Shown one piece after another: positions 1 through 29,867 of a stretch of DNA of 29,867 nt. This DNA comes from Dehalococcoidia bacterium (GTDB lineage Bacteria; Chloroflexota; Dehalococcoidia; GIF9; AB-539-J10): positions 1-29,867 of the forward strand of contig JAUWGN010000001.1 of assembly GCA_030606385.1 (NCBI GenBank), given 5' to 3'. How positions within the stretch are numbered: the first letter of the stretch is position 1; each line of letters begins with the position of its first letter. The notes beneath the pieces were generated by a model that was not told the DNA's origin, did no database searches, and saw nothing but the letters and a program-made list of their open reading frames with translations. The position numbers and the translations under genes were made by a program.

Positions 1-846
1 ACCGCTTGCTTCGAGGGCATTCGGGGAAACTGGGATAGTGAGCATGAGAGATTTTGCCTCTTCAGAATTAGGGACCACTACAAACGCATGCTCAATGGCT
101 GCCGTTTGTTAAAAATCAACCTATCCTACTCCCTTGATGAATTGTGTCAATTGACTATAGAGACCACAGAAAGAAGCAATTACCACGAAGATGTCTATGT
201 CCGCCCTATGGCATACAAAAGTTCCGAAGCTCTCGGGATTCGCCTTCACGACCTTGAAGACGATTTTCTTATTATTGTGACTACACTCCCTGCTTATCTT
301 GATATTCAGAATGGTGTTCGTTGCGGTACATCATCATGGCGGCGTGTCGACGACACCATGATACCAGCCCGAGGAAAAATTTGTGGTATCTATGTTAACA
401 GCGCATTAGCTAAAACCGAGGCACTGGAAAATGGCTATGATGAAGCGATATTACTAAGCCATGATGGACATGTCTCCGAGGGCAGTGGCGAAAATATCTT
501 TTTGGTTAGCGATGGGAAGCTAGTCACGCCCTCTTCATCAGATAATATCCTCGTTGGAATCACCAGAGATACAGTTATGAAACTAGCTAAAAACGAGCTG
601 GGCATAGATACCGTAGAGAGAACTGTTGATAGAAGCGAGCTCTACCTCGCTGAAGAATGCTTCTTTACTGGCACCGCAGCCCATATCACCCCAATCATCG
701 AAATCGACCACCGTATGATAGGCGCAGGGAAAATCGGTAAAATAACCGCTGAGTTACAAAACCTGTTTAGCCAGGTAATACTGGGAAGAAATCCTGGATA
801 CGCTGACTGGTATACACTGGTTTCCCCCAAATCTGTGAAGACGTGA
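1..846 (+). CDS. ilvE: Branched-chain amino acid aminotransferase (class IV, PLP), 5' end outside window
   Basis: Frame 1 is open from base 1 (TACFEGIRGNW...). It contains the motifs YVRP, K-x3-Y (GKICGIYVNS), EGSGENIF, ILVGITRDT and EECFFTGTAA. Confidence 0.95.
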   Translation, partial: TACFEGIRGNWDSEHERFCLFRIRDHYKRMLNGCRLLKINLSYSLDELCQLTIETTERSNYHEDVYVRPMAYKSSEALGIRLHDLEDDFLIIVTTLPAYLDIQNGVRCGTSSWRRVDDTMIPARGKICGIYVNSALAKTEALENGYDEAILLSHDGHVSEGSGENIFLVSDGKLVTPSSSDNILVGITRDTVMKLAKNELGIDTVERTVDRSELYLAEECFFTGTAAHITPIIEIDHRMIGAGKIGKITAELQNLFSQVILGRNPGYADWYTLVSPKSVKT

Positions 847-849
847 CTT

Positions 850-1491
850 TTATGACATTCGTCTGATGACAGCAACTACCTTCCCCTGGATATCAATATT
901 ATCAGCAGAGGTGTAAATAGGACTAATCTGGCTATTTGCCGACTCAAGACGCACGCGCTCTCCCTCTTTAAACAATTTTTTCAGAGTAATTTCTTGCTCC
1001 TTCTTGAGCCAGACTGCCGTCATGTCGCCTTCCTCAACATTATCTACGTAACTCAATAACACAATATCCCCATCCCCTATCAAGGCATCAACCATCGATT
1101 CACCTTTCACCTTAACAGCATAAATATTGCCCCTTCTTTGAATTAAGTCGTCACTTACCTCCAGCCCTTCATCAGAGGTAACAGCGCTTTTATTGGCATC
1201 AAGCACAGGAATGGGCTCACCAGCGGCTATCTCTCCTATTATAGGTATATAGACAAGTCTTTTCTCACGGCGTTTATCTAAGAGCTCAATCCCCCGCGAT
1301 ATATCGCTTTGACGACGAATATAACCTGCGCGCTCCAATTTATTTAGATTATAAACTACCACAGAAGTAGAACTTATATCACATCCTTTAACAATGTCTC
1401 TAACACTAGGAGGATAACCATTATCACGCAAATACTGGCGAATGAAGCTTATGATCTGTTTTTGCTTTCTGGAAAGAGCTTTATCAGCCAA
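850..1491 (-). CDS. lexA: SOS repressor LexA
   Basis: N-terminal wHTH (GYPPSVRDI...SSTSVVVYNLNKLERAGYIRR), Ala-Gly cleavage site (IAAGEP), catalytic Ser (KGESM) and Lys (TLKK). TTG start 5 nt after the rpsT stop. Confidence 0.96.
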   Translation of the reverse strand: MADKALSRKQKQIISFIRQYLRDNGYPPSVRDIVKGCDISSTSVVVYNLNKLERAGYIRRQSDISRGIELLDKRREKRLVYIPIIGEIAAGEPIPVLDANKSAVTSDEGLEVSDDLIQRRGNIYAVKVKGESMVDALIGDGDIVLLSYVDNVEEGDMTAVWLKKEQEITLKKLFKEGERVRLESANSQISPIYTSADNIDIQGKVVAVIRRMS

Positions 1492-1496
1492 AAAAG

Positions 1497-1778
1497 CTAA
1501 CCTCCTTTCTCCTTCGACATTGCCTGATTTAATTGCCTTGTTAGCTGAGAGTTGAGTCTAGCACCCTTATTGCGATGAATAACCCCTGCGCTTACCGCCT
1601 TATCTATATAGCTTATCGCCTTTACCGTCTCTTTTTCCGCTAATTCCATATTCCCAGCTACAATAAGCTTCCCCACTTTAGCAATAGCAGTCTTCATCCT
1701 GCTCTTTGTCGTACTATTCCGCAATCTCCTTCTTTCCGTAGCACGAGCTATTTTGTTAGCCAACTTAATGCGCGGCAT
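1497..1778 (-). CDS. rpsT: 30S ribosomal protein S20
   Basis: Basic 93-aa protein with RRLRN..KSRMKTAI and IDKAVSAGVIHRNKGARLNSQL motifs. Confidence 0.96.
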   Translation of the reverse strand: MPRIKLANKIARATERRRLRNSTTKSRMKTAIAKVGKLIVAGNMELAEKETVKAISYIDKAVSAGVIHRNKGARLNSQLTRQLNQAMSKEKGG

Positions 1779-3924
1779 TCACTCCTCCTTTCCTTCTCAC
1801 ATTTACTACGCCCCCAATTGAGTAAACTTTAGATATCAAACTTGCTAACTCGGCAGTACCCTTTATTTCCAGACTAAGATTCAATGAGACAATATCCTCG
1901 TGGTCTGCCACATGAAAGTCAGTGATATTTACTCCTTCCTCAGCAATAATAACGCTAATATCCCGAAGTAAGCCTATCCTATCCCAAGCATTAACTTGAA
2001 TAGCCACCGGGTAAACTTGCTCCACACCGCCCCAGCCCACCTCAATCAGCCGCTCCCTCTCCACTTCATTAACGATATTGGGGCAATCTCGACGATGCAC
2101 GGTAACACCGCGTCCCTGAGTAATATAACCAATAATCTTATCCCCTGGCAAGGGATGACAACAGTTAGCCAGATGAGTGACCAGGTCTCCTACACCAAGT
2201 ACCTTAACGCTCGCCGGGCTAACCTTTTTTGAAGGATGAACTTCAACCAGCTCTTCAGGCCGCTCTTCACTTACGGCTAGTTTTGCTATTATTTGAGAGG
2301 GACTAAGGTTACCACTCCCGATGGCAACAAAAAAGTCATCCATATTCTTGAAACCAAATAGTGATGCCACTTCACTAACGCTTGGGAGGACAATATCTGC
2401 CCTTTTGAGTTCCCGGCCCAGAAATTGCTTCCCCGCCTCAATGGTTTGAGCCCTATCCTGCTTGTTGAACCATTGGCGAATTTTCGCCCGTGCATGAGAA
2501 GTTTTGACATAGCCAAGTTCAGGATTGAGCCAATCCAGACTAGGTTCTTTCTCCCCCTTAGCAGCAATGATTTCCACCACATCAGCATTATTGAGATTAT
2601 AGTTCAATGGCACCAATCGGCCATTCACTTTTGCCCCAACACAGCGATAAGCCAAGGTGGTATGAACGTGAAAAGCGAAATCCAAAGGCGTTGCTCCTTT
2701 GGCCAATTCCTTTATTTCGCCTTTGGGAGTAAAAACAAACACCCGATTAGCGAGCATATCGCTTTTGACGGATTCCAAAAATTCCTTGCTATCAAATACA
2801 TCTCGCCACTCAACCAGTCGAGGTAACCAAGCCACTTCCCCAAAAGACTCCCCTCCTTTTTCTCCCTCCTTATAGCGCCAGTGGGCAGCTAACCCAAACT
2901 CAGCAACTCGATTCATTTGATAAGTCCGAATTTGCACCTCCAACGCATTCCCATGATATATCACCGCTGTGTGTAAAGATCGATACCCATTCTCTTTAGG
3001 ATTAGCAATAAAATCGCTAAATTCTTCAGGCATAGGATGCCAAAGGCTATGAACTATTCCCAGTGCCTTATAGCAGTCTGAAATTGAATTAGCCAGTATG
3101 CGCAAGCCAAAAAGATCATAGATATCGCCAAAATCCTTGCCCTGCGACGCATATTTGCCCATTTTCCGAAAGATACTATAAACATGCTTTGGCCTGCCAA
3201 AAACGCTTGCTTCTACCCCAGCTTTGTTCAATTCCTCGCCTACCGCTTGGATAGCTTCGTTTATAAAACCTTCTCTTTGTTCTCGTTTCGAAGCTACCAA
3301 ACGAGCAACCCGATGATATTCCCGTGGCTCTAAATAACGAAAAGCCAAATCCTCTAGCTGCCATTTTACGCTCCGGATACCCAGACGATGAGCTAGCGGA
3401 GCGTATATCTCCAAAGTCTCTTGAGCAATGGCGACGCGTTTTCCCCGCGGCAAAACTCCAAGAGTACGCATATTATGTAGCCGGTCAGCTAATTTTATAT
3501 ATATAACCCTTAAATCCTCAGCAGTAGCTATAAGCATCTTGCGCAGATTCTCCACTTGAAGCTCCCTCCTGGCTGCATCTCCATAAACAGGCTTTGCCAA
3601 CTTGCTCAATTTCGTGGTGCCCCCTACTAATCTAGCTACTTCATCACCAAAGTTAGTCTCGATTTCACCCATTGAGACTCCACAATCCTCGAGAACATCG
3701 TGAAGCAAGGCAGCAGCTAGAGTAGCACCATCAAATTGAAGCTCAGCTAAAATCATTGCTACACTAACAGGATGCTCCAGGTAAGGCTCTCCTGATTTCC
3801 GTAATTGCCCTAGATGCGCATCAAGAGCAAAATTGTAAGCTTTCTCAACCAGTGTTACCTGCTCTTCTGGCAGGTATGCCTGTGCTTTAGCTAAAAGCTC
3901 CTCCTTTTCCATCAAATTCATCAT
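1765..3924 (-). CDS. rel: Long bifunctional (p)ppGpp synthetase/hydrolase (Rel/RSH); start may be ATG at 3912
   Basis: HD hydrolase (AHLGQLRKSGEPY, LLHDVLED, KLADRLHNMRTL), synthetase (GRPKHVYSI, NGYRSLHT, EVQIRT), TGS (FVFTPKG...PLDFAFHVHT), CC (LANCCHPLPGD) and ACT (DRIGLLRDIS) domains. Confidence 0.97.
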   Translation of the reverse strand: MMNLMEKEELLAKAQAYLPEEQVTLVEKAYNFALDAHLGQLRKSGEPYLEHPVSVAMILAELQFDGATLAAALLHDVLEDCGVSMGEIETNFGDEVARLVGGTTKLSKLAKPVYGDAARRELQVENLRKMLIATAEDLRVIYIKLADRLHNMRTLGVLPRGKRVAIAQETLEIYAPLAHRLGIRSVKWQLEDLAFRYLEPREYHRVARLVASKREQREGFINEAIQAVGEELNKAGVEASVFGRPKHVYSIFRKMGKYASQGKDFGDIYDLFGLRILANSISDCYKALGIVHSLWHPMPEEFSDFIANPKENGYRSLHTAVIYHGNALEVQIRTYQMNRVAEFGLAAHWRYKEGEKGGESFGEVAWLPRLVEWRDVFDSKEFLESVKSDMLANRVFVFTPKGEIKELAKGATPLDFAFHVHTTLAYRCVGAKVNGRLVPLNYNLNNADVVEIIAAKGEKEPSLDWLNPELGYVKTSHARAKIRQWFNKQDRAQTIEAGKQFLGRELKRADIVLPSVSEVASLFGFKNMDDFFVAIGSGNLSPSQIIAKLAVSEERPEELVEVHPSKKVSPASVKVLGVGDLVTHLANCCHPLPGDKIIGYITQGRGVTVHRRDCPNIVNEVERERLIEVGWGGVEQVYPVAIQVNAWDRIGLLRDISVIIAEEGVNITDFHVADHEDIVSLNLSLEIKGTAELASLISKVYSIGGVVNVRRKGGVNAAH

Positions 3925-3954
3925 AACTTAAATAACAAAAACAAGGCAAATTCC

Positions 3955-3983
3955 TTTACATCCTTCCTACTCTCTTGTATTCT
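3955..3983 (+). promoter_or_regulatory. Sigma70-type promoter for hisS
   Basis: TTTACA (3955-3960), 17 nt, TATTCT (3978-3983). AAGGAG at 3991-3996 precedes TTG at 4005. Confidence 0.55.
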
Positions 3984-4004
3984 ACAAGTCAAGGAGTTTT
4001 TCTT

Positions 4005-5255
4005 TTGTTCAAAGCACCTCGCGGCACATCGGACATCTTGCCCCAAGAAAAGGCTTACTGGAAGTATATAGAGGAAAAAGCTGTTTACCTCTGCCAGCTT
4101 TACGGTTACCAGCCCCTCAACACCCCTGTTTTTGAAGATTACCAACTCTTTGCCCACATCGCGCCTGATGGCGCAGACATCATTAAGGAGATGTATGTCT
4201 TTGAGGATAGAAGTGGGCAGAAGCTGGCTTTGACTGCAGAGGGAACTGCGCCGATCTGTCGCGCTTACCTTGAACATGGGCTATTTAACCTACCTCAGCC
4301 AGTAAAGCTATATTATATTATCCCCGCCTTCAGATACGAGCGCCCTCAGGCAGGACGCTATCGTCAGCATCATCAGCTTGGATGTGAAGCAATAGGTGAT
4401 GCTGACCCTGTCCTCGATGCTGAGGTGATAGAATTGATGTATCGTTTCTTATCTTCTTTGGGTCTTTCAGAACTGCTTATTGAGATTAATAGCATTGGCT
4501 GTCGACAATGTCAGCCTGGCTATGTCGAGGCGTTGAAAAAATACTATTCCACCTACCGGGATAGACTATGTCCCGACTGCAAGGTCAGGTTGGCTAGAAA
4601 TCCCCTGCGACTTCTCGACTGCAAAGAAGTTTCCTGCCAGGAAATAATAACAGGTGCGCCAAAAATCACAGACTATCTTTGCTCCGAATGCCAGACACAT
4701 TTTCAAAGTGTCCAGAAATATCTAACTGAACTGGGGATAAGTTACCAACTAAATCACAAGCTAGTGCGTGGACTGGATTACTATACCAGAACAGTCTTCG
4801 AGGTTAAGCCTGAAGGGAAAGGAGTACAAATCGCTCTTGGTGGAGGCGGCCGCTACGATAATCTTATTGAGGAACTGGGGGGTAAACCTACGCCAGCAGT
4901 TGGCTTTGCCGCTGGTATAGAAAGAATCATTATTGCCTTGAAAAACCAGAACGTAATTGTTCCTACCCTCCCTAAACCTGTTGCTTATGTAGCTTGCCTC
5001 GGAACACAAGCTAAATTAGAGGCAACAAAACTTGTTTCCAGATTACGCCACCAAGGCATCGCTGCCATCCAAGCTACTGGAGATAAGAGTTTGAAAAGCC
5101 AACTGAGACAGGCTAATTCGCTAGACGTTAAATACACCGTTATCATTGGAGAAAAGGAAGTGGCGAATGAAACAGCGGTATTGCGAGACATGTCGAGCGG
5201 AGAACAGAAAACTGTTCCCTTCAATGAAATAGCAAGCTTACTTGAAAAAAGATGA
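4005..5255 (+). CDS. hisS: Histidine--tRNA ligase (likely TTG start at 4005 rather than 3975)
   Basis: KAPRGTSDILP, FRYERPQAGRYRQHHQ, LVRGLDYYTRTVFE, GGGRYDNL and GFAAGIERI motifs plus an anticodon-binding C-terminus. An SD supports the 4005 start. Confidence 0.97.
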   Translation: MFKAPRGTSDILPQEKAYWKYIEEKAVYLCQLYGYQPLNTPVFEDYQLFAHIAPDGADIIKEMYVFEDRSGQKLALTAEGTAPICRAYLEHGLFNLPQPVKLYYIIPAFRYERPQAGRYRQHHQLGCEAIGDADPVLDAEVIELMYRFLSSLGLSELLIEINSIGCRQCQPGYVEALKKYYSTYRDRLCPDCKVRLARNPLRLLDCKEVSCQEIITGAPKITDYLCSECQTHFQSVQKYLTELGISYQLNHKLVRGLDYYTRTVFEVKPEGKGVQIALGGGGRYDNLIEELGGKPTPAVGFAAGIERIIIALKNQNVIVPTLPKPVAYVACLGTQAKLEATKLVSRLRHQGIAAIQATGDKSLKSQLRQANSLDVKYTVIIGEKEVANETAVLRDMSSGEQKTVPFNEIASLLEKR

Positions 5256-5291
5256 GAAAGAGCACAAAATATAGCTTTCTATTCGTAGATG

Positions 5292-5300
5292 TGGTATAAT
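5292..5300 (+). promoter_or_regulatory. Extended -10 promoter for gyrB
   Basis: TG-G-TATAAT, a perfect extended -10, about 80 nt upstream of the gyrB ATG. Confidence 0.6.
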
Positions 5301-5381
5301 AAATGGGTAAATATGGTGTTGTGCCAAATTGGTCACCTAGCGTTGCAACATTCACCTTAGATAGACGAACCCCAATCACAT

Positions 5382-7793
5382 ATGACACAAGACGAGCTAA
5401 ACAACAAACCAAATAACGAGTATCGCGCCGAAGACATCCAGATTCTAGACGAGATAGAAGCAGTCCGTCTACGCCCTGGAATGTATGTCGGGAGCACCGA
5501 CCGTCAAGGACTGCATCAACTCCTCTATGAAATAGTATATAACAGCATAGATGAGGCTATGGCTGGTTTCTGCGACCAAATTGATGTGACAATTCACCCA
5601 GATAACAGCGTCACCGTGGTGGATAACGGGAGAGGCATCCCTGTTGACATTATTCCAGAAACAGACATTACTGCTTTACAAGCAGTGATGACCCATCTAC
5701 ACGCTGGAGCAAAGTTTGGAGGAGCTGTTTACCAAATATCAAGCGGATTACACGGCGTCGGTGCTTCGGTGGTGAATGCTTTGTCTGCCTGGCTTAAAGT
5801 CGAGATTAGAAGGGAAGGGAACATATATCGCCAGGAATACCGGCAAGGTATTCCTATAGGTGCTATAGAAATCATCGGTCACGCCCAAGATACCGGCACT
5901 AAAATCATGTTTCTCGCCGATAGTCTAATCTTTGAGGATATCGATTACGACTTTGGCACAGTTTGCCAGCGCCTGAGAGAATTGGCTTTTTTGAATAGCG
6001 GGGTGGAGTTAGCAATCAAGCATGAGAGCAGTGATGCCGAAAAAACATTTTACTTCGAAGGTGGAATAGCTACTTTAATTTCCCGGGTAAGCAAAAATAG
6101 GACGGTTATACATCCGGAACCCATCTTACTAAAGAATTCAGCCAACAGCACTGCAATTGAAGTAGCCTTGCAATACAACGATAGCTCCATAGAGTCCACT
6201 TTCTCCTTTGCCAATTGTGTTAGCACCAGAGAGGGAGGCAGCCACCTTACCGGTTTTCGTTCCGCATTGACCCGCGTCCTGAATGATTACGCGCGAAATA
6301 ATAAATTCATCAAAGATACCGAACCCAACCTAACCGGGGAAGACGTCCGTGAAGGGATGGTAGCGATTATCAGCGTAAAGTTACCCCATCCTCAATTTGA
6401 GGGGCAAACTAAAGCAAAACTGGGCAATCCTGAAGTAAAAAGTCAAGTCGAATTTGTCGTCGCCGATGGATTGTCCCTCTATCTAGAGCAACATCCAGAC
6501 GAGGCAAAGACAATTATCGCCAAATGCCTCATTTCCGCTAAGGCAAGGGAAGCAGCACGTAAAGCACGCGAGCTCGTGTTTAAGAAAAGCAGCTTCGAAA
6601 TATCAGTCTTGCCCGGAAAGCTGGCCGATTGTTCCGAAAAAGACCCATCCTTGTGTGAGCTTTACCTAGTTGAAGGCGAGTCAGCCGGTGGTTCAGCTAA
6701 ACAGGGACGCAACCGCCAATTCCAGGCTATCCTCCCTCTGAAAGGGAAAATACTCAATGTCGAAAAGGCCGCTAAAGACAAGATCGTACAACATGAAGAG
6801 ATAAGAGCTGTTGTCACCGCATTAAGAGCAAATACCGATGGACAACCTGACCTCTCGAAGCTCAGATACCACAAAATAATCATCATGACCGATGCCGATG
6901 TCGATGGCTCTCACATTCGCACCCTGCTGCTCACCTTCTTCCACCGTTACATGCTGGAGTTAATCACCCATGGATACCTTTACATCGCCCAACCACCCCT
7001 TTATCGAGCAACTATAGGGAAAACGCAAGAATGGATATATTCGGAGGAGGAGATGGAAAGGGTTTTTGCCAAGAAAGCGTTCGATAAAGTCTCCATCTAC
7101 TCAAAAGATGGCTCTGTTAATCTAACCGGAGTGAAGATACGTGACTTTTTGAATTCACTAAGAGAGTTAAACCAAGGGTTAGATGACCTCCTTGATAAGG
7201 AAGGTATACCGCGAGAACTAAGCGCCGCCCTTCTGAAGAAAGATGAGTCTTTTTATCGCTTCGATTTCCCGGTTAAAAGAACTATGCAAGAACTCAGGAC
7301 TTGGTTAGAGGAATTTGGGTGGACAGTCAGGTCACACTCGAGTGATGAAAAAAGTGAATACTGGTTAGAGGTTGATTTGGAAGCTGGCAAGAAAAAGTTT
7401 GACAGGCAATTTTTTGAAAATCCAATCCTTCGTAAATGCTTCAAGGCCTATCCCCAAGTCAAGAAATTAATTGAGAATAAATCGTACATTATTGTTAAGA
7501 ATGACAAGGAGATTGGTAAAGATATTCCTTGGTATAAACTTGCTGAGGTGCTGGAAAAAATCTCTGAAAGGTCAGGAGTAGTAATCCAGCGTTACAAAGG
7601 ACTGGGGGAAATGAGCCCCGAACAGCTATGGGAAACCACCATGAACCCCGAGACCAGAACGTTGCTCAAGGTAACTGTAGAGGACGCTATAGCGGCAGAC
7701 CAGATATTCACCATGCTGATGGGACCCGAGGTAGCTCCACGCAAGAGCTTTATTCAGGCTCACGCTCAAAGTGTCAGGAACCTAGACGTCTAG
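5382..7793 (+). CDS. gyrB: DNA gyrase subunit B, long form with a ~160-aa insertion in the TOPRIM region
   Basis: EAVRLRPGMYVGS, NSIDEAMAG, DNGRGIP, GLHGVGASVVNALS, PQFEGQTK, PLKGKILNVEK, MTDADVDGSHI, QRYKGLGEM and LWETTM motifs. Confidence 0.95.
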   Translation: MTQDELNNKPNNEYRAEDIQILDEIEAVRLRPGMYVGSTDRQGLHQLLYEIVYNSIDEAMAGFCDQIDVTIHPDNSVTVVDNGRGIPVDIIPETDITALQAVMTHLHAGAKFGGAVYQISSGLHGVGASVVNALSAWLKVEIRREGNIYRQEYRQGIPIGAIEIIGHAQDTGTKIMFLADSLIFEDIDYDFGTVCQRLRELAFLNSGVELAIKHESSDAEKTFYFEGGIATLISRVSKNRTVIHPEPILLKNSANSTAIEVALQYNDSSIESTFSFANCVSTREGGSHLTGFRSALTRVLNDYARNNKFIKDTEPNLTGEDVREGMVAIISVKLPHPQFEGQTKAKLGNPEVKSQVEFVVADGLSLYLEQHPDEAKTIIAKCLISAKAREAARKARELVFKKSSFEISVLPGKLADCSEKDPSLCELYLVEGESAGGSAKQGRNRQFQAILPLKGKILNVEKAAKDKIVQHEEIRAVVTALRANTDGQPDLSKLRYHKIIIMTDADVDGSHIRTLLLTFFHRYMLELITHGYLYIAQPPLYRATIGKTQEWIYSEEEMERVFAKKAFDKVSIYSKDGSVNLTGVKIRDFLNSLRELNQGLDDLLDKEGIPRELSAALLKKDESFYRFDFPVKRTMQELRTWLEEFGWTVRSHSSDEKSEYWLEVDLEAGKKKFDRQFFENPILRKCFKAYPQVKKLIENKSYIIVKNDKEIGKDIPWYKLAEVLEKISERSGVVIQRYKGLGEMSPEQLWETTMNPETRTLLKVTVEDAIAADQIFTMLMGPEVAPRKSFIQAHAQSVRNLDV

Positions 7794-9297
7794 GACGCTT
7801 GGCAAGCTCCAGACAAAGCTTCTTATCCAGTTTTATGTCTCTTTCAGCAAACAATTTGAGGGCAAGGTCTGCAACAGCGTCCTCATAACCTGAGGGAACA
7901 AGCACATAGCTACGACGCCTGTATTGGGAGTATCCCTCTATCCAACCAGATGCTGGGTATAGCTTAGATAGCGGCACGGCTGTATCCTCACTCAACCTGA
8001 CCATGCTCTGTTTTCCAATTTTTTCGACACGGGGCCTTGGAGGAAAGTCAACGAAGACGGTATCACAGCCTGCTTTCTGAGCTAGTTCTAGCTCCATGGC
8101 ATTCTTTTTACTTTGTTGCTGTTCCAACTCAAAAAACTTGCGTTGAGAGACAAGATCCTTCTCCTTAAGCGCTTGCGGTGATATGACAAGAGCACGCTTT
8201 ACCAAAATTCGCTCCCGAAGTTTCCTAACTTTCACTCTTAGCTCTCTATTAACCTGCTTGGAATTTAACAGGTCGTATTCATCCAAGCGAAGGAAGTCTA
8301 CAGCAAATTTCAGACGAGTGCCACTTACAGTCCATTGTTTGCTGCGTATCTCCTGAAGTAAGGAAGCTATCATGCGAAATGACCCTCTCACTTTATGGTG
8401 GTTATACACGGATGAAAACAAAAGCATCTTGTTAAATAGGATTTGCTCTAAAACGGTGGCGCCACCAATATCAACACAAATGAATGGCTCGTCTCCTCGA
8501 GGGTCAAATATAGACAGTGATACGAAAAGCCTATCTGTATCAACTGGTGTAACTAATCCGCTAAAATAGCCATCTCGTCCCATATAGTCAAGCTTATCAG
8601 CATCAAATGGCCCGTTTATTATTTTACTTAGCCATAGCGGATAATCTGAAGAGGCCTTTACTCCAATAATCATATTGGCCACCCGTTTCAAGTTTACTTT
8701 AGTCAAGATACGAAACTGTTTTGCTGGTGCCATATTATACTTACTGATTATGTCTTCCCATAGCTCGCGGAATCGTGCACTTCTCACTATGTAATAAGAA
8801 AGAATCTCGTGGCCCTCAGCTTCTCCAAACAATTTTGGGTCGGCGCGCTTTAACGTCCTTATTTCTCCAGTCGGGTCCCATTCGTCATAGACGATTTCCG
8901 AAGCGTGACTGAACAGACCGTGACCACAGTCGTGAAGCAAAGCAGCGAGGCGAATCTCAGCAGTCTTCACATCACTTATAAGTCCTCCACGTGAACTGCT
9001 TTTGAGCGCGTCAATTATCTTCTGAGCAAAAATAACGACTCCTAATGAATGCTCAAATCTGGTGTGAGTTGCAGCCGGATACGTTAGGTATGCCAGTGCT
9101 GTCTGGTGAACTCGCCTCAAGCGCTGCATGAGAGGGCTATCTATGAGGTTAATTTCGTGTGGGTAGAAAACATTGTGTCCTAAAATGGCATCACGAATTA
9201 TCTTATCGCCGCGAATTTTAAGTGGTGTATACCCATCCAAAAGTTCTTGAAGAAAAGCCTCAATGCGGTTCTCAAAATCGCGTGTGGCCCCAGGCAT
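7774..9297 (-). CDS. HD-superfamily phosphohydrolase, SAMHD1/YwfO-like putative dNTP triphosphohydrolase
   Basis: IRDAILG, IDSPLMQRLRRVHQ, HTRFEHSLGV, LLHDCGHGLFSH, DADKLDY..RD and VYNH: the complete metal-binding H...HD...D set of this family. Confidence 0.9.
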   Translation of the reverse strand: MPGATRDFENRIEAFLQELLDGYTPLKIRGDKIIRDAILGHNVFYPHEINLIDSPLMQRLRRVHQTALAYLTYPAATHTRFEHSLGVVIFAQKIIDALKSSSRGGLISDVKTAEIRLAALLHDCGHGLFSHASEIVYDEWDPTGEIRTLKRADPKLFGEAEGHEILSYYIVRSARFRELWEDIISKYNMAPAKQFRILTKVNLKRVANMIIGVKASSDYPLWLSKIINGPFDADKLDYMGRDGYFSGLVTPVDTDRLFVSLSIFDPRGDEPFICVDIGGATVLEQILFNKMLLFSSVYNHHKVRGSFRMIASLLQEIRSKQWTVSGTRLKFAVDFLRLDEYDLLNSKQVNRELRVKVRKLRERILVKRALVISPQALKEKDLVSQRKFFELEQQQSKKNAMELELAQKAGCDTVFVDFPPRPRVEKIGKQSMVRLSEDTAVPLSKLYPASGWIEGYSQYRRRSYVLVPSGYEDAVADLALKLFAERDIKLDKKLCLELAKRPRRLGS

Positions 9298-9752
9298 TAT
9301 CCTTTCCTTGAGGCCTTGCTATATAGCTGGTCGAATTCATCAGCAAGGCGTCTCAGTTCGCCTTGCTCGGCTTCATTTCGCCGCTCAGTTATGGCTTTTC
9401 TAATGAGTATCAATTTGAATGCTGGTATCTTCAGATACGCGTACCTAGGATTCTCTACTGACATAATCCCGCTAGCTCCAAGGTCAAAAAGAATATCCTC
9501 CAGAGCGCCAGAAATTGGAACAGTATCTGCCGGGCCATAGGTAAAACTCATATCCTGTAACCAATCAGGATACTTTTTGCGCAACTCAGCAAATGCACGA
9601 TACACTGCATTAACCCTCAATCTGGTTCGCTGTTTCTTCCCTTCACCCCTTCCACTCTGGAAACAAAACGCAGCTAACACAGCGTCTGATAAACGAAGCT
9701 CATCTTCAGAAGAGTCTTCTACCTTGCCTCTTCCCAAATGTGAAGATATCAT
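9297..9752 (-). CDS. Hypothetical protein, weak resemblance to YwgA/SocA(Panacea)-like winged-helix proteins
   Basis: Strong SD AAGGAGG (9759-9765) and a stop/start overlap (TAATG) with the HD gene. The segment F-T-YGP...S..LE..L..L...G resembles the YGP-x-S motif of YwgA/DUF4065 proteins. The family assignment is tentative. Confidence 0.7.
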   Translation of the reverse strand: MISSHLGRGKVEDSSEDELRLSDAVLAAFCFQSGRGEGKKQRTRLRVNAVYRAFAELRKKYPDWLQDMSFTYGPADTVPISGALEDILFDLGASGIMSVENPRYAYLKIPAFKLILIRKAITERRNEAEQGELRRLADEFDQLYSKASRKG

Positions 9753-9833
9753 TTATCGCCTCCTTTTTGATTACCCAGGCTATTTTATAAGTAGAACTCT
9801 TTGCTTTTACCTCCTTTTATCCTCCTACCTTAA

Positions 9834-9842
9834 ATTATAGCA
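9834..9842 (-). promoter_or_regulatory. Extended -10 promoter upstream of the wHTH-HD operon
   Basis: Minus strand TG-C-TATAAT (9842-9834), about 80 nt upstream of the 9752 start. Confidence 0.55.
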
Positions 9843-9921
9843 CAAAGGTTCTATATAAGAAACGGGGGTTAATGCGGAAGTAACTTAACATGTTTAACCC
9901 TTGTCTTCTACCTCCTTTCAT
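9835..9921 (-). CDS. Possible leaderless 28-aa peptide (MKGGRRQGLNMLSYFRINPRFLYRTFVL)
   Basis: The ATG at 9921 lies 7 nt after the -10 of the promoter at 9957-9929, the same geometry as the HTH gene. An internal AAGGAGGT could alternatively serve the second Met. There is no homology evidence. Confidence 0.3.
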   Translation of the reverse strand: MKGGRRQGLNMLSYFRINPRFLYRTFVL

Positions 9922-9928
9922 AGATATT

Positions 9929-9957
9929 ATAATATTTTATTTATTGTCATTTGTCAA
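9929..9957 (-). promoter_or_regulatory. Promoter/operator copy 2 (TTGACA-17-TATTAT)
   Basis: TTGACA at 9957-9952, 17-nt spacer, TATTAT at 9934-9929. It overlaps the stop codon of the HTH gene. Confidence 0.7.
9936..9957. repeat. 22-bp perfect direct repeat, copy A (copy B at 10192-10213)
   Basis: tttatttattgtcatttgtcaa is identical at 9936-9957 and 10192-10213. Confidence 0.95.
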
Positions 9958-10177
9958 TAAGTTTTCGCCTCTTGTTAACACGTATTTGAGTAGCAAGCCA
10001 TTTAATCTCAGCATCTGTAAGCATGTAGCGATTGCCAAATTTTTGAGCCGTCGGTAACTTCCTTTTTATCAAATCATCCACTTGTTGACGAGCGTACCTA
10101 TGACGCCCCTTCATCTTAGCTAATTGCTCACAGACCTCCTCAGTCGGGTACATTGGTAAAGCAACGAGCACCGACAT
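9947..10177 (-). CDS. Small excisionase-like/MerR-type HTH DNA-binding protein (HTH_17-like)
   Basis: Y-x2-EEV...RQQVDDLIKRKLPTAQKFGNRYMLTDAEI fits the HTH_17 pattern (L-P-A-x-K-x-G-x2-Y). The ATG lies 7 nt downstream of a canonical promoter and has no SD. Confidence 0.75.
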   Translation of the reverse strand: MSVLVALPMYPTEEVCEQLAKMKGRHRYARQQVDDLIKRKLPTAQKFGNRYMLTDAEIKWLATQIRVNKRRKLIDK

Positions 10178-10184
10178 AATGCAA

Positions 10185-10213
10185 AGCTTAATTTATTTAT
10201 TGTCATTTGTCAA
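10185..10213 (-). promoter_or_regulatory. Promoter/operator copy 1 (TTGACA-17-TAAGCT), probably producing a leaderless mRNA for the HTH gene
   Basis: TTGACA at 10213-10208, 17-nt spacer, TAAGCT at 10190-10185, 7 nt, then ATG at 10177. Confidence 0.65.
10192..10213. repeat. 22-bp perfect direct repeat, copy B
   Basis: Identical to 9936-9957. Confidence 0.95.
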
Positions 10214-10288
10214 GAAAATCTCTCTACCAAACATAGGTGAATTCCTAAGCCAATAGGTATGTAAGCAATCATTGTCTATTATCAATAA

Positions 10289-10912
10289 TTAAATGTCCTT
10301 ATTATCACTACCCCTGATGTAGAGCTTCTGCTTCGTGATATATTCTTCTACTTTGTCCGACACAAGATACCGGATTGATAATCCTCGAGCCACACGCTCC
10401 CGAATCTGTGAAGAACTAATATCAATTATCGGGGTAGCGACATAGCTGACCCTATCAGTTATCCCCGGAATATGACGCTCTAAATCCTCTAAAGCTGAGA
10501 AAGCTAAATTTGCTCTGGGCACAACGGCTAACTTGCATAGTTGGATTAGCTTGCTCGGCTCCTTCCACTCAGCAAACTGAGCTAGAGCATCACATCCCAG
10601 GATAAAAAACAAATCCGCCTGAGCACCTAACCGATTCCTGAGCTCAACCATAGTATCTATAGTATACGATGGGCCAGAGCGCTCCACCTCCACATCGCTT
10701 AGTTCAAAGTAAAGGTTAGAGAGAATAGCCAGACGCAGCATCTCCACGCGATAACCTGCCGGGGTAATCGGATGCTGCAGCTTAAGCCACGGCTGACCCG
10801 CAGGTACAAAAAGAACTTTTTCCAACCGTAACTGGACTTGGACTGCTTCAGCAATAATGAGATGCCCTATATGAACAGGGTCAAAGGTGCCTCCCAAAAC
10901 CCCCACTCTCAT
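10289..10912 (-). CDS. nadD: Nicotinate-nucleotide adenylyltransferase
   Basis: GVLGGTFDPVHIGHL, PAGQPWLK, GPSYTIDT, FILGCDAL and ISSSQIRERV motifs. Confidence 0.97.
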   Translation of the reverse strand: MRVGVLGGTFDPVHIGHLIIAEAVQVQLRLEKVLFVPAGQPWLKLQHPITPAGYRVEMLRLAILSNLYFELSDVEVERSGPSYTIDTMVELRNRLGAQADLFFILGCDALAQFAEWKEPSKLIQLCKLAVVPRANLAFSALEDLERHIPGITDRVSYVATPIIDISSSQIRERVARGLSIRYLVSDKVEEYITKQKLYIRGSDNKDI

Positions 10913-11070
10913 AACTTCACTGTCCGGTTATCCTTGATTATGATAATTATATATTTACCTATAGTATTTAAATAATAATAATACTAATAAGAATGTATAT
11001 AGGGATTAGAAAAAAGCTTTGAGCAAGGGATAAATGCTTCTTAAGCTTGTAACATTTTATTCACAGTATA
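10913..11070. other. Probable chromosomal replication origin (oriC) with DnaA box, DnaA-trio-like repeats and AT-rich unwinding element
   Basis: Directly downstream of dnaA. It contains TTATTCACA at 11057-11065 (fits TTWTNCACA), six tandem trinucleotides TAA TAA TAA TAC TAA TAA at 10973-10990, and a very AT-rich tract at ~10941-11000. Gene orientation is mostly - to the left and + to the right. Confidence 0.75.
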
Positions 11071-12417
11071 TTAATACGAATTGTCAATTTGTCGTTTAAT
11101 TTGACTGATTTGCCTTTTCAGCTTGGAATTAACCCCTAAATCGTTAGCTATTTTCTTATATCCATGGAGTATTGTGGCATGATTCCTATTGCCCAATATA
11201 TTGCTGATCTCGGTGAAAGAGTAATTTCCTTTCTCTCGCAGGAGATACGCTGCGATTTGGCGTGCTAGGGAAGTCTCCCTGTCCCTCTTTCTGCCTAGCA
11301 ATTGCTCTAAGGAACAGTCAAAATATTCAGCTACCGTTTGGACTATTAATTTACAGTCATCGTTGTTTTTATTAGTTGTTAATAATTTGGTGACTATTTG
11401 TGGAGTTAAGCTAAGCCCGGTTAACTTGGTATAGGCATCGAGGTATGTGAGGGCACCTTCAAGCTGGTAGACGTTATCCTGTATCTTCTGTGCGATAAAT
11501 TGCAGTGTCTCTTCGATGATAGGGAGTCTCTTCTCCGTTGACTTGGCTTGAAGTATAGCTAACCGTGTCCCAAAATCGAGTGGTTGAATTTGAGTAACAA
11601 GACCACATTGCAGGCGTGATCTTAGCCTGTTGCTGACTAAAGACATCTCTTTGGGGGCGCAGTCAGCAGCGATCACAATTTGACAGTTATTATGATAAAG
11701 CTCATTGAAGGTATGAAAGAAAAGCTGTTGAGTCTGCTTTTTATTATCTAGTAGTTGGAAATCATCGAAAAGGAACATATTTACCGGGGCGAATTTGCTT
11801 CGGAAATGGTCTACATCGTTCTGCTTGACTGCGAGCACAAATTCAGTGATGAATTGGTCAGCGGAGGAGTAAACCACGTTCAGTCCACTTTCTATCGCCA
11901 TGTGCCCGATAGCATGTAACAAGTGAGTCTTGCCGCGCCCAGTGTCTCCATGAATGATGAGTGGATTATAGACCAGTGATGGTTGCTGGCTTACCTCTGT
12001 GGCTGCAGCATAGGCAAGGCGATTACAATCACCCACCACAAATCTGGCGAAAGTGTATTTCGGGTTAAATCGGTAGGTTTTCATCCTGGTGCTTACTCCA
12101 CCGTCGTGCTGCAATGACTTCTCCCTGGCTAGTGTTGGCTGCTGTACCACGAATTGGACCTCTAAGTCTTTTCCTAAGATAATGGCAATGGTCTTCTTTA
12201 TCAATGAGTGAAAGCGTTTTGTAAGATACTCAGCGATGAAAGTATTGGGAACGCTAACTACGAAGACGTCGTTTTCACAACTGATACCTTGACTATCTCT
12301 AAGCCAGGTATCATAGTTTATCCTGTTGACTTGGAGTTGAAGCTGTCCTAAAGCTCTAGCCCAAGCCTCTTTTGCCGAAAATGGTTCACTCATAGAAACA
12401 AAATCACCGATAGCCAC
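11071..12417 (-). CDS. dnaA: Chromosomal replication initiator DnaA (start GTG 12417 or ATG 12393)
   Basis: Domain I (YDTWL), FNPKYTFARFVVGDCN, YNPLIIHG..G.GKTHLL, FFHTFNELY, RLRSRLQCGL and domain IV (ARQIAAYL...RNHATILHG) motifs. Confidence 0.97.
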   Translation of the reverse strand: MAIGDFVSMSEPFSAKEAWARALGQLQLQVNRINYDTWLRDSQGISCENDVFVVSVPNTFIAEYLTKRFHSLIKKTIAIILGKDLEVQFVVQQPTLAREKSLQHDGGVSTRMKTYRFNPKYTFARFVVGDCNRLAYAAATEVSQQPSLVYNPLIIHGDTGRGKTHLLHAIGHMAIESGLNVVYSSADQFITEFVLAVKQNDVDHFRSKFAPVNMFLFDDFQLLDNKKQTQQLFFHTFNELYHNNCQIVIAADCAPKEMSLVSNRLRSRLQCGLVTQIQPLDFGTRLAILQAKSTEKRLPIIEETLQFIAQKIQDNVYQLEGALTYLDAYTKLTGLSLTPQIVTKLLTTNKNNDDCKLIVQTVAEYFDCSLEQLLGRKRDRETSLARQIAAYLLREKGNYSFTEISNILGNRNHATILHGYKKIANDLGVNSKLKRQISQIKRQIDNSY

Positions 12418-12528
12418 ATAGAGTAATTGGAGAATACCAAAATGAAATTATTACAAAAACGGTTTTTGGTCATCTAGGGGGGTTTTGACATAACAAAAAA
12501 AATATTTGAAAATACTGTTGGGCTAGTT

Positions 12529-13461
12529 ATGAAAGTTATTTTTATGGGCACTCCGCAATTTGCCGTGCCTGTGTTGGAACGTTTGCTTAATAGTTCTTAC
12601 CAGGTAGTGGCAGTATGCACTCAACCTGATAAGCCGGCGGGGAGAAGGCGGGACCTCATTCGTTCGTCGGTAAAAGCTCTGGCTTTGAATTACCATATCC
12701 CTGTTATGCAACCAAAGACGTTCAAGTCTCCCCAGGCACTACGGGAATTGAGTCGCTTCTGTCCCGATTTCATCGTGGTTGCTGCTTTTGGTCTGATTCT
12801 CCCTCCCGAGGTGTTATCCCTGCCCCGGTTTGGTTGTCTTAATGTGCACCCTTCATTGTTGCCCCGTCATCGCGGACCCTCCCCTGTGGTTAATGCTATT
12901 CTTGATGGGGATGAAACTACCGGTGTCACCATCATGTTATTGGATGCCGGACTGGATAGCGGCCCTATTTTGGCGCAGAGGGAAATGCCTATCTTGTCTG
13001 AAGACACCACTGGCTCACTCACTGATAAACTAGCTCAACTGGGAACTGCTCTTCTGGTGGATATTTTGCCTGAATGGCTTGACGGCAAGATTAAGCCACA
13101 ACCTCAGGAGGAAAACGGAGCTACTTTCAGCAAGCTGATAACCAGCGGGGATGGGAAAATAGACTGGCATCTTCCCGCTGTGGAAATCTGGCGAAGGGTA
13201 AGGGCTTATAATCCATGGCCAGTTTGCTATGGCTGGTGGGGTGACAGAAGGATTAGAATTCACAGCGCTGTTCCTTTGGAGGATATAACTCCAGGAAAGG
13301 TGGGGGAGGTGGTGGCTTTGCCTTCGTCACCTGAAGCAGGTGTGATCACCGGGCACGGCGTCTTGGGCCTTGGTAGAGTGCAACTGGAGGGAAGGAAGGA
13401 AATGTCAATCGCTGAGTTTCTGAGAGGACAAAGAAGCTTTGTCGGCTCAGTTCTGGGTTGA
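12529..13461 (+). CDS. fmt: Methionyl-tRNA formyltransferase
   Basis: IFMGTPQFA, TQPDKPAGR, VVAAFGLILP, LNVHPSLLPRHRGPSP, GVTIM..D.GLDSGPI and RAYNPWP motifs. Confidence 0.97.
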   Translation: MKVIFMGTPQFAVPVLERLLNSSYQVVAVCTQPDKPAGRRRDLIRSSVKALALNYHIPVMQPKTFKSPQALRELSRFCPDFIVVAAFGLILPPEVLSLPRFGCLNVHPSLLPRHRGPSPVVNAILDGDETTGVTIMLLDAGLDSGPILAQREMPILSEDTTGSLTDKLAQLGTALLVDILPEWLDGKIKPQPQEENGATFSKLITSGDGKIDWHLPAVEIWRRVRAYNPWPVCYGWWGDRRIRIHSAVPLEDITPGKVGEVVALPSSPEAGVITGHGVLGLGRVQLEGRKEMSIAEFLRGQRSFVGSVLG

Positions 13462-13569
13462 GGGTACTGGCTTATTTGACTCGATTTTTATTTAAGTTAA
13501 TAATATTTGGCGGAGGCGGGAGAGATGTATTTTGTGTTACTTGCCATAGGACTGGGACGAAGATAGCCG

Positions 13570-14679
13570 TTGTTATCTAGATGCAGAAATTGTGGCAAAG
13601 AATCCCCCCTTATTTCCCGAATATTGGGAATATGTGTGGATTGTATTCGGGAGGACTTCACTGCAGTAGTGCCTGACATAGAGGAAGCTCACCGCGAGTC
13701 GCGAAGCCAATTCAACCTCCCCATTCATCCTCCTAGAAGCGAAACTGGTCCTCAATGCCATATTTGCGTAAACGAATGCCGACTACCCCCAAACGGCAGG
13801 AGCTATTGTGGGCTCCGCTATAATGAAGGGAACAGGCTCAAGGGTGCTACGGCAAATAGAGCTAATGTTAGTTGGTATCATGATTCCTTGCCGACCAACT
13901 GTGTAGCAGACTGGGTTTGCCCCGGTGGCACCGGAGCTGGCTATCCTCGTTTTGCTTATCGCAGCGGACCTGAATATGGCTACAAAAACCTTGCCGTGTT
14001 TTATCATGCCTGCTCCTTCGATTGCTTATTTTGCCAGAACTGGCACTATCGTGACTTAGCGTTACGGGAGTCCAATATTACTGCTTCAATGCTTGCTGAT
14101 GCTGTTGATGCGCACACTTCATGCATTTGTTACTTTGGTGGTGACCCCACGCCGCAGTTGCCCCATTCAATCCGTGTTGCCCGGCTGGCTCTGGAGAAGA
14201 ACAAAGGCAGAATCCTTCGCGTCTGCTGGGAGACCAATGGCTCAATGCGTCCCGCTCTATTGAAACAGACTGCCGAAATTGCTTTAAATTCCGGTGGCTG
14301 TATTAAGGTTGATCTCAAAGCCTGGGATGAAGGATTACATATTGCTCTTTGTGGTGTAAGCAACAAAAGAACCCTGGAAAACTTTCAGCTCCTGGCAGAA
14401 TATGCTCGGAAGAGACCTTCGCCGCCATTCTTGATAGCAAGCACTTTGCTCGTCCCGGGATACATAGACCGGGAGGAAATTTCCCGGCTTTCCCGGTTCA
14501 TTTCCTCCCTTAATCCTGATATCCCCTACTCGCTTCTTGCCTTTTATCCCCACTTTATGATGAGGGATTTGCCTACCACTTCTAGGCATCACGCTGAGGA
14601 ATGCCTGGCGGAAGCAAAAACACAGGGATTAAAAAGCATAAGAGTTGGCAATGTCCATCTTCTCAGCGATGATTACTAG
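13570..14679 (+). CDS. Radical SAM protein, AmmeMemoRadiSam/PFL-activating-enzyme-like, with N-terminal Cys clusters
   Basis: CxxxCxxC (CSFDCLFCQNW), upstream CHICVNECRL..G.SYCG, YFGGDP, WETNG and VDLKA motifs, and a C-terminal VGNVHL. Confidence 0.88.
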   Translation: MLSRCRNCGKESPLISRILGICVDCIREDFTAVVPDIEEAHRESRSQFNLPIHPPRSETGPQCHICVNECRLPPNGRSYCGLRYNEGNRLKGATANRANVSWYHDSLPTNCVADWVCPGGTGAGYPRFAYRSGPEYGYKNLAVFYHACSFDCLFCQNWHYRDLALRESNITASMLADAVDAHTSCICYFGGDPTPQLPHSIRVARLALEKNKGRILRVCWETNGSMRPALLKQTAEIALNSGGCIKVDLKAWDEGLHIALCGVSNKRTLENFQLLAEYARKRPSPPFLIASTLLVPGYIDREEISRLSRFISSLNPDIPYSLLAFYPHFMMRDLPTTSRHHAEECLAEAKTQGLKSIRVGNVHLLSDDY

Positions 14680-14709
14680 GAATCGGGCTTACCCTCTGCC
14701 CACTGCTTG

Positions 14710-15015
14710 CTAGTCAAGTTGCTTATTTGCTTTAAGCTCGTTGTAGCACTCGCTGCAATATACCGGTCTACCTTCACGGGGCTGGAACGGCACTTCTGTG
14801 TCTTTACCACACTGGGCACACACCGCAGGGAACATCTGGCGTCTGAAGCCGAAGTCGTCTCCGTAACGCTGGGCTTTTCTTGCTTTGCGGCACGCTGGGC
14901 AACGCTTGGGTTCATGAGCATAGCCTTTAGTGGCAAAGAACTCTTGTTCCTCAGCGGTGAAAGTGAAAGTCGCGCCGCAATCAGCGCACTCGAGCGTTTT
15001 CTCTACATAACCCAC
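14710..15015 (-). CDS. Zinc-ribbon protein (zf-trcl plus CxxC-x17-CxxC domain)
   Basis: L.C.DCG..F.FTAEEQEFF..KG...EPKRCP.CR followed by FPAVCAQCG...EVPF.P...RPVYCS.C. SD AGAGGAGG precedes the GTG start. Confidence 0.92.
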   Translation of the reverse strand: MGYVEKTLECADCGATFTFTAEEQEFFATKGYAHEPKRCPACRKARKAQRYGDDFGFRRQMFPAVCAQCGKDTEVPFQPREGRPVYCSECYNELKANKQLD

Positions 15016-15132
15016 TGGATGACCTCCTCTATATTAAATTGTTGGCTAGAGCTAAGGTCACTCAGCACCTTGAATAAACCTAGCGGAGTTTAACCCGGTA
15101 TGCAATGACCTAAAACCAACTCCAACAGAAAT

Positions 15133-15161
15133 ATTGTATACCACAAGGCTTTATATTGCAA
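15133..15161 (-). promoter_or_regulatory. Sigma70-type promoter for the zinc-ribbon gene
   Basis: TTGCAA (15161-15156), 17 nt, TACAAT (15138-15133). Predicted start at ~15126. Confidence 0.65.
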
Positions 15162-15187
15162 TAGTGATTTGGCTTTTGGGGGCAATG

Positions 15188-15196
15188 TGATAAAAT
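15188..15196 (+). promoter_or_regulatory. Extended -10 promoter for the FmdB-thiE-translin operon
   Basis: TG-A-TAAAAT, 15 nt upstream of ATG 15212. Confidence 0.5.
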
Positions 15197-15211
15197 CTTT
15201 ATTGATTAGCT

Positions 15212-15595
15212 ATGCCAGTTTACGAATACCGTTGTAATTCCTGCCACCGCAAGGTTAGCTTATTTCGGCACAATTTTTCGCCTGATGCTCCTGCCTGCCC
15301 TCACTGCGGGGGTGAGCTCAAACGGACATTCTCCACTTTCGCCATGCATAAAACCTACAAGGATGTTTATGACGATATACTTTCCGACAGAAACTTGACT
15401 GAGGGGATGATGCGTAATGACCCCAGAGCTTTAGCTGAGTGGAATAAGAGAATGACCGGAGGCGAGAAGCCTCCTCCAGATTATGAGGAGATGACTGAAA
15501 GAATGGAGAGCGGGGAATGGCCTGTTGAGCAGATTGAACAAAAGAGGAAAGAGGTGATGGGCCTATCCGAGTCATCAGAGGCGGAAGGGGATTAG
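15212..15595 (+). CDS. FmdB-family zinc-ribbon protein
   Basis: MPVYEYRCNSC...CPHCGG..L.R.FS N-terminus and a DPRALAEW C-terminal module. Confidence 0.88.
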   Translation: MPVYEYRCNSCHRKVSLFRHNFSPDAPACPHCGGELKRTFSTFAMHKTYKDVYDDILSDRNLTEGMMRNDPRALAEWNKRMTGGEKPPPDYEEMTERMESGEWPVEQIEQKRKEVMGLSESSEAEGD

Positions 15596-15607
15596 CAAGG
15601 AGGCAGA

Positions 15608-15982
15608 GTGCCAATCTATGAGTTTATCTGCCATGATTGTCGTGAAAAGACGAGTATTCTGCTGAGGAGTATCTCGGAGCCTGTTTCGGCCACCTGTCGC
15701 TTTTGCGGAAGCACTAATTTATCCCGTACTGTATCAAGCTTCGCCTACCATAAGTCATTACAAACTGTATGGGAGGAGAGTGGCGAACCATCAGCGCATC
15801 TCAGCGATGATTATTACAAAGACCCACGCAACATCGGGCGTTGGGCGGAGAAGAAATTTAAGGAAATGGGTGAAGAGATGCCTTCCCAGCTTAAAGAGGA
15901 AATACAGGCAGCTAGAGAGGGTGTGATGCCCGGGCCTCTGAAGGATTTACAAAATGCCTCACCAACCGCTTCGTATAGTTGA
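15608..15982 (+). CDS. FmdB-family zinc-ribbon protein (second, divergent paralog)
   Basis: MPIYEFICHDC...CRFCGS..L.R.VS N-terminus and a DPRNIGRW module. GTG start with SD AAGGAGG. Confidence 0.88.
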   Translation: MPIYEFICHDCREKTSILLRSISEPVSATCRFCGSTNLSRTVSSFAYHKSLQTVWEESGEPSAHLSDDYYKDPRNIGRWAEKKFKEMGEEMPSQLKEEIQAAREGVMPGPLKDLQNASPTASYS

Positions 15983-17063
15983 TGTCAACCTCAACCGTTC
16001 CGTTGAAGGGCTGCGTGTTCTGGAAGATGTTGCCCGTTTTGTTCTTAATGACGCTACACTAAGCCAGCAGTTAAGAAGCACTCGTCACAGTCTTGCCGAA
16101 GTCGGTGAGTCTCTGGGCATAATTCTTCTTGAGGAACGGGACTCGGAACACGATGTTGGCAGAGAAAATGTCATTGCCAGGCCCCCCTCTGTCATTGCGA
16201 GCCGAAGGCGAAGCAATCTCAACAAGCAGTCCTACCCTGATTTAGCCAGCCTGGTCGGAGCAAATGCTAACAGGGTGGAGGAATCTCTGCGCGTATTGGA
16301 GGAATTGGCTAAACTGGATGAACTGAGCTCCAAGCTCGATGCTGCCAAGTTTGAGAAAGTGAGGTTCTGCCTCTATTCGGTGGAAAAAGAGATGGTTTCC
16401 AGACTAACGCGGCAGGATAAGCTGAAGGAGTTGACTGGGCTTTATGTTATCGTCGATAGGCAAGTTCTGGGTGGCAGGGACGAATTGGAGGTAGCTCGAG
16501 AGGTTATTCAGGGAGGGGCCAAGGTTATCCAGCTCCGTGACAAGCAAAGGAGTATGGTGGAACTATTGCCCGTTGCTGAGAGGCTTAAGGAGCTATGCCT
16601 GAAGGCGGGGATTTTATTCATCATCAATGATTATTTGGATTTAGCACTGGCAGTCGATGCTGATGGTCTCCATATTGGCTACGGAGATCTGCCGGTTCAT
16701 GTTGCCAGGAGAGAATTGCCGGCGGCTAAAATAATTGGTAGCTCGGTTACCACGGTATCACGGGCAATCGAGGTGGGGGATGAAGGGGCGGATTACATTT
16801 CTGTGGGCTCGATGTTCCCTACGGAGAGCAAGGAAGGGGCTATTGTCGTCGGCCTGGATATTCTCAAGCAGGTGGGGGAGGCAGTATCCTCACCAGTGGT
16901 GGCTATCGGCGGCATTGATAAAAGCAATGTTGGTGAGGTAATTGCTGCTGGTGCTGATTGTGTTGCTGTGATTAGTGCTGTGTTAAGCACGCCAGATGTC
17001 AAAAAAGCCACCAAAGGGTTGGTTAGCGAGATAAGGAAGGCAAGGAGAAAATGCCAGGGTTAG
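15954..17063 (+). CDS. thiE: Thiamine-phosphate synthase with N-terminal ThiD2 domain
   Basis: ThiD2-type D.NLNR..EGLRVLED and N..RVEESLRVLEE, followed by the TMP synthase motifs QLRDK, INDY.DLA.AVDADGLHIG, FPTESK and VAIGGI. Confidence 0.93.
   Translation: MPHQPLRIVDVNLNRSVEGLRVLEDVARFVLNDATLSQQLRSTRHSLAEVGESLGIILLEERDSEHDVGRENVIARPPSVIASRRRSNLNKQSYPDLASLVGANANRVEESLRVLEELAKLDELSSKLDAAKFEKVRFCLYSVEKEMVSRLTRQDKLKELTGLYVIVDRQVLGGRDELEVAREVIQGGAKVIQLRDKQRSMVELLPVAERLKELCLKAGILFIINDYLDLALAVDADGLHIGYGDLPVHVARRELPAAKIIGSSVTTVSRAIEVGDEGADYISVGSMFPTESKEGAIVVGLDILKQVGEAVSSPVVAIGGIDKSNVGEVIAAGADCVAVISAVLSTPDVKKATKGLVSEIRKARRKCQG
16191..16220 (+). repeat. REP-like palindromic element (GTCATTGCGAG...GCAATCTC family) inserted in frame in thiE
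   Basis: gtcattgcgagccgaaggcgaagcaatctc has the same termini as the intergenic element at 28109-28162. It is exactly 10 codons (VIASRRRSNL). Confidence 0.75.
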
Positions 17064-17674
17064 GGGAGGAGCTAGGAGCTATCGCTGAAGAAATCCACGC
17101 CTATTTCACCGCTGAGGATGAAGCCAGGGAGAAGGCTTTGCGCCTCTGCCGCCAGATAATTCGCAATAGCGCCAATGCTATAAGGGCTGTTCATCGTCAG
17201 GAGCAGGATAAGGCAAGGCAAATTCTTGACTCAACTTACAAATTGGTTCAGGAGATAAATGGTAGCCTCAATGACCATCCCGGTTTGCTTCATTCGGGAT
17301 TCGTTCATGATGCCCAGAAGGAATTCGCCGAAGGGAGCATCACCTTCGCTTTGATCGTTGGGAAAGAACTCCCCAAAGCTGAGGCAATAGGCGTTGATTA
17401 TGCCGCATATCTCAATGGGCTTGGTGAAGCGGTGGGTGAATTAAGGCGCTACTTACTGGATAGCATGAGGAGAGGGGATTTCTCTCGCTGTGAGGAGTTG
17501 CTCGGTGCCATGGACGATATTTATGGCACATTGATGACTATGGATTTCACTGAAATCATCACGCATGGTTTGAGGCGGACCACGGATGCGATTCGTGGTG
17601 TCATCGAGAGGACTCGCGGCGATGTGACCATGGCTTTGCGGCAAAAGGAGCTGGAAGCAAAGCTGGGCAAATAG
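17051..17674 (+). CDS. Translin/TRAX(C3PO)-like protein
   Basis: RE.ALRLCR.IIR.SA.AIRAVHR, DAQKEFAEG, YLNGLGEAVGELRR and LRR..D..R...ERTRGD motifs of the prokaryotic translin family. Confidence 0.85.
   Translation: MPGLGEELGAIAEEIHAYFTAEDEAREKALRLCRQIIRNSANAIRAVHRQEQDKARQILDSTYKLVQEINGSLNDHPGLLHSGFVHDAQKEFAEGSITFALIVGKELPKAEAIGVDYAAYLNGLGEAVGELRRYLLDSMRRGDFSRCEELLGAMDDIYGTLMTMDFTEIITHGLRRTTDAIRGVIERTRGDVTMALRQKELEAKLGK
17657..17673. repeat. 17-bp perfect direct repeat R (second copy 21099-21115)
   Basis: gcaaagctgggcaaata is identical at both positions. Copy 1 is the 3' end of the translin gene. Confidence 0.85.
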
Positions 17675-17747
17675 TGAATATTTATTCTATAAGGGTGTTT
17701 ATCAATTGAGGATGGTTTGAAGGAAAGAGGGATATAAGGAGGTAGTT

Positions 17748-18266
17748 ATGAAAAACTCGCGGGATGCTGTATTAGAAAGAGCGTTTGAGTCTGCCCGCAA
17801 ATACGAGATGAAGTGTACCGGGTGTGCCCAGACGACCCTTGCTGGCATCTTCGATGCCTTGGATATTGAAAACGATGATGTGTTCCGAAGTGCAAGTGGG
17901 CTGGCAGACGGATTGGGCTTAACAGGGGACGGTTCGTGCGGCGCCCTGGTTGGCGGCGCAATGGCAATCAGTTACCTCTTTGGCAGGGAAAAGAAGGACT
18001 TTTCCGACATGTTAAAACCCATGAGGTCATATATGATGGTCAAGAAGCTTCATGATAGATTTGTTGAACAATATGGGTCATGCCGATGCTATGACATCCA
18101 GAAGCGCCTCATGGGCAGGACTTTTAATCTATATGATCCATCAGAGCTGGAAAAAGCCATTGAGGCTGAGATGTTTGCTCATTGCTCAAAGGTTGCTGGT
18201 ACCGCTGCCAGGCTGGCTACAGAGCTAATACTGGAAGAGATGGAGCGCCAAAAAGCCGAGAAATGA
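17748..18266 (+). CDS. C_GCAxxG_C_C family putative redox-active protein
   Basis: GCAQ..L, GLADGLG..G..CGALVGG, F...YGSCRC.DI and C-terminal C.K motifs. Strong SD. Confidence 0.88.
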   Translation: MKNSRDAVLERAFESARKYEMKCTGCAQTTLAGIFDALDIENDDVFRSASGLADGLGLTGDGSCGALVGGAMAISYLFGREKKDFSDMLKPMRSYMMVKKLHDRFVEQYGSCRCYDIQKRLMGRTFNLYDPSELEKAIEAEMFAHCSKVAGTAARLATELILEEMERQKAEK

Positions 18267-18280
18267 GGGTGTTTAAAAAC

Positions 18281-18330
18281 GTAGTTGCCCAATTTATTGG
18301 GCAAATGCGCCTGATGAATCAGGCAACTAC
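18281..18330. repeat. GTAG...CTAC REP-like palindrome, copy 1 (copy 2 at 28175-28224)
   Basis: 48/50 identical to copy 2. Outer inverted repeat GTAGTTGCC/GGCAACTAC with inner hairpins TGCCCAAT-TT-ATTGGGCA and GCCTGAT-GA-ATCAGGC. Confidence 0.92.
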
Positions 18331-18428
18331 AGAAATTTGGAGGTGAAGAATTTCCGGGGTAGTCAAGACAAATCTGAATCCAAAGCTAGAGCAAGATTAA
18401 ACAGCCGAGAAATAATAAGGAGGTAGCT

Positions 18429-19208
18429 ATGACTCAAGATGTATGGAAGGCGAAAGAAGAGCAATTGAATAGGTATGTAAGGCTGGATACATTCCCTTTG
18501 GGTGTGAACTTCCTGAAAAAGGGAGATGCATTCCCGGAAAAGACAGGGACACCTTCAAGTATGGGGATAAAGATTGCCCTGTGTCAGGCAACAAATATTG
18601 CCAGGAGGTGGGGATGGTCTATGGGGGTGACAAAAGATGACATAAATTGTATCCCGGCACTCATGGGCTTTGGGTGGAGGGAGCCTGAAACCCCGGCCGC
18701 AGTAGTAGATTTCCTTATGAGCATGGGTTATTTTGAGACAAAAGAAGCTGCTATAAAAACCCTTGAGAAAATGATCATAATGGAGCCAGGGCGATTTGAA
18801 CGGCTCTATATCTCCCCCCTTTCAAGGACGAAGCTTGAGCCAGATGTAGTGGTCATATATGGCAATCCGGCACAAATGATGAGACTTGCTCAAGGCTATA
18901 TCTACAGAAAGGGCGGCGTTGTTACCTCTGAGACAAACCTGGGGTTTACCTGCGCAAACGAGATGATATGGCCATTGAAAGAAGGAAAGGCCTGTTTTAT
19001 TCATCCTGGCAGGGGTGAAAGGGTGCTCGGGCTTACACAGGACCACGAGATGGCGTTTAGTCTACCGGCATCTCAGGTGGATGACTTAATAGCAGGACTT
19101 GAGGCAACCCATAAGGGAGGCTCACGCTACCCTGTTCAGAGTTATCTGTTATTTGAGCCCATGCAGATCCCGCAGTTTGAAGAGCTTGAAAAACACCTGA
19201 AGCCCTAG
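18429..19208 (+). CDS. DUF169-family protein
   Basis: PLGVNFLK, ALCQA..IARRWG, D.NC..A...FG, PL.....PDVV.IYGNPAQMMRL.Q and PG.GER..G.TQD.EM.F..P motifs. Confidence 0.85.
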   Translation: MTQDVWKAKEEQLNRYVRLDTFPLGVNFLKKGDAFPEKTGTPSSMGIKIALCQATNIARRWGWSMGVTKDDINCIPALMGFGWREPETPAAVVDFLMSMGYFETKEAAIKTLEKMIIMEPGRFERLYISPLSRTKLEPDVVVIYGNPAQMMRLAQGYIYRKGGVVTSETNLGFTCANEMIWPLKEGKACFIHPGRGERVLGLTQDHEMAFSLPASQVDDLIAGLEATHKGGSRYPVQSYLLFEPMQIPQFEELEKHLKP

Positions 19209-19292
19209 GGGCCTTTTTATCGAATTTGTTCCCATGTTGTTAAGGAAAAGCCGAAGTCAAGCAAAAAAAGACGAGAAGGGAGGTGATGTATC

Positions 19293-20762
19293 ATGCCATT
19301 GAAAACCCCTGCAGAGTATATCGAGAGTCTGCGTAAGCTGAAACTGGACCTCTATCTACTTGGTGAAAAGGTGGAGAATTGGGTTGATAATCCTATTATC
19401 AGACCATCAATCAACGCTGTGGCAATGACCTACAAGCTTGCTCACGAGCCCAAGAACAAGGAGCTGGCAACCACGGATTCGATGCTTACAGGAAAGAAGG
19501 TAAACAGATTTAACTCTCTCTTCACGAGCACCGGTGATATGGTCAGTAAGGTAAGATTACAGAGGGAGCTGGGACAAAGGACAGCCTGTTGTTTCCAGAG
19601 GTGCGTTGGTCTTGACGGGATCAATGCTGTTTTTAGTACCACCCACGAAATTGACCAGGAGCACGGAACCAAGTATCACCACAGGTTTAGAGAGTGGCTG
19701 AAGTATGTTCAACAGAATGACCTCTGTGTCCAGGGTGCCATGACCGATGCCAAGGGCAACCGGGTGGTGGCTCCAAGCAAGCAGACTGACCCAGACATGT
19801 TTGTGCATGTGGTAGAGCGAAGGAGTGATGGAATCATCATAAGGGGGGCAAAAGCAAGTCAAACGGGAACCGTGAATTCACATGAAATGCTCATTATGCC
19901 AACCCTGAGAATGCGGGACGGCGATGAGGATTATTCACTAAGCTGTGCTATACCAACGGACGCTGAAGGCGTACACCTCATCTATGGAAGACAGTCCTGT
20001 GATACGCGCAAGCTTGAGGATGGTGACATCGATGTCGGCAACTACAGCTTCGGTGGACAGGAGACACTGACTATCCTGGACAACGTCTTTGTCCCGTGGG
20101 ATAGGGTTTTCATGTGCGGGGAGCTCGAATTTGCCATTATGATGGTGGAGAGATTCGCCGCTTATCATAGACAGAGCTACGGCGGTTGTAAGCCGGGCAT
20201 AGGTGATGTGCTTATTGGGGCGGCGGCCTCAATGGCTGATTACAACGGGACACGCAGAGCCCCGCACATCAGAGAGAAGCTCGGGGAGATGATTCACCTC
20301 GCTGAAACGATACATGCCTGCGGATTAGCCTGCGCCTACGAGGGGTGGCAGACTATGTCTGGCAACTACCAGTCCAACATCCTTTTAGCCAATGTATGTA
20401 AGCACAATGTGACGAGGTTTCCCTACGAGCTTTGCAGGCTTGCCGAGGACATAGCCGGCGGTATTCTGGTAACGCTGCCCTCCGAAAAAGACTTCAGGCA
20501 CCCTGTGATGGGCAAATATATCGATAAATACCTGAAGGGAGTACCTGATGTACCTACAGAGCACCGAATCCGTATGTTGACGCTCATCCACGCCATGACT
20601 TTTGGCCAAATAGCTCCCAGTTATCGCACAGAGTCGCTACATGGAGCAGGCTCGCCTCAGGCACAGAAAATTATGATTGAGCGCGAGACGGATATGGACC
20701 TCAAACAGAGGCTCGCCCGCAGTTTGGCTGGCATCGACAAAAGGGAAAACGTGACTGCTTAG
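19293..20762 (+). CDS. abfD: 4-hydroxybutyryl-CoA dehydratase / vinylacetyl-CoA isomerase
   Basis: CFQRCVGLD (two Fe-S Cys), HRQSYGGCK (His and Cys ligands), MTDAKG.R, RGAK and ESLHGAGSPQAQK motifs. Confidence 0.85.
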   Translation: MPLKTPAEYIESLRKLKLDLYLLGEKVENWVDNPIIRPSINAVAMTYKLAHEPKNKELATTDSMLTGKKVNRFNSLFTSTGDMVSKVRLQRELGQRTACCFQRCVGLDGINAVFSTTHEIDQEHGTKYHHRFREWLKYVQQNDLCVQGAMTDAKGNRVVAPSKQTDPDMFVHVVERRSDGIIIRGAKASQTGTVNSHEMLIMPTLRMRDGDEDYSLSCAIPTDAEGVHLIYGRQSCDTRKLEDGDIDVGNYSFGGQETLTILDNVFVPWDRVFMCGELEFAIMMVERFAAYHRQSYGGCKPGIGDVLIGAAASMADYNGTRRAPHIREKLGEMIHLAETIHACGLACAYEGWQTMSGNYQSNILLANVCKHNVTRFPYELCRLAEDIAGGILVTLPSEKDFRHPVMGKYIDKYLKGVPDVPTEHRIRMLTLIHAMTFGQIAPSYRTESLHGAGSPQAQKIMIERETDMDLKQRLARSLAGIDKRENVTA

Positions 20763-20769
20763 TTTCCAT

Positions 20770-21042
20770 ATGAACAAACATATCGAAGAGAAATTCAGTT
20801 GGCTCTGGAAAAAGTATTTCGACGGTGCGGAACTTCCGGTTACTTTCTACTATACCAACGAAGAAGGACATGCTAAGCTGGTCGAGCCCGGCTCAGTACC
20901 AGGATGTGTGGTTGAGGCATTAAATGTACTCACATTCTCAGTACCTATGAACAAGTTTGTCAGGATGATTGAGAATATGGAGGAGAGTTTCCTTATCACA
21001 GACTCGTGGCTCAGGATACGGAAAAGGATAAAATCCGCTTGA
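20770..21042 (+). pseudogene. Internally deleted DUF169-like gene (N- and C-termini joined in frame, 90 aa)
   Basis: The N-terminus (KF..LWKKYF.GAELP.TFYYT...C) and C-terminus (VLTFSVPM.KF.RM.ENMEESFLIT.SW) match the ends of a recalled ~260-aa DUF169-related family. The middle is missing. Confidence 0.65.
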
Positions 21043-21098
21043 ACGAAAGTCCGTATTGTTTGGCTAGCTCTGCTGAGCTTCTTCTTGCTAGCGAAGAG

Positions 21099-21115
21099 GC
21101 AAAGCTGGGCAAATA
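21099..21115. repeat. 17-bp direct repeat R, copy 2
   Basis: Identical to 17657-17673 and abutting repeat X1. Confidence 0.85.
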
Positions 21116-21176
21116 CTCTTAAGAGCAAATTTCAGCAAGCGGCGATAAAGCTTCCCAAGCTTGAACAAAATAGCCG
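21114..21176. repeat. 63-bp imperfect direct repeat X, copy 1 (copy 2 at 22501-22563)
   Basis: Ungapped alignment, 53/63 identical. The copies flank the MFS gene. Confidence 0.9.
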
Positions 21177-21240
21177 TTCGTTACCATAAAGGAATCTCAA
21201 AGAGGAGTATGGGCTATCTTACGAAATTAAGGTACAGAGG

Positions 21241-22464
21241 ATGGTAGAGCAGAAATGGGCATACAGGCGACATATGCTTGTCTATTTTTGCTTGATAGCT
21301 TGCTTTCTTAATGGCTTAAACATAGGTGTGGTGCCTCCTCTGTTGCCTGAGATTGCTGCTGAATTAAGTTTGACACATACCCAGATAGGAATCATCTGGG
21401 GCGCATGGTTTCTAGGGATGATGCTATTCTCGCTTGTAGGCGGCGCTATGGCCGATCGCTTTGGAGTGAAAAGAGTAATAGCGGGTGCGCTTATTTTTTC
21501 AGCCGTATTCTGTGCTCTGCGCGGCTTTATGCCCGGCTTCCAGGGATTGACGGTGGCTATGTTCCTTTTCGGTGCATCTCTGGCTTTCATCGTGCCTAAT
21601 CTAACAAAGGGTATTGGCATGTGGTTCGGTAGAACGGAGCTAGGACGGGCTAATGGAATACTTAGCATATCAGTTGGCGTGGGTCTGGTTCTTGGGAATA
21701 TGATGGGTGCCTCGGTGCTATCCCCGCTCCTTGGTGGCTGGAGACCAACGATGTGGTTAACCGGGGCTATTGCTGCGGTGCTTTTCATCATGTGGATTGC
21801 AGGGGCTAGAGAGCGACCGGTCGAGGAAATAGCGGGTGAAGGTGCAGCACGTCAACCGGGAACCTGGGAGGGCTTGAAGAAGGTCGTCAGGATTAAGGAC
21901 CTCTGGTTTGTATGTTTAATGGAATTCTGCCTGGTCGGTGGCGCTCTTGCTTTCCAGGGCTTTCTCCCGACCATGCTAGTTGAAAAAGGGATGACTGCTG
22001 CAAGGGCTGGGCTTCTTCTTGGATTCACCCTGATGAGCAGCGGTGTCTTTAGTGTCGTGGGGCCATCTCTGTCGGATAGGCTCGGTGTCAGGAAGCCCTT
22101 TGTGTGGCCTTTTTTGCTGCTAAGCAGCGTAGGTATGTCCCTGGTAACCTTTTTTATGGGTAGACCCTTGATTGCTGTGCTGATTTTGTTCGCTGTGGGT
22201 GTAGGAGTCGCCATTCCCCTGTTAAGAACCATAGTGTTGGAAATGGAGGGTATCGGTCCCCTTCATACGGGCTCTGCGCTCGGGCTGATTTTCGTGCTAA
22301 ACCGTCTTGGCGCATTTATCCTGCCCGTCGTCATGGGGGCGGTCATAGACTTTAGCCATTTGTTTTGGCCCGGATTCCTGTTGCTCGGAGTATTGAACCT
22401 TGTAGCTGTGAGACTGTGTTTAGCGATAAAGGAAACGGGGCTGCGCGCTAAGCGAGTTTCCTGA
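21241..22464 (+). CDS. Major facilitator superfamily transporter
   Basis: About 12 hydrophobic segments, motif A twice (GAMADRFGVKR, SLSDRLGVRK) and WF...ELGRANG. Confidence 0.93.
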   Translation: MVEQKWAYRRHMLVYFCLIACFLNGLNIGVVPPLLPEIAAELSLTHTQIGIIWGAWFLGMMLFSLVGGAMADRFGVKRVIAGALIFSAVFCALRGFMPGFQGLTVAMFLFGASLAFIVPNLTKGIGMWFGRTELGRANGILSISVGVGLVLGNMMGASVLSPLLGGWRPTMWLTGAIAAVLFIMWIAGARERPVEEIAGEGAARQPGTWEGLKKVVRIKDLWFVCLMEFCLVGGALAFQGFLPTMLVEKGMTAARAGLLLGFTLMSSGVFSVVGPSLSDRLGVRKPFVWPFLLLSSVGMSLVTFFMGRPLIAVLILFAVGVGVAIPLLRTIVLEMEGIGPLHTGSALGLIFVLNRLGAFILPVVMGAVIDFSHLFWPGFLLLGVLNLVAVRLCLAIKETGLRAKRVS

Positions 22465-22500
22465 ACCGAAGACAATAGGGTTGCTTGCGCAGTGAGCACC

Positions 22501-22563
22501 TATTCTTAATACCAAACTTCGGCAAGCGACGATAAAGCTTCCCAAGCCTGAACAAGATGGCGG
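22501..22563. repeat. 63-bp direct repeat X, copy 2
   Basis: 53/63 identical to 21114-21176 and 12 nt upstream of repeat Y1. Confidence 0.9.
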
Positions 22564-22575
22564 ATTGTGCAATCC

Positions 22576-22694
22576 CATGGGTGACTTTCCTTGAGTATTA
22601 TAGAGGAGGCCCATCACTGTGACGGCATCAAGACTACCTACGATGGGTGGAAGTATGTTTTAATGTATAGAAGTATCAACTTTGAAGGAGCGAT
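22576..22694. repeat. 119-bp direct repeat Y, copy 1 (duplicate of the rplY upstream region)
   Basis: Ungapped, 113/119 identical to 23882-24000, with the last 77 nt identical. It includes TATTAT and the SD GAAGGAG. Confidence 0.95.
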
Positions 22695-22782
22695 GACGGA
22701 TGAGAATGGCCTCACCGCAAATTGAAATGGGAAATCCCGCCTAAATTGTTACCTTCAATTCCATTCTAGAAAGGAGAAATCC

Positions 22783-23619
22783 ATGAATTTCGAGCAATTG
22801 CTATACGAGGAGAAGCACCGAGTGGCATTTGTCACACTGAACCGACCAGAAGTCTTTAATGCCTTGAGCATGAAGCTTTCAGATGAGCTTGTTGCTGCCA
22901 TAGAAATGGTGCGTGAATCTACTGTCGTGAAAATTCTGGTGATTAAAGGTGCTGGAGACAACTTTTGCGTTGGCGATGACATTACAGAAATGCCGATGTG
23001 GGGCGACGCCAACAGTGTAATGCGCCGTGCTCGATACTACCAGAACATGGCTAACCAGCTTGAAGAGCTGGACAAAATAACCATAGCCGCAGTGGACGGC
23101 TACGCGGTAGGGGGCGGTCTTGAGATTACCATGGCATGCGATTTTGTCATTGCCACAGAACGAGCTCGCTGGGGGATGCCGGAAGTAGATGTCGGAATTA
23201 CCCCTGGTTGGGGTGGGACCACCCGTCTTGCCCGCTTAATCGGCAGGCGTATGGCCAAAGAGATCAATATGCTGGGTGCACTTCACCGGGCAAAGAAGGC
23301 AGTCGAATTGACTCTCTGGAATAGGGTGGTGCCAAATGACCGTTTAGAGGTTGAGTTGGACCGATTATTGCAGGTACTGCGGTCGAAGAACCAGCAAGGA
23401 CTGCGGCAACTGAAGTTCATAATCAATAAGGGAGTGGAATGTGACCTGTATACTGCCCAGGGCTTTGAAGCGTTGTCTGCTGCACTTACGGGCGCTGTCA
23501 GTGGACTGTGGGAAATAGAGGATGCTGACAAAGGTGCGGGTGTTGTGGGGTTCACTGAGAAAGACAGCCTTTGGCAAACCCGACGACGCTTGGCGAGAGA
23601 TTTTTGGGTTGACAAATAA
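22783..23619 (+). CDS. Enoyl-CoA hydratase/isomerase (crotonase) family protein
   Basis: VTLNRPEVFNALS, FCVGDDI, IAAVDGYAVGGGLEI..ACDF and GMPEVDVGITPGWGGT.RL.RLIG motifs. Confidence 0.93.
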   Translation: MNFEQLLYEEKHRVAFVTLNRPEVFNALSMKLSDELVAAIEMVRESTVVKILVIKGAGDNFCVGDDITEMPMWGDANSVMRRARYYQNMANQLEELDKITIAAVDGYAVGGGLEITMACDFVIATERARWGMPEVDVGITPGWGGTTRLARLIGRRMAKEINMLGALHRAKKAVELTLWNRVVPNDRLEVELDRLLQVLRSKNQQGLRQLKFIINKGVECDLYTAQGFEALSAALTGAVSGLWEIEDADKGAGVVGFTEKDSLWQTRRRLARDFWVDK

Positions 23620-23826
23620 TCTATGCATTCCCACATAGCAGGAACTTCGTCTTGGACAAGAGGAGGATAGAAGGATAGAGGTTTGCATATTAACATCGGA
23701 CAAATCAGTGCAAGAATCACAAGTTGGGGGGGTAAGTCGATTGAGGAGTACATTACTGACTTAGAAGGACCGCAAGGGCGCGAACCAAGGCGGCCAACAT
23801 GAGGTCGTTGAGCCCTCAGATTATCG

Positions 23827-23848
23827 GAGCCGTTGGAGCGGCTCTTTT
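23827..23848 (+). terminator. Possible intrinsic terminator
   Basis: GAGCCG-ttggag-CGGCTC followed by TTTT. The U-tract is short. Confidence 0.4.
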
Positions 23849-23881
23849 CGCTACTGACAAAGCCAGAAAGCTCCGCAGCCT

Positions 23882-24000
23882 CATGGGTGACTTTCCCTGA
23901 GTATTATAGGCGAGTCCCGTCATTGTGACGGCATCAAGACTACCTACGATGGGTGGAAGTATGTTTTAATGTATAGAAGTATCAACTTTGAAGGAGCGAT
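23882..24000 (+). repeat. 119-bp direct repeat Y, copy 2 (native rplY promoter/leader)
   Basis: Immediately upstream of the rplY ATG (24004). It contains the hairpin CCGTCA-ttg-TGACGG (23917-23931). Confidence 0.95.
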
Positions 24001-24003
24001 TGG

Positions 24004-24639
24004 ATGGACCAGATAGAGTTAGATGTTACTAAGCGGGAGATTCTGGGTAAGAAAGTGAGGTTTTTGCGTCGGCAGGGGATTACCCCGGTGCATCTTTTTG
24101 GGCATGGTATCGAATCACAGGCATTGCAATGTGATACTGCCAGGCTTCAGCAGGTGTTAGCTGAGGCAGGGAAGACGAAGCTAATCAATTTCAAGATCGA
24201 TGGTGAAAAGAAGGCGAGGTCCGTTATAGTTCGTGAAGTTGAGATAGAGCTGCCAAGACGTGGATTGGTGCATGTAGATTTTTATCAGGTAAGAAAGGCG
24301 GAAGAAGTGAAGGTAGAAGTTCCTGTTGTTTTAGTTGGGGAAGCGCCAGCGTTGAAGTTAAGGGAGAATACGCTACTGCAAGAGCTCGACACCTTGAGCG
24401 TTGAGTGCCTTCCGGCCAATATTCCTGCGAGTGTAGAACTAGACATCAGTTCCCTCACCGAGTCAGAGCAAGTGCTGCGGGTGAAGGATATTGAGCTGGA
24501 GAAGGGGGTTACCGTTCTTAATGACCCGGAAGTGGTAGTGGCGAAGATTAGTGCGCGACGTGTAGAGGAGGTAGTAGAAGAAGCGGTTGAAGCTCCCGAA
24601 GAAGCCCCGCCACCTGAAGAGGAGTCCAGGGAGGAATAA
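24004..24639 (+). CDS. rplY: 50S ribosomal protein L25 / general stress protein Ctc
   Basis: LRRQGITP.HLFGHG, VHVDFYQV, VEVPVVLVGEA, LSVECLPANIP..VELDISSL motifs and an acidic tail. Confidence 0.96.
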   Translation: MDQIELDVTKREILGKKVRFLRRQGITPVHLFGHGIESQALQCDTARLQQVLAEAGKTKLINFKIDGEKKARSVIVREVEIELPRRGLVHVDFYQVRKAEEVKVEVPVVLVGEAPALKLRENTLLQELDTLSVECLPANIPASVELDISSLTESEQVLRVKDIELEKGVTVLNDPEVVVAKISARRVEEVVEEAVEAPEEAPPPEEESREE

Positions 24640-25724
24640 TGATAAAGACGAAGCTCTGTGAGTTATTGGGGATAGAATATCCCATAATACAAGCAGGCAT
24701 GGGACCATTTCAAACGCAGAAACTGGCTGAAGCAGTGGCAAATGCTGGGGCACTCGGGATTATCAGCACCAGTGGCATCATTTTCGGTAGTTTAGGAATA
24801 GATTTAGGTCCCCTGACGGCAGGAAAGGGTGGCTCATACGATACGGTAACAAAGTACATCCGCGAGGTAGGTAAAGGCACAAGAAAAAAGGGAGCAACCT
24901 TTGGAATAAACGTTATGGTATCGGCTGAGCTTGGCGCGCCGGCAATGGAGTTTGTCCGAGCGGCAGTCAATGCGCGGGACGAGGACCCCGATATAAGGGA
25001 AGGACTCAAAGTGATAATCACTTCAGCGGGCGACCCTTTGCCCTGGACCGATGTGATAAAGTCAAGCGGGCTCAAATGGTTTCACGTTGTTCCTTCAGTT
25101 CGTCACGCCAAAAGGGCTGAAAAAGCTGGGGTAGATGCGGTAATCGCTTCAGGGCATGAGGGTGGAGGGCACGTAGCCTGGGAGCCAGTTCATACAATGG
25201 CTATTCTTCCTTCAGTGGTCAACGCCGTGGATGTGCCTGTGATTGGGGCCGGTGGATTTTGTGATGGAGCAACGCTCGCCGCAGCTCTTGCTTTAGGAGC
25301 CGTAGGGATTCAGATGGGTACCAGATTCATTGGTACAAAAGAGGCCGATACCTGTTTTGGGGACATATGGAAGAATCGGCTTTTGAAAACCGATGATCGA
25401 AGCACAATAGTAGCGAGAGGCTTTGTTGGTCCTTTAAGGTATCTGAGAAATGAAGCATCTGTTCAACTTGCCAAACTCACGGTTGAGAAAGTTCCCGATT
25501 TGTTTGTGGGTCACCCTGATATAACCCTGGACCAGGCTCTTCTTGCCACGGAACTGGAAGGACATAAGGCTCTGGCAGGACAGAATGATGAGAAGGCACT
25601 TTTTTACGGAGGAGAAGTGGCAGGAAGAATACAGGATATTCCAAGTGTGAAGGAACTTATAGAAAGAATGGTGGAGGAGGCGGAGGATATAATAAAAGAG
25701 TTACCCGGGAAGGTTATCGTTTAA
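24639..25724 (+). CDS. Nitronate monooxygenase / FabK-like FMN-dependent oxidoreductase
   Basis: KTKLCELLGIEYPIIQAGM, ASGHEGGGH, VPVIGAGG..DG..LAAALALGA.GIQMGTRF and GEVAGRI motifs. TAATG overlap with rplY. Confidence 0.9.
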   Translation: MIKTKLCELLGIEYPIIQAGMGPFQTQKLAEAVANAGALGIISTSGIIFGSLGIDLGPLTAGKGGSYDTVTKYIREVGKGTRKKGATFGINVMVSAELGAPAMEFVRAAVNARDEDPDIREGLKVIITSAGDPLPWTDVIKSSGLKWFHVVPSVRHAKRAEKAGVDAVIASGHEGGGHVAWEPVHTMAILPSVVNAVDVPVIGAGGFCDGATLAAALALGAVGIQMGTRFIGTKEADTCFGDIWKNRLLKTDDRSTIVARGFVGPLRYLRNEASVQLAKLTVEKVPDLFVGHPDITLDQALLATELEGHKALAGQNDEKALFYGGEVAGRIQDIPSVKELIERMVEEAEDIIKELPGKVIV

Positions 25725-25839
25725 CGGGTTACTGGCTCCGCAGGATGCAAAGCGTCCTGGAGAGGCTGCAAAGCTGACAGATGGGCCGATGGGAAGTAAA
25801 ATTAGCGTGTTCAGCCTATCAAGATAAGGAGGAACAACC

Positions 25840-27273
25840 ATGGCGAAATTGGACGACTTAGCTTTTCTCGATGCTACTGCCCAGGCTGAGCTGGTGCGGC
25901 GAAAGGAGGTAAAGCCGGTTGAACTCGTGGACGCCGCCATCGAGCGGATCAAGCGGCTGAATCCCACCCTTAATGCAGTGGTCACGCCAATGTATGAACA
26001 GGCGCGCACGGCGGCCAGTGGTGAACTGCCCCAAGGGCCCTTTACCGGCGTGCCCTTCCTGCTCAAGGACCTGTTGGCCTCTTACGCTGGGGTGCGGATG
26101 ACCTTGGGGGCGACCTTTTTGCATGACTTCGTGCCCGACCACGACAGTGAACTGGTCACACGGCTGAAGCGCGCCGGGCTGATTATCATCGGTAAGACCA
26201 ACACACCGGAGTTCGGCCTCATGCCGACCACCGAGCCCCGTCTGTTTGGTTCCAGCCACAACCCCTGGGACGTAAGCCGGACAACGGGCGGCTCCAGCGG
26301 GGGCTCGGCCGCCGCTGTGGCCGCTGGCCTGGTTCCCATGGCACACGGCAACGACGGCGGCGGGTCAATCCGCATTCCGGCCTCCTGTTGTGGGCTCTTC
26401 GGCCTCAAGCCCACCCGAGCGCGCAATCCGCTCGGCCCTGATTATGGCGACATCTTTAGTGGACTGGTGGTTGAGCACGCCCTCACCCGCTCGGTGAGGG
26501 ACAGTGCCGCCCTGCTTGATGCCACGTCGGGGCCCGACGTGGGCGACCCATACTGGGTACCACCCCCGGTGCGCCCCTTTCTACAGGAGGTAGGCGCCGA
26601 CCCCGGGCGGCTCCGCATTGCTTTTACCACCACAGCGGTCACCGGTGTCCCGGTGCACAGCGACTGCGTCAGCGCGGTGCGTGATGCAGCGCAGTTGTGC
26701 ACCGACCTCGGCCATGAGGTAGTAGAGGCAGCCCCGGAAGTGCCTGGTGACTTGGTGGCCCAGATGTTCGTGACCTTGTGGTCGGCGGGGTGTGCCTGGA
26801 CCATAGACGGCATGGCCTTTCTAACCGGCCGGGCCGCTACCCCGGACCAGTTCGAACCGCTCACTTGGGCTCTATGTGAAATGGGGCGACAGCAAAGCGC
26901 ATCGGACTATCTGCTCGCCGTGGCGATGCTCCAGAGGGTGTCCCGTGACATCGGGCATTCCTTCGACAATTACGATGTGTGGCTCACCCCGACCCTCAGC
27001 GAGCCACCTGTGCCCCTCGGCACCTTCGACTCTCCGCCGGAGAACTCCTTGCAGGGGCTGACCCGTGCGGCGGAGTTCATACCCTTCACGCCGATCTGCA
27101 ACGTGACCGGGCAGCCCGCCATGTCGCTGCCGCTATTCTGGAATGCCGATGGCCTGCCAGTGGGCACCCACTTCATCGGGCGCTTCGGCGACGAGGCAAC
27201 TCTCTTCCGCCTTGCAGCGCAGCTTGAGGCAGCTCGGCCATGGGCCAGCCGCCATCCGCCAGTATCAGCCTGA
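25840..27273 (+). CDS. Amidase-signature family hydrolase (high GC)
   Basis: [31 protein letters not shown] and [25 protein letters not shown] motifs (Ser-cisSer-Lys triad). Confidence 0.96.
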
Positions 27274-27389
27274 GCGACCTATGCCGGGTGCGCTTAATTG
27301 CTACGAGGATTGCATCCTCTTTGCCGCGGGAGTTTACGCTCTGGTATTGCTGGTTAGAAACTGGGAAACCATTGGAGGGAGACAAAGAG

Positions 27390-27908
27390 ATGGGTAATCT
27401 GTTATCTCAGAAATGGAGAAATATCCTCTGGAGCACGCTTATGACTATCCTGTGTATTGTCTGTTTTCCGTTTAATCCTCTCATCCTGACAGGTGTTATA
27501 GAAGTAGAATCATACCCGGCATTATTCATCATCGGTTGGGTGGTATGGGCATTCGGTATGGTGCTGGTTATGGCTCCCATAGTCGTTTTCCCACGACGTG
27601 GTGGGGTTCCCAAAGGTAAATCATTTGTAAATACTACCCGTCTCGTTGATACAGGGATATATGCAATCGTTAGGCATCCGCAATACACAGGTGGAATCTA
27701 CGCAATTTTCCTAACCACCTTTTTATGGTATCCGCACTGGCTATTCGGGGTGCTCGGGGTGGTAGGCACTGCAGTCGTTTATATGAGTTGTAGAGAGGAA
27801 GACCAACGCCTAATCGAGAAGTTCGGTGATAATTATAGAGCCTATATGAAAAGGGTGCCTAGAATGAATTTCGTTTTGGGACTTATGAGGCTAGTACACC
27901 AGAAGTGA
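27390..27908 (+). CDS. Isoprenylcysteine carboxyl methyltransferase / PEMT-like membrane methyltransferase
   Basis: LVDTGIYAIVRHPQYTG and EE..L..KFG..Y..Y...VPR motifs. ATG 27390 has SD GGAGG; the longer 27240 ORF overlaps the amidase. Confidence 0.9.
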   Translation: MGNLLSQKWRNILWSTLMTILCIVCFPFNPLILTGVIEVESYPALFIIGWVVWAFGMVLVMAPIVVFPRRGGVPKGKSFVNTTRLVDTGIYAIVRHPQYTGGIYAIFLTTFLWYPHWLFGVLGVVGTAVVYMSCREEDQRLIEKFGDNYRAYMKRVPRMNFVLGLMRLVHQK

Positions 27909-28174
27909 AATCAGCAATTGTAAGTAAAAGCTTATTTAATATCTACCTGAGCTAAGATCACTGCACATTTTAGCGGGTTGTTCAATGTCACCTGGTACCT
28001 ATCCCCCCAAAGCTGCGCACATTGATCTAGTTCAGATAGATAGGTGACACTTCGAAGTATGGAGTTACCTCTCATCTTGGGTTTGAACAAGCTCTGGCAG
28101 TCCGTTGTGTCATTGCGAGGCACGGGGTTCCTCGTTTTACTCGAAACAGTCTCCGCAATCTCAAGTTTAAAAAT

Positions 28175-28224
28175 GTAGTTGCCCAATTTATTGGGCAATT
28201 GTGCCTGATGAATCAGGCAACTAC
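28175..28224. repeat. GTAG...CTAC REP-like palindrome, copy 2
   Basis: 48/50 identical to 18281-18330. The preceding GTTTAAAAA is also shared. Confidence 0.92.
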
Positions 28225-28238
28225 AAAATCCGGAGCTA

Positions 28239-28302
28239 GGTCATTTGGATTTTGGTCATTTGATATTGTTTAGTATTTCGGATTTAGGGTTTAGAATTTC
28301 GT
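28239..28302. repeat. Degenerate short tandem repeats (GGTCATTT x2; five 7-mers RTTTMGN)
   Basis: ggtcattt at 28239 and 28254; gtttagt atttcgg atttagg gtttaga atttcgt at 28268-28302. Confidence 0.8.
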
Positions 28303-28475
28303 TTTTCTGGGATTGCCACGCCTTGGCCCCTTCGCTGCGCTCGGGGTTTCAGCTCACCGCAATGACGAAGAAGGAAGTTAATGTCTCACTAATCGTATGA
28401 ACGAGTACACCTGGTAGTCGCTTGCTCCCTGGTAGGCTTCGAACTACCGGGTAGCGAGAGACAAGCGAAGTCTGT

Positions 28476-28751
28476 TTACTTTTTCAGCACCGCTTTGAAC
28501 ATATCGAGGAGCTTCTTGCTGTAAGGGAACTCCGCCTGATAAAGGACATCACAGGGAAACTTTTCACATCTAAGGCAATAATCCACCTTGCTCTTTATGG
28601 CACACTCAAGCACTGGGCAGGAAAACCCCATTTTCTTCAGCCACTCGACCATTGCCGGAGCCTTGGCATCGGTCCCGGCAACACAGCCCGGGCAGATTCC
28701 CTTTTCCCGGATGCTACAGACCTCGCACGCCATACCACATGCTGCTGGCAT
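28476..28751 (-). CDS. DUF3795-like small Cys-rich protein
   Basis: AACGMACEVC...CPGC...C.V..CA....VDYC..CE.FPC pattern. SD AAGGAGGT. Confidence 0.85.
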   Translation of the reverse strand: MPAACGMACEVCSIREKGICPGCVAGTDAKAPAMVEWLKKMGFSCPVLECAIKSKVDYCLRCEKFPCDVLYQAEFPYSKKLLDMFKAVLKK

Positions 28752-28800
28752 TGTCTTTTACCTCCTTCTTAACGTATCTAAAATCCACCTATCTAGCCTA

Positions 28801-28833
28801 CTCATCAGGCAAAGGTGGAGTTCGCCAAGTAAT
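28801..28833. repeat. 33-bp imperfect direct repeat (second copy 29652-29684)
   Basis: ctcat(c/t)aggcaaaggtggagttcgc...agtaat is shared. On the minus strand it encodes IT(W/M)RTPPLP(D/N)E. Confidence 0.85.
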
Positions 28834-28888
28834 GGTGATTGTAGCACTTGCAGAATGGGGATTGTCCGTTTCACCTACAGTGTCATCG

Positions 28889-29608
28889 CTATTCGAATTG
28901 CTCATACCATTCTTCATACAACTGCTCCCACTTTGATTCCGAGTATGCTCCACCAAGCTGTTGCATCATCCAGGGACCCAATATATCGTCATAGTAAGTA
29001 TATCCCCAATCTGGTGTTGTATTGAGTTTATAAACTTCATAAGAAATATCAGCTTCTTCGGTTACATTGGAGTTAATAAAACGAATAGTGTATTTCGAAT
29101 CCACGCTGGTGCTATTTCGCAGTCCTTCTGCAAATAATCTTATGGCAACACTATATATGGTATCTTCACCCATCTCAGTTTCTTTCGGCACTGGTTGCCC
29201 ATAAAGTATTCTACCGGTAACGGGGTTGAAGTGGGGGTTTACTAGAGATTCCAAAGTAGGCTTATCGTAACTATATTCAGAGTATCTCTGGACTACTTCA
29301 AAATGAACCGCGCCAGGTTCTTCGAGATAAAAAAATAGTCTTATATCCCTGGATTCCACGACGATATCAAGCCACTGACGATTCTGTACAAGCAAGCTGT
29401 CAGTTTCTAACTCGCTATCTGAACTGCCAGATTTCCCAAGATGGACTTCACCAGACATATTAGGTGGATAGCTTTGTGGGGACGGAGGGGAATGCCATAT
29501 AGATAGCACGTCCTCTGGTGCTGCTGGTGCTGATGTTGGTTGTGTGGTGCCACAACCTGTCGCTATAACTGTCAAAGCCAATATAATAGAAACAAGCACT
29601 CGTGACAT
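28889..29608 (-). CDS. Hypothetical lipoprotein
   Basis: Signal peptide with lipobox (VLVSIILALTVIATG-C), an Ala/Pro/Thr linker and SD AAGGAGG. No family recognised. Confidence 0.8.
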   Translation of the reverse strand: MSRVLVSIILALTVIATGCGTTQPTSAPAAPEDVLSIWHSPPSPQSYPPNMSGEVHLGKSGSSDSELETDSLLVQNRQWLDIVVESRDIRLFFYLEEPGAVHFEVVQRYSEYSYDKPTLESLVNPHFNPVTGRILYGQPVPKETEMGEDTIYSVAIRLFAEGLRNSTSVDSKYTIRFINSNVTEEADISYEVYKLNTTPDWGYTYYDDILGPWMMQQLGGAYSESKWEQLYEEWYEQFE

Positions 29609-29609
29609 C

Positions 29610-29867
29610 TCACCCCTCCTTTTCCATCTTTTCTAAACTCTGGGTGGGCTGCTCATTAGGCAAAGGTGGAGTTCGCATAGTAATCATCAGTTCGAATTGT
29701 TTCTTATCCCAATTATACCTTCAACCAAACTCACACGGCTCTGGCACGTCCCTCGTAGGATTAGCGAGGCCAAAGACAAAGGGCATTGTGTTAGATACAG
29801 CAAGAATGAAAAAAATCACGGTATATCCAGAAAGAGGCTACTTTGAGGCAGAGCCAGGACTGCATGT
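29610..29867 (-). pseudogene. 3' remnant of a gene sharing its C-terminal segment with the lipoprotein locus; two in-frame stops
   Basis: The frame from 29867 has TAG at 29840-29838 and TGA at 29723-29721. It ends ...WDKKQFELMITMRTPPLPNEQPTQSLEKMEKEG* one base before the lipoprotein ATG. Confidence 0.45.

Follow-up and report, generated by a model that had tools for sequence, protein, structure and literature searches.

Organization of the locus

The window, the whole 29,867-nt stretch of DNA that was analysed, comes from a marine Dehalococcoidia bacterium and carries a rare insert of ~2.5 kb that adjoins the replication origin. The gyrB gene (5382–7793, plus strand) is followed on the minus strand by three co-oriented genes, then by nadD (10289–10912) and dnaA (11071–12417), which also lie on the minus strand. 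An ORF check places three coding sequences in the gyrB–nadD interval. HD, the putative effector, is a 507-aa phosphohydrolase of the SAMHD1/EF1143 type (7774–9297), p151 is a small partner protein of 151 aa (9297–9752), and p76 is a basic, 76-aa (pI 10.1) putative DNA-binding regulator of the HTH_17/excisionase type (9947–10177). Base 9297 is common to the p151 stop codon and the HD start codon, which creates a TAATG on the minus strand, and the HD gene overlaps gyrB by 20 nt (7774–7793). The three-gene layout, the coupling and the overlap had all been described in the first-pass annotation and were recovered at the same positions. The minimum of the cumulative GC skew falls at ~10.5–11.5 kb, consistent with an origin beside dnaA.

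The p76 gene is bracketed by a promoter/operator duplication on the minus strand. Copy 1 (10189–10216, with an exact 22-mer at 10192–10213) lies upstream of p76, while copy 2 (9933–9960) overlaps the p76 stop codon and precedes p151–HD with a near-consensus sigma-70 promoter (TTGACA-17-TATTAT, 11/12 matches). The 22-mer occurs in two exact copies, against a chance expectation of 0.01, and nowhere else in the genome, and it is absent from the genomes G004, G001, G003 and G709. The same bracketing is seen at locus L106, and also at L027, where the operator motif and its regulator have diverged together. Between p76 and p151, a leader (9753–9946, minus strand) contains strong Shine-Dalgarno-like AGGAGG motifs and an imperfect 37-nt duplication (copies at 9784–9820 and 9885–9921, 73% identical). 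Homology to the near relative L017 extends only to 9857.

The identity of p76 itself is less sharply defined. It has no Pfam match, its PHROG excisionase match (phrog_1840) has an E-value of 7e-4, and it shares 35% identity (E 1e-14) with the 75-aa gene that takes its place in L027 and that in turn matches Pfam HTH_17 below the cut-off (E 0.0012, 19.4 bits against 27). The label "excisionase-like" that it had first been given is backed by sub-threshold matches, and the proposed control by a dedicated HTH protein draws its support from the position of p76 between two module-specific promoter/operator copies. Thirteen p76 homologues were found; an 87% homologue precedes a pair of 144-aa and 509-aa (HD) genes. 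Depending on the carrier, the third gene is p76-type/HTH_17-like, RHH-like or Xre, so that the trio, initially presented as a unit, is present here but not fixed, and the conserved core consists of p151 and HD.

Insertion and distribution of the module

Positions 7793–10337 are a true insertion. Comparison by blastn with three genomes of the same genus (G004, G001 and G003), in which nadD and gyrB are 24–40 bp apart, delimits the block relative to an empty allele with a 40-nt spacer, and the insertion has rewritten the 3' end of nadD (10289–10337, minus strand), whose C-terminus is unlike those of its congeners. The adjacency of nadD and gyrB, as put forward in the first-pass annotation, also holds in other Dehalococcoidia families. 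Furthermore, empty alleles are found in metagenomes: the empty-site joint 7792→10338 is covered in runs X2 (70.5x) and X3 (42.2x), where the module itself is covered 0–6x. In a further run, X1, Logan contigs span the 7792/7793 junction without differences; at the right insert end, no bridging was found among the listed pieces, none of which covers 10136–10258. A target-site duplication was not seen at the insert ends, and the insert holds no mobility gene.

The insert is an accessory module that moves horizontally. Among 202 genomes of the order a single one has a close p151 homologue, and the same holds for 1 of 61 relatives of another carrier. In comparison with L027, HD and p151 are 76.5% and 71% identical, while gyrB (63%), hisS (61%), fmt (54%), nadD (50%) and dnaA (43%) are less so; compared to L017, all genes are ~76–89% identical. 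The module is found at the same nadD–gyrB junction in distantly related hosts. Vertical inheritance of the trio and a p151 that does not co-occur with HD had been named as signs against the original proposal; the computations returned empty sites and p151–HD co-occurrence, and none of the computable counter-signs was seen.

The HD enzyme

HD passes the Pfam cut-offs for both HD (PF01966; 44.9 bits, cut-off 22) and HD_assoc_2 (PF19276; 50.1 bits, cut-off 23.1), in agreement with a genome search, and its best PDB matches are 2hek, 2q14, the fungal SAMHD1 9mr6, SAMHD1 and EF1143 (2o6i). The RFEHS and GHGLFSH motifs and the H..HD..D set that had been reported are present. In 39 homologues, conservation is complete or at least 97% at R80, H83, H122, D123, H126, H131, E164, D234, D237, Y238, R241 and D242, and the DxDKxDYxxRD block is invariant; these catalytic and substrate-binding residues are common to partner-less HD proteins too. 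D53, Q58 and R61 are likewise invariant and, by the offset of the alignment, correspond to residues of the allosteric site of SAMHD1. HD is a predicted dNTP triphosphohydrolase of the SAMHD1/EF1143 type (COG1078), which would split dNTPs into deoxynucleoside and triphosphate.

The description of HD as a SAMHD1-like dNTPase stands as to family, which Pfam, NCBIfam and PDB matches all place with SAMHD1 and not with Dgt, and the activity is predicted. An assignment to the Dgt-type anti-phage dGTPases was rejected: the PADLOC dGTPase model matches with an E-value of 2.7e-6 but only over profile positions 51–122 (72 of 395), and the NCBIfam anti-phage dGTPase models (NF041026/NF003701) yield 14.6 bits, far under the cut-off of 400. 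SAMHD1-like HD proteins are also common as housekeeping enzymes, and PF19276 is present in 9 of 14 control genomes, among them B. subtilis, which has no match to PF13274.

The p151 protein and its predicted complex with HD

p151 has no match in Pfam, NCBIfam, PADLOC or PHROG, and is a member of an unannotated family (222 representative clusters) that is likewise without a Pfam match. Wherever the context is readable, the family adjoins an HD gene, and in all but one case it lies directly upstream. Besides the close relatives, the upstream partner gene overlaps or abuts the HD gene at eight further loci, which represent independent lineages; at L109 the two genes are convergent. The HD proteins that are most distant from the one studied here lack a p151-type partner.

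The AF2 model of p151 (pLDDT 87.5) has the C-terminal domain of DarG as its top Foldseek match in the PDB (7yk3_D; E 0.017, probability 1.00, TM 0.56 over 129 columns), a moderate match at 13% identity, suggestive but short of the usual significance. DUF4065/Panacea proteins have been described as homologous to this DarG domain (PMC13621843). A Panacea protein ranks fourth among the viral models (E 0.21), and a protein atlas gave weak Panacea leads. By contrast, p151 fails the Pfam Panacea profile (SocA_Panacea/DUF4065, PF13274), the 25 best-ranked families listed for 96 family members include no Panacea, and an hhalign comparison of the family with 23 Panacea proteins yields a probability of 6%. 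Winged-helix matches (ORC/Cdc6, MarR, F93, LmrR) are weak (E at least 0.65, TM at most 0.4). In addition, p151 is basic here (pI 9.0), but the family has a median pI of 6.4 and only 30% of its members exceed 8; since the family is not consistently basic, p151 more probably binds protein than acts on DNA as a wHTH protein. The earlier view of p151 as a wHTH/Panacea-like partner of HD holds for the co-occurrence and, more tentatively, for the DarG-C-terminal/Panacea-like fold, whereas the profile comparisons do not support it and the family charge speaks against a DNA-binding wHTH.

The predicted p151–HD complex reached ipSAE values of 0.94, 0.94 and 0.93, and the best control reached 0.00. In calibration, 58 of 80 solved complexes and 2 of 110 mismatched pairs attained this ipSAE value; the score is the predictor's own confidence, obtained with self-made alignments. 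On the p151 side, the predicted interface coincides with the conserved core of the family (F70, S81, L91, N101–P102). On the HD side, it includes W452 and adjoins Y456, both specific to this clade of HD proteins; it is formed by the C-terminal lobe with its neighbouring loops and does not involve the metal-ligand residues. Because of this distance from the metal ligands, inhibition is indistinguishable from activation or scaffolding in the model. Of the features of PanA antitoxins, a gene beside that of the cognate partner is observed for p151, and a direct complex with this partner is predicted.

Comparison with known systems

The pairing of Panacea and HD proteins has already been proposed. 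The supplement of Kurata et al. 2022 (PMC8832971) lists PanA (Panacea/DUF4065) with an HD domain-containing protein (CDD YdhJ; cluster pT33/T34) as a putative toxin-antitoxin pair that is marked untested. The present module resembles these pairs in having a gene for a small protein with a putative DarG-C-terminal/Panacea-type fold beside, and overlapping, that of a COG1078-type HD protein, and in its patchy, toxin-antitoxin-like distribution. It differs in that p151 is undetected by the Pfam Panacea profile, in the gene order (T|A in the list, partner then HD here), in the separate and swappable DNA-binding gene, and in its hosts, which are Dehalococcoidia and not Clostridia. DarTG, a toxin-antitoxin and anti-phage system, offers a second parallel, as the DarG C-terminal domain that is the best structural match of p151 (7YK3) directly binds and inhibits its cognate enzyme; p151, however, has no macrodomain, and the enzyme is an HD hydrolase here and the ADP-ribosyltransferase DarT there.

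Human SAMHD1 and the EF1143/TT1383-type dNTPases share with HD both Pfam domains, the catalytic residues and, as aligned, those of the allosteric site. HD lacks the SAM domain of SAMHD1, and nucleotides and oligomerisation control the activity of those enzymes, none of which is known to have a dedicated co-encoded protein partner. In animals SAMHD1 has a central antiviral role, and the depletion of dNTPs has been proven to work against phage. The anti-phage dGTPase of Tal et al., dating from 2022, reportedly acts as a single gene through dNTP depletion. It is like the present module in using an HD enzyme to that presumed end, and unlike it in belonging to the Dgt-type subfamily and in having no second gene. 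Another analogue is Clover (Yamaguchi et al. 2025, PMC12265719), in which the dGTPase CloA is combined with CloB, a Pol-beta-type nucleotidyltransferase that makes an inhibitory nucleotide. Clover is also an anti-phage system of two genes whose partner restrains the dNTPase to avoid self-toxicity, whereas p151 is predicted to act by direct binding. A CloB-type role for p151 was rejected, as it has only 151 aa and no nucleotidyltransferase family match.

Possible functions of the module

The module is a credible toxin-antitoxin-like or anti-phage candidate, and the reading that we favour, with a chance of being right that is about equal to that of being wrong, is a conflict module built on a protein-restrained dNTPase that acts as a toxin-antitoxin-like system or through abortive-infection nucleotide depletion. 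Both proteins would be made from one mRNA, p151 immediately ahead of HD, whose C-terminal lobe it would bind as an obligate partner. In the absence of restraint HD would deplete the dNTP pool and halt DNA synthesis, and p151 would most likely keep it inactive or gated until a trigger arrives, which could be phage infection, loss of the partner or stress. Meanwhile, p76 probably controls its own promoter and that of p151–HD through the duplicated 22-bp operator. We infer inhibition, and not activation. Swapped regulators, TIR-HD fusions among the HD homologues, one HD copy that is disrupted by an IS while its small gene is intact, and the listed PanA + HD pairs are hallmarks of the conflict type.

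The first three of these features also tell against the view that HD and p151 form a heteromeric nucleotide-pool enzyme without a role in conflict, in which p151 would be a subunit with a structural or allosteric, possibly activating, role and the dNTPase would trim or balance dNTP pools in slow-growing sediment bacteria as part of an ordinary niche-adaptive operon. In favour of this view, and as would be expected of an obligate subunit, the predicted complex is tight and conserved with the partner's most conserved residues in the interface, and the pair is stably coupled across wide divergence. Furthermore, the neighbours in long contigs are housekeeping and not defence genes (at L108, purine-synthesis genes lie downstream), and HD_assoc_2 is widespread in model organisms. 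Extreme patchiness, low population frequency, cross-lineage transfer and a predicted partner fold that is otherwise known from antitoxins fit this view poorly, and we consider it unlikely. It is improbable that HD acts on nucleic acids or signalling nucleotides, to which p151 would direct it as a winged-helix-like DNA- or RNA-binding protein. Nucleic-acid-directed roles have been proposed for SAMHD1, the HD superfamily is functionally diverse, and both the basic charge of p151 and its winged-helix matches would agree; yet the SAMHD1-type residues for catalysis and substrate binding are all invariant, the DarG domain is a better structural match than any winged helix, the family as a whole is not basic, and a separate DNA-binding gene is always supplied.

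Equally improbable is an idea that is compatible with any functional reading, namely that the locus forms the cargo end of a cassette system with site-specific integration, in which p76 would be a recombination directionality factor, the integrase would be encoded elsewhere, the nadD–gyrB junction would be the target and the 28-nt repeats would be recombination sites. The weak excisionase match of p76, repeats that bracket its gene exactly, and the recurrence of the module at one junction in distant hosts are in line with this idea, as are p76 homologues beside different cargo at the same junction (L104) and beside other cargo with an rve_3 fragment (L105). Against it, neither the insert nor the window region contains an integrase, the insert ends lack a target-site duplication, the repeats carry a promoter and flank p76 only and not the cargo, and the junction varies also in lineages without p76.

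Returning to the protein-restrained dNTPase, a bolder form of this reading is possible, if doubtful: p151 may represent a divergent, unannotated branch of the DarG-C-terminal/Panacea fold that serves as a clamp or sensor on a SAMHD1-like dNTPase and, together with a swappable operator-binding regulator, makes up a new three-component anti-phage nucleotide-depletion system, moving between distant Dehalococcoidia into the same origin-proximal nadD–gyrB junction. How a self-toxic dNTPase is restrained has two known answers, nucleotide allostery in SAMHD1 and a partner-made inhibitory nucleotide in Clover, and the module suggests a third, namely restraint by a dedicated clamp protein that has the fold of an antitoxin. 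The locus also provides, in uncultured sediment Dehalococcoidia, a clean natural presence/absence polymorphism at a core-gene junction near the origin.

A SAMHD1-like enzyme gene close to the likely origin

Three co-oriented minus-strand genes lie between gyrB (5382-7793, plus strand, 803 aa) and nadD (10289-10912, minus strand, 207 aa), as the first-pass annotation had described: the 76-aa gene p76 (9947-10177), the 151-aa gene p151 (9297-9752) and the 507-aa phosphohydrolase gene HD (7774-9297). The translational coupling reported for the latter two is borne out by the ORF map, with base 9297 belonging both to the stop codon of p151 and to the start codon of HD (TAATG), and so is the 20-nt overlap between HD and the convergent gyrB. 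The dnaA gene (11071-12417, minus strand, 448 aa) lies beyond nadD, and the cumulative GC skew reaches its minimum at ~10.5-11.5 kb of the window, so that only a few kb separate the inserted block from the likely origin.

The HD protein scores above the cut-offs for Pfam HD and HD_assoc_2, and the solved structures closest to it are 2hek, 2q14, the fungal SAMHD1 9mr6, human SAMHD1 and EF1143 (2o6i), while Dgt-type and anti-phage dGTPase models match it partially or far under their cut-offs. Across 39 homologues R80, H83, H122-D123, H126, H131, E164, D234, D237, Y238, R241 and D242 are invariant or nearly so, and the same residues are present in partner-less relatives. D53, Q58 and R61 are invariant too, and they align with D137, Q142 and R145 of SAMHD1 (offset: query 27 = SAMHD1 111), which form its guanine-nucleotide allosteric site. 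The Pfam domains, solved relatives and residue set agree with the SAMHD1-like assignment made at the outset, and the conserved domains and residues suggest that the protein is most likely a nucleotide-activated dNTP triphosphohydrolase. Three HD homologues (P0148, P0162 and P0177; 37-40% identity) carry extra TIR-type domains (TIR_2, TIR, SEFIR) beside HD and HD_assoc_2.

The small partner and its predicted complex with HD

p151 has zero matches in PADLOC, NCBIfam, PHROG and Pfam scans. Its family includes 57 close homologues and, by profile search, 222 representative clusters, all of ~70-200 aa with no HD fusion among them; among the clusters looked up the sole name is 'hypothetical protein'. 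A locus search with a 13-member alignment returned two loci only. Beside the small gene lies an HD gene wherever the context sufficed: the HD gene is directly downstream and usually overlaps in eight loci (L002, L003, L029, L031, L033, L036, L106 and L108), and in L109 it is convergent to the small gene on the opposite strand. At three GC-rich HD loci (L037-L039) ORF scanning could not resolve what lies upstream, and the HD proteins farthest from that of the window lack a p151-type partner. The proposed co-occurrence is thus upheld by adjacency in independent loci wherever these are readable.

An AlphaFold model of p151 built on 13 sequences was poor (pLDDT 57) and was replaced by one from a 96-sequence alignment (pLDDT 87.5, pTM 0.81). 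The top PDB match of the latter is 7YK3 chain D (probability 1.00, TM 0.56, E 0.017), the C-terminal toxin-binding domain of DarG, to which DUF4065/Panacea proteins are homologous according to a 2026 paper (PMC13621843). In addition, a Panacea protein ranks fourth among the viral models in the structure search, and the Panacea leads from the protein atlas are weak. At the sequence level, hhalign of the p151 family against Panacea is negative (6% probability), a PDB search with the family's sequence profile found nothing beyond chance level, and a sample of 25 Panacea loci from the class contains none beside an HD gene of the window's kind. The Panacea link raised at the outset is suggested by a moderate fold match and is not supported by sequence. 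Furthermore, the family has a median pI of 6.4, which speaks against a conserved DNA-binding role.

Joint prediction of p151 and HD scored 0.94, 0.94 and 0.93, compared with 0.00 for the best control; in calibration, 58 of the 80 solved complexes reached that mark, as did 2 of the 110 mismatched pairs, and these counts are a rough guide here because own alignments were supplied. On the p151 side the predicted interface is formed by the conserved core, residues 66-105, including F70, S81, L91 and N101-P102. On the HD side it comprises 150-159, 221-222, 266-273, 374-397 and 421-461, mainly in the C-terminal lobe, and it includes W452 and adjoins Y456, both of which are conserved in this HD clade only. 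The modelled complex supports direct binding of HD by p151, which would be compatible with either inhibition or activation.

The third gene and its flanking repeats

The p76 protein is basic (pI 10.1) and has 13 homologues. Its description as an excisionase-like HTH protein is putative: the excisionase match is weak, and the 75-aa gene that takes its place in the MAG L027 is 35% identical to p76 and matches HTH_17 under the cut-off. In other carriers the same role falls to a 62-66-aa gene, read as ribbon-helix-helix-like without database support, or to a divergently transcribed Xre-type HTH_3 gene (four lineages). Homologues of p76 are found beside other cargo too. At another lineage's nadD-gyrB junction (L104:5303-7208; 66% identity) a 166-aa gene and a phosphoribosyltransferase replace the HD pair, and on a short contig (L105:927-2895; 66%) the homologue adjoins an rve_3 fragment, 166-aa and 400-aa genes and, in convergent orientation, a gene resembling dCTP deaminase.

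A 28-nt repeat, whose 22-mer core is exact, stands on both sides of p76, and no further copy was found in the window's genome or in four related genomes. The downstream copy contains a near-consensus promoter, and the same bracketing is seen in L106 and, with a diverged motif, in L027. This arrangement fits a single regulator that would act on its own promoter and on that of p151-HD. A 27-codon mini-ORF (9838-9921, minus strand) has its ATG 7 nt past the -10 element in promoter copy 2. The surrounding leader contains an AGGAGG-rich 37-nt imperfect duplication, and of the mini-ORF only the 3' part is common to the metagenome contig L017.

Insertion and probable transfer at the nadD-gyrB junction

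In three same-genus genomes (G004, G001 and G003) nadD and gyrB lie tail to tail with a gap of only 24-40 bp. The flanks of G004 are 97% identical to the window in nucleotides, 7793-10337 of the window is extra sequence, and nadD ends in altered codons. The empty allele reaches 70.5x and 42.2x in two other metagenomes, where the module has 0-6x, and its spacer is the same 40 nt as in G004. The insertion suspected at the outset is thus confirmed by empty sites in both congeners and metagenome populations. Among 202 genomes of the window's GTDB order, the window's own is the only one with a close p151 homologue, and the 7 congeners lack one; a search of 401 genomes of the phylum gave HD homologues (E <= 1e-20) in 31. 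The insert contains no integrase or transposase, and no target-site duplication was found at its ends.

The likely source sample is a cold-seep metagenome, whose Logan contigs tile the region with zero differences and bridge the left junction 7792/7793; among the pieces listed 10136-10258 is uncovered, and the right end of the insert is therefore unbridged. For the left end and for the junctions in gyrB an assembly chimera was ruled out, since 7006/7007, 7576/7577 and 7792/7793 are each spanned by independent contigs that show no difference. Coverage is uneven within the module: in one empty-allele run the bin 9812-9955 has a depth of 87.6x, compared with 0-3x for the rest, caused by a contig that matches only 9915-9947, and in the source-like run 10100-10243 is almost uncovered (0.62x) and one contig diverges before 10263. 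These patterns suggest that the p76 region is strain-variable or partly recurs elsewhere.

The congener-like contig L017 has the order dnaA-nadD-[66-aa gene]-p152-HD, followed by convergent gyrB-hisS, and the same module occupies the same junction in L027 and L014-L016/L028 (MAGs with the NCBI name Dehalococcoidales), which were missed by the order-wide search and so lie outside the window's GTDB order. A shared junction could reflect vertical inheritance with slow evolution and repeated loss, and at short range HD evolves at about the rate of dnaA and hisS: protein identity to L017 is 76-84% for housekeeping genes (over most of each gene), 85% for HD and 89% for p151. At long range, however, HD is far too similar. 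Identity to L027 is 43% for dnaA, 50% for nadD, 54% for fmt, 61% for hisS and 63% for gyrB, but 76.5% for HD and 71% for p151, which renders vertical descent less likely and argues for horizontal movement of the module after the hosts had diverged. A single carrier was found among 61 relatives of the L027 genome. The gyrB/nadD junction itself is kept across the class with differing contents, being empty in some lineages and holding an FMN reductase and other small genes elsewhere. In family f17 (L093, L094 and L097) it holds a 186-189-aa phosphoribosyltransferase gene. Small accessory genes thus recur at this core junction.

Functional reading

Several traits recall toxin-antitoxin or abortive-infection systems: a partner with a putative antitoxin fold, translated just before an enzyme that may be toxic to its own cell, a regulator that can be exchanged, a patchy, low-frequency and transferred distribution, and TIR-HD fusions among the homologues. 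An IS-disrupted HD with an intact small gene belongs to the same picture; it is found on a 418-kb metagenome contig (L108:10396-13060) with Xre, small partner and HD genes, where an IS element (DDE_Tnp_1) interrupts HD and purine-synthesis genes lie downstream. Housekeeping neighbourhoods and zero matches to known defence systems count against such a role. On balance, we give an even chance to the prediction that this is a conflict module in which a dNTPase is restrained by a protein, and a heteromeric dNTPase with no part in conflict seems rather unlikely.

By prediction, a pair of Panacea-type partner and HD protein is of an already known kind, since pairs of PanA and an 'HD domain-containing protein' (YdhJ) are listed as putative toxin-antitoxin pairs in the supplementary dataset of the Panacea study by Kurata et al. 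2022 (PMC8832971). In those pairs the toxin gene comes first, whereas here the partner precedes HD. This reversed gene order is new. So are a branch of partner proteins that Pfam Panacea does not detect, the architecture of third gene and operator, and, for the nadD-gyrB junction, the evidence from populations and on transfer.

The long form of gyrB

The gyrB gene of the window carries a net insertion of ~160 aa (7008-7577) between PPLYR and IQRYKGLGEM, yielding the 803-aa protein; E. coli GyrB has its long insert at the same site. Congeners have a GyrB of ~640 aa that is 95-97% identical outside the insertion, and the gyrB tail (7577-7792) and its G004 counterpart share only 85.6% identity, compared with 97% in the flanks. 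Long GyrB proteins occur in other Dehalococcoidia families (48-60% identity), in 46 of 401 genomes of the class. Nearly identical long alleles recur in three other metagenomes, which also rules out a chimeric gyrB, and in one of these the long form adjoins an empty nadD-gyrB site, so that this polymorphism is independent of the HD module.

Follow-up and report, generated by a model that had tools for sequence, protein, structure and literature searches.

The window analysed here (29,867 nt) is an entire contig of a Dehalococcoidales metagenome-assembled genome (MAG; 61% complete, 151 contigs) from an uncultured marine-sediment Dehalococcoidia bacterium. The features between its translin-family gene and rplY are listed in Table 1. 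Pfam searches upheld the gene calls of a preliminary description of this DNA (translin family, C_GCAxxG_C_C, DUF169, HpaB/AbfD family, MFS_1, ECH_1 and L25/TL5). The variable interval is bordered on the left by thiE and translin, a pair kept across the family, and on the right by rplY. The locus lies on the leading strand, 6-13 kb from dnaA/oriC, with dnaA and the GC-skew minimum as neighbours. Across relatives the interval measures 5.3 kb to 45 kb, the upper value coming from a near-complete congener (G003) that keeps the same landmarks in the same order. In another near-complete congener (G004, 98% complete), rplY is inverted and lies 155 kb from translin, with an integrase fragment 1.3 kb upstream of it. 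The comparison set comprised about 40 related contigs and genomes, and MFS-anchored retrieval skews it toward MFS-bearing alleles.

Table 1. Features of the translin-rplY interval in the window.
Feature	Position	Strand	Evidence
Translin-family gene	17051-17674	+	Pfam PF01997, 28 bits vs cut-off 25.9
R1, final 20 nt of translin, original of the R repeats	17654-17673	+	Repeat search
C_GCAxxG_C_C gene	17748-18266	+	Pfam
DUF169 gene	18429-19208	+	Pfam
AbfD/HpaB-family gene	19293-20762	+	Pfam
DUF169 paralogue (DUF169'), 90-aa ORF	20770-21042	+	Pfam; comparison with relatives
a-b, conserved terminator-like hairpin segment, 5' of R in type-1 copies	21043-21095	+	
R2, displaced translin-tail copy, reads EAKLGKYS*	21096-21115	+	19/20 to R1
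X1, upstream X copy; 3' end extends into MFS leader	21106-21186	+	
MFS transporter gene, between X1 and X2	21241-22464	+	Pfam
X2, downstream X copy	22493-22568	+	Repeat search
Y1, copy of rplY promoter, leader, Shine-Dalgarno and first codons, now before the crotonase gene	22569-22705	+	
14-codon micro-ORF from the copied rplY start codon	22700-22744	+	Read from sequence
Enoyl-CoA hydratase (crotonase, ECH) gene	22783-23619	+	Pfam
d, 255-nt tail of the crotonase block; ends in GCAGCCTC, also the start of Y	23620-23874	+	
Y2, native rplY promoter and leader	23875-24011	+	
rplY (L25/TL5/Ctc), right border of the variable interval	24004-24639	+	Pfam

Repeat searches recovered the three repeat pairs (R, X and Y) where they had first been placed, and independent assemblies agree. 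The R pair matches at 19 of 20 positions and contains the 17/17 core reported earlier. The X copies are 80% identical over 76 nt (21106-21181 and 22493-22568) and the Y copies 93% identical over 126 nt (22569-22694 and 23875-24000); the 119-nt Y core defined earlier is 95% identical and the final 77 nt are the same in both. R copies are paralogous to the translin tail and Y copies to the rplY leader. The claim that the repeats are not due to chance was supported by the R-type copies of relatives, whose alignments with the translin tail extend over 35-55 nt (40/47, 46/55 and 36/42) and beat all 300 shuffles. The translin ending predicted at R2 is indeed present, and an allele ending in GKY* occurs naturally in translin of G005. 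Within the 61%-complete MAG, X and Y occur twice each and no more. R-X is not confined to this spacer: it recurs at two to four other loci of congeners in unrelated contexts, and the X core is a 2-4-copy repeat restricted to the genus.

It is very improbable that metagenome assembly created the stacked order by fusing strains or loci at the repeats. The window is a contig of an incomplete MAG, the repeats are long enough to mislead short k-mers, and variants co-occur in the same samples; however, all junctions consist of unique sequence, and each turns up in several assemblies made independently (L210, L187-L190, L185/186 and L212). Logan contigs of the probable source run also maintain the layout, spanning 20071-22647 and 22618-23953 with 0-1 differences, although the 77-nt identical part of Y is unresolvable at the k=31 of these contigs. 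The independent JGI contig L210 presents the same order (DUF169'-R-X-MFS-X2-Y-ECH-d-Y-rplY), and MFS-X2-Y1-ECH was found on four more JGI contigs.

The repeats had been proposed to derive from a contiguous spacer. Segment a-b, which includes a terminator-like match at 21058-21078, is conserved in copies from G004 (three sites), G002, G003, G007, G021, L203 and L222. We found a-b, R, X and a Y'-like sequence uninterrupted at one G004 locus (G004:C25), and a-b through the X end and Y immediately upstream of rplY in G004 and L203, in agreement with this proposal. Nearly all modules have overlapping copies of one spacer of ~0.3 kb (a-b, R, X and Y) as their brackets. The predicted empty form translin-R-X-Y-rplY was not found among the related contigs and genomes.

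As anticipated, related contigs carry differing cargo sets in this interval, with HicAB, GGDEF-GH3, ECH, abfD-DUF169' and glycine-cleavage modules present or absent by strain. Duplicated pieces of spacer lie on both sides of HicAB, GGDEF-GH3, ECH, a 358-aa gene and the glycine-cleavage cluster, and of each pair a single copy is left where the block is missing. For instance, the HicAB site (0.68 kb) is filled in G007, G002 and L200/204-207/213 and empty in the window, G004 and L202/203. Six of the eight possible combinations of HicAB, GGDEF-GH3 and ECH were seen, but since metagenome contigs may fuse different strains at the shared repeats, the apparent free assortment may be overstated. In L222/G021:C58 the order is DUF169'-a-b-R-X-[358-aa gene]-a'b'-Y 5' half-[glycine-cleavage cluster]-Y-rplY, the cluster (7.5 kb) consisting of radical SAM, LplA, Lpd and GcvP/H/T genes. 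G021 has one GcvT gene, and searches of G000, G003, G004 and G007 found none; the cluster is therefore accessory. Wholly different cargo follows the same bracketing rule in this lineage. The interval is a strain-variable, multi-allelic and additive plasticity hotspot. The suggestion that its repeats mark events of different age fits their distribution: Y/ECH is found in some strains only, X is genus-wide and the R event is at least as old as the genus.

The best explanation of these patterns, and a probable one although far from certain, is recombinase-independent insertion-duplication at one spacer followed by homologous reshuffling between strains. An ancestral non-coding spacer of ~0.3 kb before rplY would have been made up of a-b, the translin tail (R), X and, as Y, the rplY start with its promoter and leader. 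DNA blocks of 0.7-7.5 kb would repeatedly have entered this spacer, and every insertion would have duplicated the stretch around its entry point, leaving overlapping spacer pieces on both sides of each block. We infer that insertion used general host recombination without a dedicated recombinase. A circularised fragment with a spacer piece could have entered by one crossover (Campbell type), or DNA of a sister strain could have been fixed at one end through homology and linked at the other through microhomology (homology-facilitated illegitimate recombination). Blocks may be lost by recombination between their bracketing repeats and transferred between strains by ordinary homologous recombination, with spacer pieces as portable homology, and both processes together would yield the observed mix of cargo sets. 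The brackets are different spacer pieces (a-b, R, X, X-end/Y-start and Y) with no recurring core, which points to homology-driven joining rather than a single att site. The formation step, the circles, the enzymes and the direction of each event are put forward as a reconstruction; for several blocks, insertion would leave the same arrangement as deletion between pre-existing repeats.

On the translin side, C_GCAxxG-DUF169 directly follows translin in all seven congeners (G001-G007), in one other genus (G024) and in 10 metagenome contigs. Fixed throughout the genus, it is the oldest of the blocks downstream of translin. The first module, described earlier as a single unit, therefore represents two events of different age. 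Indeed, abfD-DUF169' is a separable block: it is missing from L211, in which a 47-nt translin tail (40/47), X and MFS come after DUF169; an ECF sigma factor and two DUF5667 genes take its place in G021:C58; and in G003 it occupies another R-X site, behind a methyltransferase. DUF169' carries the deletion proposed for it, 480 nt in frame relative to the 250-aa form of G004 and most contigs. At the left edge of the abfD block the window has only an 11-nt repeat (9/11), and the empty site of L211 differs by a 33-nt replacement; both observations count against insertion-duplication. The R core does so as well: it is exact over 17-20 nt between unrelated flanks (window R1/R2 and G004:C25, 20/20), which is more att-core-like than expected of decayed homology.

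Such a core could instead reflect site-specific accretion, in which R-bounded blocks would be decayed integrative or cis-mobilisable elements targeting the translin 3' end. The gene of the tyrosine or serine recombinase that moves them would lie outside the locus, as for the tandem ssrA islands of Dehalococcoides, and a-b-R-X would resemble attP or attR. The conserved element-side arm a-b adjoins the core at at least five loci, comparable to the conserved motif that precedes ssrA repeats (PMC3146451). Joining the two ends of the HicAB insert would restore a complete translin tail with its downstream sequence, the translin-tail copy that L211 has after DUF169 looks like a classical attR, and one may add the integrase fragment of G004 and the existence of ssrA islands without integration modules (PMC3146451). 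We nonetheless consider this scenario unlikely. In line with the earlier reading, Phage_integrase and Resolvase domains are missing from the window contig and from the examined interval parts of the ~40 relatives, and no attC-like fold was detected at the locus. G004 contains no Resolvase-domain gene. No tRNA or tmRNA target was found at the locus or on the contig, nor any Rfam family at the locus. Finally, the other brackets (X, X-end/Y-start, Y and a-b; 35-140 nt) are inexplicable by one att core.

The MFS segment varies too. X2 is missing in some co-occurring strains: L202, L204, L208 and L212 do not have it, and a minor joint (22480>22565) was seen in two other runs. The X..X bracket of G002 encloses MFS and three further genes. 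The contiguity of X2 and Y1 in the window had been taken for ancestral spacer; it instead corresponds to the allele without a 5.3-kb GGDEF-GH3 block, which lies between ~35-nt X-end/Y-start repeats that are ~80% identical.

The crotonase block (1.3 kb) is bracketed by Y, of which a single copy lies upstream of rplY in G002, G003, G004, G006 and G007; the match of Y1 to the rplY upstream region of G007 continues to 22705. None of the seven congeners has an orthologue of the crotonase gene (best 38%); the gene is missing in G004, G007, L202-L207 and L213, and is strain-specific cargo. A copy with 94.7% nucleotide identity occurs in another context, in another organism, but spans 22743-23629 only; the closest other relatives share ~81% of amino acids and are labelled Asgard archaea and other phyla. 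Segment d is unique in the genus and meets Y2 at the 8-nt microhomology GCAGCCTC, whereas in L188-L190 and L201 it runs on into a cyclase gene. All ECH-bearing contigs share the same Y1|ECH junction and the same d|Y2 junction, and each is therefore of single origin. The window alone has Y copies that agree throughout their last 77 nt; those of other ECH-bearing contigs differ. Both window copies carry the 'acctacgat' allele of rplY-proximal copies from ECH-less strains. This pattern shows gene conversion between the Y copies, and hence that recombination acts on the repeats.

It is conceivable, though quite doubtful, that functional spacer units were duplicated long ago and that the variants are deletion derivatives of one long ancestral array. 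Such units could be functional given that a-b is terminator-like, that Y holds the rplY promoter-leader and that the X 3' end extends into the MFS leader; G003 keeps landmarks and order over 45 kb, and the X2-Y1 join is the product expected from GGDEF-GH3 deletion between X-end/Y-start repeats. Differential loss, however, is at odds with the distant affinities of the crotonase gene and its lack of an orthologue in the genus, with GcvT not being found in the other genomes searched, with HicAB being a typical mobile toxin-antitoxin pair, and with alternative blocks in one slot (e.g., abfD versus ECF sigma/DUF5667). Y1 and Y2 are 93-95% identical, which speaks for a recent duplication.

Replicative template switching (FoSTeS/MMBIR-like) would produce insertion and target duplication in one step, if a fork stalled near oriC copied a block and re-entered upstream of its exit. 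The variable length of the duplicated target (20-140 nt), the microhomology at d|Y2, the lack of a recombinase, and an origin-proximal site adjoining a highly expressed gene are all compatible with this process. We regard it as improbable: the nearest source context of the crotonase gene is in another organism and the glycine-cleavage cluster, of which G021 has one copy, was sought without success in four congeners, so that the templates would have to be foreign DNA present during replication. Template switching alone also leaves allele reshuffling unexplained.

Repeat-bracketed stacking is a real route of gene gain and loss, though one with precedents. Dehalococcoides genomes possess tandem ssrA islands and origin-flanking high-plasticity regions; the islands form tandem stacks with ~20-nt direct repeats of the target-gene 3' end, some without integration genes (PMC3146451, PMC2764846). 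The origin-adjacent position of our locus matches these regions (PMC2764846), and the two systems share the class, tandem stacking, ~20-nt target 3'-end repeats and blocks without integration genes (accretion or cis-mobilisable elements). In contrast to ssrA islands, the target here is a protein-coding gene tail and an intergenic spacer rather than tmRNA/tRNA, the repeats are differing, overlapping spacer pieces and not a single att core, the blocks measure a tiny 0.7-7.5 kb, and the locus has no DsiB-type serine recombinase or integrase. Marine additive flexible genomic islands such as those of Alteromonas hold differing cassette combinations at one site. Most of these sites are tRNA/tmRNA genes or integrons, and site-directed or illegitimate recombination is named as the cause (PMC4898812). 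As in those hotspots, a fixed chromosomal site receives varying cassettes with a direct target repeat downstream, and cassettes move between lineages independently of core phylogeny; here, however, the site is a ribosomal-protein promoter region and repeats reach 140 nt.

In Campbell-type insertion, a circle with a piece of the target enters by a single crossover and comes to lie between direct copies, reversibly and without a dedicated recombinase. Our inserts are likewise bracketed by direct copies of target pieces. Most of what is known of insertion-duplication and of homology-facilitated illegitimate recombination comes from laboratory constructs and transformation experiments, and to our knowledge natural stacks of several insertion-duplications in one spacer have rarely been described. 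The pdif (XerC/D-site) modules of Acinetobacter plasmids lack recombinases, often carry toxin-antitoxin genes and are moved between replicons by host enzymes. The present modules are similarly small and recombinase-less and include toxin-antitoxin pairs, but pdif modules are flanked by inverted 28-bp Xer sites and ours by direct repeats without a common 28-bp motif. Integron arrays offer a further parallel: small promoterless cassettes, toxin-antitoxin pairs included, in one orientation and with strain-variable content. Unlike them, our locus has no intI or attC hairpins, and its repeats are target copies rather than cassette-borne sites. Integron cassettes are stacked behind a resident promoter and, as a side effect of the Y duplication, the crotonase gene lies behind a full copy of the rplY promoter-leader, which would be predicted to drive it.

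The translin-rplY interval of the window contains three pairs of repeats, designated R (the translin tail), X and Y (the rplY promoter-leader), and a terminator-like hairpin segment, a-b, precedes R. A repeat search recovered all three pairs as the preliminary description had reported them. The R copies match at 19 of 20 positions and include the 17/17 repeat noted previously, the X copies are 80% identical over 76 nt, and the Y copies are 93% identical over 126 nt, the last 77 nt being identical. The window spans the entire contig C26 of a MAG (1.02 Mb, 151 contigs, 61% complete), in which X and Y are each present in two copies, both being those of the window. The Pfam gene content comprises ThiD2-ThiE, a translin family protein, C_GCAxxG_C_C, DUF169, an HpaB/AbfD-family enzyme, a 90-aa ORF, MFS_1, ECH_1 (the crotonase, ECH), L25/TL5 (rplY) and NMO. 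The 90-aa ORF is a second DUF169 gene (DUF169') with an in-frame deletion of 480 nt, and a 250-aa form is found in the congener G004 and most relatives. This deletion has identical end points, without microhomology, in the window and in metagenome contigs L204 and L223-L224, whose block sets otherwise differ, so this allele is either old or has passed from one background to another by recombination. With dnaA at 11.6-12.1 kb and the minimum of the cumulative GC skew near 11 kb, the locus is on the leading strand, at a distance of 6-13 kb from the origin.

The window sequence occurs in metagenome runs from cold seeps, marine sediment and vents. The run that matches it best is probably the source; its Logan contigs span 20071-22647 and 22618-23953 with 0-1 differences, in a graph (k=31) that by itself can neither order the two Y copies nor resolve the 77 identical nucleotides of Y. 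An independent JGI contig (L210) presents the same order as the window, DUF169'-R-X-MFS-X2-Y-ECH-d-Y-rplY-NMO (d being the tail of the crotonase block), and the arrangement MFS-X2-Y1-ECH is common to four other JGI contigs. We therefore rejected an assembly artefact. The only candidate circle or excision joint in the Logan contigs, 21164 to 23874 in run X14, was discarded, being equally explained by the X-Y junction of a divergent strain.

Among species representatives, the order thiE-translin-C_GCAxxG-DUF169 was found in all seven congeners and in one genome of another genus (G024), and the order abfD-DUF169'-R-X-MFS-X2 matched the window only in G004 and G007. In G004 (98% complete) rplY lies 155 kb from translin and inverted, and in G003 (99% complete) it lies 45 kb away on the same strand, with the landmarks of the interval in the same order across this distance. 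Taken alone, the species representatives thus seem to indicate that translin is never close to rplY. This is countered by metagenome contigs, which were retrieved via three anchors (MFS, crotonase and rplY): at least 12 of them link both genes within 5.3-12.2 kb. The interval is modular, with the general form thiE-translin-C_GCAxxG-DUF169-(abfD-DUF169')-a-b-R-(HicAB)-X-MFS-(X2)-(GGDEF(-)-GH3(-))-Y-(ECH-d-Y)-rplY, where parentheses around genes or repeats indicate variable presence. Across relatives it ranges from 5.3 to 45 kb; genome sizes in the genus are 1.0-1.7 Mb. The shortest form, found in L223 (a 158-kb contig) and L204, runs from translin through abfD and the deleted DUF169' to HicAB-MFS-Y-rplY. 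In L201 and L188-L190 a cyclase gene replaces the Y2-rplY of the window. In the lineage of L222 and G021:C58, an ECF sigma factor and two DUF5667 genes stand in place of abfD, and the X-to-Y stretch is occupied by a gene for 358 aa and, over 7.5 kb, by a cluster encoding radical-SAM, LplA, Lpd and GcvP/H/T. A search for GcvT found none in the MAG of the window, G003, G004 or G007 and a single copy in G021, so the glycine-cleavage cluster is accessory cargo too. Six of the eight combinations of HicAB, GGDEF-GH3 and ECH were seen, in addition to the cyclase, glycine-cleavage and ECF-sigma variants; on metagenome contigs, such combinations may result from the chimeric joining of strains at the repeats, but the junctions themselves are unique sequence. 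Minor alleles co-occur within the same samples in Logan contigs. Exact-protein matches to rplY, MFS and translin of the window added short contigs only.

Alignment of the junctions indicates that the block flanks are overlapping pieces of one unit of ~0.3 kb, a-b-R-X-Y. This unit is uninterrupted directly upstream of rplY in G004 and L203 (a-b through X-end-Y) and, as a-b-R-X followed by a weak Y start, at another G004 site (contig C25). The alignments thus bear out the central pattern proposed earlier, in which blocks lie between copies of consecutive parts of a single spacer, and show this pattern to be broader than the window alone suggests. The translin-tail repeat recurs at the far border of inserts, as R2 (19/20) and in longer copies (40/47 in L211, 46/55 in G007 and 36/42 in G004). 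If joined, the ends of the HicAB insert would rebuild the full translin tail and its downstream sequence. In G002 the X1/X2 bracket holds MFS and three further genes.

Features of the translin-rplY interval and its surroundings, with window coordinates (nt), flanking repeats and the distribution of filled and empty alleles (G, genomes; L, metagenome contigs or loci)
Feature	Window position	Size	Flanking repeat	Filled	Empty
R1 / R2	17654-17673 / 21096-21115
X1 / X2	21106-21181 / 22493-22568
Y1 / Y2	22569-22694 / 23875-24000
DUF169'	20770-21042
Crotonase gene (ECH)	22783-23619
Tail d	23620-23874	255 nt
Micro-ORF after Y1	22700-22744	14 codons
Small ORF, d into Y2 (putative gene)	23799-23900	33 aa
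REP-like element	18265-18353; 28165-28228	~89 nt
65%-GC block	25736-27987
Amidase gene	25840-27273
C_GCAxxG-DUF169 block		1.5 kb	translin tail; in L211, DUF169, 47-nt copy (40/47), X, MFS	all relatives seen	none found
abfD-DUF169'-a-b block		~1.8 kb in window; ~2.3 kb with full-length DUF169'	window: weak, 11 nt (9/11) at left edge, R-X at right; G003: ~25-nt b repeat at another R-X site	window, G004, G007, most contigs	L211
HicAB block		0.68 kb	translin tail and downstream sequence (29/35, 46/55)	G007, G002, L200, L204-207, L213	window, G004, L202/203, others
MFS block		1.4 kb	X1/X2, 76 nt at 80%		none at this locus (MFS is present in all contigs retrieved with MFS as query, a sampling bias)
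GGDEF-GH3 block		5.3 kb	~35-nt X-end/Y-start repeat, ~80%	G007, L202, L203, L205-209, L212, L213, L185/186	window, L204, L210, L200, L201
ECH-d block		1.3 kb	Y, 126-140 nt, including rplY start codon and two codons	window, L210, L212, L185-192, L200, L201	G004, G007, L202-207, L213
358-aa gene			a-b copies	L222, G021:C58
Glycine-cleavage cluster		7.5 kb	5' half of Y on one side, complete Y on the other	L222, L220 lineage

Several elements of the preliminary description require revision. The empty form translin-R-X-Y-rplY was not found among the relatives, all of which carry C_GCAxxG-DUF169 after translin, and this pair is at least as old as the genus. What was described as a single first module represents two events of different age, since C_GCAxxG-DUF169 is in all relatives seen and abfD-DUF169' is missing from L211. 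The contiguous X2-12 nt-Y1 join is present but corresponds to the allele without GGDEF-GH3. The reconstructed translin ending KYS* traces to a natural allele of translin that ends in ...GKY*, found in G005, together with an 11-nt difference from the filled HicAB site. Finally, R-X is not private to the translin-rplY spacer: the X core occurs in 2-4 copies per genome in G002, G003 and G004, its other sites being behind a methyltransferase gene, a tyrosine decarboxylase gene and an amino-acid permease gene, and between a histidine kinase gene and a MarR gene. Among 53 genomes of 18 other genera of the family, the X core was found on no contig except G021:C58, which may be mis-binned, its DUF169' being 95.6% identical to that of G004. 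This contig (L216) also carries a-b-R-X, and an NCBI MAG contig (L222, GCA_054772735.1) has the same layout, which reflects either mis-binning or a recent transfer of the whole locus. With this copy number and restriction to the genus and one contig binned elsewhere, X was rejected as a high-copy REP or MITE.

The Y1|ECH and d|Y2 junctions of the crotonase block are identical across every ECH-bearing contig, which indicates that the insertion happened once. The right join falls in an 8-nt stretch, GCAGCCTC, with which d ends and Y begins; in other strains the same d runs into a cyclase promoter, and a search of the genus returned no other copy of d. The 3' 77 nt of Y1 equal those of Y2 in the window only, and both carry an 'acctacgat' allele otherwise found in rplY-proximal copies of ECH-less strains. 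We read this identity as gene conversion and hence as recombination acting on the Y repeats. Y1 places the crotonase gene behind a copied rplY promoter, leader and start codon, the last of which opens a 14-codon micro-ORF. No crotonase orthologue was found in the genus (best match 38%), and the protein belongs to a 93-99% cluster present in many sediment metagenomes. The next relatives outside this cluster, at ~81% amino-acid identity, are labelled Hel-, Hermod-, Hod- and Promethearchaeota (Asgard archaea), Chloroflexi and Thermodesulfobacteriota. These matches suggest that the crotonase gene may move widely among sediment anaerobes, across domains. A copy with 94.7% nucleotide identity elsewhere covers 22743-23629 only; its neighbours are an old-yellow-enzyme gene in opposite orientation, a downstream GH31 gene and, 5 kb away, an integrase. 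We also observed a small ORF, a putative gene for a hydrophobic peptide (MRSLSPQIIGAVGAALFATDKARKL...), that runs from d into Y2; in the cyclase variant of the locus this ORF stops four codons sooner, as RSLA*.

The earlier remark that no integrase is visible held in profile searches: matches to PF00589 (Phage_integrase) in the MAG are confined to contigs C83, C5 and C92, and neither this profile nor PF00239 (Resolvase) matches the window contig, where the PF00589 search thus returned no intI next to the array. PF00239 has no match in the MAG, G002, G004 or G007, and one in G003 on an unrelated contig. In relatives, none of the interval's identified genes encodes a recombinase. Single-stranded DNA folds of a-b-R-X1 and the X2-Y start, on both strands, gave z-scores of -0.44 to +0.92 relative to shuffles, so they are not attC-like, consistent with the absence of a visible attC motif reported previously. 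ARAGORN detected no tRNA or tmRNA in the window, and an Rfam scan of 17000-25000 (E<=1) matched no family, which means that neither X nor Y is a known RNA. The boundary flanks are direct repeats that use five different sequences (a-b, R, X, X-end/Y-start and Y) with no single core, and their alignments show no shared 28-bp motif; pdif-like modules are flanked by 28-bp XerC/XerD sites in inverted orientation. RNA folds of Y1 and Y2 have no excess stability that would support a structured leader, and the one candidate stem shows no compensatory changes among ~16 aligned X copies. A small ORF that follows the TGA of DUF169' in the same frame and crosses a-b-R-X was also considered and rejected, since in many strains it is interrupted by the HicAB insertion. 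A transposon, IS or MITE was also rejected, as none of the inverted-repeat pairs found in the window lies at a module boundary, the duplications vary from 20 to 140 nt, and no transposase is among the genes identified.

Given that no integrase or resolvase was identified in cis, and given the lack of a tRNA or tmRNA, an attC-like fold and an Rfam family, together with the five boundary sequences, we favour recombinase-independent insertion-duplication. A circle with a piece of the spacer could insert by Campbell-type crossover, or sister-strain DNA by homology-facilitated illegitimate recombination; either route would be followed by block loss between repeats and homologous exchange between strains. 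The strongest rival applies to the R-bounded blocks, which might have accreted site-specifically through a recombinase acting in trans. In favour of this rival, their 17-20-nt core is exact between unrelated arms, the a-b arm is conserved, which with the exact core recalls the Dehalococcoides ssrA islands (PMC3146451), and an integrase fragment lies 1.3 kb upstream of rplY in G004. Replicative template switching would be a second rival. Insertion-duplication remains our preferred explanation, with a block history in which deletions and, probably, exchanges between strains took part; a single order of events fitting all blocks could not be reconstructed. The G004 fragment, a tyrosine integrase C-terminus near an HTH gene (G004:C17:72628-72765, within L049), may be what remains of an element, or of a rearrangement, by which the interval was split.

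Of the systems described so far, those closest to the locus are, in Dehalococcoides, the ssrA islands, which are stacked in tandem and delimited by repeats, and the high-plasticity regions that flank the origin (PMC3146451, PMC2764846), and, in marine bacteria, additive flexible genomic islands (PMC4898812). The locus shares with them a near-origin position, stacking, a gene-tail repeat and cassette-like turnover, whereas it differs in its target (a protein-gene tail and a ribosomal-protein promoter region), in having overlapping spacer pieces as flanks, in block size and in the lack of a recombinase. The ssrA islands use the tmRNA gene ssrA as their integration site, repeat 20 bp of the 3' end of this gene and carry a DsiB-type large serine recombinase module by attL; in contrast, the window has no tmRNA, its repeat derives from translin, and its MAG lacks any PF00239 match. 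Like Dehalococcoides-type high-plasticity regions, the locus is strain-variable and flanks the origin of a small streamlined genome. Like additive flexible genomic islands, it presents differing cassette combinations at the same site, but the tRNA/tmRNA gene or integron of most described cases was not found. Integrons possess the tyrosine recombinase gene intI by the array and, at each cassette boundary, an attC site, an imperfect palindrome folding in single-stranded form, whereas here neither was found and the boundaries are direct copies of the target. Finally, the far-border repeat of a target 3' end is that of a gene-3'-end integrative element (attL/attR), but no integrase or recombinase was identified within the blocks and the boundaries of the tandem array do not share one att core.

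The genomes of Dehalococcoidia are small and streamlined and contain few classical mobile elements, yet strains differ strongly near the origin. The locus records such divergence with unusual legibility: a single spacer contains six or more independent blocks, each with a footprint and most with a matching empty allele in nature, so that filled and empty alleles form a complete natural series. The cargo spans a toxin-antitoxin pair, a crotonase and a whole glycine-cleavage cluster, with no recombinase gene in cis, and several alleles co-occur in cold-seep samples. If general recombination with tens to ~100 bases of homology is responsible, the bar for gene capture in uncultured sediment bacteria would be low, and this process would explain part of their accessory genome. 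The locus would also illustrate how a ribosomal-protein promoter can be copied to drive a newly acquired enzyme. We regard as unlikely a broader model in which a-b-R-X-Y (~0.3 kb) is a portable landing pad maintained in this genus at 2-4 loci per genome, an integrase-free analogue of the integron platform. Such a pad would capture promoterless blocks of 0.7-7.5 kb by short-homology recombination, give them a terminator in front and a ribosomal-protein promoter, and let them excise as circles and move between strains and pads.

The right side of rplY also varies between contigs (L223 10733-12581, L220 and L222), so the plastic zone reaches beyond this gene: NMO follows in most contigs, and DUF7670 with a pyridine-nucleotide oxidoreductase in L223-L226. 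Just downstream of rplY-NMO, the 65%-GC block with the amidase gene (genome ~48% GC) was probably acquired horizontally; it is missing from G004, L220 and L222 and present in most close metagenome variants. Finally, a palindromic REP-like element (GTAGTTGCCCAAT...CAGGCAACTAC) occurs twice in the window and constitutes an insertion polymorphism between C_GCAxxG and DUF169, window positions 18263-18407 being missing from G004 and G007. It is found between translin and C_GCAxxG in G003 and upstream of rplY in L220, and its metagenome word depth, 20-80 times that of its flanks, indicates that it is high-copy in the community.
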